Origin: Longimicrobiales bacterium
Lineage (GTDB): Bacteria; Gemmatimonadota; Gemmatimonadetes; Longimicrobiales; Gaopeijiaceae
DNA length: 64,000 bases
Assembly: GCA_965226375.1 (NCBI GenBank)
Contig: CBDDCX010000007.1
Span: 288,001-352,000 of the forward strand
Direction: 5' to 3'
In this document: positions 1 through 64,000 of the stretch, in pieces
Numbering within the stretch: the stretch's first letter is position 1
Layout of the letters: every line of letters begins with the position of its first letter
The notes under the pieces: generated by a model
What the model was told of the DNA's origin: nothing
Databases searched by the model: none
What the model saw: only the letters and a program-made list of their open reading frames with translations
Made by a program: the position numbers and the translations under genes

Positions 1-1470
1 GCCGGCGCCGCCGGCCATGACATACCGTTGTTGACCGTTCCCGTCTTCGAGACCGAGGACGGAGCGGCTCCGGTTCTTCCCGCGGATCTCGAGCAGGTCG
101 CCTCCGGGTCGTACCTGGCCGAAGACCTCAAGGGCAAGCTGGGTGAGTCCGTTGTCGCCTACCTGGGGGGGGATGAGGGCCCCCGTCGGCTTCTTTTGTT
201 GGGCGCCGGGAAAGCGGCGGATCTCGATGCCGAGTCGCTTCGACGGTGGGCCGGCCACGCGGTTCGAGCGGCGGAGTCGATCGGTGTAGCGGGGATCGGT
301 GTGTACCTGGGGGGGATGGAGAACGCCGGGTCGGAGCACGCCGGACAGGCGACCACGGAGGGGGCCGTCTTGGCGGCCTGGCGTTTCACGGAGATGAAGA
401 GCACCCCCGCCGGAGACGATCCACCCACCGAGGTGGCCGACTTCACGGTCATGGCCGAACCACAAGAGCTGGAAGAGGCGGGGCGGGGCGCAGAGGCCGG
501 GGCGATCATCGGCCGGGCGGCCAACTTCGCTCGCACGCTCCAGTCGCGACCGGGCAACGTTGCGACGCCGACCCACCTGGGCGACGAGGCCTCGAGAATG
601 GCCGCAGAGCGGGGGCTCGACGTCACCGTGATGGGGCCGGACGAGCTCCGGGGGGAACACATGCACGCTCTCCTCGCCGTGGCTCAGGGCTCGGACCAGG
701 AGCCGAGACTGATCGTCCTCCGACATGACGGTGGGGAAGAGGGCGCCGCTCCGTTGGTCCTGGTGGGGAAGGGGCTCACCTTCGACGCGGGCGGAATCTC
801 CATCAAACCCGCTTCGGGCATGGAGGACATGATCTTCGATATGTCCGGTGGAGCCGCGGTCATCGGCGCCATGCAGGCCGTGGCAGAGCTGAAGGTGCCG
901 CTGAACGTGGTGGGCATCGTGCCGTCGTCGGAAAACCTTCTCAACGGGAGCGCCCTCAAGCCCGGGGACATCATCGGATCCCGCGAGGGCAAGACGATCG
1001 AGGTCGTCAATACCGATGCGGAAGGTCGCCTGATCCTGGCCGACGCCCTCTCGTACGCGCAGAGCCTGGGGCCTGCCGCCATCGTCGACTGTGCCACGTT
1101 GACCGGTTCCGTGGTCATCGCGTTGGGGCATCACGCGGCCGCGGTCATAGGCACGGACGGTGATCTGGTGGACGAGCTCCGCGCGGCCGGAGACCAGGCC
1201 GGTGAGCGATGTTGGCCACTCCCGTTGTGGGACGAATATCGCCGGCAGATCGACAGCAAGGTGGCCGACATCGTTAATGTCGGTGGGCGCCCGGGAGGGA
1301 GTATCACGGCGGCCGCCTTTCTCAGTGAGTTCGTGGGGGACTGTACGTGGGCCCACCTGGACATCGCGGGCACCGCCTACGGAGAGGGCAAGCTCCCCTA
1401 TCAGCGCAAGGGGGCCGCGGGCTTCCCGACAAGGCTGCTCGTTCAATGGGTTCGGAGCCGGGCGGCGTGA
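1..1470 (+). CDS. pepA: Leucyl aminopeptidase (M17), 5' partial
   Basis: Motifs VGKGLTFDAGG, DMSGGA, NTDAEGRL and HLDIAG. The frame is open from base 1, so the true start lies upstream of the window. Confidence 0.95.
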   Translation, partial: AGAAGHDIPLLTVPVFETEDGAAPVLPADLEQVASGSYLAEDLKGKLGESVVAYLGGDEGPRRLLLLGAGKAADLDAESLRRWAGHAVRAAESIGVAGIGVYLGGMENAGSEHAGQATTEGAVLAAWRFTEMKSTPAGDDPPTEVADFTVMAEPQELEEAGRGAEAGAIIGRAANFARTLQSRPGNVATPTHLGDEASRMAAERGLDVTVMGPDELRGEHMHALLAVAQGSDQEPRLIVLRHDGGEEGAAPLVLVGKGLTFDAGGISIKPASGMEDMIFDMSGGAAVIGAMQAVAELKVPLNVVGIVPSSENLLNGSALKPGDIIGSREGKTIEVVNTDAEGRLILADALSYAQSLGPAAIVDCATLTGSVVIALGHHAAAVIGTDGDLVDELRAAGDQAGERCWPLPLWDEYRRQIDSKVADIVNVGGRPGGSITAAAFLSEFVGDCTWAHLDIAGTAYGEGKLPYQRKGAAGFPTRLLVQWVRSRAA

Positions 1471-3587
1471 CGCCAGCGTCACGCCGCGTATACGCGCCCC
1501 GGGCCCCGACGGCCGGGGCGCGGCGCGTTTGGTACCGCGCCGCGAGAGCGCGGCGCGTTTTGTACTTGGCTCTCGGGGTGGTACTCGCCGGAGTCTTGAT
1601 GCCTCGGATGGCGAGCGCGCAGGTGACCGACACCATCCCGGTGGCGGATACCCTACAGGTGGTGGACAGCCTACAGGTGGCGGACAGTCTGCTTGCCCCG
1701 CCCGACTCACTGCGGCCCGTGACTCCGGACTCGCTGCGACCGGTGCTGACTGAGGCAGAACAGCAGGCGCTCGACTCCCTCGCGGCGGTGGTCGACTGGC
1801 TGACCCAGCAGGTGGACACCTTCCCTCGCTTTCCCGCAGGCGTCGGGCCTTCATGGGAAGCCGCCGTGTGGAGTTGGGATCGTGCGGCGTTGAGGGCTAC
1901 CCGAGCCATAACGCTCGCCGAGTTGGTCAGTCACATTCCCGGAGTGATCCCGTTGAAAGGAGGTGACTACGGCACCCCGCAGTTCGTCACGGCGTTCGGC
2001 GTGGCTGGAGGACGCATCAGAGTTCTCTGGGACGGCTTCGAATGGCTCCCTCTGGAAGGCGGCGTGGCCGACCTCTCGCGCATAGGCCTAGGCGGGCTCG
2101 AGGAGGTGCGCGTGGAGCGTCATCCCGGCGAACTGCGCATCGAGATTCGCACCCTGGAACCCACGGACCCCGAGCCTGTGACGTCGTTGGATGTGGGCAC
2201 CGGTGACTTGGGCACCAACCTGCTCCGCGGTGTCCTTGCCCATCCCCACACGCTCGGTGGGTCCCTCACCTTCACGCTGGACCGGTTGGAGACCCGCGGT
2301 CCGGCCCTCGACGCCGCCGGTGCCTTGAGTGGAGTCGGGCTTAGATACGCCCTCGCCCGTAACAAGCGGGGCGGGGTGTCGGCGGAGTTCCGACGATTCG
2401 CCGCCAAGAGCTCGGTCGAGGACTTTTCGACCACGCTCACCCGTAATGACTGGAATGTGAGAGGAAGATGGCGCTTTACCGAGGACGTGATCGGTGAAGC
2501 GTTCGGGGGAGCTTCGTCGATCTCCGGTGATGCCGACGATCCCGTGTTCGGCGGTGTGGCCGTCAAACGCTCTCAACTCGGACTCCGTGCCGGCTACGAG
2601 AGGGGGGGAGTGTGGGGGAACGGGACTGCCCGGTTCTTGGACGGTGACGGTCTGCCGACCGGTACGTACGAGTTGGCGGTGGGCGGTTCCCACCCGCGGG
2701 CGCTTTCGGTCGATGGTTCCCTGCGTCTGGAGAGCTGGTCCGAGGAGAGCGCTTCATCCTGGAGGGCTCGTGTCACGACGGCACCGGTTCTGGGGGTGTC
2801 CCTATTCGCCTCCTATGAGGATGGCAGGAGCGGTGTGCCCTTCGTGGGCGATTTCGAGGAATACCTCCGATCTCTAGAGCCGCCGCCGGAGGATTCGCTG
2901 GGCGTGGAGCCCGACCCGGAGCCACAAGACAGCGTCCAGCCGCTCGAAGAGCCAGTGGCTCGGTTCACGGACCGGACCGGTATACGGGCCGGAGCGACCC
3001 TCGCCTGGCGGACGCTAAGCTTGTCTGGAGCCTGGCTCTCGATGGAGACCGATTCGCTCCGCCCCCTGGGCCTTCCCCTCGATCGGGGTGCGATAGCCCT
3101 TGAAGGCGAAGAGCGGACGGGCTACGAGCTGTCCGCCAGCCTACCCCTCCCGATCCCGGGCTTCCGGGTCGACGCGGCCGTACAGTCGTGGGACCAGGAG
3201 TTGCCCTACCTCCCCAAGCGAACCTGGGACGGGTCCATCACGTACCACCGTGTCTTCAAGGAATCGAGTAATCTCGAGCTTTGGGGGACGCTCGGAGTGA
3301 CCGGTCACGAGGGCATGCTCATCCCCATCGTCGATCCGGATCCGCCGCCGGACGATCCCTTGGACACACCTGGGGAAGATCCCGACGAGGAGCCGAGTGG
3401 ACCGATTCTGCTGCGTATGCCCCTCTACAGGGACGTATACGCGCTGATTCAGGTACGGGTCGTGACTGTGAACATCTTCGTGCGCGTCGAGAACGTCGCG
3501 GGCAAGGCAGACAACTTCGATTTTCCCGATCGTCAGCAGCCCCGCTTCCGCACCTTGTACGGGGTACGTTGGACCTTGAATAATTAG
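1467..3587 (+). CDS. Exported outer-membrane protein with TonB-dependent receptor plug-like N-terminal region
   Basis: GTG overlaps the pepA stop. Signal peptide ends ASAQ, followed by a plug-like segment (LAELVSHIPGV...VLWDGFE) and a beta-strand-rich C-terminal half ending YGVRWTLNN. Confidence 0.6.
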   Translation: MTPASRRVYAPRAPTAGARRVWYRAARARRVLYLALGVVLAGVLMPRMASAQVTDTIPVADTLQVVDSLQVADSLLAPPDSLRPVTPDSLRPVLTEAEQQALDSLAAVVDWLTQQVDTFPRFPAGVGPSWEAAVWSWDRAALRATRAITLAELVSHIPGVIPLKGGDYGTPQFVTAFGVAGGRIRVLWDGFEWLPLEGGVADLSRIGLGGLEEVRVERHPGELRIEIRTLEPTDPEPVTSLDVGTGDLGTNLLRGVLAHPHTLGGSLTFTLDRLETRGPALDAAGALSGVGLRYALARNKRGGVSAEFRRFAAKSSVEDFSTTLTRNDWNVRGRWRFTEDVIGEAFGGASSISGDADDPVFGGVAVKRSQLGLRAGYERGGVWGNGTARFLDGDGLPTGTYELAVGGSHPRALSVDGSLRLESWSEESASSWRARVTTAPVLGVSLFASYEDGRSGVPFVGDFEEYLRSLEPPPEDSLGVEPDPEPQDSVQPLEEPVARFTDRTGIRAGATLAWRTLSLSGAWLSMETDSLRPLGLPLDRGAIALEGEERTGYELSASLPLPIPGFRVDAAVQSWDQELPYLPKRTWDGSITYHRVFKESSNLELWGTLGVTGHEGMLIPIVDPDPPPDDPLDTPGEDPDEEPSGPILLRMPLYRDVYALIQVRVVTVNIFVRVENVAGKADNFDFPDRQQPRFRTLYGVRWTLNN

Positions 3588-3670
3588 ATGGATCCGGTCC
3601 ATGGCGGGCCTGCCGAGAGGGCTCGCCCGAGGTATGATCCTCTCTCACCGATTGATAGGGAAGTTCTGAC

Positions 3671-4564
3671 ATGATTCGAAGCATGACCGGGTTCGGCGAG
3701 GCCGAGGAGGTCACCGACGCCGGCTTGGTGCGTGTCGAGATGAAGACGGTGAACCATCGGTTCTTCAACGCGAGCCTGCGGACACCGCCCGGTTTCGACC
3801 GGCTAGAGGCAGAGATTCAGTCGTGGATGCGCTCTGTCATCGGGCGCGGCCATGTGACGTACAGCCTTGCCTTGGACCGGGGTCTCGCCGCCCAGGACCA
3901 GGAGCTTCCGGAACTCGATCTCGATAAGGCCACGCGGTACAAGGAGTTGCTCGAAACCCTCAGACATGATCTGGATCTCGAAGGGGCGGTCGAATTGTCG
4001 CACGTGGCCCGCTTCGGGGAGATCTTTCGGGCTCCGATTCCGTCGAGCCCCTCGGCCGATGTGGACGACGCCCTGGTCAAGAGGCTCACGGAACAGGCGG
4101 CCGCCGCGGTCGTCCGCATGCGCGAAACCGAGGGGGCCAGACTGCAGGCCGATCTCGAGGAGCGGCTGACCGCTATCCTCGCGCATCTGGCCGTCATAGA
4201 GCGACGCGCACCTGAGCGCCTGATCCAAGAACGGAATCGGCTTCGCGAGGCGGTCGCCGAGCTCATGGAGGGCCACCCCGCCGACGAGGACCGGCTGGCA
4301 CGAGAGATCGCCTACCTGGCTGAGAAGTGGGACATCAACGAAGAGCTCGTGCGTTTCCGATCCCACGTCGAACTCTTTGGTGAGACGCTGGCGAGCGATT
4401 CCGCGGAGCCGGTTGGCAAACGTCTGGGATTCGTGATCCAGGAGATGAACCGGGAGGCCAACACCATCGGGTCCAAGGCCAACGACTCGGAGATCAGTCA
4501 GGCGGCCGTGTCACTCAAGGAAGAGATCGAGCGTCTCCGCGAGCAGTTGGAGAACGTGGAGTGA
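3671..4564 (+). CDS. yicC: YicC/YloC family endoribonuclease
   Basis: MIRSMTGFG start, VNHRF, DINEELVR, GKRLGF..QEMNREANTIGSK and EQLENVE end; lies upstream of gmk. Confidence 0.95.
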   Translation: MIRSMTGFGEAEEVTDAGLVRVEMKTVNHRFFNASLRTPPGFDRLEAEIQSWMRSVIGRGHVTYSLALDRGLAAQDQELPELDLDKATRYKELLETLRHDLDLEGAVELSHVARFGEIFRAPIPSSPSADVDDALVKRLTEQAAAAVVRMRETEGARLQADLEERLTAILAHLAVIERRAPERLIQERNRLREAVAELMEGHPADEDRLAREIAYLAEKWDINEELVRFRSHVELFGETLASDSAEPVGKRLGFVIQEMNREANTIGSKANDSEISQAAVSLKEEIERLREQLENVE

Positions 4565-5229
4565 GCTCGGACGGCCTCCGTGCACCTGCGCTGGTCCTGT
4601 CGGCGCCGAGTGGGGCGGGCAAGACCTCGATCGCAAAGGCCCTGGTCAGAGGGTGGGACGACTCAGTGTTTTCGGTTTCCGCCACGACTCGCCCGGCCAG
4701 GGAGCACGAGACCGAGGGTGTGCACTACCACTTCCTGGAAGAGTCCGACTTCCAGGCGATGCTGGACGCCGGCCAACTGTTGGAGTGGGCCGAGGTGCAC
4801 GGCCACATGTACGGTACGCCGATAGCCAACCTCGATGCTGCGAGGCGGGAAGGGATGCACCTCATCTTGGACATCGACGTCCAGGGGGCCATGCAAGTCC
4901 GCACCCGTGTCTCTGACGCGTTGCTGGTCTTTGTGCTTCCGCCCTCGGCCGACGCACTGGTCCACCGTCTCAGAGGGCGGGGAACCGAGAACGACGAGAT
5001 CGTCGAGCGCCGGCTGCGAAACGCCCGGGGGGAGCTAGAGCGGGCTTTCGACTTCGACCATGTGGTGGTCAACGAGAATCTCGATCAGGCGGTGGCAGAA
5101 GTAAGGGCCATCTCGCTCGGCGAGGCGACTCCGGCCTCGGGGGCCATCGACTTATCGGGCACGATTCGCGAACTTCAAAGGCGAATCGACGAAATCCTCG
5201 CGGCGGGCTTCAACTCCGCTTCGAACTGA
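4561..5229 (+). CDS. gmk: Guanylate kinase
   Basis: SAPSGAGKT P-loop, SVSATTR, EWAEVHG..YGT and DIDVQGA. Confidence 0.96.
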   Translation: MSSDGLRAPALVLSAPSGAGKTSIAKALVRGWDDSVFSVSATTRPAREHETEGVHYHFLEESDFQAMLDAGQLLEWAEVHGHMYGTPIANLDAARREGMHLILDIDVQGAMQVRTRVSDALLVFVLPPSADALVHRLRGRGTENDEIVERRLRNARGELERAFDFDHVVVNENLDQAVAEVRAISLGEATPASGAIDLSGTIRELQRRIDEILAAGFNSASN

Positions 5230-5333
5230 GGTACGTTAAGTGCCTTTCCGGCTCGATTCGCGAGCTTCAAAGGCGAATCGACGAAATCCTCGCGGCGGGC
5301 TTCAACTCTGCCCCGAGATGAAGTACCCTAAGT
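5158..5333 (+). repeat. Imperfect direct repeat (~84 bp, 92-bp period) duplicating the gmk 3' end
   Basis: 5158-5241 vs 5250-5333; the core CGATTCGCGA(A/G)CTTCAAAGGCGAATCGACGAAATCCTCGCGGCGGGCTTCAACTC is shared. Confidence 0.95.
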
Positions 5334-5368
5334 CATTGTCATAATTGAACGTAAGAGGGAGTTGGCTG

Positions 5369-5584
5369 ATGCGCGTATTCACACCCGACGAGTCTGCTAA
5401 GCACACCCAGAGCAAGTATCTCGGCGTGCTCGTCGCAGCGAAGTACGCTCGGGAGCTCAACGCGTTGCCGAGGGAAACGCTCCCTCTCGGTGAGGAGAAG
5501 AAGCTCACCACCAAGTCGCTGGAGGCACTCACCTCCGGACAGATCGAGTTCCGCCTGGTAGGACGCCGGAAGCGGGAGGATTAA
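5369..5584 (+). CDS. rpoZ: RNA polymerase omega subunit
   Basis: SKYLGVLVAAKYAREL motif, position between gmk and coaBC, and a purine-rich RBS before ATG 5369. Confidence 0.88.
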   Translation: MRVFTPDESAKHTQSKYLGVLVAAKYARELNALPRETLPLGEEKKLTTKSLEALTSGQIEFRLVGRRKRED

Positions 5585-5633
5585 CCTCCACCGGCGGTAG
5601 CCCGGTCAGCGCTGCGAAAGAGAGCGAGGGACC

Positions 5634-6875
5634 TTGCCCGGAAGTGTATTGGGTCCGCGGCGTCCCTGGGATGGTCGTCGTGTCGTCCTGGGAGTCACAG
5701 GCGGGATCGCCGCCTACAAGGCGGTTCAGCTCGCCCGTGATCTCACCCGTCTCGGAGCGATCGTGGACGCGGTGCTCACTCGGGGTGCTCAGCAGTTCAT
5801 CCAAGCCCTCTCCTTCGAGGGAGTAACGGGCCGTCCGGCCCTGACCGAGCTCTTTTCCACGGAGGGTGCGGCGCTCCACATTCGGCTCGGGCAAGACGCG
5901 GACGTGGTGTGCGTGGCTCCGGCCACGGCCGATTTCCTGGCCCGGGCTGCCCAAGGCAGGGCGAACGATCTTCTCACGACCACCTTGTTGGCCACACGAG
6001 CCCCGGTCGTGCTCTGTCCCGCCATGAACGATCGTATGTTCGCGCATGCCCAGACGCGGGCGAACGTCGCTCACCTGCGCGACGCCCTGTCCTATCGGAT
6101 CGCCGGCCCGGCTGTGGGTCCCTTGGCGTTCGGCGAGGGTGAGGGACCGGGCAGAATGCTCGAGCCGGCGGACATCATCGAGGAGATCGGCCGGGCTCTG
6201 GCTCCGCCTTCGACACTCACGGGCAAGCGGGTTCTTGTCACGGCGGGTCCCACGCGAGAACCGATCGATCCGGTGCGTTACGTGGGGAATCGGTCCTCGG
6301 GTCGTATGGGCTTTGCCCTGGCGGCGGCCGCTTGGAGGCGAGGGGCTGAGGTCACGGTGGTATCCGGCCCGGTGGCACTCGGGGAACCACACGGGGTCGA
6401 GGTCATTCGCGTGGAGACGGCCCGGGAGATGTTCGATCAGGTGTCCGGCAGCTTGCCCGAAGTCGATGTATCGATCTTCGCGTCGGCCGTCTCCGACTTC
6501 CGCCCCGTGGATGCCGCGCAGGGCAAGCTCAAGAGAGCCGAAGTGGGTCCGGAGCTGGCTCTGCGCCTTATCGAGAACCCGGATGTGGCGGGAGAGACCC
6601 GGGAGCGGCGTAAAGAAGGATCCGTTGTGGTGGGATTCGCCCTGGAGACCGAGGCCTTGCTGGAGAACGGGCAGAAGAAGCTGGAGACCAAGGACCTCGA
6701 CCTCCTGGTTGCCAACGATGCCACCGAGAAGGGTGCCGGATTCGAGGTGGAGACCAATCGAGTGACGCTGCTCACCGACGGAGGGCCCAGCGAGGAGCTC
6801 CCGCTCATGAGCAAGAATGAGGTGGCCGAGATCATCCTTGACCGGGTCACGCGTCTCCTGGAGAGCCGCCCGTGA
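5634..6875 (+). CDS. coaBC: Phosphopantothenoylcysteine decarboxylase/ligase
   Basis: GVTGGIAAYK, PAMN, VTAGPTREPIDPVRY.GNRSSG.MG and GFALET. Confidence 0.96.
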   Translation: MPGSVLGPRRPWDGRRVVLGVTGGIAAYKAVQLARDLTRLGAIVDAVLTRGAQQFIQALSFEGVTGRPALTELFSTEGAALHIRLGQDADVVCVAPATADFLARAAQGRANDLLTTTLLATRAPVVLCPAMNDRMFAHAQTRANVAHLRDALSYRIAGPAVGPLAFGEGEGPGRMLEPADIIEEIGRALAPPSTLTGKRVLVTAGPTREPIDPVRYVGNRSSGRMGFALAAAAWRRGAEVTVVSGPVALGEPHGVEVIRVETAREMFDQVSGSLPEVDVSIFASAVSDFRPVDAAQGKLKRAEVGPELALRLIENPDVAGETRERRKEGSVVVGFALETEALLENGQKKLETKDLDLLVANDATEKGAGFEVETNRVTLLTDGGPSEELPLMSKNEVAEIILDRVTRLLESRP

Positions 6876-7681
6876 GCCGCAGCTCCCGGGAGATCGAACA
6901 GGTCGCGCGCTTCCTGGGGCAGAAGAAGGAGCTCGGTGAGCCCGAGCTGTACCTGGACGAGCTTTCCAGGGCCGAGGTCCTGGCGGCGACGGCCAAGGCG
7001 TTCGCCATGACCCGCTCGACCGGTACCGAGAGGGCGGCCTCCGCGCCGACGGGTACCGAAAGAGCGGCCGCCGCCTCGACCGAGCGACCCGCTACGGACA
7101 CCGTCGCGCCGCCACCCGACATTGGCGGCTCGGACTATCCGGCCCTCAAGGCCGCTGCCGAGGCGTGCCAACTCTGTAGGTTGGCGCGGACGAGAACCCA
7201 CGTGGTCTTCTCCGACGGAAATCCGAACGCCCGGCTCATGGTCGTCGGAGAGGCCCCAGGTGCCAACGAGGACAAGACCGGCCTTCCGTTCGTCGGGCAG
7301 GCGGGAAAACTTCTCGATCTTCTCTTGGCGTCGGTGGGCCTGTCCAGGCAGGATTCCGTGTACATCTGTAATGTGCTCAAGTGTCGCCCGCCGGGAAATC
7401 GAGATCCGATGGCCGACGAAATCGAGCTCTGTGCCCCCTACCTCAAGCGGCAGATTGCGCTGGTCGCGCCGGAGGTTATTCTGGCCGTGGGTACCTTCGC
7501 CGCTCAGCTCCTGACGGCGGCCAATCGACCACTTGGGAAGCTGCGAGGCTCCGTGTATAGCTACGAAGGCGTTCCCCTTGTGGTCACCTACCACCCGGCG
7601 GCGCTGCTTCGAAACTCGGGCTGGACGCGTTCGACTTGGGACGACCTCCAGCTCCTGCGACAAGTGATGGATCAGCCCTGA
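6872..7681 (+). CDS. Uracil-DNA glycosylase family 4
   Basis: CxxC, GEAPGANED, PFVGQAG, KCRPPGNR and TYHPAALLR; low-complexity repeated N-terminal linker. Confidence 0.93.
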   Translation: MSRSSREIEQVARFLGQKKELGEPELYLDELSRAEVLAATAKAFAMTRSTGTERAASAPTGTERAAAASTERPATDTVAPPPDIGGSDYPALKAAAEACQLCRLARTRTHVVFSDGNPNARLMVVGEAPGANEDKTGLPFVGQAGKLLDLLLASVGLSRQDSVYICNVLKCRPPGNRDPMADEIELCAPYLKRQIALVAPEVILAVGTFAAQLLTAANRPLGKLRGSVYSYEGVPLVVTYHPAALLRNSGWTRSTWDDLQLLRQVMDQP

Positions 7682-9090
7682 TGGAAACCGCATCGATTCC
7701 GGCGGCAGCACCCGAATACGACCGGCAGCCACCGTACTCTCTCGAGGCGGAGATCTCGGTACTGGGTGGCATGCTCATCGACAACGACGCCGTCGCCCGA
7801 GCCATCGAGGTGGTCGACGACTCCATGTTCTACCGCGAGGCCAACCGGCGTCTGTTCCGGTCCATGGCCCGCCTCTTCGAACGGGGTGGTGTGGTCGACG
7901 TCATCACGCTGAACGAGGAGCTCAAGAAAACCAACGAGCTCGAGTCGTCCGGCGGCGCCACCTATCTGGCGGAGTTGCTCGACGCCGTGCCCACCGCGGC
8001 CAACATCGAATACCACGCGCGCATCGTCCGGGAGAAGGCGCTCCTGAGGCGGCTCATCTCAGCGGCGTCCGACATCATCCGCGATGTCTACGACCAGGGT
8101 GAACGTGATGTGGAAGAGCTTCTGGACCATGCGGAGCAGCGGGTCTTCCGCGTAGCCGAGAGCCACGAACGCGAAGGTTTCGTCTGGATCAAGGAAATCC
8201 TGTGGCCCACCTTCGAGCATATCGAGAAGCTGCAGGAGTCCGCCGGCGGCATCACGGGCGTGCCTACCGGCTTCAAGGACCTGGACCGCATGACCACGGG
8301 CCTGCAAAAGGGTGACCTGATCATCGTTGCCGCCCGTCCGTCCATGGGGAAGACCTCCTGGGTCCTCAACGTGGCCCAGACCGCTGCGATCGAGCACAAC
8401 ACGACGGTCGCGATGTTCTCCCTGGAGATGTCCAAGGAGCAGCTCGTCCAGCGCTTCCTGTGTGCCGGGGGCCGAGTGGATGCACAGAGGTTACGCCAAG
8501 GAAAGATGAGCCCGGACGAATACCAGCGTCTTGCGGCGGCGGCGGGACACCTGAACACCGCTCCGCTTTGGATCGACGACTCCCCGGGCAGCACGGTCCT
8601 GGAAATGCGGGCCAAGGCCAGGCGGCTCAAGTCCGAAACGGATCTCGGCCTATTGATCATCGACTACATGCAGCTCATGTCGGGCGGCTACCGGACGGAG
8701 AGCCGTGTTCAGGAAGTGAGTGAGATCTCGCGCGGGCTGAAGGCTTTGGCCCGTGAGCTCGACGTGCCGGTCATTGCGCTCAGCCAGCTCAGCCGTGCTC
8801 CGGAGCAGCGGACCGACCGGCGGCCCCAACTTTCCGACCTGCGCGACTCGGGGTCCATCGAGCAGGATGCCGATCTGGTCATGTTTCTGTACCGGCCCGA
8901 ATACTATTTTGGCCCGGTGGACAAGGATGGTAACTCGATCGAGGGCAAGACGGAGCTGATCATGGCAAAACAGCGTAACGGCCCCACTGGGCTGGTGAAC
9001 CTCTTCTTCCACAAGGCCTACACGCGCTTCGACTCCGTGACCAGTGAGCAGCAGCAGGGCGAAGGCGCAGGTGGGTACGACGGTCCGTGA
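7681..9090 (+). CDS. dnaB: Replicative DNA helicase
   Basis: AARPSMGKT, IDYMQL, LSQLSR, LRDSGSIEQDAD and KQRNGP. Confidence 0.97.
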   Translation: METASIPAAAPEYDRQPPYSLEAEISVLGGMLIDNDAVARAIEVVDDSMFYREANRRLFRSMARLFERGGVVDVITLNEELKKTNELESSGGATYLAELLDAVPTAANIEYHARIVREKALLRRLISAASDIIRDVYDQGERDVEELLDHAEQRVFRVAESHEREGFVWIKEILWPTFEHIEKLQESAGGITGVPTGFKDLDRMTTGLQKGDLIIVAARPSMGKTSWVLNVAQTAAIEHNTTVAMFSLEMSKEQLVQRFLCAGGRVDAQRLRQGKMSPDEYQRLAAAAGHLNTAPLWIDDSPGSTVLEMRAKARRLKSETDLGLLIIDYMQLMSGGYRTESRVQEVSEISRGLKALARELDVPVIALSQLSRAPEQRTDRRPQLSDLRDSGSIEQDADLVMFLYRPEYYFGPVDKDGNSIEGKTELIMAKQRNGPTGLVNLFFHKAYTRFDSVTSEQQQGEGAGGYDGP

Positions 9091-9809
9091 GCGGGCCTCC
9101 AGCTGACCACGTGGAGGCGGAAAGGGCCCCGAGCGTCGGGGTCGTGGTGCCCGCGGCAGGTGTGTCTCAGCGCATGGGTGGGGCACGCAAGCAATTCCTG
9201 AGTCTGGCCGGTGAGCCGGTCCTCCTCAGGGCTGTTCGACCGTTCCTCGCTCAGTCGGGTGTGCGAGCCGTCGTCGTGGCGCTCCCCGCCGATCAGGTCG
9301 AGCCGGCCCCCTCGTGGCTCATCGACCGGGACGATCGCATCGCCGTCATCGAGGGTGGAGAGACCCGCCGAGATTCCGTATGGGCGGGCCTTCAAGCACT
9401 CCCCAAGGATCTCGATGTTGTCGTCGTCCATGATGGGGCCCGCCCCCTGGTGTCACCCGACGTGGTCGCCCGATGCATCGCCGTGGCCGGGGGCGGGGTG
9501 GGGGCCGTGGCCGGTTACCCGGCCGTGGACACGATGAAACATGTCGATGGCGCGGGGGGCGTGACCGGGACCCCCGAACGCTCGAGTCTTTGGCACGCGC
9601 AGACGCCCCAGGCCTTTCCCCGAGGCCAGATCCTGGAGGCCTATCGGCGGGCGGTAGAAGAGGATTGGCCGGCGACCGACGACGCCGGGCTGATCGAACG
9701 GATCGGAGGAGCGGTGATCATGGTGGAGTCGTCACCCACGAATCTGAAGATCACCTGCCGGGAAGACGTGGCCGTCGCCGAGTCGCTACTGGCTCGACGG
9801 GTTCCGTGA
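9087..9809 (+). CDS. ispD: 2-C-methyl-D-erythritol 4-phosphate cytidylyltransferase
   Basis: AAG.S.RMG..KQF, VHDGARP, AQTPQAF and N.KIT. Confidence 0.95.
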   Translation: MSGPPADHVEAERAPSVGVVVPAAGVSQRMGGARKQFLSLAGEPVLLRAVRPFLAQSGVRAVVVALPADQVEPAPSWLIDRDDRIAVIEGGETRRDSVWAGLQALPKDLDVVVVHDGARPLVSPDVVARCIAVAGGGVGAVAGYPAVDTMKHVDGAGGVTGTPERSSLWHAQTPQAFPRGQILEAYRRAVEEDWPATDDAGLIERIGGAVIMVESSPTNLKITCREDVAVAESLLARRVP

Positions 9810-10468
9810 GCGGGCCACGCCTGCTGGATGTGCGATCGTCTTCCGTCGCCGATCTGGACCTGGCAACCATTCTCGAGCACCTACGCGGTGGTGGGCTCCT
9901 GGCGTACCCAACCGAGACCGTGTACGGCTTCGGGGGAGTTCCGAGTGAGAGCGTCGTCAGCAAACTCGCCGCACTCAAGGGCCGGAGTGCCGGGCAGCCG
10001 ATGCTGATGTTGATTCCCGACAAGGAGATCGTGAGCCACCTGACCTGGACGGCGGAGGCGGCTGAGCTGGCCGACGTATTCTGGCCGGGGTCGGTCACCC
10101 TGATCCTTTCGGATCCCGAGGACCGGTTCCCGCTCGGGATTCGAGGTGATTCGGGGGCCGTGGCAATCAGGGTGAGTCCGCACCCCGTGGTCAGTGCCGT
10201 GGTCGGAGGGCTCGGCGGGCCGATCGTATCCACCAGTGCGAACCGGCCGGGCGAGCCGCCCGCGCTCGATGCCCATCATGCTCTGGAATCGGCGGAGGCC
10301 ATGGGCGCGGGTGAGGAGCTCTGGGTTCTCGACGGCGGGACGCTTCCGGCGTCGCCTCCGTCCACGATCGTCGACTGTTCCGGAGCAGTGCCGATTGTCG
10401 TGCGCGAGGGGACCGTACCTCTGGGTAGAGTTCGTTGTGTCCTCCCCGAGATCGAGGCTTCGCCGTGA
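9806..10468 (+). CDS. tsaC: L-threonylcarbamoyladenylate synthase (Sua5/YrdC)
   Basis: AYPTETVYG, FWPG..T, STSAN and PSTIVD; GTG overlaps the ispD stop. Confidence 0.92.
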   Translation: MSGPRLLDVRSSSVADLDLATILEHLRGGGLLAYPTETVYGFGGVPSESVVSKLAALKGRSAGQPMLMLIPDKEIVSHLTWTAEAAELADVFWPGSVTLILSDPEDRFPLGIRGDSGAVAIRVSPHPVVSAVVGGLGGPIVSTSANRPGEPPALDAHHALESAEAMGAGEELWVLDGGTLPASPPSTIVDCSGAVPIVVREGTVPLGRVRCVLPEIEASP

Positions 10469-10992
10469 GTGAACTGGCCCGGCTCCGTCTTCTCTTCGTC
10501 TGCACGGGCAACACGTGTAGGAGTCCGATCGCGCACGTAATCGCCGCACGCGCGCTCGCGCGTGCCGGGTGGAACGAAGCGGAGACCCGATCAGCGGGAG
10601 TCTCCGCTCTGCCGGGGTCGATGGCCAGTGAGGGGGCGATCCGAGTTGCCGCGGAACAGGGACTCGATCTCCAGGGGCATCGGAGTAGCTCCTTGAACGA
10701 GGATCTGGTCGACTGGGCGGACCTCATTCTCACGATGGGCGTCCACCATCTCGTGGCGGTCGAGGAATACGGTGGTCAGGACAAGGCGGCGATGCTGTCG
10801 GCCTTTGCCGAGGGTCAGGAAAGCGGACAAGGTTGGGGGGTTCCCGATCCGTTTGCGGGTGACATTGAAGTGTACCGCGATAGCTTCCGCGTTCTGGAGA
10901 AATTGGTGGAGGCTGCGGTGGCACGGCTCACTCGCGACTCCGACGTGATCACACCACGCGGCTCAGACGCGGTCACAGGAAACGACACATGA
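10465..10992 (+). CDS. Low molecular weight protein phosphatase (YwlE/LMW-PTP-like)
   Basis: FVCTGNTCRSP P-loop and VPDPF motif. Confidence 0.92.
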   Translation: MSELARLRLLFVCTGNTCRSPIAHVIAARALARAGWNEAETRSAGVSALPGSMASEGAIRVAAEQGLDLQGHRSSSLNEDLVDWADLILTMGVHHLVAVEEYGGQDKAAMLSAFAEGQESGQGWGVPDPFAGDIEVYRDSFRVLEKLVEAAVARLTRDSDVITPRGSDAVTGNDT

Positions 10993-11840
10993 CGTCGCTC
11001 ACGTCGAGGACGCGGGTATTGGCACTTCTGGGTGATCCGGTCGAACACTCTCTGTCTCCGGTAATCCAGAACGCGGCGTTCAGAGAGGCCGGCGTGGACG
11101 GTGTCTACGTGGCCCTTCGGTGTGACGCCGCGGATCTGGTGGGTTTCATGCATGGCCTCGGGCGGGCCGGAGCTGGAGGGAACATCACTCTTCCGCACAA
11201 GGAGAAGGCCGCCTCCTTCCTGGACGAGCGGTCCGAGGCGGTCAGGAGGACCGGGGCGTGCAACACCTTCTGGGGGGACGGTGGGCGTGTGTGCGGCGAC
11301 AACACGGACGTCGAGGGATTTCGTCGGGCCCTGCGGCACTTTCTCGGGAGAGCGCCCAAGGGCTTTCGGGTGCTGTTACTCGGGGCGGGCGGTGCTGCGC
11401 GGGCGACCCTCGTAGCGCTTCTCGACGAGGGCGTTGAGGATGTGCTCCTTCTGAATCGCTCCACCGAGCGTGCCCGTGCGGTTGCCAGACGGATCGGGGG
11501 CGAACGCGTGCGAGTGGCCGAAGCTCCACGCGCCGTGGACGACGGAATCTTCGACCTGGTCGTGAACGCGACGAGACTCGGCCTCACGCCCGGCGACAAG
11601 CTCCCGATAGATTTAAGCCGCCTCGCGAGAGTCGGTGCCGTGATGGATCTGGTATACGGCCCGGCCGCCACCCCGTTCGTGGAGTCGGCCGAGCGCCTGG
11701 GGATTCGAGCGGTGGACGGTGGGGAGATGCTCGTGCAGCAGGGGGCCGTGGCCTTCGAGAGGTGGTGGGGGGACCCGGGCCCGGTGGACGCGATGAGGCG
11801 TGCGTTGGCTGTGTCCCGGATGAGCCACCAGCCGGGATGA
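10989..11840 (+). CDS. aroE: Shikimate dehydrogenase
   Basis: HSLSP, NITLPHK, GACNT, NTDVEG, GAGGAARA and DLVY. Confidence 0.95.
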   Translation: MTSLTSRTRVLALLGDPVEHSLSPVIQNAAFREAGVDGVYVALRCDAADLVGFMHGLGRAGAGGNITLPHKEKAASFLDERSEAVRRTGACNTFWGDGGRVCGDNTDVEGFRRALRHFLGRAPKGFRVLLLGAGGAARATLVALLDEGVEDVLLLNRSTERARAVARRIGGERVRVAEAPRAVDDGIFDLVVNATRLGLTPGDKLPIDLSRLARVGAVMDLVYGPAATPFVESAERLGIRAVDGGEMLVQQGAVAFERWWGDPGPVDAMRRALAVSRMSHQPG

Positions 11841-11871
11841 GGCCCCTGGCGGAAACGGGCGAATCGCCGGC

Positions 11872-12616
11872 ATGACTCACGCAGGTCTGGCCCGAGAGCT
11901 GTTGGACTTCTTCCTGCCGGCGGCCTGTTTGGGATGCGGTGATCACCTGCCTCTGGAGCGCGCCTCGGAGTTGGTGTGCGCGCGCTGCCGAACTCGACTC
12001 AAGGAGCCGGGCCTGGCCTCGGTGCAACCGCTGTGGTTTTCCTCTCGGATCGGGTGCAGTGCCTGCCGCGGTGTGCCTCTAGTGCGCAGACTGGTGTGCG
12101 GACTTGGGGGGTGCTCGCTCGGCAGTCGTGCTGCGGCCGCCGGCCGACGACTTGGTCCATGGCCTCAAGTACGGCGGTTGGGCCGAGCTCGCGGGACTCA
12201 TGGGCCGGTGGATGGTTCGCCGGAGCATACATCCCGAGCTGGCTTCCAGTGACTACGTGGTGGTGCCCGTTCCCACGACCAAGCAGCGCCTGCGTTCGAG
12301 GGGCTACAACCAGGCCCACCTGCTTGCCGCGGCGGTGTCCCATGGGGCGGGCCGACCCCTCCTCGAGGCCCTCGAACGGCGTCACGGAGGCCACACTCAG
12401 GTCGGGTTGCACCCGGCTCAGCGCCGGGCTAACGTCAAGAACGCCTTTGTAGCAAGCGAGGACACCATGATCGAGCTTTCCGGCGCTCGCGTGCTGCTCG
12501 TGGATGATGTCCTCACCACCGGCTCCACTGCGGCGGCGGCGGCCCGCGCGCTCGTTCAGGCAGGTGCCGCCGAGGTCTTTCTGTCGACCTTTGCACGGGC
12601 CTGTCCTTTTGTGTAA
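11872..12616 (+). pseudogene. comF: ComF family phosphoribosyltransferase-like gene, disrupted
   Basis: The N-terminal zinc-ribbon CxxC pairs are in one frame; RGYNQA and LLVDDVLTTGST are in the next. There is a +1 frameshift near 12008-12014 and an in-frame TAG at 12080-12082. Confidence 0.85.
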
Positions 12617-13675
<1,059 letters not shown>

Positions 13676-13677
13676 CG

Positions 13678-13929
13678 ATGGCCTCCGCATCTTTGCCCGG
13701 TTCACCGGACCGACAGGGGAGCAAGCCGGCTCGAGTCTCCGAGGCGTGGTTCTCGTACGCGTGTCCCGTGTGTGGGCACCGAGATGGTGCTTCCCTGGAC
13801 GTCGGTGCGACTCGCCAGGTGAATTGCGGGCACTGTGAAACCGTCCTGGAACTGAGCGCCGGGAGCTCCCGTCAGGAGAAGGCTGCAGCGCGGGTCGTGG
13901 TGGACGGAGGCGAGGGGGGAACTCACTGA
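13678..13929 (+). CDS. Small zinc-ribbon protein (83 aa)
   Basis: ATG 2 bp after the gap stop with a GGAGG RBS; CPVC-x17-CGHC. Confidence 0.6.
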   Translation: MASASLPGSPDRQGSKPARVSEAWFSYACPVCGHRDGASLDVGATRQVNCGHCETVLELSAGSSRQEKAAARVVVDGGEGGTH

Positions 13930-14020
13930 GGTGGAGTGGGGAACAAAGCCTTTTACGGCAGTGGCTTAACTATCGCCATCGGTGTGTAATGGTGGGGGGA
14001 AGGGACCGTATCTGCACACG

Positions 14021-14617
14021 ATGAAAACACTACAACAGCTTCAAGAGCGGGTCGACGTGTCGACCGCTGCACCAATAGCGCCTCAGACACCGGCGAAACC
14101 GTCACAGCTTCCGCTCGATTTTGGTGAGTGGTATACCGATCACCGGCCCACGGTGTATCGATACGTCCGCTTTCGGGTCGCGACCAGAGAGACGGCCGAA
14201 GACGTGACGTCTCAGGTCTTCATGAAGGCACTCCGGTCGATCCACCGCTACGATCCGAATCGCGCAGCGCCGCGCACGTGGCTCCTGCGCATCGCCCGGA
14301 ATGCGGTAACGGACCATCTCCGGTCCCTGAAGCGTCGCGGTTCTCTGCACGTCTCACTCGACCGCGTCCCCGATCTGGTGGCTCAGATACCGTCTCAGGA
14401 AGAGCGGGTGCTGAAGCAGGAGCGGATCCAGGCGCTGCTCAACGGAACGCAGACGCTGCGAGGAGCGGACCAGGAGATACTGTCACTCAGGTATGGAGCG
14501 GGCTTGGACAACAGTGAAATTGCGTCCTCGCTCGACATAAGCCCCAACGCTGTGGCCGTTCGGCTCCACAGAGCGCTGAAGCGCCTCAAGGAAGCCGTCG
14601 CGGACGAATGCGAGTAA
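14021..14617 (+). CDS. ECF RNA polymerase sigma factor
   Basis: Region 2 (AEDVTSQVF, TWLLRIARN) and region 4 (EIASSLDISPNAVAVRLHRALKRL). Confidence 0.93.
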   Translation: MKTLQQLQERVDVSTAAPIAPQTPAKPSQLPLDFGEWYTDHRPTVYRYVRFRVATRETAEDVTSQVFMKALRSIHRYDPNRAAPRTWLLRIARNAVTDHLRSLKRRGSLHVSLDRVPDLVAQIPSQEERVLKQERIQALLNGTQTLRGADQEILSLRYGAGLDNSEIASSLDISPNAVAVRLHRALKRLKEAVADECE

Positions 14618-14638
14618 TACGAGAAGGATTGGACATAG

Positions 14639-17452
14639 ATGACTGACCGACCTAACGATCTATCCGGACTGCCGCTGCCGCCTGAATTGGCGGAGCTCGA
14701 CGCGGAGCTGAAGTCGATTCTGATCGACGAACGGCCCTCGTTCGGCCCCGAATTGCAGGCGGAGCTGGAGAACGTGTGGGTCAGCCCCGCTCCGAGTTCC
14801 GGCTTCCGTGTTCGCCATGCGATGGCTGCGGCCATCGGAGCTTTGCTGCTGGTGAGTGTGGCCGCACCTCAGGCCCGAGCCGGTCTGGCTCGGCTCCTGC
14901 CCTGGAATCAGCCTTCCGAGCCGGAGCCCGTCTTGGAGCAGCCGGTGACCCAGCCGGATGTGACCCTACCTGAGCCGGGACCCGTCACGCTGGCGAACGA
15001 TAATGTGGTCGAGCCCGCGGTCGCGCCGCGCGTGCCGGAGCCCGGTGAAGAGATCGTCCTGGACCTCCCGGACAATACCTATCCGGAGCTGCTCGACAGG
15101 GCCCGTGCGGAAAGGATGATCCGGAACCAGTATCCGATCCAGCTGCAGGAGGCTGGCATCGGCGGTTTGGTAACGCTCCGCCTATGGGTGGGATTGGACG
15201 GGAGCGTAGACCAGGTGCAGATCCAGCGGGGATCCGGTGTGTCCGCGTTCGACAGGGTCGCCCTCGATATGGCTCCTAGCCTCCGCTTCAAGCCGGCCCG
15301 GCGCTTTGGGGTGCCCGTGGGCACGTGGGTCAACTTCGACCTGGCCTTCGAGCCGTTCGAGGACAGCCCCGCTCCGCAGCCCCCTTCGCCGATCGCGACG
15401 CCTGCCCCGCCGGAGAACCTCGGCTACGTGTTCTCCGAGGAAGCGTTGTCAGGAGAGTACCTGACGCCGCCGCCCACGCTGTTCGAAGGGCAGGAGCTGC
15501 TCAGAGAGGCACTGGGAGATAGGATCGTGAAGGGGGGTCCGCTCGAAAATCTGGCGGCTCTTCTAGAGGGCGATCCGCCGGTGGGCTTCGGCCTCACACA
15601 ATGGCGGAGTGAGGCCGGAGCGGCGTTGGAAGATGCCCTGCGCTCGGCGCCCCTGAACCCGGCCCCGGCTCTCGCTTTGGCTCGCATCAGAAGAAAGCAG
15701 GGTCTCCGGGATGAGGCACGACGCCTCTACGCCGACGGAATCTGGCGTGCCGAGGCGAACCGAGACGCGGTGTCTCCCGCGTTCCGGGCCGAGCTCTACT
15801 ACGAGCAGGGTATGATCATTCAGGAGCAGTGGCTGGCGTGGGAGCATCTGGGACGTATTGCCACGTCGGACTTGAAGAGAATCGAGTGCAGAGTCACATC
15901 CGGCCACGCGGACAGTCGTTACGCGACGGCAGAGCCCCTCATGGGACTGAACAACCTGTGTCCGACCGAATTCCGTGAGGTGATGGATCAGGGGTTCCAG
16001 TCGACACGTCCAGCGAAGGGGGAGAGCCGGGCAGACATGATCCGGTCACTCTCTGCGGCGGTGGAGGCTGTGCCGAGTCATCCCGGAGCCAACGTCGAGA
16101 TTCTCCTGGATTTCGCCGATCAGGGCCGCTGGGGAGACCTACTGAAGGAATCTCAGAAGTTCATCTGGGAGTCCCGCGGCCACCCTCACGGGATACTGCT
16201 CTCAGGGGTCGCGCTTCAGCGCCTCGGGTATCCCGAAGAGGCGATGGAGCGGTTCCGAGTGGCGCTCGACGCGCTCCCGTCGGTCGAAGCGCAGCGCCTC
16301 AGAGATATCGGCGTGCTGCTGCCGGCTGTCCGGGTGGGCGCTTATGCGGCAATGAGCGATGTCCAGCGTCTCGAAACGGAGAGCGCGTTTTGGAGCACGC
16401 GTGACCCGATCCTTACCACCGAGGTGAACGAGCGTTTGGCCGAGCACTTCGCGAGGGCCGCGTATGCGACGCTCCGGTTTGGAGATCTGGACTCCGAGGC
16501 TGCCGAGGTATTGCTCCGATACGGAGTTCCCGCCACCGTGCGAACGGTCGGCGAGGGTACCGGTCTCAGGACCGTATTCTGGGACTACGGCGGCGGCTCG
16601 AACGTGACGTTCCGTCGCTCCGCCACGTCCAGGCATATGGACCTGACGCCCGAGAGCGCCGCGTATCTCCGGAGCCTGAAGGACCTCTTCCCGCACCGCT
16701 ACGGCAGTGTAGCTCTTCGAGAGGTTCGTGATCTGCCTGGGCTGGTGAGCCAGTTCCGGATGGCCCGAGGAGGGCTGGAGATCGAGGTTCACTCGGAGGT
16801 GCCCGAGAAGATGTTTGGGGGCCCAAGCGATTCACTGCATGTGTCGATCTATCTTCTCGGAGAGAACGAGCAGGTGGTCAGCTCATCCAGGCAGCGGGTT
16901 GCCGCGGCGCGCGGAGACCTCGACTTGAGGACCTGGGCGGGACCTGAGGTCCGACAGGTCGTGCTAGAGATCTATGATGACCGGCTCGGCTTTTTGGCGG
17001 CTCTGCGTGAGCCGGTGGATTTCGAGACGTCTGTCGGCGAGGATCCACGGATCTCGGATCTGCTCTTCGTCGAGGCCGCGAACCCCGAGCCCTCGGAAGT
17101 TCGGCGCACTGCCGCTTGGGTGTCGGCCCTGACCGAGGAGGTCAGTGACAACGCCACGCTCGGTGTGATTTTCGAGCTGTACGACCTTCCCGATGTGGAG
17201 TCCACCTACAGCTTGCAGGCCCATTTGGAGGCCACCGACGGCTCGCGAATCCCGCTCTACATTTGTCCGTCCGGAGCGCACGAGTTCCGCACGACGTGGA
17301 GACGAAAGGGTGATGCGACGGTCGGGGTTGCCGACTATGTGACACTGGACCTGACCGAAGTGGTGCCCGGGGACTACACCCTGGAGATCGTGGCCACGCT
17401 GCCGCGTGCGCTGGAGCCGGTGCGGTCGAGGCGGAGTTTGACCATTCGGTAG
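14639..17452 (+). CDS. Multidomain membrane-anchored protein: anti-sigma-like N-terminus, TM, TonB C-terminal domain, TPR-like region, GWxTD-like domain
   Basis: TM at ~aa 60-80 and a Pro-rich linker; TonB-C pattern YP..LQEAGIGG.V.L...V..DG.V......SG...FD..A......RFKPA; GWxTD-domain pattern FWSTRDP..TTEVNE...EH.AR..YA...F...LLRYG.P. Confidence 0.7.
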   Translation: MTDRPNDLSGLPLPPELAELDAELKSILIDERPSFGPELQAELENVWVSPAPSSGFRVRHAMAAAIGALLLVSVAAPQARAGLARLLPWNQPSEPEPVLEQPVTQPDVTLPEPGPVTLANDNVVEPAVAPRVPEPGEEIVLDLPDNTYPELLDRARAERMIRNQYPIQLQEAGIGGLVTLRLWVGLDGSVDQVQIQRGSGVSAFDRVALDMAPSLRFKPARRFGVPVGTWVNFDLAFEPFEDSPAPQPPSPIATPAPPENLGYVFSEEALSGEYLTPPPTLFEGQELLREALGDRIVKGGPLENLAALLEGDPPVGFGLTQWRSEAGAALEDALRSAPLNPAPALALARIRRKQGLRDEARRLYADGIWRAEANRDAVSPAFRAELYYEQGMIIQEQWLAWEHLGRIATSDLKRIECRVTSGHADSRYATAEPLMGLNNLCPTEFREVMDQGFQSTRPAKGESRADMIRSLSAAVEAVPSHPGANVEILLDFADQGRWGDLLKESQKFIWESRGHPHGILLSGVALQRLGYPEEAMERFRVALDALPSVEAQRLRDIGVLLPAVRVGAYAAMSDVQRLETESAFWSTRDPILTTEVNERLAEHFARAAYATLRFGDLDSEAAEVLLRYGVPATVRTVGEGTGLRTVFWDYGGGSNVTFRRSATSRHMDLTPESAAYLRSLKDLFPHRYGSVALREVRDLPGLVSQFRMARGGLEIEVHSEVPEKMFGGPSDSLHVSIYLLGENEQVVSSSRQRVAAARGDLDLRTWAGPEVRQVVLEIYDDRLGFLAALREPVDFETSVGEDPRISDLLFVEAANPEPSEVRRTAAWVSALTEEVSDNATLGVIFELYDLPDVESTYSLQAHLEATDGSRIPLYICPSGAHEFRTTWRRKGDATVGVADYVTLDLTEVVPGDYTLEIVATLPRALEPVRSRRSLTIR

Positions 17453-17547
17453 CCCCCGGATGAAGAGCCGGCGGAGAGGAATCGACCTCTGTAACCCCCT
17501 CGGGAGCGATTGTGGCTCCCGGGGGGGTTCTGTATTTTCCGACCCTG

Positions 17548-18759
17548 ATGGCCAAGAAAACTCTCCAAGACCTGTCTCCTGAATCGCTCGCGGGCCGGCT
17601 CGTGATCGTTCGCGTGGACTACAATGTACCGTTGGACGAAGGTGGTGGGGTCACCGATCGGACTCGTCTCGACCGGACGCTTCCGACGCTCCGCCACCTT
17701 GTCGGCCACGGGGCCGGGGTCGTGCTCCTCTCGCACCTCGGACGCCCCAAGGGAGAACCGGTGGCGGCCCTATCTCTTAGGGGAGTCGCGACCGAGCTGC
17801 AGGTGCTGCTCGGGAGCCCCGTCGACTTTTCTCCGGCGACCACCGGTTCCGAGGCACGGAAAGCGGTGGAGAGCGTGGAGGACGGAGGGGTCTTGTTACT
17901 CGAGAACACACGTTTCCACGCAGAAGATACCGCGAACGATGCAGCCTGGGCTGAAGAACTGCGCCACGGTGCCACTCTGTTCGTCAACGACGCATTCGGC
18001 AGTGCCCACAGAGCACACGCGTCCACCACGGGTGTGGCCGACGCCGTTCGTAATACCGGGGGCGAGGCGGTAGCGGGTTACCTGATGGAGAACGAGCTCC
18101 GCTTCCTTGGCGACGCCCTCGTCGAGCCGAAGCGTCCTTTCGTGGCCATGATCGGCGGTGCCAAAATCTCGGGGAAGATCGACGTTATCGAGGCGCTGCT
18201 TCCGGCCGTGGATCGACTCCTCATCGGTGGGGCGATGGCCAATACCTTCTTCCTGGCCCTTGGTCTCGAAGTCGGCCAGTCTCTCGTGGAGCCGGATCGG
18301 GTCGACGTCGCCCGTGATCTCATGGCCCGGGCCGGGGACAAGATGCGACTCCCCGTGGATGTCGTCGCTGCGCCGGAGCTGATAGCGGGGGCCGTGACAC
18401 GGGAGCTCCCTCGTAGCGATGTGGGCTCGGCGGAGCGGATCGGTGACATCGGCCCCGCATCGATCCGGCTCTTCGCGGATGAAGTGACCGGAGCGGGGAC
18501 GGTGGTCTGGAACGGACCCATGGGCATGTTTGAGGTAGACGAGTTCGGGAGGGGGACGGTCGAGTTGGCTCAGGTGGCCGCGCGTGCGGCCGACGGCGGG
18601 ACTACGGTAATTCTGGGTGGAGGTGACTCGGCCGCGGCAGCGGAAGCGGCCGGCGTCGCGTCGCTCATGACGCATGTGTCCACGGGGGGCGGAGCCGCCC
18701 TCGAGTTCTTGTCCGGCGCGGAGTTACCCGGCGTCGAAGCGTTGTCCGATCGTACGTAA
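17548..18759 (+). CDS. pgk: Phosphoglycerate kinase
   Basis: RVDYNVP, SHLGRP, LLENTRF, NDAFG.AHRAHAS and HVSTGGGA. Confidence 0.97.
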   Translation: MAKKTLQDLSPESLAGRLVIVRVDYNVPLDEGGGVTDRTRLDRTLPTLRHLVGHGAGVVLLSHLGRPKGEPVAALSLRGVATELQVLLGSPVDFSPATTGSEARKAVESVEDGGVLLLENTRFHAEDTANDAAWAEELRHGATLFVNDAFGSAHRAHASTTGVADAVRNTGGEAVAGYLMENELRFLGDALVEPKRPFVAMIGGAKISGKIDVIEALLPAVDRLLIGGAMANTFFLALGLEVGQSLVEPDRVDVARDLMARAGDKMRLPVDVVAAPELIAGAVTRELPRSDVGSAERIGDIGPASIRLFADEVTGAGTVVWNGPMGMFEVDEFGRGTVELAQVAARAADGGTTVILGGGDSAAAAEAAGVASLMTHVSTGGGAALEFLSGAELPGVEALSDRT

Positions 18760-18778
18760 CGAAACCAAGGGAAGACCA

Positions 18779-19528
18779 GTGAGACCAACGGTGATTGCAG
18801 GTAACTGGAAGATGCATCAGGGCCCCTCGGCCACGCGGGAGTTCTTCCATGACTTCTCGCCCGCGCTTTCGGACCCGCAGCCGATGATCCTGATCTTCCC
18901 CCCTGCCGTGTCTCTCTCGGCCGCCGCGGAAGCCCGTAGGGGCCGGCCTGCGGTGGCCCTGGGCATCCAAAATATCCATTGGGAGCCTAGGGGGGCCTAC
19001 ACGGGCGAGCACTCGGCCGGAATGGCTTTGGCAGCCGGGGCGCGATACGCGCTCGTGGGTCACTCCGAGCGCCGACACGTCTTCGGCGAGACGGACGACG
19101 AGGTCGGGCGAAAAGTCGCCGCAGCGCTCGGTGAGGGCCTCACTCCGGTGATATGTGTCGGAGAGACGCTGGAGGAGCGACAGGCCGGCCGGGTCGGCGA
19201 GGTCATCGTTCGCCAGCTGGATGCCGCCCTGCAAGATCTTCCCGAGGGTACACCGCGCTTCTTCTTGGCCTATGAGCCCGTGTGGGCCATCGGTACGGGC
19301 GAGACCGCTACTCCGGCCGATGCCGCCACCGCTCACGGGACCCTGCGCAGCCGATTGAATGAGGTGTTCGGTCCGGATGGAGCGGCAGGAGTGCCGATCC
19401 TCTATGGGGGCAGCGTGAAGCCCTCCAATGTTGCTGAACTGCTGGCGGCCTCGGACGTGGACGGAGTCTTGGTGGGGGGTGCCAGCCTCGACGCGACATC
19501 GTTCGCTGCCATTGCCGAAGCTGGCTGA
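18779..19528 (+). CDS. tpiA: Triosephosphate isomerase
   Basis: AGNWKM, GHSERR, AYEPVWAIGTG and LYGGSV. Confidence 0.97.
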   Translation: MRPTVIAGNWKMHQGPSATREFFHDFSPALSDPQPMILIFPPAVSLSAAAEARRGRPAVALGIQNIHWEPRGAYTGEHSAGMALAAGARYALVGHSERRHVFGETDDEVGRKVAAALGEGLTPVICVGETLEERQAGRVGEVIVRQLDAALQDLPEGTPRFFLAYEPVWAIGTGETATPADAATAHGTLRSRLNEVFGPDGAAGVPILYGGSVKPSNVAELLAASDVDGVLVGGASLDATSFAAIAEAG

Positions 19529-19609
19529 TTGCAAGGGTTTTCGGGTTGACACTCGGGGGCTTCACGGCGACGTTTATCCGCTGTTCTGCACCCTCTCAGC
19601 TAGACGATT

Positions 19610-19993
19610 ATGTTCGGTTTACTGCTTGCGATTCTGATACTCGACGGGATTCTTCTCGGCGTCGTGGTCCTGCTCCAATCGGGAAAGGGCGGCGGTCTCG
19701 CTGCGATGGGCGGTGGCGCCGCTGCGACGGACGGAATCCTTGGTGGCCGACAGGCCACGACCGTGCTGACCCGAGCCACGTGGACTACAGGTTCGGTCTT
19801 CATGCTGTTGGCTCTCGTGCTGTCCATCCTGTCGTCGCGGGTGCAGCAGCCGCAGTCGATTCTCCGTCAGGATGCTCAGCCGACGGTGCCTGCGGCGCAG
19901 CCGATCCTACCCATGCTCGATCAGGTGGGGGAATCGGCGGCCGAACCAGGCGAGGCCAGCGATCCGGCGGCGAACGACGGCAGCAACAACTGA
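19610..19993 (+). CDS. secG: Preprotein translocase subunit SecG
   Basis: VLLQSGKGGGL, two TM helices, and position after tpiA. Confidence 0.92.
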   Translation: MFGLLLAILILDGILLGVVVLLQSGKGGGLAAMGGGAAATDGILGGRQATTVLTRATWTTGSVFMLLALVLSILSSRVQQPQSILRQDAQPTVPAAQPILPMLDQVGESAAEPGEASDPAANDGSNN

Positions 19994-20053
19994 CCCAGCC
20001 CGGTCTTGCGACCGACTCTGGCAGGCCGGCGGGTCCAACGACTCGCATATTGA

Positions 20054-20194
20054 ATGTCCTCATCTGAGCCCTCCGACGACGGCTTGGTAGCCGATCTCAG
20101 CCGCCCCGATATCTCCGGTGCCCTCGTCCTGACGCGCTTTGCTGAAGAGCGCCTAAACGTCCTCGCCGAAGAGCCGACGGCGGTACGGACGTGA
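20054..20194 (+). pseudogene. Probable remnant of a 2-oxoacid dehydrogenase E1 alpha gene (46 aa)
   Basis: The ORF MSSSEPSDDGLVADLSRPDISGALVLTRFAEERLNVLAEEPTAVRT contains LTRxxEERL, typical of E1-alpha N-termini. Its stop overlaps the E1-beta GTG (GTGA). Confidence 0.55.
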
Positions 20195-21246
20195 CACACG
20201 GGAGCGATTCCGACGCCGTCGTGGCCATGGCCAAGCCGGAACATGTATCGAAGACCGACCACGGAGAGGCTGTGACTCTCCTTGAGGCGATCAGCGAGGG
20301 CCTCTTCGAGGAAATGGTCTCCGATGACCGAGTGTTCCTCCTGGGCGAGGACATCGGAGTCTACGGTGGGGCCTTCAAGGTCACACGCGGTTTCCTCGAT
20401 TATTTCGGTGACAAGCGTGTCATCGATGCCCCCATCGCGGAGGGCGGCTTTACGGGGGCGGCGGCCGGCGCTGCGCATATGGGCTTGCGTCCGGTGGTCG
20501 AGATGCAGTTCATGGATTTCATCTCACCGGCATACGATGTGATTACGAACTACATCGCCACCTCCCTCTATCGGGGGAGTGGGCCCCTCCCTCTGGTCAT
20601 CCGTGGCCCGGTGGGCGGTGGAAACCGAGGGGGACCGTTTCACTCCCAGAACGTGGAGATGGCCTTCTTCCATACACCGGGTCTCAAGATCGTGTATCCG
20701 AGCACGGCCTATGATGCGAAGGGTCTCATCAAGGCGGCGATCCGTGACGGAAATCCGGTGATCTTCGAGGAGCACAAGGGCCTCTATCGGGCGCCCGCGC
20801 TCCGTGAGGTCCTTCCGAAGGAGGACTACGTCGTGCCCCTCGGAAAGGCGCGCACGGTGCGCGAGGGGAGCGACCTCACCATTGTCACCTATGGGATGAT
20901 GGTTCACAGGAGCGCAGAGGCGGCCGAAGAGCTCGAGCGTGAGGACGGAGTGCGAGTCGAGATCTTGGATCTTCGAACACTCCTGCCGTTGGACGATGAG
21001 GCCATCTTCGAGAGCATCAAGAAGACCGGACGCCTCCTCGTCGTTCACGAGGACACCCGGACCGGGGGCATTGCCGGTGAGATTGCCATGCGCGTAAGCG
21101 AGGCCGCATTCGAGTGGCTGGACGCGCCGATGCTCCGGGTGACTTCCATCGATTCACCCGTGCCGTACTCCGGCGTGTTGGAGGATTACTTCTTGCCGCA
21201 GGTTGAAGACGTCGTGACGGCGGCGCGCTATCTCGTGAATTATTAG
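20191..21246 (+). CDS. 2-oxoacid dehydrogenase E1 component beta subunit
   Basis: GEDIGVYGGAFKVT, PIAE, EMQFMDF, GPFHSQ and DLRTL.PLD. Confidence 0.95.
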   Translation: MTHGSDSDAVVAMAKPEHVSKTDHGEAVTLLEAISEGLFEEMVSDDRVFLLGEDIGVYGGAFKVTRGFLDYFGDKRVIDAPIAEGGFTGAAAGAAHMGLRPVVEMQFMDFISPAYDVITNYIATSLYRGSGPLPLVIRGPVGGGNRGGPFHSQNVEMAFFHTPGLKIVYPSTAYDAKGLIKAAIRDGNPVIFEEHKGLYRAPALREVLPKEDYVVPLGKARTVREGSDLTIVTYGMMVHRSAEAAEELEREDGVRVEILDLRTLLPLDDEAIFESIKKTGRLLVVHEDTRTGGIAGEIAMRVSEAAFEWLDAPMLRVTSIDSPVPYSGVLEDYFLPQVEDVVTAARYLVNY

Positions 21247-21580
21247 AAGGCTGTTGAAGAAGTACAGTGGGTCGCGCGACCCGCGCCTTCGGCGCGGGTG
21301 CCCCGGGTCTTGCGAGGCTCAGACTAGGAACGACGACGAGTCGTAGCAGGGCTACGGCGAGGAGGAGAGACAACGTGACAATGCGCTTCGCGATTGTTGA
21401 CCGACCGCAACCCCCCTGTGCCCTCCGGGTTAGGGCGGCGAGGGCCCGACCACGCTTCGCGCGGTGCCCCGGGTGTTGGCGCTCCTCCCCGATACTTAAG
21501 CATCGCGTCGTCGCGCCGCCTACGCGCTGGACCCTCGGCGCTCCTAACGCGACCCGCTGTACTTCTCCAACAGCCTTCTA
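21244..21580. mobile_element. MITE-like non-autonomous element with 33-bp terminal inverted repeats
   Basis: Left TAGAAGGCTGTTGAAGAAGTACAGTGGGTCGCG (21244-21276) and right CGCGACCCGCTGTACTTCTCCAACAGCCTTCTA (21548-21580) are inverted complements with 2 mismatches; no credible ORF inside. Confidence 0.8.
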
Positions 21581-21688
21581 GCATTTACTAGCTTCCTGAA
21601 CGGCGACGGTGGGACCGCCCATCGATCCTCCGGGTACTCTCGGGTCGCCGATTCGGATTTCAGCAACGATCAATCTGGAGAGAACAGA

Positions 21689-23076
21689 GTGGCGCGCATC
21701 GAGGTTCCCATGCCGCAGATGGGTGAGTCCATCGCCGAAGGCACCGTATCGAAGTGGCTGAAGAACGTCGGCGACACGGTCGAACGAGACGAGCCCATCC
21801 TGGAGATCTCCACCGATAAGGTGGACGCCGAGATCCCTTCCCCGCAGTCGGGGACGCTTGTGGAGGTAAAGGTCCAGGAAGGGGAGACCGTGGAGGTGGG
21901 TACCGTCGTCGCGTTCATCGACACCGAGGGTGGTGCTCCGACCGTGGCTACACCGACCGAGGTGGCCGAGCCCATTCCCGTCGCGCCTCCCGTGGCTGAA
22001 GAGGTCCCGTCGCCGGTTGCCGAGTCCGCTTCTCCACCGACTGCTTCTGGTCCGTCCGAGGATGGAGATCCGCAATCGGCCGAGGACCGCTTGCGGACGA
22101 AGTCGACCCCGGTGGTCCGGCGCATCGCCGAGGAGCATGGGATTACCATCGGTGACGTGTCGGGGACGGGCCACGCCGGCCGGGTCACCAAGCAGGACAT
22201 TCTCAACTTCATAGAGGGAGGGGGACCAAAGGCACAGCCTGCGGTTGTTGCAGCCCCCGCCCCCGACGTGGCGCCGTCGGCTGCTCCTGTGTCACCGGCG
22301 CCATCGGTGGTGCCGTCCGATCTCTGGGCTGCCTTCTACGGTGAGGTCCAGCACCCCGAGTTTCCGGTCCCGAAGGGGACCAGGTCCTGCCGATGGATAA
22401 GATCCGTCGGCTCACGGCGGAACACATGGTCATGGCCAAGCGCGTGGCTCCGCATGTGCATTCGTTCATTGAGGTCGACTTCTCCCGCGTGGACAGCATC
22501 CGTGCGGCGAACAAGGCCAAGTGGGCGGAGCAGGGGGCCAGGGTCAGCTACACGGCCTTCGTGGCGTGGGCGTGTTCGCGACTGCTGCGCAGCTTTCCCA
22601 ACGTCAACGGCACCGTGTCGGGCAATAACATCATTCACCGAGGCAGCGTGAATATCGGGATGGCAGTGGATCTCGATCCCGGACTCATCGTCCCGGTCAT
22701 CCACGACACCGACGATCTGAGCCTGGTCGGCATCGGCAAGAAGATCATCGATCTGGCTGAACGCGCACGCTCTCGGCAGCTCAACCCGTCGGAGATTCAG
22801 GGTGCGACCTTCTCCATTACCAACCCGGGTGTCCTCGGCACGCTGGTCGGGTTGCCCGTCATCCCGAAAGGGACGTCGGCGATCCTTGGCACGGGGGCGA
22901 TCGCAAAGCGCACCGTGGTGGTGGAGGATCCCGCCACGGGCACCGACGCCATCGCCATCAGGAAGCGATCGCTGTTTTCCCTCGGGTACGATCACCGACT
23001 CGTGGATGGTGCCGACGCCGCGAGGTTCCTCTCGGGACTCAAAGCGCTCCTGGAGGACTTCCCCGAGGACGCGTAG
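21689..23076 (+). pseudogene. Dihydrolipoamide acyltransferase E2, frameshifted (real lesion or sequencing error)
   Basis: Lipoyl domain (EISTDKVD) and E3-binding domain (GTGHAGRVTKQDI) lie in one frame; the catalytic domain (YDHRLVDG) lies in another, with one base missing near 22368-22372. Confidence 0.88.
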
Positions 23077-23150
23077 TGTCACCGCGGCGAGGCCAAGGTG
23101 AGGTGCCCTCGACCGGACGGGACGCTTGGGTAAGAGGACGCTGACGGACG

Positions 23151-23864
23151 GTGTCGGATCCTTCATACCCGAGTGACTCGCTGGAGTTGGAGGTGCGGGA
23201 TCTTGGCCTCGTGCCGTACGGTGAGGCGCTGGAGCTCCAAGCGGATCTGGTAGCGCGTCGACGCGCCGGTGAGGTGCCGGACCAACTCCTCCTCCTGGAG
23301 CATCCCCACGTCATAACGCTGGGTACGGGATCGCGTCCCGAGCACGTTTTGGCCGACGCGGCTCGGCGGGATGCACTCGGGGTCGAGCTCTTCGAGGTAG
23401 GTAGGGGTGGGGACGTGACCTATCATGGTCCCGGCCAACTCGTCGGCTATCCCGTGCTGGATCTCAAGCCCGACCGTCGAGATCTGCACCGCTATCTGCG
23501 AGACCTGGAGGCCATGCTCATTGCGGCCATGGGGGAGTTCGGTGTCCGAGGGGAGACCGTACCGGGGCTCACGGGCGTTTGGGTGGAGAGCCGCAAAGTA
23601 GCGGCCATCGGTGTCCGTGTGTCGTCCGGCTGGATCACCTCCCATGGTTTCGCGCTCAACGTGGACAGCGACCTCACCTACTATGAGACGATCGTGCCGT
23701 GTGGCATCGCCGACCGTACGGTCACATCGCTTTCCAAGGAGGCCGGCCGCTCGATCCGGGTCGCCGAGGTCGCTCCTGTCGTTCGCGAGGCTTTCGCTGA
23801 TACGTTTCAGCGGCGAATTCGTGTTGGCGGGCCAACAAATGAGGCCTCTGAAGAGGGTGTCTGA
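23151..23864 (+). CDS. lipB: Octanoyltransferase
   Basis: LLEHPHVITLG, RGGDVTYHGPGQLVGYP, KVAAIG, HGFALN and IVPCG. Confidence 0.96.
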   Translation: MSDPSYPSDSLELEVRDLGLVPYGEALELQADLVARRRAGEVPDQLLLLEHPHVITLGTGSRPEHVLADAARRDALGVELFEVGRGGDVTYHGPGQLVGYPVLDLKPDRRDLHRYLRDLEAMLIAAMGEFGVRGETVPGLTGVWVESRKVAAIGVRVSSGWITSHGFALNVDSDLTYYETIVPCGIADRTVTSLSKEAGRSIRVAEVAPVVREAFADTFQRRIRVGGPTNEASEEGV

Positions 23865-24062
23865 GGTGACCTGGGGACTCCGTGGGTTTTTGAAATCCCG
23901 GCAGAAGATCTTGCCCGTCAATCCTTGGACAAGCCTCGAAGATCAATCTGTTTACGCTCGATTATGACCGGAGCAACGGCACTCCGGACTGTTTGTTAAC
24001 ATCGAATAGCATAACGAGTTACGGGATAATGCATGTTTTGTGCACGAGGTCGATCGAGAAGC

Positions 24063-24091
24063 TTGACGTTGGGCTGGAGCCTGCCCATACT
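24063..24091 (+). promoter_or_regulatory. Sigma70-type promoter of the putative ncRNA
   Basis: TTGACG-N17-CATACT; predicted start near G24098. Confidence 0.7.
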
Positions 24092-24097
24092 GTAAGT

Positions 24098-24444
24098 GCG
24101 TTTCCGATGTGGTACGCTGAATCGATGGCGTTGGTCATCCCTTCATGTGGATCGCGAGACGCGTTTCATCGGACGGGACGCCGTAGCGGTGGAAGCGAAC
24201 CGAGGGTTGGACCTCGGTGAGCCGGCAGAGGAGCCGTTGGTCTCTGCTGAACCCTCCGGAGCTCGGAGGACCTGAAGTTGCTGACCGCGCGACGACGGGA
24301 TAAGGGAAGCTGAGTCAGCTGCCCGACTGAAGGTGAGCCGCAAGGCGATCTGGAAGGAGGGCGGGTTTCCAAACAAGACGAGGTTTCTACCAACGAAATA
24401 GGGGCCCTCGGGGCGGCTTGCCGCACCGAGGGCTTCTTTTTTTT
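24098..24444 (+). ncRNA. Putative structured non-coding RNA (~345 nt), family unknown
   Basis: Bounded by a promoter and an intrinsic terminator, with no credible ORF and at least seven hairpins or stems. Confidence 0.6.
24404..24444 (+). terminator. Rho-independent terminator
   Basis: GCCCTCGG.GCGG-loop-CCGC.CCGAGGGC stem followed by TTCTTTTTTTT. Confidence 0.88.
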
Positions 24445-24502
24445 GTGGAGGCATTGGCCTGCGACGTGCTCTGCGGCCCCGAGGAACTCAACCGGCGGGG
24501 AG

Positions 24503-25078
24503 CTATCCTTCGGGCGGGGCGTGCTCGAAGTAATCGAGATAACGGCCGTACTTGTCACGCTGCTCATCCAGCCAGAGCTCGTAACGGCTTTCAACCAGCC
24601 CCCCGGAAGCCGTTCGCTCGGTGGCCGCTCGCGTGGCGAGATGGTCGGCGTACTCGTTCTGGACATGGCCTTCGTGACCGCGAACCCAGCTCCACCGCAC
24701 GTCGTGTTTGGCGGCGATGCGATCGAGCTCCTGCCAGAGTTCCAGGTTCCCGATCTCTCCCCCCTTCCGCTTCCATCCACGCGACTTCCACCCCTTCAGC
24801 CACTCGGTCATTCCCTTGACGAGATACTGGCTGTCCGACACGAACCGGGCTCTACACGGACGCTTTCGCAGCAAGGTCAGCGCCTCGATCGCGCTCCGAA
24901 GTGCCATACGGTTGTTGGTCGTGTCCGGCTCTGAGACCCAATAGTCCCGGCGTACCCACTCATCGGCCGTCCAGTGCTCGACCAGACCGCCGGCGCCTCC
25001 GGGGTTGGCTCTGTCTTGGAACTGGTTGCCGAGGCAGGACTCATCGGCGTAGATGAAAATCTCGGGCGCTTCCGTCAT
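24503..25078 (-). CDS. rnhA: Ribonuclease HI
   Basis: YADESCLGN..PGG, TTNNRMAL, SDSQY, WVRGH.GH..NE.AD.LA. Confidence 0.92.
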   Translation of the reverse strand: MTEAPEIFIYADESCLGNQFQDRANPGGAGGLVEHWTADEWVRRDYWVSEPDTTNNRMALRSAIEALTLLRKRPCRARFVSDSQYLVKGMTEWLKGWKSRGWKRKGGEIGNLELWQELDRIAAKHDVRWSWVRGHEGHVQNEYADHLATRAATERTASGGLVESRYELWLDEQRDKYGRYLDYFEHAPPEG

Positions 25079-25253
25079 TTCGTTCCGTCTTCTTCCCGAT
25101 CAGATGGCTCGGCGGGTAGCGAGCAAGGTAGGGCGGCGAGTGGGGGGGCGGAACCGGGTGACATCCAAGCTTGACTCGCTTTGCTGCGGTTCTAAATTCC
25201 GCCGGCTGTCGGATCTTTCTGACGGCACCACACATGACTCGGAAGTTCCCGAT

Positions 25254-26378
25254 TTGGCTGGCACTGACCCACGCGAACCTGCGTACCTTCTCCTTGAAGA
25301 CGGTCGGCGTTTCGACGGCTTTCGATTTGGCGCCGCAGGGCCTTCACTCGGTGAGGTGGTATTCAATACGTCCATGACCGGATACCAGGAGATCCTCACC
25401 GATCCGTCGTATTCCGGTCAGCATGTCGTCATGACGTATCCGCTGATCGGCAACTACGGAGTGAACGACGAGGATCGGGAGTCGGAGGGCCCTCAGGTTA
25501 CGGGCTTCGTGGTGCGTGAGCTTCCTCCGCAGCATTCCTCCTGGCGAGCGACCGAGTCGCTGGAGGAATACCTTACGGCCCATGACGTCGTGGGAATCGC
25601 TGAGATCGACACTCGGGCGCTCACTCGGCATATCCGTTCCGAGGGAGCCATGCGTGGCGCTATTGCTCCGGCCGAGACCGACCAGGCCACCCTATTGGAG
25701 AGTGTGCTGGCACACCCACGCATGGAGGGTCTCGATCTGGCGTGTGGTGTGTCCACCGACGAGCCGTACGTGGTGGAGGCCGTTGGCGAGGAGCGCTTCC
25801 ACGTTCTGGCCTACGACTTTGGCATCAAGGCGAACTCGCCAAAGCTCCTGTCTGAGGGCGGATGCCGTGTGACGGTCATCCCCGCAGAGACCTCGCTGGA
25901 GGACATTCTGGCGGTGCGTCCCGACGGGATGTTCATCTCCAACGGACCTGGAGACCCCTCGGCCGTCGAGAAGGCCGAGGCCGCTATCCTCGAACTCTCT
26001 GAGCGGGACGTCCCCGTCTTCGGGATCTGTCTGGGCCACCAGCTCATCTCTCGGGCCTTCGGTGCCAAGACCTATAAGCTCCCGTTCGGTCATCACGGAG
26101 GGAACCATCCGGTACGGAATCTCGATAGTGATACGGTGGAGATTACGTCTCAGAACCACGGATTCTCGGTGGCTCTGGGCCAGGGTGACGAGATTCCGGG
26201 AGCGCCGGAGCTACGACTCACCCACGTCAATCTCTACGACGGCACGGTGGAGGGCGTGGCTCATCGGGAACGCCCGGTCTTCGCGGTTCAGTACCATCCT
26301 GAAGCCGCCCCTGGGCCCCACGACAGCCGGTACCTCTTCGATCAGTTCATAACGCTCATGGAGTCACGGCGCCCGTAG
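25254..26378 (+). CDS. carA: Carbamoyl-phosphate synthase small subunit (start approximate)
   Basis: GEVVFNTSMTGYQE, SNGPGDP, GICLGHQ, QNHGF and QYHPEA. Confidence 0.96.
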   Translation: MAGTDPREPAYLLLEDGRRFDGFRFGAAGPSLGEVVFNTSMTGYQEILTDPSYSGQHVVMTYPLIGNYGVNDEDRESEGPQVTGFVVRELPPQHSSWRATESLEEYLTAHDVVGIAEIDTRALTRHIRSEGAMRGAIAPAETDQATLLESVLAHPRMEGLDLACGVSTDEPYVVEAVGEERFHVLAYDFGIKANSPKLLSEGGCRVTVIPAETSLEDILAVRPDGMFISNGPGDPSAVEKAEAAILELSERDVPVFGICLGHQLISRAFGAKTYKLPFGHHGGNHPVRNLDSDTVEITSQNHGFSVALGQGDEIPGAPELRLTHVNLYDGTVEGVAHRERPVFAVQYHPEAAPGPHDSRYLFDQFITLMESRRP

Positions 26379-26468
26379 GTCCAAGGGCCACTTGACGTTC
26401 CAGGTTCGAGATCGTTACCGTGGCAGCCCTGCCATCACTCGGACACATATCGTATCGCGGAGGAATGG

Positions 26469-26771
26469 ATGACCAAGGCGGACCTCGTTGAACAGGTGGC
26501 GGAAGCCATCGGTCCCGGGATCACCAAGAAAGATTGCGCACTGGTCGTCGATGGGTTTCTCAACGCCGTAAAGCGGGCACTCGCGAACGGGGAGAACATC
26601 GAGATCCGCGGGTTCGGAACCTTCAAGGTCCGAAAGCGGAAGAGTCGCATGGCTCGTAACCCACGGACTGGCGAGGGGGTGGAAGTGCCTTCCAGAAGTG
26701 TCCCGGTGTTCAAGCCCTCCAAACACCTTCGGACGCGTGTCAGCCAGCTCGACGGGCGGCCCGTAGAATAG
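26469..26771 (+). CDS. HU/IHF family DNA-binding protein
   Basis: MTKADLV, IRGFGTF, ARNPRTGE and PVFKPS. Confidence 0.95.
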   Translation: MTKADLVEQVAEAIGPGITKKDCALVVDGFLNAVKRALANGENIEIRGFGTFKVRKRKSRMARNPRTGEGVEVPSRSVPVFKPSKHLRTRVSQLDGRPVE

Positions 26772-26889
26772 AACGGCGCGGCGCGCGACCGGCCGGATTC
26801 GACACGAGCCGTATCCATTCTTGTCCGAACGCTTCCTCTTGATCGTCTCAAAGGACTTAACGCTTCGGTGACGACGAACATCTGACTTG

Positions 26890-27450
26890 ATGATGGCCGA
26901 GGATATACGCACCGAGCCACCTTCCGATGACGAGTTGGTTCAACGTGCAAAGGCTGGTGACAATCGCGCGATGGACTTGCTCGTGGACCGGCATCACGGC
27001 GCGGTTTTTCGGACGTGTGTTGCCATTCTCGGAGAAGCGGATCTTGCAGCGGATGCGAGCCAGGACAGTTTCATCAAAGCGTTCAGAGCCCTCGGACGGT
27101 TTAGGGGCGACTCCGCCTTTCGGACATGGCTCTTGGCCATCGCGGGAAACGAAGCCCGCGGACATCTCCGCAAGGCCGGTAGACGGAAAGAGCGTGGACT
27201 AGAGGATGTGGATGCCATTTCAGCGACCGGGCACGACCCGTCGACGGAGGTCACCCTTCGTTCGGAGGCGGCTCGCGTCCGGCAGGCCGTGGATGGGCTG
27301 CCCCACAAGCAGAGGTTGTCGGTGACGCTTAGAATCGACGATGACTTGAGCTTTCGCGAGATCGGTGAGATCATCGGTTCATCAGAAGGCTCGGCTCGAG
27401 TGAACTACCATCACGGCATCCGCCGCCTACGGGAGTTGTTGGAGCCATGA
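26890..27450 (+). CDS. ECF RNA polymerase sigma factor
   Basis: DASQDSFIKAF, FRGDSAFRTWL and region 4 LSFREIGEIIG. Confidence 0.93.
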   Translation: MMAEDIRTEPPSDDELVQRAKAGDNRAMDLLVDRHHGAVFRTCVAILGEADLAADASQDSFIKAFRALGRFRGDSAFRTWLLAIAGNEARGHLRKAGRRKERGLEDVDAISATGHDPSTEVTLRSEAARVRQAVDGLPHKQRLSVTLRIDDDLSFREIGEIIGSSEGSARVNYHHGIRRLRELLEP

Positions 27451-27899
27451 CGGACCATACGTGTGCAGACGCAAAGGAACTGCTGCCGAGCTTGGTGCGA
27501 GGAGATCTCTCCACGCAGGAGCGCGCGCGGATCGAGGCGCACGTCTCTACGTGTGCGAGTTGCAGTGAAGAAGCTGCCCTTGTGCGCCAGCTCCGCACGA
27601 CGAGGCCGGTACCGCCCGTCGGATTGGCGGATGAAATCAAGCAGGCGGTTGCCCGCGACAAGGCGCGCCCCCGTCGGTCGTTCGGCTGGACGCTTCCGGC
27701 TGCCGCGACCATTGTCCTCGCCTTGGGAACCGCCGTCATCTGGCAGCGCGCTGAGACCTTGCCTGAGGCCAGTAAGCTCGCCCAGGACTCGTTCGTGATG
27801 GTTTGGTCCGGCGACGACGCCATGGTCGCCGATGCACCCATGCTCGAAGATCTGTCCGACGAGGAGTTGGCAGCCCTGCTCGAGGAGCTCGGAGGATGA
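27447..27899 (+). CDS. Zinc-binding (zf-HC2/ZAS) anti-sigma factor
   Basis: HVSTCASC motif and one TM helix; coupled to the ECF gene. Confidence 0.88.
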   Translation: MTDHTCADAKELLPSLVRGDLSTQERARIEAHVSTCASCSEEAALVRQLRTTRPVPPVGLADEIKQAVARDKARPRRSFGWTLPAAATIVLALGTAVIWQRAETLPEASKLAQDSFVMVWSGDDAMVADAPMLEDLSDEELAALLEELGG

Positions 27900-28435
27900 A
27901 CAGACTGATCGGCGTATTGGTCGCCCTGCTCATCACGGTGGGTTCAGAGGGCCTTACGGCCCAACGGAGAGGGTCGCCGGATCAACGGCCAGGGGAAGGC
28001 CGGCGTGCGGAGATGGAGCAGATGATCCGGGGCCGTTTCGACGCCATGGTCCGGCAGCAACTCGGACTCAGCGACGAGCAGAGCCAGAGGCTCCAAGATG
28101 TATTGGAAGGCTACCGCGAACAGCGGCGGGGCTTCATGCAGGACGAGCGATCCACGAGGCGCCAGTTGATGAATCTGGGTGCCGGGGACGAACTCACAGA
28201 GGAGCAGGCGACCGAGGCCCTTCAGCAAATGCTCCGGTTGCGCGAAGAGGAAGTACGTCTCTTCCGCGAGGAGCAGGAGGCGCTCGTGGGAGTGATCAGC
28301 GCTCGTCAGCTTCTGCGCTTCGTGGTCATGCGCGATCAACTCAATCAGCGAATTCAGAGCATTCGGGCCGGCGGTGGCCGTGGCATGGGGCCACCAGGGG
28401 GGCGCAGACCGGGTGGCGGGGCAGGGCCCCCTTGA
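27896..28435 (+). CDS. Spy/CpxP-like periplasmic helical protein
   Basis: Signal peptide, LGLSDEQ motif and R/E/Q-rich helices; third gene of the ECF operon. Confidence 0.7.
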   Translation: MNRLIGVLVALLITVGSEGLTAQRRGSPDQRPGEGRRAEMEQMIRGRFDAMVRQQLGLSDEQSQRLQDVLEGYREQRRGFMQDERSTRRQLMNLGAGDELTEEQATEALQQMLRLREEEVRLFREEQEALVGVISARQLLRFVVMRDQLNQRIQSIRAGGGRGMGPPGGRRPGGGAGPP

Positions 28436-28452
28436 GGCATCCGCCTGGAACG

Positions 28453-28481
28453 TTGACCCGAAAGGGGGGGTTCTCTACTGT
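28453..28481 (+). promoter_or_regulatory. Sigma70-type promoter upstream of moaD
   Basis: TTGACC-N17-TACTGT. Confidence 0.5.
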
Positions 28482-28535
28482 CCTGAGATCGTTCTTGTCT
28501 TCTTACGACATGCTTCTCCCTGGACGCCGGAATCC

Positions 28536-28781
28536 GTGGAAATCCGAACCCTTTTCTTCGCATCCTACCGAGAACTGGTAGGCACCAAGGAGCTCGATAT
28601 CGATCTCCCCGAAGGGGCGACCGTATCGGACCTGGTCTCGACGCTACGGTCACGCGGGGGTGCGTTCACGGTTCTTCCCGTCGATCCGGCGGTCGCCGTG
28701 AATCACAGCTACGCAGACCCGGCTGTTCTTCTCAATGATGGCGACGAGGTGGCGCTGATTCCTCCGGTGGCGGGTGGCTGA
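28536..28781 (+). CDS. moaD: Molybdopterin synthase sulfur carrier
   Basis: LFFASYRE, VAVN and C-terminal PPVAGG. Confidence 0.93.
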   Translation: MEIRTLFFASYRELVGTKELDIDLPEGATVSDLVSTLRSRGGAFTVLPVDPAVAVNHSYADPAVLLNDGDEVALIPPVAGG

Positions 28782-29235
28782 GATGGCCTTCGCTGCGGTG
28801 GTGCAGACGCCGATCGATCCGGCCGAGGTCCTGGCTCGGGTGGGAGCCGACGAAGATGGAGCCGGTCTCCTGTTCGTGGGGGTGGTGCGTGATCACAACG
28901 AAGGTCGCTCCGTGGAAGGAGTGCGCTACGACGCCTACGAGGAGATGGCGGTCGGAGTGCTCACCGAGATCGTGGGTGAGGCCGCCGGCGTGCTGGGCAC
29001 CGATCGTATCGCCGTGGTACACCGTGTGGGTGACCTGGCGGTGGGCGAGGTCAGCGTTGCGATCGCCGTCTCGAGCCCTCACCGTGCCCAGGCCTACGAG
29101 AGCTCCCGATTCATTATCGAGGAGATCAAGAAGAGACTCCCCGTATGGAAGAAGGAGCGCTACACCGACGGGGTGCAGGAGTGGGTGTCCGGGGCCATAC
29201 CCGTGGCTCCTTCCGGGGAAGCTGAACAGCCATGA
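28774..29235 (+). CDS. moaE: Molybdopterin synthase catalytic subunit
   Basis: F.GVVR.HN, HRVG.L, SSPHR and PVWKKE. Confidence 0.95.
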   Translation: MAEMAFAAVVQTPIDPAEVLARVGADEDGAGLLFVGVVRDHNEGRSVEGVRYDAYEEMAVGVLTEIVGEAAGVLGTDRIAVVHRVGDLAVGEVSVAIAVSSPHRAQAYESSRFIIEEIKKRLPVWKKERYTDGVQEWVSGAIPVAPSGEAEQP

Positions 29236-30212
29236 TCGATCAGTTCGGCCGCAGAGTCGAGTATCTCCGCATTTCGGTCACCGACAAGTGCAACCTGCGG
29301 TGTGTCTACTGCATGCCCCTGGAAGGCCTCGACTGGCTCAAGCGCGAAAGCCTTCTCAGCTACGAAGAGATCGCGCGCATCGTCGAGATTATGGCCGGCA
29401 TGGGCCTCAAGAGGGTTCGTATCACCGGGGGGGAGCCTCTGGTCCGCAAGGACCTCCACAGGTTGGTCGGCATGCTGTCGGCCATCTCGGAGATCGAGGA
29501 CATCTCACTGTCCACCAATGCGGTTCTGCTGGCCGACCAGGGGGAGCGCCTCAGGGACGCCGGCGTAAATCGGGTCAACATCTCGCTCGACTCACTGCGG
29601 GCCGACCGGGTGGACGCCATCTCACGGCGCCCCAACTCGTTCGGCCGCATCATGGACGGACTCGAAGCCGCCGAGAACCTCGGGTTCGAACCCATCAAGA
29701 TCAACGTCGTGCTCATCGGTGGGCAGAATGACGACGAGATCGAGTCCTTCGCCCTCATCACCAGGGACAGGCCCTGGCACGTGCGTTTCATCGAGCTCAT
29801 GCCGACCGGCTCCAACTTGGAGCTGAGCATGGACAACTTCGTGTCCTGTCAGGATGCCCTGGCCCGAATCCGAAAGCTCGGGGCGCTGGAGCCCGCAGAA
29901 GGGCCCGCCGGCAACGGCCCCGCGACCTATTTCCGCTTCCCGGACGGACGGGGCACCGTGGGAGTCATCACTCCCATGAGCCACAACTTCTGTGACCGCT
30001 GTAACCGCATGCGGCTGACGGCCGACGGACAGCTCCGTCCGTGTCTTTTCGGGTCTCTCCAAACCAACCTTCGAGACCCGCTTCGGGAGGGAGCCGACCT
30101 GGTTCCGCTCATCGAAGAGACCCTGCGCACCAAGCCCGAGCGTCACTACCTGATTCAGGGAAGCGATGAGGGCTCGGGGGGTCTCGTAGCCCTCTCCCAG
30201 ACGGGCGGCTGA
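29232..30212 (+). CDS. moaA: GTP 3',8-cyclase
   Basis: YLRISVTDKCNLRCVYC, FCDRCNR.R....LRPC and C-terminal GG. Confidence 0.97.
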   Translation: MIDQFGRRVEYLRISVTDKCNLRCVYCMPLEGLDWLKRESLLSYEEIARIVEIMAGMGLKRVRITGGEPLVRKDLHRLVGMLSAISEIEDISLSTNAVLLADQGERLRDAGVNRVNISLDSLRADRVDAISRRPNSFGRIMDGLEAAENLGFEPIKINVVLIGGQNDDEIESFALITRDRPWHVRFIELMPTGSNLELSMDNFVSCQDALARIRKLGALEPAEGPAGNGPATYFRFPDGRGTVGVITPMSHNFCDRCNRMRLTADGQLRPCLFGSLQTNLRDPLREGADLVPLIEETLRTKPERHYLIQGSDEGSGGLVALSQTGG

Positions 30213-30330
30213 CCCGGGCACATCGCCCCGTAGGAGGGGTTTTGGAGGCATGGAGTTTCCCCTCGGTCTCGGGTAACTTCCGTGGGGCGAACGCCCTGAA
30301 AACAACGAAAAACCTTCCAGTCATGGTCAG

Positions 30331-31263
30331 ATGAGCGTGAATAAGATCACTGTCGTAGGAGCGGGCCACGTAGGCGAGACCTGTGCCCAGAGATTGGCGG
30401 AAAAGGAGCTCGCCCGTGAGGTCATCCTGATCGACATCGTCGAGGGCATTCCTCAGGGCAAGGGACTCGATCAGTGGGAGAGCGCACCCGTCGAAGGGTT
30501 CGACTCCCGCATCATCGGGACCAACGACTACGAGGCGGCGGCGGGGTCCGGAATCTTCATCGTCACTGCGGGCATCGCACGAAAGCCCGGCATGAGCCGT
30601 GACGACCTGCTCAAGACCAACGCCGGCATCGTGGAGTCCGTCTCGAAGGAGATCGCCAGGGTGGCGCCCGACTCCATCATCATCATGGTCTCGAATCCCC
30701 TGGACGTCATGTCACATGTGGCCATGCAGACTACGGGATTCCCGCGTGAGCGCATCATCGGCATGGCCGGGGTCCTCGACACCGCACGTTATCGCTCCTT
30801 CATCGCCCTGGAGCTGGACGTGAGCGTCGAGGACATCCAAGCGCTGGTGCTCGGGGGGCACGGTGACACGATGGTGCCGCTCGTCTCCACCACGAACATC
30901 TCCGGGATTCCCCTCACCCACTTCCTGGATGACGATCGCATTGCCGCCCTGGTCGAGAGGACCCGCAAGGGAGGTGCGGAGATCGTCGGTCACCTCAAGA
31001 CCGGCAGCGCTTACTATGCGCCGTCATCGGCGGCCGTTCAGATGGCCGAGGCGATCGTCAAGAACAAGCGTCGCATCCTTCCGTGCGCGGCGTATCTCCA
31101 GGGTGAGTTCGGCCACGAAGGCATCTTCCTGGGTGTTCCGTGCAAGCTCGGGGAGGGTGGGTTGCAGGAGATCATCGAGGTGGAGCTCACCGAGGCTGAG
31201 GCAGCCGAGCTGGCGAGCAGTGCCGAGGCCGTTCGGGGCACCATGGAGGCTCTCGCCGGCTGA
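30331..31263 (+). CDS. mdh: Malate dehydrogenase (LDH-like)
   Basis: [26 protein letters not shown] and SAYYAP. Confidence 0.97.
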
Positions 31264-31343
31264 CGCCCCGGGGCCGCTCGGGGCTCCGGCCCCGTCTCTT
31301 CAGCGGCTCGGAGCACGGCCGGTGCTGATCGGTGGGAGACACC

Positions 31344-32036
31344 ATGCGTCGAGTATTCACACTGTACGGGTCATCGGTGGGCAAGAAAACCGCCATGGCC
31401 CTGTCCGGTCTCGCCCTGGTCGGATGGCTCTTCGGCCACATGGTCGGCAATCTGAAGGTTTTCCTGGGAGCCAACGAAGCCGGCATCCAGCACATCGACG
31501 AGTACGCCGAGTTCCTCCGCACGATGGGTGAGCCGATACTGCCCGAGGGTTTCAGCCTCTGGGGGATCCGGCTCCTCATGCTGGCGTTGATCGGCATACA
31601 CATCGTTGCGGCGACGCAGCTCTATCTGCAGAACCGGGCGGCCCGAACGACCCGCTACACGAAAGAGGAGTCGATCTCCTTCACGTATGCGTCGAGGACG
31701 ATGCGGTGGGGTGGGGTGATCATTCTTCTCTACATCGTCTACCATCTGTTACACATGACCGTCGGCTCGCTTCATCCGGACTTCGAGCACGGCGCCGTGT
31801 ATCGCAACCTAGTCATCGGATTTCAGAACCCCATGGTGGTCGGTGCATATACCGTGGCCACGTCGGCACTCGGCCTGCACCTGTACCACGGTCTCTGGAG
31901 TATTTTTCAGACGCTGGGCGCGAGCCACCCTCGGTACGACGACCTTCGTCGCCCGCTCGCGGCCGTGCTCACCTTTGTCATGGTGGGCGGATTCCTGTCC
32001 GTGCCCTGGGCGGCGCTGATCGGGATCCTCGAGTAG
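31344..32036 (+). CDS. sdhC: Succinate dehydrogenase cytochrome b558 subunit
   Basis: SSVGKK.AMALSG, HMVGNL and HLYHG.WS.FQTLG; five TM helices. Confidence 0.93.
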
Positions 32037-32044
32037 TGACGATC

Positions 32045-33961
32045 ATGGAACTGAATCCAGGAACCCCGGCCGGCCCGATCGAACAGAAGTGGAACAAGCA
32101 CAAGTTCGACACGAAGCTGGTGAACCCGGCCAACAAGCGTAAGTACGACGTCATCGTGGTGGGGACGGGCCTAGCGGGAGCGGCGGCCGCGGCCACCATG
32201 GCCGAGCTCGGATACCACGTGAAGGCCTTCACGTATCACGACTCGGCCAGGCGGGCCCACTCCATCGCAGCCCAGGGCGGGATCAACGCGTCCAAGAACT
32301 ACCAGAACGATGGAGACAGCGTTTACCGGTTGTTCTACGACACGGTGAAGGGTGGGGACTTTCGTTCAAGAGAGGCGAATGTCTACCGGCTCGCCGAGGT
32401 GAGCGAGAACATCATCGATCAGGCGGTGGCCCAGGGCGTGCCCTTTGCCCGGGAGTATGGCGGTCTGTTGGCCAATCGCTCCTTCGGGGGAGCGCAGGTA
32501 TCACGCACCTTCTACGCACGCGGACAGACGGGTCAGCAGCTGCTCCTGGGAGCCTATCAGGCTCTGCAGCGGGCCGTACAGAGCGGCATGGTTCAGATGC
32601 ACACGCGCCAGGAGATGCTCGACGTGGTCCTTGTGGAGGGAGAGGCCCGGGGGATCGTCACTCGCGACCTGGTGAGCGGAAAGGTGGAATCCCACACCGG
32701 CGATGCGGTGGTGCTGGCCACGGGCGGATACTCCAACGTCTTCTACCTGTCCACCAACGCTAAGGCCTGCAACGTCACGGCCACCTGGAGAGTTCACAAG
32801 CGCGGTGCCGGTTTCGCGAACCCATGCTTCACGCAGATTCACCCCACGTGTATTCCGCCGGCCGGCGAGTATCAGTCGAAGCTCACGCTCATGAGCGAGT
32901 CGCTCAGAAACGACGGTCGTATCTGGGTGTCGAGCAGCGATGGGGACGAACGCCTACCGGGCAGCATCCCAGAAGACGAGCGCGACTATTACCTGGAGCG
33001 CATGTATCCGAGCTTCGGAAACCTGGTCCCCCGTGACGTGGCGTCGCGACGGGCCAAAGAGATGGTGGACGGTGGCCACGGTGCAGGGCCCCGTCGAAAC
33101 GGAGTCTTCCTCGACTTCTCCCACTCCATCGACCGTCTCGGGCGCGATGCCATCAGCGAGCGCTACGGCAACCTCTTCGAGATGTACGAGAACATCACGG
33201 GAGAGGATCCGTACAGCCAGCCGATGCGGATCTATCCGGCGCCCCACTACACAATGGGCGGCCTGTGGGTCGACTATGACCTTCAGAGCAACGTGCCGGG
33301 CCTTTTCGTCATTGGAGAGGCCAACTTCTCGGATCACGGGGCCAACCGTCTCGGTGCGAGTGCCCTGATGCAGGGTCTTGCGGATGGGTACTTCATCCTA
33401 CCCGTGACCATCGGGAACCATCTGGCTCGCATCAAGCACGACCGTGAATTGGGCCCGGACGCATCAGAGTTCCGAAGCGCCGAGAACGAAGTCCACGAAA
33501 CGACGCGAAGACTCCTGGAGTCCGGTGGCACGCGGACCGTGGACGAATTCCATCAGGAGTTGGGTGACCTCATGTGGAACCGCTGTGGCATGGAGCGGAA
33601 CGCCGAGGGCCTGCAGGAGGCGCTCGACAAGATCCCCGAAATCCGAGAGCGCTTCTGGCGAGACGTCTGTGTGCCGGGGAGTGCCGAGACCCTGAACCAG
33701 TCGTTGGAGAAGGCGGGACGGGTAGCGGACTTTCTTGAATTCGCAGAGACGATGTGTCACGACGCGATCACCAGGGACGAGTCGTGCGGGGCCCACTATC
33801 GCACGGAGCACACGACGGACGAGGGCGAAGCCCGCAGAGACGACGAGAACTTTACGCACGTCGCCGTGTGGGAGTATCGGGGTGTTGGGAACGAACCGGT
33901 CCGTCACAAAGAGGCCCTGGAGTTCGAGCACGTGCCGCTGTCGCAGAGGAGCTACAGGTGA
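32045..33961 (+). CDS. sdhA: Succinate dehydrogenase/fumarate reductase flavoprotein
   Basis: [23 protein letters not shown] and HGANRLG. Confidence 0.96.
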
Positions 33962-34716
33962 TGAACCTCACGCTCCATGTCTGGCGTCAGGCGGGCCCCG
34001 AGCATGCCGGTGCTTTCGAGACCCACCAGGCCAAGGATGTAAGCCCGGACATGTCCTTCCTCGAGATGCTCGACGAAGTGAACGAAACCCTGATCAAGGG
34101 TGGTGCCGAGCCCATCGCCTTCGAGCACGACTGCCGAGAGGGGATCTGTGGCGCGTGCGGGATGATGATCAACGGAGTACCACACGGCCCCAAGACCATG
34201 ACCGCCACGTGTCAGCTGCACATGCGGAAGTTCGGTGACGGGGATGACATCTGGATCGAGCCGTGGCGTGCCACGGCCTTTCCGATCCTAAAGGACCTGG
34301 TCGTGGATCGCTCGCCCTTCGACCGCATCATCGAGTCGGGCGGATTCGTTTCGGTCCGGGCGGGCAGTGCCCCCGATGCCAACGCTCTTCCGGTCGAGAA
34401 GGACAAGGCCGACGACGCCATGGACGCAGCCACCTGCATCGGCTGCGGCGCGTGCGTGGCCGCATGCCCCAACGCCTCGGCCATGCTCTTCACCGCGGCC
34501 AAGATCTCGCACCTTGGTCTGCTGCCTCAAGGACAGCCGGAGCGGGACTCGAGGGCGCTTGGTATGGTTGGAGTCCACGACGCGGAGGGCTTCGGGAGCT
34601 GCACGAACCACGGGGCTTGCGAGGTCGCGTGCCCGATGGGCATCAGCGTCAGGTACATCGCCCGACTCAACCGCGACCTCATCGTCGCTTCGCTTCGGAG
34701 TGCGCCGGGCGACTGA
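33961..34716 (+). CDS. sdhB: Succinate dehydrogenase iron-sulfur subunit
   Basis: [20 protein letters not shown] and [12 protein letters not shown]. Confidence 0.96.
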
Positions 34717-34746
34717 GGGGTCGCGTGGGGTGCTACCGCTCGAGCC

Positions 34747-35568
34747 TCATGTGCCTCCCGTAGTACAACCCCCGGGCGTGTCCACGACCGAAAAGACCTC
34801 AGGTCCCAACGCAGGATTGACCTCGACGTCATCCGCACGGATGATCTTGTAGATTCGGCCCTGGTCGTCGAAGTGAACCCGGGCTCCGACATAGTGGTAT
34901 CCGTCCACGCCCCGGATGTCCTCCCACCGCGTGTGCACCACTTGGTCGCTGCCCGCCTCTCGATAGTCCACCTGCACCGGCCAGACGCGCCCCCCCACGA
35001 AGTAGTAGAAGTAGGTGTCTTGATGGTCGCCGACGCCCTCCCCGAACGTCACCCGAACCGTATGGCGGCCCGACGAATCCTGACCGTCGTACCACAGGAA
35101 TACACCGGGATCCTTGAGCTTCTGCGGAAGGCGGATCCAGTAGTTCACTTCACCGGCTATGTATGCCACCTCTTGATGATCACGGTTATCGGACGTGAGA
35201 GGCACGCCATTCAGCGAAGCTCGGGCCATACGGCCGTCCCACCCCTGGATGATGAGGTCGTCTCCCTCCCAGCGCTCGATGCGGGCTGCGAGCACGTCCG
35301 GTCCCCGGTCGATGGTGACATACCTCGGTCGCGTCCTTCGGAGTCTCCCCGAGGCGGCGTCATACATCTGGGTGGTGAGGGTGAAGCGCGCCGCGACCAG
35401 GCTCTGAAGATGATCCATTCCACCCAGGGCGTCGATCCACGCGTCTATGAACGCCACCGCCTGTGCGTCGCTTTGAGGTGACGACGCCTGGGCCCGGGAG
35501 TCGCACGGGGTCCCCAGGGCCAATACGGTAGCGATGATGACGGAACCGCAACTTCGCCGAGCGATCAT
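34747..35568 (-). CDS. Exported hypothetical protein (LolA-like fold possible)
   Basis: Signal-peptide-like N-terminus, IDALGG motif and a beta-rich body. Confidence 0.65.
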   Translation of the reverse strand: MIARRSCGSVIIATVLALGTPCDSRAQASSPQSDAQAVAFIDAWIDALGGMDHLQSLVAARFTLTTQMYDAASGRLRRTRPRYVTIDRGPDVLAARIERWEGDDLIIQGWDGRMARASLNGVPLTSDNRDHQEVAYIAGEVNYWIRLPQKLKDPGVFLWYDGQDSSGRHTVRVTFGEGVGDHQDTYFYYFVGGRVWPVQVDYREAGSDQVVHTRWEDIRGVDGYHYVGARVHFDDQGRIYKIIRADDVEVNPALGPEVFSVVDTPGGCTTGGT

Positions 35569-35736
35569 TCAATGGCCCCCTCTCACCCGCGGGTCACAAG
35601 TCCGGATCGAGACGGCCGGAAGCACACCTCGACTCGACTGCGGACGTGTCTCTAACACCACATCCCCCGTCTTGCTCCCCCTATGCGGGCCCCGTACAGT
35701 GCAGACACATATCCGGATCGTCACTTGGAGGCGGCT

Positions 35737-37509
35737 ATGAAGTACCGTGCGGGCGGATCGCCCCGACTTTCGTTGATATTCTCGCTCATCCTGGGCCTCA
35801 CGCTCCCGATCGGCTTGGCGGCCCAGGAAGCGGACGTGATTTTTTCCGGTGGGCGCGTGTGGACCGGGGACTCCGCCAATCCGTGGGCGGAGGCTGTCGC
35901 GGTTTCGGGCAACCGAATCGTAGCGGTGGGTTCCGATGAGGACGTCGCCTCCTTCCGAGGAAGCGACACACGGGTGATCGACCTGGATGGTCGCTTTCTG
36001 TCGCCGGGCTTCATCGACAACCACACCCACTTCAGCCGGGCAGGGGAGTTGCTGCTCGGCATCAACCTTCTTGAAGTCTCAGACGAGGAGGGACTGGTGG
36101 CCGAAGTGCGTGAAGCCGCCGCGCGCCTTCCCGAAGGTGCCTGGATGACCGGCGGAAGTTGGGGAGCGTACGAACAGTGGGAGCAGAGCTCCGCCGGACG
36201 AGAAGGTGACCCGGTCGAGCCTGAGACTCTTTTTCGACCGGATCGCAGCTCCATCGACCCCGTCTCTCCACGCAACCCTGCTTTGCTCTGGAACTGGGAC
36301 CGGTCGCAGTACGTCGCAAATGGTGCCGCCCTCGAGGCCGCGGGAGCCGACTGTACATGGGAGGGCGTCGAGTGCGACAACGGCGCTCCGACCGGTCGAC
36401 TCGATGCCGAGACCGCGAGACGGATCCGTGGATTGATCGCCGCCAAGACCATGGAGCAACGTCTGTCTGAGGCCCGAGTGGCTCTTGCACGACTGGCGGA
36501 ACACGGCGTAACGACCTTTTTCTACATCACTGCGCCCAGCCAGGTGGAGGTCTACCATGCGCTGCGCAAGAGCGGTGAACTCACGGCCCGCGTGAACATG
36601 CGGTTGGTCCTCGATACCTGGGACGAGATGAGAGATGCCGGAATCGTCGAGGGTTTTGGTGACGAGTGGATCCGGTACCAGGGCCTCAAGGGCTTCGTCG
36701 ACGGGATCATGGGCGGCTCGTCCGCTCGGTTCGCGGAGCCCTACCTGACCACGGGCGTCCGCGGATCATGGAGGAACATCAACAATACCGGCTACGTGAC
36801 GGACAACGGGTCGGGCTTCGATCCGGCCGGCAACATGGAGCGGCTGGTGTTCGGTGCGGACTCGGCCGGGTACAACCCGCGGGTGCACGCCATCGGTGAC
36901 GTGGCCATCGACTCCATCCTGGACATCTTCCAGAAGGTCATCGACATCAACGGCCCTCGCGACGGGCGCCGCTTCGTGATCATTCACAACCAGGTGATCT
37001 CGGGACCCGAAACGGCTCGACGCGAGGCCGAGATGGGTATCATCGCCGAGATGCAGCCCTACCACACCATCGACGACATGCGTTGGATGGAGGAGCGCAT
37101 CGGAGAGCGAGGGCGGTGGGCGTATGCGTTCAAGACGCTCGAGGACGCCGGTGTCCTCCTGTCGTTCGGGAGCGACTGGCCCGGTACGAACGCCTCCTGG
37201 TACACGTCGAATCCGCTACACGGGATGTACGGTGCCGTCACGCGACAGACCATGGATGGACAGCCGGAGGGTGGCTGGTTCCCGGAAGAGCGCATCAGTG
37301 CCGAGTCCGCCCTAAAGGCCTACACGGTGAACAACGCTTGGGTGGCTGGCGAGGAAGACTACAAAGGGCGCATCAAAGTTGGCTACCTGGCCGACCTGGC
37401 GGTCCTCGAGGAAAACCCGCTAGAGGTGGAGGGATCACGACTGAGGGACCTGCGCGTTCTCATCACCATGGTGGACGGCAAAATCGTCTTCGAGCGGCCT
37501 GCGACATAG
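35737..37509 (+). CDS. Exported amidohydrolase (YtcJ/Amidohydro_3-like)
   Basis: PGFIDNHTH, KGFVDG, HAIGD, FGSDWP and G.LADLAVL; GGAGG RBS. Confidence 0.9.
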   Translation: MKYRAGGSPRLSLIFSLILGLTLPIGLAAQEADVIFSGGRVWTGDSANPWAEAVAVSGNRIVAVGSDEDVASFRGSDTRVIDLDGRFLSPGFIDNHTHFSRAGELLLGINLLEVSDEEGLVAEVREAAARLPEGAWMTGGSWGAYEQWEQSSAGREGDPVEPETLFRPDRSSIDPVSPRNPALLWNWDRSQYVANGAALEAAGADCTWEGVECDNGAPTGRLDAETARRIRGLIAAKTMEQRLSEARVALARLAEHGVTTFFYITAPSQVEVYHALRKSGELTARVNMRLVLDTWDEMRDAGIVEGFGDEWIRYQGLKGFVDGIMGGSSARFAEPYLTTGVRGSWRNINNTGYVTDNGSGFDPAGNMERLVFGADSAGYNPRVHAIGDVAIDSILDIFQKVIDINGPRDGRRFVIIHNQVISGPETARREAEMGIIAEMQPYHTIDDMRWMEERIGERGRWAYAFKTLEDAGVLLSFGSDWPGTNASWYTSNPLHGMYGAVTRQTMDGQPEGGWFPEERISAESALKAYTVNNAWVAGEEDYKGRIKVGYLADLAVLEENPLEVEGSRLRDLRVLITMVDGKIVFERPAT

Positions 37510-37668
37510 TTTGGCGGATCGCTCGTACTACTACGGTGGGATCTCGAGGCATCCGGCGCGTGTTCCATGGAGTGCATGGTGAGCGCCCCGCTTGCCAAAT
37601 GCGAACGAGGGCCTCGATCCCGCGGCGTTGAGGCCGCGGGTACGCTTGAACTATACCGGAGAAGGTGG

Positions 37669-37983
37669 ATGACCGATCGACGTTGGAACCGTACACTCGT
37701 GCCGATGATGGCGGTTCTCTCTCTTGCGGCCTGCGGGTCGGACTCGGCGACGGGCCCCGAGGATATCGACTTCGTGAACGCACTCGATATCGACCTCGAT
37801 GAGATGACTCGAACGGCCAGCGGCCTGTACATCCAGGACCTGACGGTTGGGGACGGCGCGATCGTGGAGGCGGGGGATATCGTGGTGATGGACTACGCGG
37901 GTTGGCTGCCCAATGGCGCCCTGTTCGACTCTGGCACGGACGCCGTGTGCCACGGGGCAATTCATGGTGGACCGGGTTCGTGA
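37669..37983 (+). pseudogene. Truncated FKBP-type peptidyl-prolyl isomerase lipoprotein
   Basis: Lipobox LAAC and TASGLYIQDL.VGDG...V.MDY.GWLPNG.LFDS; similarity is lost at ~37935 and the FKBP C-terminal half is missing. Confidence 0.8.
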
Positions 37984-38242
37984 AGGAATGGAGTCCGGAA
38001 TGCTGAAGGCGGGCTCCCCCGAAACCGTATCACGGACGATCTGGGCACATGCCCACGGACTCGTGTCTATCTATCACCGGGGACTGCTCAGAATCGATGA
38101 GGACGAGTTCCGCCGGCTGTTTCTGGAATCGAGTTGGCGGCTCATGGAGGGTTTGGCGGAGCCGGAATTCGCGGCAGCCATGGGTGATGACGTGCGGGCA
38201 TCCCTCGCGGCAAAGGGACCCGGGGCTCAGGAGACTACTTAA
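37940..38242 (+). pseudogene. C-terminal fragment of a TetR-family (WHG-type) regulator
   Basis: RVREGM..G.L....IWAHAHGLVS motif with no HTH; ends 2 bp before the TolC start. Confidence 0.65.
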
Positions 38243-38244
38243 CT

Positions 38245-39699
38245 ATGAAGATCTGCAGATTAGGGGCTTCGGCCCTGACGGCCTTGATCATCGGGCAGGG
38301 ACTGGCGGCCCAGGAGCACGTGCTCACCCTCGAGCAGGCGGTGGTTACGGCCCTTGCACAGAGCGACGACCTTCAAGACGCGAAATTGGGACTCGAGCTC
38401 GCACAGGAGCAGGTGTCCGAGGCGTGGTCGCTGGTCTACCCGAAGGTCGATGCTTCCGCCGGCTATACGCGTAACCTCAGCGTGCCGATGAGCTTCCTTC
38501 CCGCGGTCATCTTCGATCCGGACGCCGACCCGTCCGAGCTGATTCCTGTTCAATTCGGAGCAGACAATGTCTGGACGACCAGCATCAACATCGAGCAGCC
38601 GCTCTTCCAACCGGGTGTCTTCGTCGGGGTCGGTGCGGCCAGCCGTTTCGAGAGTTTCGAGCGGGAAAATGTCCGGGGCCGCACGCAGGCGCTGGTCACC
38701 CGCGTTCGGATCACGTACTACGGCCTCTTGCTGGCTCAGGAGCAATCGCGCCTTGTCGAGAACTCGGTGGAGCGGGTCAGGCAGTCACTCGGGGAGACCC
38801 GATCGCTCAACAAGGCCGGGTTGTCGGCGGACTACGACGTCCTCCGCCTCGAGGTGGAGCTTGCCAACCTCGAGCCCAATCTGCTTCGGGCTCGAAACGC
38901 CGTGTCCGAGTCGAAGCGGGCGTTGAGCATCGAGCTTGGGCTCGAGAGTCTCGACGGTGTGCGGGTGGCCGGCTCGCTGGCCGACATCGATCTCGACGAT
39001 CCGGCGGCGAACTCGACGGCGAACCGTCAGATTCTCGCCTACTCGTCATGGGTGGACGAGGAGGAGGCCGGACCGCAGAGTCTACTCACCATGGCTCAGA
39101 GAGAGCGCTCCGACCTCCGGAGCCTCGACCTCATGGAGGAGCTTCGGCGATCGGAAGTGAAATTCGAACAAGTTCAGTATCTGCCCGAGATCGTCCTGTT
39201 CGGCAGCTACTCGATCACGGCTCAGCAGAACGGCAGCCCGGCCTTCTTCGGTAGGTCTTCGCTGCAGCGAGCTACCGCACAACAGGCCGGTATTCGTGTT
39301 ACGTGGCCGCTTTTCAGCGGCTTCTCGAAGGACGCCCGCATTGATCAGAAGCGGGCCACCTTGCGTCAGGCGCAGGCCCAGAACCGTCTGGCCCGCTCCA
39401 GGGCCGAGAGTGAGGTGAAGACCCTCTGGGACCAGATGGGAGAGGCTCGCGAGCGGGCCGACGCCCAACGACTCGCCGTGAGACAGGCAGATAGAGGCTT
39501 CGACATTGCGAGCGCGCAGTACAGGGAGGGGCTCGGGAGCCAGCTGGAGTTGACCGACTCCGAGGTGGCGCTCCGGCAGAGCGAGTTCAACTACGCGCAG
39601 GCGGTATACGATTTCCTGGTGGCTCAGGCCAATCTGGATCAGGCGGTGGGATTCGTCCCCCTGGTGGATTCGGACAGGGTCGCGGGCCGCATTCAGTGA
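38245..39699 (+). CDS. TolC family outer membrane efflux protein
   Basis: Signal peptide, LTLEQAV, two OEP repeats (IEQPLF; TWPLFSG) and YREG...LE. Confidence 0.92.
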   Translation: MKICRLGASALTALIIGQGLAAQEHVLTLEQAVVTALAQSDDLQDAKLGLELAQEQVSEAWSLVYPKVDASAGYTRNLSVPMSFLPAVIFDPDADPSELIPVQFGADNVWTTSINIEQPLFQPGVFVGVGAASRFESFERENVRGRTQALVTRVRITYYGLLLAQEQSRLVENSVERVRQSLGETRSLNKAGLSADYDVLRLEVELANLEPNLLRARNAVSESKRALSIELGLESLDGVRVAGSLADIDLDDPAANSTANRQILAYSSWVDEEEAGPQSLLTMAQRERSDLRSLDLMEELRRSEVKFEQVQYLPEIVLFGSYSITAQQNGSPAFFGRSSLQRATAQQAGIRVTWPLFSGFSKDARIDQKRATLRQAQAQNRLARSRAESEVKTLWDQMGEARERADAQRLAVRQADRGFDIASAQYREGLGSQLELTDSEVALRQSEFNYAQAVYDFLVAQANLDQAVGFVPLVDSDRVAGRIQ

Positions 39700-39719
39700 T
39701 AAGAGAGGCGTGAGTACCG

Positions 39720-40817
39720 ATGACAACGCGAGTGATGTTCGATAGAGGTTGGCACCGAGGGGGCCTTTGCATGGCACTTCTCGCCGGGGCGGCTTCTTGC
39801 GGTGGTGATGCGGAAGCTGTGGATGGCCGGGACGACGGGGTGTTGGTCGAAGGCGCGGCACGGGTCATAAACGTGGAAACGATGACCCTCGAGAGCCAGG
39901 AGTTCGTCGAGATCATCCGTCTGACGGGAATCGTCATGGCCGATCAGGACGTGACGATCTCTGCACAGGAGTCTGGTGTCATCCGCCGCATCCTGGTGGA
40001 CAAGGGCAGCGATGTGAGGGCGGGTCAGGCCCTCTTTGAGATCGATGACAACATCCTGAAGAGCCAGGTCATGGAGGGCACTGCGCAGGCGGCTCTCGCG
40101 AACGAAACCTGGGACCGGCGCAAGCGGCTCTACGAAGAGGATCAGGTGGGCTCGGAACTGGCGTATCTGGAGGCGAAGTACAATGCCGAGCAGTCGGCGG
40201 CCCGTCTTACCATGCTCGAGACCCGCTTGGGCCATGCGGTGATCCGGGCCCCCATCACCGGGGTGTTGGAGACACGCCTGGTCGAGGTGGGAACCATGGT
40301 CAACGTAGGAACCAACGTGGCTCGGGTGGTCTCACTCGACCCGATCAAGGTCGCCGCGGGAGTGCCGGAACGATATGCCCCCGACGTGTCCGTCGGTGCT
40401 TCGGTTACGGTCTTCCTGGAGGTCATGGATCTCTCCATCGAAGGGAACGTCAGCTACGTGGGTGCGACCGTGAGTCCGAGCAATCGCACCTTTCCCATCG
40501 GGCTCGCGATGGCCAATCCGAGTGACTTCATCAAGCCACAGATGGTGGCGAATTTGGCCCTGGTGCGGAGGGTGCTGAGTGACGCCATTGTCGTTCCGCA
40601 AGAGGCGCTGATGAGAGTGGAATCCGGATATGTGGCGTATGTGGTGGAGGGCGACGGGGAAGAGTCCGTGGTGGTGACCAGGAGCGTGACAACCGGTCCC
40701 AGCCAGCAGAACGGAGTGGTAATCGAGGGGGGCTTGGAGCCGGGCGACCGGCTCATCGTGGTGGGCCAGCAACAGGTATCTGCCGGCGACCATGTGAACG
40801 TGGTGGGGACAAGGTGA
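39720..40817 (+). CDS. RND periplasmic adaptor (membrane fusion protein)
   Basis: Lipoyl halves (VDKGSDVRAGQ.L, IRAPITG), VPE and GL.PGD..IV.G. Confidence 0.93.
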   Translation: MTTRVMFDRGWHRGGLCMALLAGAASCGGDAEAVDGRDDGVLVEGAARVINVETMTLESQEFVEIIRLTGIVMADQDVTISAQESGVIRRILVDKGSDVRAGQALFEIDDNILKSQVMEGTAQAALANETWDRRKRLYEEDQVGSELAYLEAKYNAEQSAARLTMLETRLGHAVIRAPITGVLETRLVEVGTMVNVGTNVARVVSLDPIKVAAGVPERYAPDVSVGASVTVFLEVMDLSIEGNVSYVGATVSPSNRTFPIGLAMANPSDFIKPQMVANLALVRRVLSDAIVVPQEALMRVESGYVAYVVEGDGEESVVVTRSVTTGPSQQNGVVIEGGLEPGDRLIVVGQQQVSAGDHVNVVGTR

Positions 40818-40830
40818 GGATCCGAGAGAG

Positions 40831-43800
40831 ATGATCAAACCGACGGACGGACCTGAGGACGGCCCTGAGGACGGTCCCATGGACCCGCGGCAAGACGCCG
40901 GGTTCCTGGCCCGTTTCAAGGAGTTCAAGGCCACGAGCCTCGCGGTGGACTATCAGACGAGCGTGCTGGTGCTTCTGGCGTTCATCACGGTTGCCGGGCT
41001 AGCGGCGTATCGGTCGATTCCCAGGGAGTCCTTCCCGGAGATCGAAATCCCGATGATCGCCGTGAATACGATCTATGTGGGAGTGTCTCCGGCCGACATC
41101 GAAAGCCTGGTGACTCGTCCTTTGGAAGACGAGTTGTCGACCATCTCCGACATCAAGGAGCTCACGTCCACTTCTGTCGAGGGTTATTCCAGCATCGTCG
41201 CCGAGTTCGAGACGACCGTGAACCTGGATGAGGCTCTTCAGAAGGTCCGAGAGAAGGTGGACCTCGCCAAGCCGGACCTTCCGACCGAGGCCGAGGATCC
41301 CTCGATCGTGGAGTTCGATTTCTCCGAATTCCCGGTCATGCAGGTCAACCTCTCCGGCGAGTACGGAGTCGTCCGTCTAAAGGAGATCGCCGAGGATCTC
41401 CAGGACCGGCTCGAACAGATCCCCTCGGTTCTGCGAGCGGACGTGCGCGGCGGCCTCGAGAGCGAGGTGAAGGTGGACGTCCACCTCGATCGCCTCCAGT
41501 TCTATGGACTGGCAATCACGGACGTGATCGATGCTATCCGGGACGAGAACGTGAACATCCCGGGTGGCTCGATCGACGTGGGCTCCCTCAAGTATCTGGT
41601 CCGCGTCGACGGCGAGTTCGACGACCCGTTGGTCATCGAAGACATCGTGGTGTCGACCAAGGCTGATCGCCCCATCTACGTGCGCGACATCGCAGATGTC
41701 GACTTCGGGTTCAAGGAACGCGAGAGCTATGCGCGTCTAGACCGGGCACAGGTCGTGACATTGGACGTGGTGAAGCGGTCGGGCCAGAACATCATCGAGA
41801 CGGCCGAGCTGGTGAAGGGAGTCATCCGGGACATGGAGCCGGAGTTCCCCCCCACGACGGTAGTGAAGATCACCTCCGATCAGTCGGTGCAGATCGCCAA
41901 CATGGTGAGTAGCCTCGAGAACAACATCATTTCGGGTCTCATCCTCATCATTGGGGTGCTGCTCTTCTTCCTGGGGGCCGGGAACTCGGTGTTCGTGGCC
42001 ATCTCGATCCCGACCTCGATGCTTCTTTCGTTCGTCATCCTTCAACTGACCGGGACCACCCTTAACATGGTGGTCCTGTTCTCCCTGATCCTGGCCTTGG
42101 GGATGCTGGTGGACAACGCCATCGTCGTCGTAGAGAACATCTACCGATACGTCGAAGAGGGTTGGGACCGCAGGGTAGCCGCCAAGAAGGCCACGGGTGA
42201 AGTTGCGATGCCGGTCATCGCCGCAACGCTGACCACCCTGGCCGCCTTCGCTCCACTGCTGTTTTGGCCCGGCCAGGTGGGCGAGTTCATGAAGTTCATG
42301 CCGTCGACCCTGATCATCGCGCTGTCGAGCTCGCTGTTCGTGGCTCTGATCATCGTTCCGACTCTGTGCGCCATGTTCCTGCGTCTCGAAGACGATCCCG
42401 CGCCGCCTCTCACGCCTGCGGCGCGTTGGACGTTCATCGTCGCGGGTGCGTTGCTCTTGCTGAGCTTCGCGAGCAAGAACTTGCTCACGGCCGGCATGAT
42501 CGCCGGGACGGTGGTCCTGCTCTGGGGCCTGAATCACTACGTCACGGCCCGCCTGGCGAAGCGGTTCCAGGCTTCGGTATTGCCCCGCGTGCTCACAGTG
42601 TACGAAGGCCAGTTGCGCTGGTCCCTCGACCACCGAGCCACGGTTATCCTCGGCTCCGTGGCAGGCCTGGTGGTGACGCTCATGCTCTTCGCGCGCTTCA
42701 ATGCCGGGGTCGAGTATTTTCCCGAGGACATGCCTCCCAAGGAGATCCTCGTGGACATCGATCTCCCCGTGGGGAGTCGTGCCGAGGCCACCGACGCCAT
42801 CGCCCGACGCCTGGAATCTGAGATTCTTGTTGTCCCGGGCATCTCCGATGCCAAGTCCGTGGTCGCCACCGTGGGCGGTGGTGGTGGCTCGGCCATGATG
42901 GGAGGAGGAGCCTCGGGACCTGACGCGGGTCGCCTGACGGTCAGCATGGTGGAGTTTGCCGACCAGGAATACGATGCGTTCGACCTCTTGGCCGCCCTGC
43001 AAACGTCTCTGGGAACCGACATTGCAGGGGCAGAGATCACGGTCGACCAGATGGAAGAGGGTCCCTCCCAAGGTGCTCCGGTCAACATCGAGATCATCGG
43101 TGAAGACGCCGGGACTCTGAAGGATCTGTCCGACCGGGTCCTGGCGATTCTCCAGGACGACCCGGTCTACGAGAAGCTGGTGGGCTTGGAGAGTGATCTG
43201 GACGAGGCCCGACCGGAGCTCTCCGTCGCGGTGGATCGCGAAAAGGCGGCCCTCTACGGCGTCTCGAGCCGCGATGTCGGTATGGCCATCCGTGGAGCCA
43301 TCCAGGGCATCGAGGCGGCCAAGTACCGGACTGGGAACGACGAGTACGACATCGTCGTCCGCCTTGCGGAGAAATACCGCGGTGAGCTCGAATCCCTGCG
43401 GGATCTGACCGTCATGAACGAGGGCACGCAGATTCCGCTGTTGTCCGTGGCGAGCTGGGAGGTCGCCGATGGCTACGGCAGCATCCGCCGAAAGGACCAG
43501 ACACGCATGGCCACGATCAGCTCCGACGTGAGAGCCGGCTTGAACAGCAACGCCGTCCTCGGAGAGGTGCGCCAGGTCTTGGCCGACTTCGCGACCCACG
43601 AGCTGCCTGTCGGCTATCGGCTACAGTACACTGGACAGTCGCAAGATCAGGATGAGGCCGCGGCGTTCCTGCGCAACGCGTTCCTGGGTGCGGTCATGCT
43701 GATCGGGCTGATCCTGGTTACCCAGTTCAATTCGGTGGTCAAGCCGGTGATCATTCTGACGTCGGTTTTCATGTCCACCGCCGGCGTCTTCCTAGGACTC

Positions 43801-44415
43801 ATGATCTTCCGCATGCCGTTCGGGATCATCATGACGGGCGTGGGGATCATTTCTCTCGCCGGGATCGTGGTGAACAACGCGATCATCCTGATCGACTACA
43901 TCGATACTCTGCGTACCAGAGACGGTATGGATCGGCACGAGGCACTGGTCCGGGGTGGTCACGTGCGATTCCGGCCGGTGGTCTTGACGGCGATTACTAC
44001 GGCACTGGGCCTGGTTCCGTTGGCGATCGGGCTGAACTTCGACTTCTTCGGGCTCTACACGACCCTCCAACCCGAGCTCTATTGGGGTGGCGAGCAAGCG
44101 GCTTGGTGGGGTCCGATGGCGATTGCTGTCATCGTTGGTATCCTGTTCGCGACCTTCCTGACGTTGATTTTGGTCCCGGTGCTTTACTCCCTGGTCGATG
44201 ACCTGACCGACTTCCTGACGCGGCATTACACGCACACGCTGGATGACCAGACGGAGGTCGAAGACGAGCCGGAGACTTCCTACCATGTCGCCGAGGGCGA
44301 TTGGGCACCGGTGAGCGCTGGCCACTCGGTTCCGGAGCCGGCAACTGCACGCTCGGAGCGGGTCCAGCCGCGTGCTTTGGGGTCCACAGGCGGGCTCACG
44401 CCTCAGCCCGAGTAG
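40831..44415 (+). CDS. RND permease (AcrB/MdtB-like)
   Basis: PRESFPEI, GMLVDNAIVVVENI, GIVVNNAI and RFRPVVLT. Confidence 0.95.
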   Translation: MIKPTDGPEDGPEDGPMDPRQDAGFLARFKEFKATSLAVDYQTSVLVLLAFITVAGLAAYRSIPRESFPEIEIPMIAVNTIYVGVSPADIESLVTRPLEDELSTISDIKELTSTSVEGYSSIVAEFETTVNLDEALQKVREKVDLAKPDLPTEAEDPSIVEFDFSEFPVMQVNLSGEYGVVRLKEIAEDLQDRLEQIPSVLRADVRGGLESEVKVDVHLDRLQFYGLAITDVIDAIRDENVNIPGGSIDVGSLKYLVRVDGEFDDPLVIEDIVVSTKADRPIYVRDIADVDFGFKERESYARLDRAQVVTLDVVKRSGQNIIETAELVKGVIRDMEPEFPPTTVVKITSDQSVQIANMVSSLENNIISGLILIIGVLLFFLGAGNSVFVAISIPTSMLLSFVILQLTGTTLNMVVLFSLILALGMLVDNAIVVVENIYRYVEEGWDRRVAAKKATGEVAMPVIAATLTTLAAFAPLLFWPGQVGEFMKFMPSTLIIALSSSLFVALIIVPTLCAMFLRLEDDPAPPLTPAARWTFIVAGALLLLSFASKNLLTAGMIAGTVVLLWGLNHYVTARLAKRFQASVLPRVLTVYEGQLRWSLDHRATVILGSVAGLVVTLMLFARFNAGVEYFPEDMPPKEILVDIDLPVGSRAEATDAIARRLESEILVVPGISDAKSVVATVGGGGGSAMMGGGASGPDAGRLTVSMVEFADQEYDAFDLLAALQTSLGTDIAGAEITVDQMEEGPSQGAPVNIEIIGEDAGTLKDLSDRVLAILQDDPVYEKLVGLESDLDEARPELSVAVDREKAALYGVSSRDVGMAIRGAIQGIEAAKYRTGNDEYDIVVRLAEKYRGELESLRDLTVMNEGTQIPLLSVASWEVADGYGSIRRKDQTRMATISSDVRAGLNSNAVLGEVRQVLADFATHELPVGYRLQYTGQSQDQDEAAAFLRNAFLGAVMLIGLILVTQFNSVVKPVIILTSVFMSTAGVFLGLMIFRMPFGIIMTGVGIISLAGIVVNNAIILIDYIDTLRTRDGMDRHEALVRGGHVRFRPVVLTAITTALGLVPLAIGLNFDFFGLYTTLQPELYWGGEQAAWWGPMAIAVIVGILFATFLTLILVPVLYSLVDDLTDFLTRHYTHTLDDQTEVEDEPETSYHVAEGDWAPVSAGHSVPEPATARSERVQPRALGSTGGLTPQPE

Positions 44416-44638
44416 CTTCTGACGCATGGCGACACAGGCGGCAGCCGTGGAGGAGCCGTCCAACGTTTGGGACCGGGACTGTGTCCACATGAGTAGTCAG
44501 GCGATGTTCAACTGCGCACGTGCAGAGTGTCCTATACAGACTCGGGCCTCGATGCTCAGGGTTGATCGATAGATCGGGAGAGGGATGAGCCGCGGAAGTG
44601 TGAAAATTCCAGTCCACCCGCCCACCGAAACGTCTGAT

Positions 44639-45928
44639 ATGTTTCGCTGTGCCATGCTCGGCACTGCGGCGCTCCTGACTCTCGTGTCAGGACCCTCACG
44701 CATCCGGGCCCAAGAACCGGCCGACACGGGTGTAGCACAGGGTCAGAGGGCCCTGCGGGTCTTTTTCGACTGCTCGGGCCGCAACTGCAACTCTACCTAT
44801 TACCGCACCGAGATCGACTGGGTGAATTGGGTACGAGATCGCACGCTCGCGCAGGTCCATCTCATCATGACCAGCCAGACCAACGCGAGCGGCGGTAGGG
44901 AGTACGGATTCGACTTCATCGGGCTGCAGGAACTCGAGGGGCAGGATGACGCGCTGATCTATGCGTCCCTGGGATCGGACACCTCCGAGGAGAACTGGAG
45001 GGGCATCTCACAGGTCATAGCGGTCGGTCTCGCCCGGTACTCGGTGTTGGCGGGGAGCGGAGAGGGGCTGGAGGTGCAGCGATCGGGTGAATCGCGTGAC
45101 CTCACGGATCGTTTGGTGACCGGTGACGAGGTGGAGGATCCCTGGGACTTCTGGGTCTTCAACGTCGGCCTGAACGGCAACTACGAAGAGGAATCCTCTG
45201 AGGACGAAGTGAGGATCAGGGGTAACATGTCGGCGAGCCGGACCACGACCACCTGGAAATTCCGCCTGAGTGGCTTCGGCAGTTACTCGAGAGAAAACCT
45301 ACAGCTCAGTGATAGCTCCACGGTGGTGGACACTCGCAGCAACTGGAATCTGAACCAGGAGATCGTCTACGCTCTGGCCGACCATTGGTCCGTGGCCTTC
45401 GAATCCCGAGCCAGCGCCTCCACCCGGTCGAATCAGGACTTCGGCATGGAGGTCGGGCCCGGAATCGAGTACAGCTTTTGGCCCTACGAGGAGGCTCCTC
45501 GGCGTTCGCTGACGGCGACCTACCGCGTCAGCGTCCAGTACTTCGACTGGGAAGAAGTGACGCAATTCCGCAAGACCACCGAGACACGCCCGGGGCAGGA
45601 TCTCGAGATAAGGCTCTTTCAACGACAGACGTGGGGTGACTCCTGGCTCCGTCTGGAGGCTTTGTCTTTCCTCGACAACTTCGAGCAGAACTCGATCGAG
45701 CTGAACGGGAATGTCAGCATCCGGATCTTCCGCGGTCTCCGGTTCAACCTGGGAGGTGGGTGGGAGCGGATCCGCGACCAGATCTTTCTGCCGCTCGGGG
45801 ACCTCACCGATGAAGAGATCCTGCTCGGCCAGCGCGAACGAGCCAGTGAGTACGAGTTCAACATCCGGGCCGGCTTCAGCTATCAGTTCGGCTCCATCTT
45901 CAACAACGTGGTGAACAACCGCTTCTGA
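44639..45928 (+). CDS. Hypothetical outer-membrane beta-barrel protein (start approximate)
   Basis: Signal peptide, N-terminal C-x4-C domain, alternating beta strands and C-terminal Phe (NNVVNNRF). Confidence 0.65.
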   Translation: MFRCAMLGTAALLTLVSGPSRIRAQEPADTGVAQGQRALRVFFDCSGRNCNSTYYRTEIDWVNWVRDRTLAQVHLIMTSQTNASGGREYGFDFIGLQELEGQDDALIYASLGSDTSEENWRGISQVIAVGLARYSVLAGSGEGLEVQRSGESRDLTDRLVTGDEVEDPWDFWVFNVGLNGNYEEESSEDEVRIRGNMSASRTTTTWKFRLSGFGSYSRENLQLSDSSTVVDTRSNWNLNQEIVYALADHWSVAFESRASASTRSNQDFGMEVGPGIEYSFWPYEEAPRRSLTATYRVSVQYFDWEEVTQFRKTTETRPGQDLEIRLFQRQTWGDSWLRLEALSFLDNFEQNSIELNGNVSIRIFRGLRFNLGGGWERIRDQIFLPLGDLTDEEILLGQRERASEYEFNIRAGFSYQFGSIFNNVVNNRF

Positions 45929-46078
45929 TTGTGCTCCTGCGGGGCCGTTCGGCATCCGCCCCGGGGGGCAGGGCCTACCTGTACGTCGGCTCGGCGTTCG
46001 CTTATGATGCGCCGCTCGCGGACGTGACCGGCTGGTTCGATGGCCGAGGCACATCCGGGACACGACCGAGAGCCGATC

Positions 46079-46120
46079 TACCCTAAGCCGTCATACCCGA
46101 AGCCGTCATACCCGAAGCCG
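46079..46120 (+). repeat. 15-bp tandem repeat x~3
   Basis: TACCC(T/G)AAGCCGTCA units immediately upstream of the FeS-NrfD gene. Confidence 0.9.
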
Positions 46121-46127
46121 GAGCGAC

Positions 46128-47681
46128 ATGGAGAGCCACACGCTGTCGGGCCCCAAGGCCGACGCGCCCATAGGGGCAATGCCCGTATGGGCGAAAGTCG
46201 TGGATCACACTCGCTGTATCGGTTGCCACGCCTGCACGACGGCATGTAAGTCGGAGAACGACGTCCCGCTGTCCGTGACCCGGACGTACGTGAAATACGT
46301 GGATGTCGGCCAGTATCCCCAGACGCGACGGTCCTTTCAGGTCACTCGGTGTAACCAGTGTGCCGACGCTCCTTGCGTCACGGCCTGCCCCACCTCTGCC
46401 ATGTACGCGCGTCCGGACGGGATCGTCGACTTCGACAAGTCGATCTGTATCGGCTGCAAGGCATGCATGGCCGCCTGCCCGTACGACGCCATCTTCATCA
46501 ACCCGGTGGACCATTCGGCTGAGAAGTGCAACTTCTGCGCTCATCGCATCGACATGGGCTTGGAGCCGGCCTGTGTCGTGGTCTGCCCCACGGAGGCGAT
46601 CCTGGTAGGAGACCTTACCGATCCCGCTTCCGCGGTCAACCAGATCGTCAATCGGGACGCCGTCACCGTGCGACGCCCCGAGAAGGGGACGCGTCCCAAG
46701 CTCTACTACAAGGGTGCGGATCAGGTCACGCTCGATCCCCTGGCGGCTCGAAGGCCCGAAGGCGGGTTGTTCATGTGGAGCGAACAGGGAGATGTGTCAC
46801 ATCAGGTACCTGCTGGGCATCCGGGTCCCTGGAACAGCTCCGCCGCAGCGGTGCTGTCGTACGACGTGCTGCATCGTGCGCCCTGGGACTGGCGTGTCAG
46901 CTTCTACACCTGGACCAAGTCGGTAGCGGCAGGTGCGTACCTCGTGCCGCTGCTGCTCATCCTGGTGGGTCTGCTCTCGGGAACCAGCTCGTTATGGAGC
47001 TTCGGCGCTCCCGTGGTGGGGCTGGCGTTCCTTGCGGTGACGGGCGCGCTCCTCATTTGGGATCTGGAGCATCCGGAGCGGTTCTACATGATCTTCACCC
47101 GACCCCAGTGGCGAAGTTGGCTGGTCCGGGGCGGGGTCATCATCGGAGGGTACGGGGCGGTGCTGGTGCTCCACCTCGGAGCCGAGGTAACTGGCCGGTC
47201 GGGGGTCGCGGGGCGTCTGGCTTGGGCGGGCGGGCCGCTTGCCGCAATGACCGCGGTCTACACGGCCTACCTGTTCGCCCAGGCCAAGGCTCGCGACCTG
47301 TGGCAGAATCCGCTCTTGCCGCCACACCTCTTGATCCAGTGCCTGATGGCGGGGGCGGGGGTCATGTCACTTCTGGCCCCCATTTGGGACGGATCAGCGA
47401 CCGGACTGCTCCGCCTCTGTTTTGCTGGCGCTACGGTAGTACATCTCCTCATGGTGGCGGGCGAAGTGACACTCCCTCACGTCAGTGCTCACGCACGGCT
47501 CGCGGTGTTCGAGATGACGCGCGGACGGTTCAGCCGATGGTTCTGGGTCGGAACGATTTTCTCCGTAGTCGGCTTGTTGGCACCCTGGACAGGGGGGGCC
47601 GTGGTGGCTCTCGGACTCCTTGGCCTCGCGGCTTACGAGCACGCATATGTCCAGGCTGGTCAAGCGGTTCCTCTGGCATAG
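46128..47681 (+). CDS. 4x[4Fe-4S] ferredoxin (NrfC/PsrB-like) fused to an NrfD/PsrC-like membrane anchor
   Basis: CIGCHACTTAC, CNQC...PC..AC, CIGCKACMAAC and CNFC...AC...C, followed by PWDW, DLEHPERF and SW..RG with about 8 TMs. Confidence 0.9.
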   Translation: MESHTLSGPKADAPIGAMPVWAKVVDHTRCIGCHACTTACKSENDVPLSVTRTYVKYVDVGQYPQTRRSFQVTRCNQCADAPCVTACPTSAMYARPDGIVDFDKSICIGCKACMAACPYDAIFINPVDHSAEKCNFCAHRIDMGLEPACVVVCPTEAILVGDLTDPASAVNQIVNRDAVTVRRPEKGTRPKLYYKGADQVTLDPLAARRPEGGLFMWSEQGDVSHQVPAGHPGPWNSSAAAVLSYDVLHRAPWDWRVSFYTWTKSVAAGAYLVPLLLILVGLLSGTSSLWSFGAPVVGLAFLAVTGALLIWDLEHPERFYMIFTRPQWRSWLVRGGVIIGGYGAVLVLHLGAEVTGRSGVAGRLAWAGGPLAAMTAVYTAYLFAQAKARDLWQNPLLPPHLLIQCLMAGAGVMSLLAPIWDGSATGLLRLCFAGATVVHLLMVAGEVTLPHVSAHARLAVFEMTRGRFSRWFWVGTIFSVVGLLAPWTGGAVVALGLLGLAAYEHAYVQAGQAVPLA

Positions 47682-47712
47682 CTAATTGATTAACCAGTAA
47701 AGATTTAGGTTG

Positions 47713-50628
47713 ATGAACTTAAACGACCTTAATAAGCGTGTCTCGGCAGCCCGGGCTGAAGTGGAAGCTCGCGGAGAGACGTTCTATCCGGGTCCCAGTC
47801 GAATCCATTTGTCGGCATTCCCTCCCAAGGAGCGATGGAACGATTGGGTGGAGCTCGACTCCTCCGCATGGCCGGCCCGAGTGGAGCGCCGTTACATGCT
47901 CGTGCCCACCACCTGCTTCAACTGCGAATCGGCATGTGGCCTCTTGGCCTACGTCGATCGGGAGACACTCGAAGTACGGAAGTTCGAGGGGAATCCCGAA
48001 CATCCGGGATCACGGGGCAGGAACTGTGCCAAGGGCCCGGCCACCCTGAACCAGGTCACGGATCCGGATCGGATCCTCCATCCCCTCAAGCGTGCCGGGA
48101 GGCGCGGTGAGGGGAAGTGGGAGCGCGTGAGCTGGGATGAGGCGTTGGACGTGCTAGCGGAGCGCATTCGTGCTGCGCTGACGAGCGGTCGCGCCAACGA
48201 GGTCATGTACCATGTCGGACGTCCGGGCGAGGCCGGGTTCGCCAACAAGGTACTGTCCGCCTGGGGGGTGGACGGACACAACTCCCATACAAACATCTGC
48301 TCGTCCGGGGCCAGGGTCGGGTTCAATTTGTGGGTCGGATCGGACCGGCCGAGCCCGGATTTCGAGCACGCAAAAGTCATCTTCCTCATCTCCAGTCACC
48401 TGGAGACCGGGCACTACTTCAATCCTCACGCCCAGCGGATCATCGAGGCTCGCCAGGGTGGCGCCAAGGTCATCGTCTTCGACACCCGTCTGTCGAACAC
48501 GGCCACGCACGCCGATCACTACATCGCGCCCTATCCGGGCTCTGAGGCGGCGATCAACTTGGCCATCGCCAACCACCTCATCCAGAACGACCTGTACAAT
48601 CGGGAGTTCGTTCGTCGTTGGTGGAATTGGCGTGAGTATCTCGAGGCCCGGCACCCGACGGAAGAACCTACCTTCGAGCATTTCGAGAAGGTGTTGAAGG
48701 AGCTATACGCTGAATACACGTTCGAATACGCGGGCGCAGAGTCGGGGGTGGAGCCGAGCGCTCTCCAGGGCGTGGCGGAGGCGGTGGCCAAGGCGGGTAC
48801 CCGGCTCTCCGCGCACACTTGGCGGAGTGCCGCGTCCGGCAACCTGGGTGGATGGCAGGTCGCGCGCACGCTCTACATGCTGTGCGCCCTCACCGGCTCC
48901 GTGGCAACGGAAGGCGGGACGCATCCGGCAGCGTGGAACAAGTTCACTCCCAAGCCCATCTACAACCCCCCGGGTCCGCCCGAGTGGAACGAGCTGCTGT
49001 GGCCGCGGGAGTACCCGCTCGCCTATCACGAGATGTCTATTCTGCTCCCGCATTTTCTTCTGGAGGGCAGAGGGAAACTCGACACCTACTTCACCCGGGT
49101 CTACAACCCCGTATGGACCAACCCCGACGGCTTCGCCTGGATCGAGGCCCTGACGGACGAAGCGCTTGTGGGAATGCATGTAGCCCTGACACCTACCTGG
49201 AACGAAACTGCCCAGTACGCGGACTATATTCTCCCGATGGGCCTCGGCTCCGAGCGGCACGACGTGCACTCCTACGAGCAATACGACGGCCAGTGGGTGG
49301 GATTCCGGCAGCCCGTGCTTCGAGTGGCCAGAGAGCGCCTGGGTGAGCACCTCGACGATACCCGGGAGGCCAATCCGGGCGAGGTCTGGGAGGAGAACGA
49401 GTTCTGGATGGAGCTCTCCTGGCGCATCGATCCAGATGGAACCCTCGGCGTGCGACAGTACTTCGAGTCGAAGAAGGAGCCCGGGAAGCCTCTCTCAGTG
49501 GACGAGTACTATGGGTGGATGTTCAACCATTCGGTGCCTGGCCTGCCAGAGGCTGCGGCCAAAGAAGGACTTACCCCGCTCCAGTACATGCGGCGTTATG
49601 GGGCGTTCGAGGTCCGCCGCAAGGTAGGAGCGCTCTACGAGGAAGAGGTGCCGGAAGACGAGCTGGACGGCATCGGTACCGACCGACTCGGCAGGGTATT
49701 CAGTCGGGCCGACAAGCCGTCCACGCCCCATACCGTTACCGCTCCCAAGGCACCGGATGATGGAGAGGGGCGCCGGTGTGTCGGCGTCATGATGGACGAT
49801 TCGGTGAGACGCGGGTTCCCCACGCCGTCGGGGCGACTGGAGTTCTACTCGACCACGTTGGAGGCCTGGGGTTGGCCTGAGCTGGCCCTGCCCGGATACA
49901 TCAAGAGCCATATCCATCGCCAGAACCTGGCCGGCGATCAGATGGTTCTGCTGCCGACCTTCAGGGTACCGGTGCAAATCCACACGCGCAGCGGAAACTC
50001 CAAGTGGCTCGACGAAATCGCCCACACCAACCCGCTTTGGATCCATCCGCGCGACGCCGCACCCCACGGAGTGGCTACGGGTGATCTGATGCGGGTCGAG
50101 ACGGACCTGGGCCACTTCGTTCTGAAGGCGTGGGTGACTGAAGCGATCAAGCCCGGCGTGGTGGCGTGCAGCCATCACATGGGTCGTTGGAAGATCCAGC
50201 CCGAAGGGCAACGGCAGGTTACGGCCGCCGTCTCGTTGGATCGGTCCGGCAACCAGTGGTCCATGCGGCGGACCGGAGGTGCGGGTCCCTACGCCTCGAC
50301 GGATGCGGACACGAGCCGTATCTGGTGGGCCGACATCGGGGTCAATCAGAATCTCACCTTTCCCGTACATCCCGATCCGATCTCCGGGATGCACTGTTGG
50401 CACCAGGCGGTGCGGGTCCGGAAGGCCGAGCCGGGGGAGCACGCCGGCGACATTCGGGTCGACACGACCCGGTCTCGTGAGATATTCAGGGAGTGGCTGG
50501 AGCTGACCCGCCCGGCCGACGAGGTGAGCCCGGACGGCACACGTCGGCCCGGATGGTTCGACCGACCCCTGCGCCCGCAACCTGATGCATACCGGCTACC
50601 CGGATCGGAGGCGGACGACGCGACATGA
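47713..50628 (+). CDS. Molybdopterin oxidoreductase catalytic subunit (DMSO reductase family)
   Basis: CFNCESAC...CAKG FeS motif, RILHPLKR, ISSHLETGH, ETAQYADYILP, HTRS and WIHPRDA; no twin-arginine signal. Confidence 0.92.
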   Translation: MNLNDLNKRVSAARAEVEARGETFYPGPSRIHLSAFPPKERWNDWVELDSSAWPARVERRYMLVPTTCFNCESACGLLAYVDRETLEVRKFEGNPEHPGSRGRNCAKGPATLNQVTDPDRILHPLKRAGRRGEGKWERVSWDEALDVLAERIRAALTSGRANEVMYHVGRPGEAGFANKVLSAWGVDGHNSHTNICSSGARVGFNLWVGSDRPSPDFEHAKVIFLISSHLETGHYFNPHAQRIIEARQGGAKVIVFDTRLSNTATHADHYIAPYPGSEAAINLAIANHLIQNDLYNREFVRRWWNWREYLEARHPTEEPTFEHFEKVLKELYAEYTFEYAGAESGVEPSALQGVAEAVAKAGTRLSAHTWRSAASGNLGGWQVARTLYMLCALTGSVATEGGTHPAAWNKFTPKPIYNPPGPPEWNELLWPREYPLAYHEMSILLPHFLLEGRGKLDTYFTRVYNPVWTNPDGFAWIEALTDEALVGMHVALTPTWNETAQYADYILPMGLGSERHDVHSYEQYDGQWVGFRQPVLRVARERLGEHLDDTREANPGEVWEENEFWMELSWRIDPDGTLGVRQYFESKKEPGKPLSVDEYYGWMFNHSVPGLPEAAAKEGLTPLQYMRRYGAFEVRRKVGALYEEEVPEDELDGIGTDRLGRVFSRADKPSTPHTVTAPKAPDDGEGRRCVGVMMDDSVRRGFPTPSGRLEFYSTTLEAWGWPELALPGYIKSHIHRQNLAGDQMVLLPTFRVPVQIHTRSGNSKWLDEIAHTNPLWIHPRDAAPHGVATGDLMRVETDLGHFVLKAWVTEAIKPGVVACSHHMGRWKIQPEGQRQVTAAVSLDRSGNQWSMRRTGGAGPYASTDADTSRIWWADIGVNQNLTFPVHPDPISGMHCWHQAVRVRKAEPGEHAGDIRVDTTRSREIFREWLELTRPADEVSPDGTRRPGWFDRPLRPQPDAYRLPGSEADDAT

Positions 50629-50656
50629 TCGACCTGACTCACACCGAGGAGTGCGC

Positions 50657-51526
50657 GTGGAGTTGCTCCGGGCGCTAGGCGCCTTGGCGGAGCCGCCAGC
50701 CGAAGAACACGCCAAGCTCGCCGAAGTGCTCGGCCTACCCCGAGCGCCGGAACCGGCGACGCATGCCGATGTTTTTCTCATGCAGCTCCAACCCTACGCC
50801 TCGGTGTATCTCGGCAGCGAGGGTATGCTCGGTGGTGAAGCTCGGGACCGTGTGGCCGGGTTCTGGAGGGCCCTGCAACAGGCGCCCCCCGACGAGCCGG
50901 ATCACCTGAGTAGCCTGCTGGGGCTGGCGGCCAGTCTCGCCGATGCCGAGGCGGGCGAGAGCGACGAGGCTTCGGCCCGTCTGCTGCGCAACACCCGGGC
51001 GGCGCTGCTCTGGGAACACCTTCTTCCCTGGACTCCCGTGTTCCTTCGGCGCGTCGAGGAGCTGGGCGGCTCTTTCTATGGACCCTGGGCCGCTCTACTC
51101 CATGACGCGTTACGGTCTGAGATTGAAACGCTCGGTGTCTTGGGCGTGGCTCCCCGACATCTCGCGGAGGTCGCAGATCTGGCCGACCCGAGAGAGAATG
51201 GTGTCGAGGCGTTCCTGACCTCGCTTTTGGCTCCCGTGCGGAGTGGTCTCATACTGCTTCGTCTTGACCTGTCGCGCGCGGCCGATGATCTCGGATTGGG
51301 TCTCCGTACCGGTGAACGTCCGTTCGTCCTCAAGGGGCTTCTATCACAGGAACCCCGACAACTTCTTGCTTGGTTGGCCAGCGAGGCGCGCGGTCGGGCG
51401 GTCGCACACGAGGTAAGACTCGAGGGTCTGGGGCCGATCCGTGACCACTGGGTCGGTCGGGCGAATGCCACGGCCGATCTCTTGACATCGCTGGCCGCCC
51501 AAGCAGGAGTGGGGGCGCCGGCATGA
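50657..51526 (+). CDS. TorD/DmsD family maturation chaperone
   Basis: PYASVYL, EPDHL and EHLLPW motifs; GAGGA RBS. Confidence 0.88.
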   Translation: MELLRALGALAEPPAEEHAKLAEVLGLPRAPEPATHADVFLMQLQPYASVYLGSEGMLGGEARDRVAGFWRALQQAPPDEPDHLSSLLGLAASLADAEAGESDEASARLLRNTRAALLWEHLLPWTPVFLRRVEELGGSFYGPWAALLHDALRSEIETLGVLGVAPRHLAEVADLADPRENGVEAFLTSLLAPVRSGLILLRLDLSRAADDLGLGLRTGERPFVLKGLLSQEPRQLLAWLASEARGRAVAHEVRLEGLGPIRDHWVGRANATADLLTSLAAQAGVGAPA

Positions 51527-53043
51527 CGGCTTCTCAGAGGCTGTCGGCAAGGGATGTGGCGGCCGGCATCGGCGTGGCCCTCGTCTTGATTCCTCAGGCG
51601 ATTGCCTATGCGGAGTTGGCGGGTCTCCCTAGCCGGCATGGGCTGTTTGCGGCGGCTGTCGCCCCGATCGCGGCGGCGTTCTTCGCCTCGTCGCCATACC
51701 TGCAGACCGGTCCCGTGGCGTTGACGGCCCTCCTCACATTTGCGGCGCTCGTCCCCATAGCCGCGCCGGGGTCGATGGAGTACGTGAAGCTCGCGGCGCT
51801 CCTGGCTCTGGTCGTGGGTGTCGCGCGCGTATTGGTGGGTGCGCTCAAGACAGGCTGGATCTCTTACATGATGTCCAGGCCCATGCTGGAAGGGTTTACT
51901 TCTGGAGCGGCGCTCTTGATCATCGGCTCGCAGCTTCCCGGAGTAGCCGGCGTCGAGATTCCGAATGAGGGGGTGCTGCAGGGTGCGTTCACGATGCTCG
52001 CGCATCCCGGGTCCTGGGAGCCTGCGGCTCTGGTCCTCGGTGCCATGACTGTGGTGCTGATATTCGGCGGCCGCCGCATTCACCCGTTGGTCCCGGGAGT
52101 GCTCATCGCGACCGTGGTGGGTTTGACGTTTTCGGTTGTGACCGGGTATACGGGCCCGACCGTGGGTGATGTTCGAGTGGGTTTCCCCCTCCCGGACGTC
52201 GACCTTCCGTGGAGGAGCCTGCGAGTGCTAATCCTCCCTGGCTTCGTGATCGCCCTGGTAGGTTTTGCCGAGGCCGCTTCGATCTCGCGGGTCTATGCCA
52301 CCAAGGAGCGGATGTCCTGGAATCCAGACCGAGAATTCATCAGCCAGGGTGCGGCGAACGTGGCAGCGGGCCTCTTCGCAGGATTTCCGGTCGGTGGTTC
52401 CTTCTCCCGGACCAGCTTGAACTACCTTTCCGGGGCCCGCAGCAAGTGGAGCGGCGCCGTCACTGGACTCGGCGTGCTCCTGTTCCTACCGTTCGCTCAG
52501 GTTCTCTCCCCTTTGCCTAATGCGATTCTGAGCGCCATCGTCATCGCGGCGGTTGCCCCGCTCGTCCACCTGAGACTCCTCGCCTCACTCTGGAAGATGT
52601 CTTGGCCTCAGGCGGCGGTGGGCTGGATCACCTTCGTCTTGACCCTCTGGCTGGCGCCACACATCGAGCAGGCCGTGGTGCTGGGGATCCTGGCGTCCGT
52701 TGCGGTCCACATCTGGAGAGAACTGAGACCGGGTGTGGAATCGTGGACCGACGCTCAGGGGGTACATCTGGAACCACAGGGGGTGCTGTGGTTCGGATCT
52801 GCGGCCTACCTCGAGCAGGTGGCGTCGGAGCGCTTGTCCGAGGCAATCGAAGCCGATCGCTTGATCCTGCACCTCGAGGGTCTTGGGCGCATCGATGTGA
52901 CTGGAGCCCTGGCGCTGAAAGAGATCATAGAAGAGGCGAAGCGCGGCGGATCCACAGTGGAGTTGGTAGGTGTACCCGAACACGCAGAACGGATTCTCCA
53001 GGGAGTGCTCGATTGGTATCCATCAGGGGCAGCGAAACAATGA
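51523..53043 (+). CDS. SulP/SLC26 anion transporter with STAS domain
   Basis: D..AG..VA.V.IPQAIAYA.LAG, GSFSRT and C-terminal STAS (IDVTG). Confidence 0.93.
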   Translation: MTASQRLSARDVAAGIGVALVLIPQAIAYAELAGLPSRHGLFAAAVAPIAAAFFASSPYLQTGPVALTALLTFAALVPIAAPGSMEYVKLAALLALVVGVARVLVGALKTGWISYMMSRPMLEGFTSGAALLIIGSQLPGVAGVEIPNEGVLQGAFTMLAHPGSWEPAALVLGAMTVVLIFGGRRIHPLVPGVLIATVVGLTFSVVTGYTGPTVGDVRVGFPLPDVDLPWRSLRVLILPGFVIALVGFAEAASISRVYATKERMSWNPDREFISQGAANVAAGLFAGFPVGGSFSRTSLNYLSGARSKWSGAVTGLGVLLFLPFAQVLSPLPNAILSAIVIAAVAPLVHLRLLASLWKMSWPQAAVGWITFVLTLWLAPHIEQAVVLGILASVAVHIWRELRPGVESWTDAQGVHLEPQGVLWFGSAAYLEQVASERLSEAIEADRLILHLEGLGRIDVTGALALKEIIEEAKRGGSTVELVGVPEHAERILQGVLDWYPSGAAKQ

Positions 53044-53294
53044 GTCGACAATCCGAGGGGGCTGGATCGACACCTCTGTCGGTATCCGGGCCGACGCTTC
53101 GTTGGACGCTGATCGGAGCGGTGGGGGTCGGAGGCCTGTTCGCCGCTCTCAGCGTCTACCGCTCTGTGGCCAGTGGCGGACCCGCGATCCAGCATCTGAA
53201 TCCCATTGCCGTCATGACCGTCATCGGCGCTACGGTCGGTGGCCTCATCGGTCCGATGGTCGGAGTGGTAGTGGCACGTTTCCGTAACCGATGA
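53040..53294 (+). CDS. Small two-TM membrane protein
   Basis: ATG overlaps the SulP stop; two hydrophobic segments. Confidence 0.6.
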   Translation: MSRQSEGAGSTPLSVSGPTLRWTLIGAVGVGGLFAALSVYRSVASGGPAIQHLNPIAVMTVIGATVGGLIGPMVGVVVARFRNR

Positions 53295-53334
53295 CGCTCG
53301 CCAATGCCGCCCCGCACGAGCCCGTGGACCGCCG

Positions 53335-54030
53335 ATGAACTTCGACGCCTTCGACTGCATCACGTTCGACTGTTATGGGACCCTCATCGACTGGGAGTCC
53401 GGAATTCTCTCGGCTCTGCGTCCGGTCCTGACCGATCACGGGGTGACGGTCGAAGACGAGGAGGTCTTGGCACTCTTCGGTACGATCGAGTCGTCGGTGG
53501 AGGCCGCGGGGTACCGCCCCTACCGGGAGATTCTGTGCGAGGTGGTCCGCGGCTTCGGAGAGGCTCTGGGCTTCATGCCGTCAGGGCCGGAACGAGAGTC
53601 TTTGGCCGAGTCGATCAGGGATTGGCCGCTGTTCGCCGACACTGCAGACGCCCTCGGTGCACTGAAGAAACGGTACCGGCTCGCTGTAGTCTCGAATATC
53701 GACGACGATCTCTTCGCGCATAGCGCCCATAAGCTCGGCGTCGATTTTGATGAGGTAGTGACGGCCCAGCAGGTGGGGTCCTATAAGCCGTCCCTCGAAC
53801 ACTTCTCGGTGGCTTTCGGCCGATTGGGTCATGGCCCGGAACGCATCCTGCACGTGGCTCAGAGCCTCTATCACGACATTGGTCCCGCTCGTGAGCTGGG
53901 ACTGTCATGTGTCTGGGTGAATCGTCGGGCGGGGAAGGCGGGTGCCGGAGCCACGGCGCCCGCCACCGCCGAGCCGGACCTCGAGGTGCCGGACCTCGAG
54001 ACGCTCACGATGCTCATGGGTCTCGGTTGA
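53335..54030 (+). CDS. HAD hydrolase, haloacid dehalogenase type II-like
   Basis: FDCYGTLIDW, SNID, YKP and HVAQSLYHD. Confidence 0.92.
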   Translation: MNFDAFDCITFDCYGTLIDWESGILSALRPVLTDHGVTVEDEEVLALFGTIESSVEAAGYRPYREILCEVVRGFGEALGFMPSGPERESLAESIRDWPLFADTADALGALKKRYRLAVVSNIDDDLFAHSAHKLGVDFDEVVTAQQVGSYKPSLEHFSVAFGRLGHGPERILHVAQSLYHDIGPARELGLSCVWVNRRAGKAGAGATAPATAEPDLEVPDLETLTMLMGLG

Positions 54031-54064
54031 CCCGACAGGGGCTCTCAGACAGGACGAGTGACGC

Positions 54065-54259
54065 ATGAACGACTCGCCGAGGGTGCCTTCTGGGGCCACG
54101 GAGTCCGCCGGTGGACATGGGGGCTTCATTACGGCCTACCTCTTGGCCACACCGGCCTTCGTCGTCGCCGACCTCACTTTCGATACGCCCTTCCGCGTGG
54201 CGGCTCTGGCAGACTCGAATCTCCGGTTCTTCTACTACGGCGGGGTCATGGGCTCATAG
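54065..54259 (+). other. Short membrane-protein ORF, possibly truncated
   Basis: 64 aa; ends abruptly at the start of an apparent second hydrophobic segment. Confidence 0.35.
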
Positions 54260-54304
54260 CGCCGATTCTGCCCCGTCTGATTCCCCTCCGATTGAGTGAA
54301 CGAC

Positions 54305-54895
54305 ATGGCTTGGATTGAACTCACGCCGATTACGCAGGCCACGGGTATCCTGAAGAGGCAGTACGACGCTGCCCTCGAGAGGGCCGGACGGGTCTGGAAC
54401 ATCATCCGGATCATGAGCCCCAACCCGTCGACGCTGGATGCCAGTATGCGGCTCTACGGTTCCGTCATGAAGGGGCCGTCTCCTCTGTCACGTGTGCAGC
54501 GCGAGCTGCTCGCCACGGTGGTCTCGGCCGCGCTCGATTGCCACTACTGAACGGTTGCGCATGCGCACGACCTCCGGGAAGAGGTCCAGGAGATGTTCGA
54601 TACCGATGGCGAGGCCGACGCATTCGTACACGCGGTGGTTCGAGATTGGACCACCGCGCCGCTCTCCGAGGCCGACCGGGCGCTCTGCACCCACGCGGTC
54701 CGACTGACGCATGAGCAGGGGAGCGTGAAACCGGAGCACCTCGAGCACCTGCGATCTCTGGGCTTCGATGACGTGGCCATCCACGACGCTACCCAGGTCG
54801 TGGCGTACTTCAACTACATCACGCGGATCGCGGATGGCTTGGGGATCGATCCCGAGGACTTCATCCGACCCTGGGGGAGTGAAGAGCCTTGTTGA
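54305..54895 (+). CDS. AhpD/carboxymuconolactone decarboxylase-family peroxidase-related selenoprotein (Sec at 54548-54550)
   Basis: Two in-frame ORFs are separated only by TGA in RELLATVVS...C-H-Y-[TGA]-TVAH, giving CxxU..H; the C-terminal half has AYFNYITRIADGLG; a SECIS-like hairpin follows. Confidence 0.85.
54569..54586 (+). promoter_or_regulatory. Candidate bacterial SECIS element
   Basis: GACCTC-CGGGAA-GAGGTC hairpin; the apical loop begins 24 nt after UGA and has G at loop position 2. Confidence 0.6.
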
Positions 54896-55647
54896 AGCAG
54901 GACGATGCAGCTCACCTGGCGGCACTGAACGCCGAGGTCGTCGCATGCACCAGGTGCACCCGTCTCGTCCAATGGTGTCGGGACGTGGCCGAGACCAAGC
55001 GGGCCGCCTACTCGGAGGACGAGTACTGGGGCCGACCCGTGCCGTCGTTTGGAGACCCCGGCGCCGGGGTCCTCGTCGTGGGGCTGGCACCCGCGGCCCA
55101 CGGAGCCAACCGGACCGGTCGAATGTTTACAGGGGACCGCTTGGGAGATTGGCTGTTTCGGGCCCTCCACCGTGCGGGATTCGCCAACCGTCCCGAGGGC
55201 CGGGCGGCCGACGATGGGTTGGTGTTGTCTGGAGTCTACATCACCGCCGCCGTTCGTTGTGCGCCACCGGACAACCGCCCCACATCCGACGAACGAGACT
55301 CGTGTCGCCCCTTCCTGGAGCGAGAGCTCGACGTCTTTGCTGATGTGGGGGTCATCGTCACCCTGGGGGGATTTTCGTTCGCGCAGGTTCTGCGACTCCT
55401 CGCAGCCCGCGGGGGGCCCGTCCCACGTCCTCGGCCGAAATTCGCCCACGGGGTGGAAGTCGGCGTCGGTGACACCACGGTGCTCGGGTCGTACCATCCC
55501 AGCCAACAGAACACCTTTACCGGAAGGCTCACGGAGCCGATGTTCGACGCGATCTGGGAGCGGGCACGCAGCCTCTCCAAGAGCAAACCCGAAGGGGCTT
55601 CTGCACCGAACTTCTCGACACCACGCCTCAGAGAGAGAGAGCAATAG
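54889..55647 (+). CDS. Uracil-DNA glycosylase family 5 (UdgB-like)
   Basis: GLAPAAHGANRTGRMFTGD, CAPPDN and YHPSQQNT. Confidence 0.92.
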   Translation: MLKQDDAAHLAALNAEVVACTRCTRLVQWCRDVAETKRAAYSEDEYWGRPVPSFGDPGAGVLVVGLAPAAHGANRTGRMFTGDRLGDWLFRALHRAGFANRPEGRAADDGLVLSGVYITAAVRCAPPDNRPTSDERDSCRPFLERELDVFADVGVIVTLGGFSFAQVLRLLAARGGPVPRPRPKFAHGVEVGVGDTTVLGSYHPSQQNTFTGRLTEPMFDAIWERARSLSKSKPEGASAPNFSTPRLREREQ

Positions 55648-55648
55648 G

Positions 55649-56860
55649 ATGTCCGAACCTATCAACCGTCGTCAGTTCGTCCAGACCGCGACTCTCGGGA
55701 TCGTGGCGGGCGCTGCGGCTCCGGCGGCCGCAAAGGAAACGATAACCCTCCGATCAGCGATCGAGGCTCCGGTCGTACATACGCCCCAGCTGATCCGCCC
55801 CCTCGTCATATCCGATCTCAGCGGAATCCGGTACCGCAACGGTGGTCCGCAGAGCAGCGTCGAGAGGGCCTTCGAGGGCATCACCCGGGGAGAAGACGTG
55901 CTGGACGCCCTCATCGCCGGCGTCAACATCCCGGAGTTGGACCCAGAGGAGTCTGGCATCGGTTATGGGGGCCTCCCCAACGCCGACGGCGTCGTGCAGT
56001 TGGACTCCTGCTGTATGCATGGGCCTAAGAAGTGGGCGGGTGGTGTAGCCTCGATCGAGGGGGTTCGTACCCCGTCTCTGGTCGCCAAGGCGGTGATGGA
56101 ACTCACGGATCACCACCTGCTCGCGGGACACGGAGCGCAGCAGTTCGCCCGGCAGCTCGGAATGACTGTGGAGGACGACCTGAACACCGAGAAGTCACGA
56201 TCTCTGTGGTTGAACTGGAAGCGCCGCATCGACCCGTCTCACTTCCTGGATCCCGATCAGCGGCGCCCACGGGGTGGGGGTGCTGGGGGCGGAAGCGGCG
56301 CCGCGGAAAGGGCCCGCTCACGCGCGTTCTACGACGCAGGGCTCCAGATGGTCAGAGAAGGGCTCATTTCAGCCGACAGTTTTTGGGGCACCACGAACTC
56401 GAACGGAATCTCGCCTCAGGGGGAGATCTGTGGCGTTACCACGACGTCGGGCCTTTCATGGAAAATCCCCGGCCGAGTTGGCGACTCACCGATCCTCGGC
56501 GCCGGGCTCTATGTGGATGGCGACGTCGGGGCTGCGGGATCCACCGGGCGGGGAGAGGCCAACCTGTTCAATCTGGCGTCCTTCCTGATCGTGGAGAGCA
56601 TGCGGAACGGTCTGAGCCCCAAGGACGCCGGCATGGTGGCCCTGAGACGCATCCAGGAGAACACGGTCGAAGAGAGGCTCTTGAACAGTCGCGGTCTCCC
56701 GGCCTTCGATGTCCGTTTCTTCGTACTCAACAAGAAAGGCGAGTACGCAGGTGTGGCCATGTACGGGGCTCGAGAGAGCAACTACGCCATCTGTACGGAG
56801 AACGGAGCGGAGGACGTGCCGTTGGAGGGTTTGCTGGAGGGATCACCGACCCAAGAGTAG
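55649..56860 (+). CDS. Tat-exported Ntn hydrolase, asparaginase-2/glycosylasparaginase family
   Basis: NRRQF Tat motif, GYGGLPN, G|T cleavage site, TTTSGL..K.PGRVGDSP and GSTG.GE. Confidence 0.9.
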   Translation: MSEPINRRQFVQTATLGIVAGAAAPAAAKETITLRSAIEAPVVHTPQLIRPLVISDLSGIRYRNGGPQSSVERAFEGITRGEDVLDALIAGVNIPELDPEESGIGYGGLPNADGVVQLDSCCMHGPKKWAGGVASIEGVRTPSLVAKAVMELTDHHLLAGHGAQQFARQLGMTVEDDLNTEKSRSLWLNWKRRIDPSHFLDPDQRRPRGGGAGGGSGAAERARSRAFYDAGLQMVREGLISADSFWGTTNSNGISPQGEICGVTTTSGLSWKIPGRVGDSPILGAGLYVDGDVGAAGSTGRGEANLFNLASFLIVESMRNGLSPKDAGMVALRRIQENTVEERLLNSRGLPAFDVRFFVLNKKGEYAGVAMYGARESNYAICTENGAEDVPLEGLLEGSPTQE

Positions 56861-56871
56861 ATGCCGGACGG

Positions 56872-57969
56872 TCAGTCTCGAGCGACCTCGCGACCCGACC
56901 CGTCGAGCAGTGCGCCCACTCCTTCGGAGGTGTGCTTGTTGGCCGCGACGGTGATCGGCAAGCGCTGTAGGTGGCGGTCTCGCACGTCCTCCGGAGTCAG
57001 CTCTTCGTCGATGATACGGGCGAGCTCCTCCTCTCGCTTCCACATGAACTCGAGCGACTTCAGCTCGAGCTCCATCATGCGCCTCTCCACGCTGTCGTTG
57101 ATGGCGATCTCCAGGGCGATGGACTGCGGCTTTCCCATGCCCCAGAGCGACTTTCGCTCCCGACTGACGCGCATCTCGAAGGCCTCGGGAGAGCCCTCGC
57201 TCTCGATCAGGTGTGCCGCATCCTTGATGGTCGCCTCTCCGGCACCTGCGATGTGCTGGTACGCCAACACCCGGCGAAGCACATTCTGTGCCTCGGGACC
57301 GTCGATGCGGTGAACCTTCTCGGGGGTCCATGGATCGCAGCGTGGGCAGGGTACCTCCACTGCTGCGTCTCCCGACGCCGAGTCGATGTGCGGATAGACC
57401 CACCAGGAGAGATCATAGCGGAGAGCTTTCAGCGAAGTGTTGCAGTAGGGACAGTCGATGCTGCCGTGCCAGGCCGCCCACCCGAACCGACGCCAGCGCA
57501 GGATGTCCACGGCGGGAGCATCATCCCAGCCGATCTTCAGGTCCTCATCGCCCAATCCCACGATGTCGGACAGATAGGCCATGGCCCCGAAAGTATAGGC
57601 CGTGATCTGCGAGCGTGTACCTTGGAAGCGGGTGCGGCGCGCGTCGAGCTCCCGGCCGTATCTCCACCAGGCTTGCTCGGCCAGCCCGGCCTTGCCCACC
57701 CGAATCAGGAACAGTGCTCCGGCTGAAAGGAGAACGATGTTATCCGTCTCGGCGACCAGCCGAGACTTGTCTCGCACCATGCGCTCGAGTTGGTGAAGGG
57801 CCTCCCACCGCTGCTCTATGGGACAGAGGTTCCAGCGGTGACAACCGTCACAGACAACCCAGAGACGGCCTCGTCCGGGATCGAACGCCAGGCGGCGTCC
57901 CGGAGGCAAGCGCCCGAAAATCCCATTCTCGGGGAAAGGCGCATGACAGAAAATGCAGCGTGTGAACAA
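56872..57969 (-). CDS. Hypothetical protein with four CxxC motifs
   Basis: CIFC, CDGC, CPYC and CPRC, an acidic coiled C-terminus, and a G-rich RBS. Confidence 0.75.
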   Translation of the reverse strand: MFTRCIFCHAPFPENGIFGRLPPGRRLAFDPGRGRLWVVCDGCHRWNLCPIEQRWEALHQLERMVRDKSRLVAETDNIVLLSAGALFLIRVGKAGLAEQAWWRYGRELDARRTRFQGTRSQITAYTFGAMAYLSDIVGLGDEDLKIGWDDAPAVDILRWRRFGWAAWHGSIDCPYCNTSLKALRYDLSWWVYPHIDSASGDAAVEVPCPRCDPWTPEKVHRIDGPEAQNVLRRVLAYQHIAGAGEATIKDAAHLIESEGSPEAFEMRVSRERKSLWGMGKPQSIALEIAINDSVERRMMELELKSLEFMWKREEELARIIDEELTPEDVRDRHLQRLPITVAANKHTSEGVGALLDGSGREVARD

Positions 57970-58169
57970 GACATCCCCCCAACCGACGTGCGGCCCTCAA
58001 GGGCCCACGATTCTACCACCCATCCACCGAACTATAACACACGTCCAACTTCCGTCGAACCCTGCAGTGAAGGACCCCCTGGACGGCTCACCCGTTCCAG
58101 AGGCCCGAATCGACCGGTTCCCGCTACGGCTTCTCTGGCGCTGGATTCTGTGAAGGACAATCATTCAGC

Positions 58170-58664
58170 ATGGAGAACTCGAATCCGAAACTGAGCCCGG
58201 CCGGCTCGGAAGTCGCTCTGGCAGTGGAGCGCCTCGCCGCTGCCAGGATCGGACGCGCGCTTCCTGCCCTGGCGTTGCTGGCCGTTTATGGGCTGCTTCA
58301 GAGCATTCGATTCGGGTTCGCGAGCGCGGACTATGTCGTCGTTTTCGTGGGTGCCCTGTTGTCTGCCGGCTCGATGGTCGCCTATGGTACCGAGGCGGTA
58401 AAGAGCGTGATGGACGAGAAGAGCTCCTGGGCTGGGCTGATCTATGCGGGCAGCTTCGTACCCTACCTGTTCGGGGGCTATCTCATCATAACCAGGGGCC
58501 TTGAGCTCTCTCGCTCGTTTGATCCGTTCGACGCTGGTGGTCTGGTCGTGACGTTGGCGCTCATGCTCGTCGCTGTACTTTTTATGCGAGCTCATTGGAA
58601 ACTCACCGAGGTTCACCTCTTGGCCCGCGAGATGGCGGGACTGGCCAACATCGGATCTCCGTAG
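58170..58664 (+). CDS. Hypothetical four-TM membrane protein
   Basis: Four hydrophobic segments. Confidence 0.7.
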   Translation: MENSNPKLSPAGSEVALAVERLAAARIGRALPALALLAVYGLLQSIRFGFASADYVVVFVGALLSAGSMVAYGTEAVKSVMDEKSSWAGLIYAGSFVPYLFGGYLIITRGLELSRSFDPFDAGGLVVTLALMLVAVLFMRAHWKLTEVHLLAREMAGLANIGSP

Positions 58665-58674
58665 AATTTGACGC

Positions 58675-58950
58675 ATGCGATGCTACATCATCTCATACGA
58701 ACTCAAGCAGCCGAGAGCTGCCTACATCGATTTTTTCAGTGAGCTCAGATCGTACCATGCGAACGCGCAGATTCTCGAACATGTGTGGGCGGTGGTGACG
58801 GATGGCTCGGCTGCGGATATCCGGGACCGGCTCTGGGAGCTTCTCGACCCCGACGACGGAATTCTTGTGCTGGAATCGAGCCGCGAAGCGGCGTGGCAGG
58901 ACGTCCGGTGTGAAAACCAATGGCTGAGGGACAACCTGACCAATGGCTGA
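58675..58950 (+). CDS. Small Cas2/VapD-like ferredoxin-fold protein, not CRISPR-linked
   Basis: N-terminal YIISYEL strand, ILEHVW and C-terminal AAW...WLRDNL. Confidence 0.6.
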   Translation: MRCYIISYELKQPRAAYIDFFSELRSYHANAQILEHVWAVVTDGSAADIRDRLWELLDPDDGILVLESSREAAWQDVRCENQWLRDNLTNG

Positions 58951-58961
58951 GGGACAACCTG
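58916..58961 (+). repeat. Perfect 23-bp tandem duplication
   Basis: ACCAATGGCTGAGGGACAACCTG x2. Confidence 0.97.
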
Positions 58962-59842
58962 TAGGTCAGGGGAGGGACCTCAAGGACCGAGTCCGGGAGT
59001 CTCTCGAGAGCTGGCCGGAACGGAGAGTCGGGCAGGTGGGTGTCGGCCTCTTATTCGTCTTGGGAGCCCTGGACCTGTTGGCTGGTCCGACCCTCTCCCT
59101 CCTTCCCCTGTACGCCGGACCCGTTGCCCTTGTCGCGTGGCTGGCCCGTCCCCGTGTTGCTTACGCCCTCGCCGTGCTGGCCGCCCTCACGCTCGTCGGT
59201 GTCCCGCTTCTGACGAGTACAGGGCAAGATCCTGTACTGATCCTCTGGAACATCACGTCTGTGGCCCTTCTGCTCCTGATCGTGGCCTGGCTCACCGTCA
59301 CACTCGCGAAACGCCTGACAGAGGAGGCCAGCTTCGCCGCGACCGACACACTCACCCGGCTGTTGAACCGCGGCACTTTCATCGCAAGGTTGGACGCGGA
59401 GCTTGCTCGGTCTTCCCGCTACGGGCGAGCCTTCACGTTGGCTTACGTCGATTTGGATCACTTCAAGGAGGTCAACGACCTGGAGGGCCACGACGCCGGG
59501 GACGAGGTCCTGAGCAGGGTTGCCGATACCCTGCGGTCCAGCACGCGGTCGACCGACATCCTGGGTCCCCTGGGTGGGGACGAGTTCGCCGCCCTCCTCC
59601 CGGAGACGACCGTGGGACCGTCGAGATCCGTTCTGGAAAAGCTTCAAAACAATCTGGCTCAGGCCATGAAGAAGGGCGGTTGGCCGGTGACGTTCAGCAT
59701 TGGCGTCGTGACCTTCGAGGTGTCGGTCGACACGAGCCGTGACGCTCTGCGCGTGGCCGACGAGGCGATGTACGCCGTGAAGCGGGCCGGGAGGAACGGG
59801 ATTCACCACCTCGTGTGGGACGGTGTCGCAGCCCTTCCTTGA
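58943..59842 (+). CDS. Membrane-bound GGDEF-domain protein (diguanylate cyclase)
   Basis: N-terminal TMs, DTLTRLLNR, DLDHFKEVND..GH..GD, RSTD I-site and GGDEF. Confidence 0.92.
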   Translation: MAEGQPVGQGRDLKDRVRESLESWPERRVGQVGVGLLFVLGALDLLAGPTLSLLPLYAGPVALVAWLARPRVAYALAVLAALTLVGVPLLTSTGQDPVLILWNITSVALLLLIVAWLTVTLAKRLTEEASFAATDTLTRLLNRGTFIARLDAELARSSRYGRAFTLAYVDLDHFKEVNDLEGHDAGDEVLSRVADTLRSSTRSTDILGPLGGDEFAALLPETTVGPSRSVLEKLQNNLAQAMKKGGWPVTFSIGVVTFEVSVDTSRDALRVADEAMYAVKRAGRNGIHHLVWDGVAALP

Positions 59843-60025
59843 GATCAGTCCGGGTGACCACGAGTCTCGCGACCCCTACCATGTCCAGAGCCTACATCGC
59901 CAAAAACTCGCGAACATGGCTCAAGAAGAAACCGTCGGTGTATGTGCTGGTCCCAGTTTGAATACGATGTCGGCTGCGACAGGCGGAGCCTGCTAGTACC
60001 AAAGTCTGACCAGGGAGTATGACGA

Positions 60026-61143
60026 ATGCGGCCCAAAATTTCTCTGCTGGCGGGTGCTCTTCTTGCCCTCACCACGATACCCGCTTTCGGGGGTCCAACC
60101 CGGTACGCGGCTCAAGAACTCACCGTGGAGGAGTACACACCACGCAAGACGCTGGTCGTCTCGGAGCACCCCCTGACGCGGGCCCGTTTCCCCTTCGTCG
60201 ACATCCACGGTCATCAGAGAGCCACCCGCATGTCGGCCGCCGACGTGAACAAGCTCGTGGGCGAGATGGACGAGCTCAACATGGCGGTAATGGTCAACCT
60301 CTCGGGTGGGAGCGGGGACGTTCTGGTATCGGGCCTGGAGAACATGACGCGAGACCATGCCGGGCGCTTCGTCTTCTTCGCCAACGTGAATTTCCAGGGT
60401 GTGGGTGAGCCCGGTTGGGGCGAGCGGGCGGCGGCGCAGCTCGAGGTGGATGTTCGGAACGGGGCCGCGGGACTCAAGATCTTCAAGAACCTGGGGTTCT
60501 CGGCGCTCGATACGGACGGGAAGAGGATCCCCGTGGACGATCCACGCTTGGAGCCCGTCTGGGACAAGGCCGGGGAGTTGGGAATTACCGTCCTGATCCA
60601 CTCCGCCGATCCCGCAGAATTCTGGAAGCCCTTCGACAAGTTCAACGAACGCTGGTTGGAGCTCAAGCTCCGTCCGGGTCGAATCCAGCCTCCGGGGAAA
60701 TCTGCGCCGTGGGAGACGATCATCGGTGAGCAGCACAACCTGTTCCGGAGCATCCGAACACCACGTTCATCGCCGCGCATCTGGGCTGGCTCGGCCACGA
60801 CCTGGGGCGCCTGGGAGAACTCATGGACGAGCTCCCCAACATGAACGTCGGGCTGGGAGCCGTGATCTACGAGTTGGGAAGGCAGCCTCGTTTCGCCGCC
60901 AAGTGGCTAGGCGAGTACCAGGATCGGGTGCTGATGGGGAAGGACTCCTACAACCAGGAAGAGTTCTACACCTACTTCCAGGTCTTCGAGACGGATGACG
61001 ACTACTTCGACTACTACCGGCGTTATCACGCCTTCTGGCAGATGTACGGCCTCGATCTACCCGATGAGGTACTGAGGAAGATCTACTACCAGAACGCCGT
61101 ACGGCTGGTGCCTGCGATCGATGAATCTCTCTTCCGGGGATAG
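60026..61143 (+). pseudogene. Exported amidohydrolase (Amidohydro_2), frameshifted (real lesion or sequencing error)
   Basis: DIHGH, GLKIFK and LIHSADP, then HPNTTFIAAH and MGKD in the next frame; one base is missing near 60749. Confidence 0.85.
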
Positions 61144-61188
61144 GGGCGGGGTGAACCGCGCGTCGATCGAGAAGACCGTGGTGACCCC

Positions 61189-61500
61189 ATGAGTCGTGCG
61201 CGCATTCCGACGACCGTTGTGGCGCGCTTCCACTACCGTCACGAGGCGGAGCTCGCCCACGGGTACCTCGAGGACGCGGGGGTGCCTACGGCGTTGTTTA
61301 TCGACGACGCCGGCGGAATGGATGTGGGCTTGGCGTTCGTGAACCCTGCGCGCGTGGTGGTCCGCGTCGAAGACGAGAAGCGAGCACGCGAAGTGCTGAC
61401 CGACGTGGGGATGTTGACCGACGGTGAGGGTGATCCCGAAGTCGACTCCGACTCAGATCTACAGTTCGATCTCCAGGAGGACATGCGGGAGGAATCGTGA
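61189..61500 (+). CDS. DUF2007-like putative signal transducing protein
   Basis: EAELAHGYLEDAGV...VVVR.ED...AREVL pattern. Confidence 0.75.
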   Translation: MSRARIPTTVVARFHYRHEAELAHGYLEDAGVPTALFIDDAGGMDVGLAFVNPARVVVRVEDEKRAREVLTDVGMLTDGEGDPEVDSDSDLQFDLQEDMREES

Positions 61501-61510
61501 GCTCCGTGCG

Positions 61511-61810
61511 TTGATTGGCTGCGTGAGGGCGGCCCCCCGCTTTGCGACGCGTCTCGCCGTCAGCGCTCTGGTGTTTTGGCTGTTCTTGCATGGGGTGGCC
61601 CAAGGTGTGGGCGTTTCCCCCGGTTCGTGGGCATCCATGGTTTGGGTCTCGGCGATCGGGTCTTTTCTCGTGATGGTCGACGCCCGCCAGCTCCGATATC
61701 GCATCTTTCTCGCCAACCTCGGCGTTTCCCGCCTCGAGATATGGTTCGCCGGCTGGATCGTTCTGGCCGGGTGCGAGGTGCTCCTCCAGGTCGCGCTCCT
61801 CTTCTTGTGA
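61511..61810 (+). CDS. Small membrane protein (start uncertain)
   Basis: Three hydrophobic segments with FLANLGVS; its stop overlaps the ATPase start. Confidence 0.55.
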   Translation: MIGCVRAAPRFATRLAVSALVFWLFLHGVAQGVGVSPGSWASMVWVSAIGSFLVMVDARQLRYRIFLANLGVSRLEIWFAGWIVLAGCEVLLQVALLFL

Positions 61811-62535
61811 GCCACTTCTTCACAGCCCAGTCCCTGGGAAAGAGCTTCGGGAGGCTCGAGGTGCTCAAGGGTGCGAGCCTGTGGGGCAGTGCGGGGGGCG
61901 TCACGGCTCTGCTGGGGCGGAACGGATCCGGGAAGACCACGCTTCTCGAGTGCGCCTTCGGCTTGACGCGGGCTGACTACGGGGTCGTGATGGTGGGGGA
62001 GCACGCCTTCGAGCGTCCAGCGCCCCATCGGTTGGCCCGTCTCGGGGTCTTCTATCTTCCGGAGCGCGATCTGCTGTCGCCAGCACACACGGTTCTGAGG
62101 CATCTGCAGGTCGCCGCCCGGGCTCCCGGACCCGCGTCACGCGGCCGGGCCACCGCGCCTTCCGGCGACCCACTCGCGATCGCGGAGCGCATGGGCATCG
62201 CGGAGATCCTCTACCAGAGGTGCTTCCAGATTTCGGGTGGCGAGCGAAGGCGGGCCGAGTTGGCCATCGCTTTCTTGCGTACCCCGTTGTGCCTCCTCGC
62301 CGATGAACCCTTTGCCGGGATCACACCGACGGATAGAACGGTGATCGCGGCCGCCCTGCGCGAGCTCGCGGAGCGGGGTTGTGCCGTTGTCATAACGGGA
62401 CATGACGTGGACGACGTATTGGCCGTGGCCGACACCGTCACCTGGATGGCGGCGGGGACCACTCATCAGCTCGGCGCGCCCGAAGAGGCTCGTCGCCACG
62501 ATCAGTTCGTGCGCGAGTATCTGGGGTCTCGCTAG
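61807..62535 (+). CDS. ABC transporter ATP-binding protein (LptB-like)
   Basis: GRNGSGKT, ISGGERRR, LADEPFAG and ITGH. Confidence 0.9.
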   Translation: MSHFFTAQSLGKSFGRLEVLKGASLWGSAGGVTALLGRNGSGKTTLLECAFGLTRADYGVVMVGEHAFERPAPHRLARLGVFYLPERDLLSPAHTVLRHLQVAARAPGPASRGRATAPSGDPLAIAERMGIAEILYQRCFQISGGERRRAELAIAFLRTPLCLLADEPFAGITPTDRTVIAAALRELAERGCAVVITGHDVDDVLAVADTVTWMAAGTTHQLGAPEEARRHDQFVREYLGSR

Positions 62536-62634
62536 ATGCACCGTGCCTCTTCAAAAGGCCTCTGGTTCGGGGCGCGGCCGGCCTGGCCACCGCCTCGGGT
62601 GGGCCAGGCCCGGCCAGCGCTCCTAGGATCGCTC

Positions 62635-63555
62635 CTACGGCGTCGCCGAGCTGTTGAACTCACCGATGAACTGGAAGAACGTGACCACCTCCACCATGTC
62701 CTGGGCCACGAACCCGACGGTGTGAGCGTCCACGCGCTCGACCATGGGGAGATAGCTCAACACCTCGGCCGGCATGTAACTCTTGAAGGTGAGCTCTACC
62801 TCGATGGGACCTTCGAAACGATACGGCTCCAGCTCGTCGAGGCGCTCGATTCCCCGCGTGACTTTTTCACTGATGAGTGCGTACGCTGCCTCAGGCATGA
62901 GGGTGCGGGCCGAGTGGAAGCCGTAGCTCCACTTTACCACGGCGCCCTCCATGTCACCGATGAGAGCCTGCGCCTCTTCAACGATGGCGTCATCTCCCGA
63001 GATCATGACGATGGGCACCCCGAAGTGCCCCGCGAGAGCCGCGTTGATGCCGGCTTCGGGCATCTCGATTCCGTTGATCCTCACGGCCGCGTAGTTCCCA
63101 CTGGACATCGTGTGTGCCCGGACACCGCGCGGGTTGGTGGTGCTCGAGTGGTAGGCCAGGAAAATGGCGGCGTCGAAGGTCTCGTCGATGCCCTGCATCA
63201 TGCCCAACCTGCGGGGCCATGCGCGGACCAGCGTGATGTCGCTGGGTAGCCTGTCCATGAGGAGGTTCTGGCCGTTTCCGTGTGAGTCGGCCACCACGAT
63301 CTCGGTGGCGCCCGCGGCCCGGGCGGCTTCGATGGCGGCGTTCGTCTCGTTCGTCATGAACTCACGGAAGCGCTGATACTCGAACCCTCCCGGTCCGAGC
63401 TGCTCGCTGGTCACCGCCCCTACTACACCCTCCATGTCGACGGAGATGTGAACCTTCAGGCCGTCCTGGGCTGCTCCCTCGGCCGTCTGGAGCGTCACTG
63501 CGGCGAGAGCGAACAGCGTCGCCAACACCGTCGATCCGATGTACGACTTCTTCAT
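62635..63555 (-). CDS. M55 family D-aminopeptidase (DppA-like) with signal peptide
   Basis: ISVDMEG, VADSHG, AHTMS and SGDD. Confidence 0.92.
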   Translation of the reverse strand: MKKSYIGSTVLATLFALAAVTLQTAEGAAQDGLKVHISVDMEGVVGAVTSEQLGPGGFEYQRFREFMTNETNAAIEAARAAGATEIVVADSHGNGQNLLMDRLPSDITLVRAWPRRLGMMQGIDETFDAAIFLAYHSSTTNPRGVRAHTMSSGNYAAVRINGIEMPEAGINAALAGHFGVPIVMISGDDAIVEEAQALIGDMEGAVVKWSYGFHSARTLMPEAAYALISEKVTRGIERLDELEPYRFEGPIEVELTFKSYMPAEVLSYLPMVERVDAHTVGFVAQDMVEVVTFFQFIGEFNSSATP

Positions 63556-63591
63556 GGTCTGCCTCATTGGATGTCTCACGAACTGGTTGTC

Positions 63592-64000
63592 TCACTTGAT
63601 GAGCAGGATTCTCGAATTCACCGGGTATAGCCACTCGACTCCACGCGCCGTCACGATCGCGTCATCCTCGAGGGGAATGCGTGCCTTGGCTCCACCCCAT
63701 TCAGGGATGCTGGTATACGCGAACAGCTCGATCGAGAACAGGTTGCCCGGCTTTACTTCGTAAGTCATACGGACCGGGTTGAACCAGGCGATGGATGGCC
63801 CGACACCGTGCCCGAGATTTCCCACCGAGTGGTTGCCGGTAATGACGTCCGTCACGGCGGGGTCATCCGAGGGTTCATTGAACGTTTCCATGACGCCGAA
63901 ACCCGCTCCGGAGAGGGCCTCCTTGATGAACTCGAAGTTGTCTCCGGCGGTGAGGCCGGGCTTGATCGTGTTCTTGATCACGGTCCGAGCCTCCACGCCC
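63592..64000 (-). CDS. M24 (Xaa-Pro) peptidase, C-terminal part (5' partial)
   Basis: HSVGNLGHGVGP, FSIE and LEDD metal-ligand pattern. Confidence 0.8.
   Translation of the reverse strand, partial: GVEARTVIKNTIKPGLTAGDNFEFIKEALSGAGFGVMETFNEPSDDPAVTDVITGNHSVGNLGHGVGPSIAWFNPVRMTYEVKPGNLFSIELFAYTSIPEWGGAKARIPLEDDAIVTARGVEWLYPVNSRILLIK

Follow-up and report, generated by a model that had tools for sequence, protein, structure and literature searches.

What is encoded between lipB and rnhA in this Longimicrobiales genome, where no protein is apparent, how widely does it occur and what might it do? The window analyzed here is the whole stretch of 64,000 nucleotides from contig CBDDCX010000007.1 (assembly GCA_965226375.1, hereafter G000). 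An initial annotation, made from its letters, had proposed an orphan structured RNA gene of about 345 nt, with its own promoter and terminator, between these two genes. The features that define the locus are the following:

23151-23864, plus strand: lipB, the upstream neighbor
24063-24091, plus strand: sigma70-type promoter, with the -35 box TTGACG (24063-24068), a spacer of 17 nt (N17) and the -10 box CATACT (24086-24091)
24098-24444, plus strand: ncRNA gene, about 345-347 nt
24401-24444, plus strand: P9, an intrinsic-terminator hairpin (24401-24436) followed by U8 (24437-24444), read from the sequence
24503-25078, minus strand: rnhA (RNase HI-like), the convergent downstream neighbor

The region 24098-24444 on the plus strand is a stand-alone ncRNA gene with its own promoter and terminator. 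TTGACG-N17-CATACT was the sole promoter-like site in 23700-24800 (1 versus 0.2±0.5 in shuffled sequences), and in a comparison of 18 homologues both boxes were conserved and the spacer was variable. The conserved block of these homologues opened with GC(G), equivalent to 24098, in agreement with the start that had been proposed near this position. The 5′ end was placed from promoter spacing and conservation, and the 3′ end from the U run. When a strict regular expression was used, the promoter was matched in 78 of 134 copies. The strong terminator annotated at 24404-24444 was recovered as P9 and its U8 tail, which had been overlooked by a simple terminator scan because the stem carries a mismatch. 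A candidate terminator was also found at 23968-23987, between lipB and the promoter, and the placement of the gene, with lipB on the plus strand and rnhA convergent, was confirmed. Only one copy was present in G000, and a model search of this genome gave no further paralogue above 19 bits. Upstream of lipB, the 2-oxoacid dehydrogenase E2 gene (21689-23076) is split into two overlapping frames, with the shift near 22360-22380; this is probably an assembly error.

The judgment that no credible ORF is present, made from one sequence, held across 136 copies. Coding constraint was not detected, the distance between the two strands of the pseudoknot PK2 (see below) falling 47/37/52 times in the three classes modulo 3, and no plus-strand reading frame was open in more than 63 of the copies. 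An Rfam search, the check that had been suggested for novelty, returned no family at the ncRNA locus, just two terminator-shaped matches with E values of 1.1 and 4, and nothing at gathering score over the whole window. Ten homologue loci searched at E≤10 gave nothing above noise over the ncRNA. The 6S RNA model (RF00013) matched neither at the locus nor in G000. The initial annotation had also set tmRNA, RNase P RNA and SRP RNA aside, correctly, and the true genes for all three lie elsewhere in G000: RNase P RNA at C6:63592-63977 (265.7 bits), tmRNA at C7:550055-550412 (182.5 bits) and SRP RNA at C8:1448647-1448744 (40 bits). No published description of the family was found in a search that covered literature other than subscription journals and supplementary motif lists. 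The proposal of a trans-acting, undescribed ncRNA thus gained support from the lack of an Rfam match, the covariation and the presence in RNA libraries described below, and the lack of a fixed downstream gene. That this is a real family of large orphan structured RNA, apparently undescribed, is in our judgment nearly certain.

Transcription was assessed in public sequencing runs. Of 24 runs listed, 23 contained the stretch, 12 of them recorded as RNA, and they came from 11 studies. Four RNA runs from four studies, chosen via the stretch itself, were aligned to 22700-25700 at a likeness of 85%. Across 24114-24416 the summed depth was 41-122, 6.8e4-3.8e5, 3.2e4-2.0e5 and 660-9400, and the bins over lipB, rnhA and carA never exceeded 61 in any of the four; these depths come from assembled contigs, which carry neither strand nor ends and are summed over related organisms, and all the runs are RNA. 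Contigs identical to the window covered 24115-24346 (X1) and 24175-24264, the latter at a depth of 25,000 (X2). The ncRNA appears to be a dominant Gemmatimonadota transcript. The metatranscriptome check that had been proposed was borne out in that the ncRNA region is present in RNA runs; a plus-strand transcript of ~345 nt is not readable from contigs.

BLAST detected matches in 19 of 61 genomes, G000 included, and the best loci, a chance match (L019) excepted, lay in the complete or partial lipB/rnhA/carA slot. Two covariance models were then used, R1 for the 5′ part of the ncRNA and R2 for the core (185 positions), on genome sets that are samples of related genomes, in which not found differs from absent. 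R1 extended the family to f3, with at most five copies per genome, often clustered. R2 recovered the ncRNA from 77 of 150 Longimicrobiales genomes, with up to five copies each (31/50 in f1, 41/49 in f3, 4/50 in f2, plus G000). In a set of 150 genomes from the whole phylum, a score of at least 69 bits was reached by 21 (9/16 in f1, 1/1 in f3, 9/31 in f5, 1/70 in f4, plus G000). Twelve further phylum genomes with matches below 28 bits (f4, f5 and f10) were discarded as noise, the loci L321, L324 and L322 being without the fold. The ncRNA was not found in f7 (0/16), f9 (0/16) or f13 (0/2), and no strong match was obtained in a deeper search of ten near-complete negative genomes or in two f5 genomes, both complete and from genus g90. 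When all GTDB species were scanned with a pattern, at least 115 loci were obtained, 56 of which were real by profile HMM; of the 43 real loci with a title, 41 were from Gemmatimonadota (Longimicrobiales, Longimicrobium, Gemmatimonadaceae, Gemmatimonas and Gemmatimonadales) and one from a Steroidobacteraceae MAG. Among the pattern matches listed from outside Gemmatimonadota, the best reached 22.9 bits, L172 excepted. The family thus spans three Longimicrobiales families and Gemmatimonadaceae, and it is multi-copy in one family.

In Steroidobacteraceae, the ncRNA was found at 95 bits in two of 141 genomes, in the same context. On the contig are dprA, a LysM gene, def-fmt-rsmB and an NtrX that falls in a 90% cluster with other Steroidobacteraceae, and the Fmt encoded there is at most 47% like those of Gemmatimonadota. 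The contig is truly gammaproteobacterial, and horizontal transfer of the ncRNA into Steroidobacteraceae is likely, judging from these sequence comparisons. The suggestion that the ncRNA might be lineage-specific was right in that almost all copies are in Gemmatimonadota, and too narrow for a broad family with one probable transfer into Gammaproteobacteria. In both genomes the copy lies between dprA and the LysM gene (L495, G402:C59:1-11531, and L496), accompanied by ORFs whose translations read as pyridoxal-enzyme-like, kinase-like and methyltransferase-like; this block was likely acquired horizontally.

At the lipB slot, the gap is 540-782 bases with the ncRNA versus 12-216 without it. In genus g53, 14 carriers had a mean genome size of 4.3 Mb versus 3.0 Mb for six non-carriers (hand-calculated). 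The ncRNA is accessory, since searches of many complete genomes did not find it and small genomes tend to lack it. The complete genome G007 (L050), without the ncRNA at the slot, has a nuclease-like ORF and a direct repeat of ~200 nt there. Copies of genus g53 (L309, L311, L316 and L319) have moved away from lipB, two of the g53 copies directly following an ORF that we take to resemble ribosomal protein L27. Some paralogues form pairs of the same or nearly the same sequence, separated by 1.6 kb or 110 kb (L095 in G060:C2; L099/L100 in G331:C1), which suggests recent duplication or gene conversion.

The predicted fold of 24098-24444 had an energy of -162.5 kcal/mol (z -4.15), and none of 100 shuffled sequences was equally stable. 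The elements follow in the order P1, P2, P3, P4, P5, P6, P7 around P8, and P9 (the terminator). Those located in the window copy, in addition to P9, are, all on the plus strand:

24098-24162, plus strand: P1 domain, the 5′ arm (P1a 24098-24108/24151-24162; apical hairpin P1c 24124-24139)
24108-24113, plus strand: 5′ strand of PK4, UGUGGU, in the P1 internal loop, pairing with the P6 loop at 24284-24289
24164-24194, plus strand: P2, a peripheral hairpin with a GACG tetraloop
24195-24222, plus strand: P3, with loop UUGGA (24207-24211), the 5′ strand of PK1
24223-24249, plus strand: P4, whose loop includes CGUUGG (24235-24240), the 5′ strand of PK2
24253-24269, plus strand: P5, a hairpin with a variable loop
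24271-24299, plus strand: P6, with a tandem G.A internal loop and loop UGACCGC (24282-24288), the 3′ strand of PK4
24305-24388, plus strand: P7 (24305-24311/24382-24388), enclosing P8
24390-24395, plus strand: 3′ strand of PK2, CCAACG (CCAGCG or CCAGUG in most homologues)

The 3′ strand of PK1, UCCAA, lies at 24368-24372 in the P7-P8 region, and P8 of the window copy carries a lineage-specific insertion with a GCAA hairpin at 24337-24346. All seven stems of the initial annotation are present as letters, and five of them, GATGGC/GTCATC, ACCGAGG/CCTCGGT, GCAGAG/CTCTGC, CCTCCG/CGGAGG and the GCC-GCAA-GGC hairpin of the lineage-specific insertion, fit the comparative structure. The two others do not: the halves of TCCGATG/CATCGGA belong to P1 and P2, and in GGGAAGCTG/CAGCTGCCC the GGAAGC pairs long-range with 24383-24388 as P7. 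Nor did the recurring (T)GA(A/G)C linkers survive comparison, as the six occurrences are not conserved as a repeat; on visual inspection, two lie on either side of the tandem G.A loop of P3, and the rest vary. In place of a fold of serial stems, the comparison gave a multiply pseudoknotted one, whose long-range loop pairings had been missed.

Covariation in homologues, which had also been proposed as a check, supported this structure. Changes on both sides were observed in 42 of 73 pairs among 17 sequences (f1, with one from f3) and in 48 of 53 core pairs among 46 diverse cores. None of 500 shuffles gave counts as high, and pairing was 83-86% versus 33-47% with slid partners; these controls ignore relatedness, so that significance is overstated, and for this reason the diversity of letter codes is the stronger evidence. 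In 108 copies, 29 model positions were at least 90% conserved, chiefly in PK1, PK2, P4 and the base of P6. The P4 loop holds the most conserved motif of the family (consensus GAGGUCRCUGG), including an unpaired G and U beside PK2 that are 97-98% conserved, and an extra G-C pair between this loop and the base preceding PK2 shows weak covariation.

The periphery is more changeable. P1 varies among lineages, and both P1 and P2 are missing from the Longimicrobium copies, which begin at P3 directly behind the promoter; P1 and P2 are therefore dispensable. A P9 hairpin of at least nine pairs was present in 133 of 136 copies, with a tail of at least five U in just 64, so that P9 does not always look like a strong intrinsic terminator. 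In one f1 clade (L015, L016, L017, L020, L021, L072 and L073), a second hairpin and U run follow P9; there P9 is an arm of PK3 and a separate terminator lies downstream. In the g53 copies L309, L311, L316 and L319, the 5′ domain is enlarged to ~130 nt and consists of several helices, with GNRA loops capping its hairpins. These copies were considered as tandem fusions, and this was rejected, as the enlarged 5′ domain stands behind a single promoter. A pairing of CAUCCCUU, which flanks P1c, with the purine run after P6 was plausible in a few sequences and was dropped because the partner of the purine run, in P7, is the strand that precedes PK2.

A compact pseudoknotted fold is predicted, with PK1 and PK2 as its core and PK3 and PK4 as optional pairings. 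PK1 is formed by the P3 loop and the strand that follows P8, with the codes UUGG/CCAA, UUCGG/CCGAA, UUGA/UCAA, UUAGG/CCUAA and GAUCAG/CUGAUC; at least four pairs were found in 135 of 136 copies by a free best-match search without a control, which is not proof. In PK2, the P4 loop pairs with the strand that follows P7. All six pairs were formed in 125 of 136 copies, and the codes were CGCUGG/CCAGCG, CACUGG/CCAGUG, CGUUGG/CCAACG (the window copy), UGCUGG/CCAGCA and CGCCGG/CCGGCG. When mutual information (MI/APC) was calculated on 108 copies aligned to a pseudoknot-free model, a PK2 pair ranked 12th and a PK1 pair 17th.

In many homologues, the P8 loop pairs with the loop of the P9 terminator (PK3). 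It is unusual for the loop of a terminator to serve also as a tertiary contact. At least four Watson-Crick pairs were found in 77 of 136 copies versus 34±3.6 in shuffled pairings (maximum 46), with the codes CACG/CGUG (39), CACA/UGUG (16), GCAA/UUGC (4), AUCG/CGAU (2) and UACG/CGUA (1). Where P8 carried CACG, the P9 loop matched in 45 of 50 copies; otherwise CGUG was present in 7 of 86. PK4 joins a loop or bulge of P1 to the P6 loop. Here at least five Watson-Crick pairs were found in 73 of 111 copies versus 33±4 (maximum 46) in shuffled pairings, and six pairs in 37 of 78, with codes that include GCGGUC/GACCGC, GCGACC/GGUCGC, ACGAG/CUCGU, GUGGCUC/GAGCCAC and CGUAGC/GCUACG. An automatic parser was used to find the loops for the PK3 and PK4 counts, and it failed on some copies. 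All 19 copies without a PK4 partner in P1 (17 of the g53 type and two from Longimicrobium) carry a GNRA tetraloop on P6, and PK3 and PK4 are each lost in coordinated pairs of strands. In the window copy PK1, PK2 and PK4 are present, and the P8 insertion stands where PK3 would be. The f3 copy L087 has all four pairings, and the minimal Longimicrobium copy L186 has PK1, PK2 and PK3.

The neighborhood offered no partner. An all-against-all BLAST of ORFs at 94 loci recovered only the lipB/rnhA/carA/E2 block and genus-level synteny, and Pfam searches of 77 of 105 and 42 of 87 listed neighbor ORFs gave no shared family. Neighbors vary among loci, and just one arrangement, the lipB/rnhA/carA slot, is widespread. 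The neighborhood and gene searches gave no protein that shares the location or the distribution of the ncRNA.

The reading that we favor, with a confidence somewhat short of even, is that of an abundant, self-locked, trans-acting RNA that may serve as a stable scaffold or decoy platform for a protein, in the manner of raiA or OLE. P3, P4 and P7 would be tied into a core by PK1 and PK2, where the near-invariant bases cluster, and these bases of PK1 and PK2 would form the functional surface. PK3 and PK4 would act as optional struts, and PK3 may in addition hold the 3′ end inside the fold and delay degradation. A protein partner and a role in slow growth or stress are guesses from analogy. It is possible, though we lean against it, that the RNA represents a new large-RNA class in which the four loop pairings enclose a new catalytic or ligand-binding core or link several chains into a compact particle made of RNA only, and which maybe replaces 6S RNA.

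One alternative, which we consider unlikely, is that the pairings link RNA copies into an RNA-only dimer, ring or nanocage like those of OLE, ROOL and GOLLD. Covariation is blind to whether a pairing is within or between molecules, and loop pairings of ROOL (B4) and GOLLD (B7) first seen by covariation proved to be intermolecular bridges (PMC12286853). Four loop pairings per chain, high abundance and tandem paralogues would suit such an assembly. Nevertheless, PK3 and PK4 are each lost in whole lineages and a GNRA loop replaces the PK4 loop, so that they look like struts of a single molecule, and, by an estimate from helix lengths, a single chain seems able to form all four pairings. A GACG loop is a possible self-kissing loop of the retroviral type. 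The P2 loop was considered in this role and rejected, as by eye some copies have GAUA, GAAA or GAAG in its place, which also speaks against assembly.

A ribozyme or small-ligand RNA, with the PK1/PK2 core as active site and PK3 and PK4 as braces, is unlikely to the same degree. Large ribozymes such as RNase P and group I introns combine an invariant core with an exchangeable periphery. The same organization is seen here, and the highly conserved unpaired G and U by PK2 and the weakly covarying extra G-C pair would fit an active site. However, no more than 29 positions are at least 90% conserved and base pairing accounts for most of them, no match to a known catalytic motif was obtained, no substrate gene lies nearby, and the RNA is dispensable in many genomes.

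That the ncRNA binds RNA polymerase as a substitute for a lost 6S RNA, as Ms1 does in Actinobacteria, seems quite improbable, although several observations point this way. 6S RNA was scored in one of 130 genomes of the class versus 10 of 19 in other classes. In the zapA-rny slot, it was found in all three f9 and f13 genomes tested (63, 63 and 42 bits), families in which the ncRNA was not found (0/16 and 0/2), and in none of three ncRNA carriers tested; in f1, f3, f4 and f7 this slot (G000:C7:407143-407311, L335/L336 and L337-L365) either is short or lacks a rod shape. 6S RNA may thus have been lost or relocated in most of the class Gemmatimonadetes. Size and abundance also resemble those of Ms1 (PMC9130861). 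On the other hand, the long rod with a central bubble that this source describes (PMC9130861) is not seen, and in f4 (ncRNA in 1/70) and f7 (0/16) mostly neither RNA was detected. The pattern amounts to perhaps one or two evolutionary events, and the 6S scan was insensitive, because it missed G162, whose 6S RNA scored 42 bits directly. In f7, the zapA-rny spacer (L361, L362, L360 and L365) is 230-270 nt long with several hairpins, is near-identical in two genomes of genus g85 and ends in a hairpin and U run just before rny; it is possibly another ncRNA or a leader.

A selfish or mobile RNA element, or its relic, copying around the genome, is very improbable. Up to five copies in f3, some in tandem, the relocation in g53 and the probable transfer to Steroidobacteraceae would suit it; against it, two families carry a single copy at the same lipB slot, the 77 and 42 neighbor ORFs searched included no transposase, reverse transcriptase or nuclease, none of the 167 pattern matches listed on viral loci was real, and no plasmid or phage copy was matched by BLAST. 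A riboswitch or leader, a small-protein mRNA, a CsrA sponge, a Y RNA or a base-pairing sRNA is the least credible of all: the terminator-like 3′ hairpin, a same-strand downstream gene at some copies and 13 GGA triplets in the window copy (two of them ANGGA sites) are outweighed by a downstream gene that is the convergent rnhA here and diverse in either orientation elsewhere, as had been argued against a riboswitch, by the lack of frame constraint, by searches that did not find CsrA (PF02599) in G000 (90% complete), found Hfq in none of five genomes and Ro60/TROVE in one of 150 (G039, itself without a strong ncRNA match), and by conserved loop bases that are consumed by internal pairings.

Few large structured bacterial RNAs are known, and those recently solved, raiA, OLE, ROOL and GOLLD, proved to be new architectures. 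The ncRNA has a core of ~185 nt and natural minimal forms that begin at P3; its small core, natural strut variants and clear codes make it ready for cryo-EM, probing and pull-down. It is also an apparently dominant transcript of a phylum widespread in soil, sediment and sponges, whose RNA biology is little studied, and it occurs in lineages from which 6S RNA is seemingly lost.

Among known systems, type A RNase P RNA, tmRNA and SRP RNA resemble the ncRNA in having pseudoknots and, for RNase P RNA and tmRNA, a similar length. It differs from them in its patchy distribution and has none of their motifs. With Ms1 and 6S RNA it shares a length of ~300 nt, abundance, a stand-alone gene and occurrence in lineages without detectable 6S RNA. 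Ms1 is ~300 nt long, and 6S and Ms1 are defined by a long rod with a central bubble (PMC9130861); the ncRNA has no such promoter-mimic rod and is instead multibranched and locked by pseudoknots.

OLE, ROOL and GOLLD also have an ornate covarying structure with loop-loop pairings (PMC12286853), and the ncRNA is about half the size of GOLLD (833 nt in the same source) or less. In contrast to these three, it has no Rfam match, no adjacent partner gene and no phage-contig matches to our own patterns. OLE and ROOL are about twice its size or more.

A further comparison is with raiA (RF03072). It is an abundant, single-locus RNA with two pseudoknots, found in RNP complexes (PMC12968392), and like the ncRNA it is stand-alone, of the 200-250 nt class, and built on a compact two-pseudoknot core with optional peripheral stems. 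In four RNA runs depth was confined to the ncRNA, in contigs that give neither strand nor true level. RF03072 matched neither at the locus (E≤5) nor at ten homologue loci (E≤10), and it was found in none of five carrier genomes, where the control was likewise silent. In raiA a closing P1 brings the two ends together and a single linker supplies both pseudoknots (PMC12968392), whereas P1 of the ncRNA is a dispensable hairpin local to the 5′ end and missing in Longimicrobium, and its pseudoknots come from four loops, one of which is the loop of the terminator. Finally, the ncRNA differs from raiA in belonging to other phyla and in being multi-copy.
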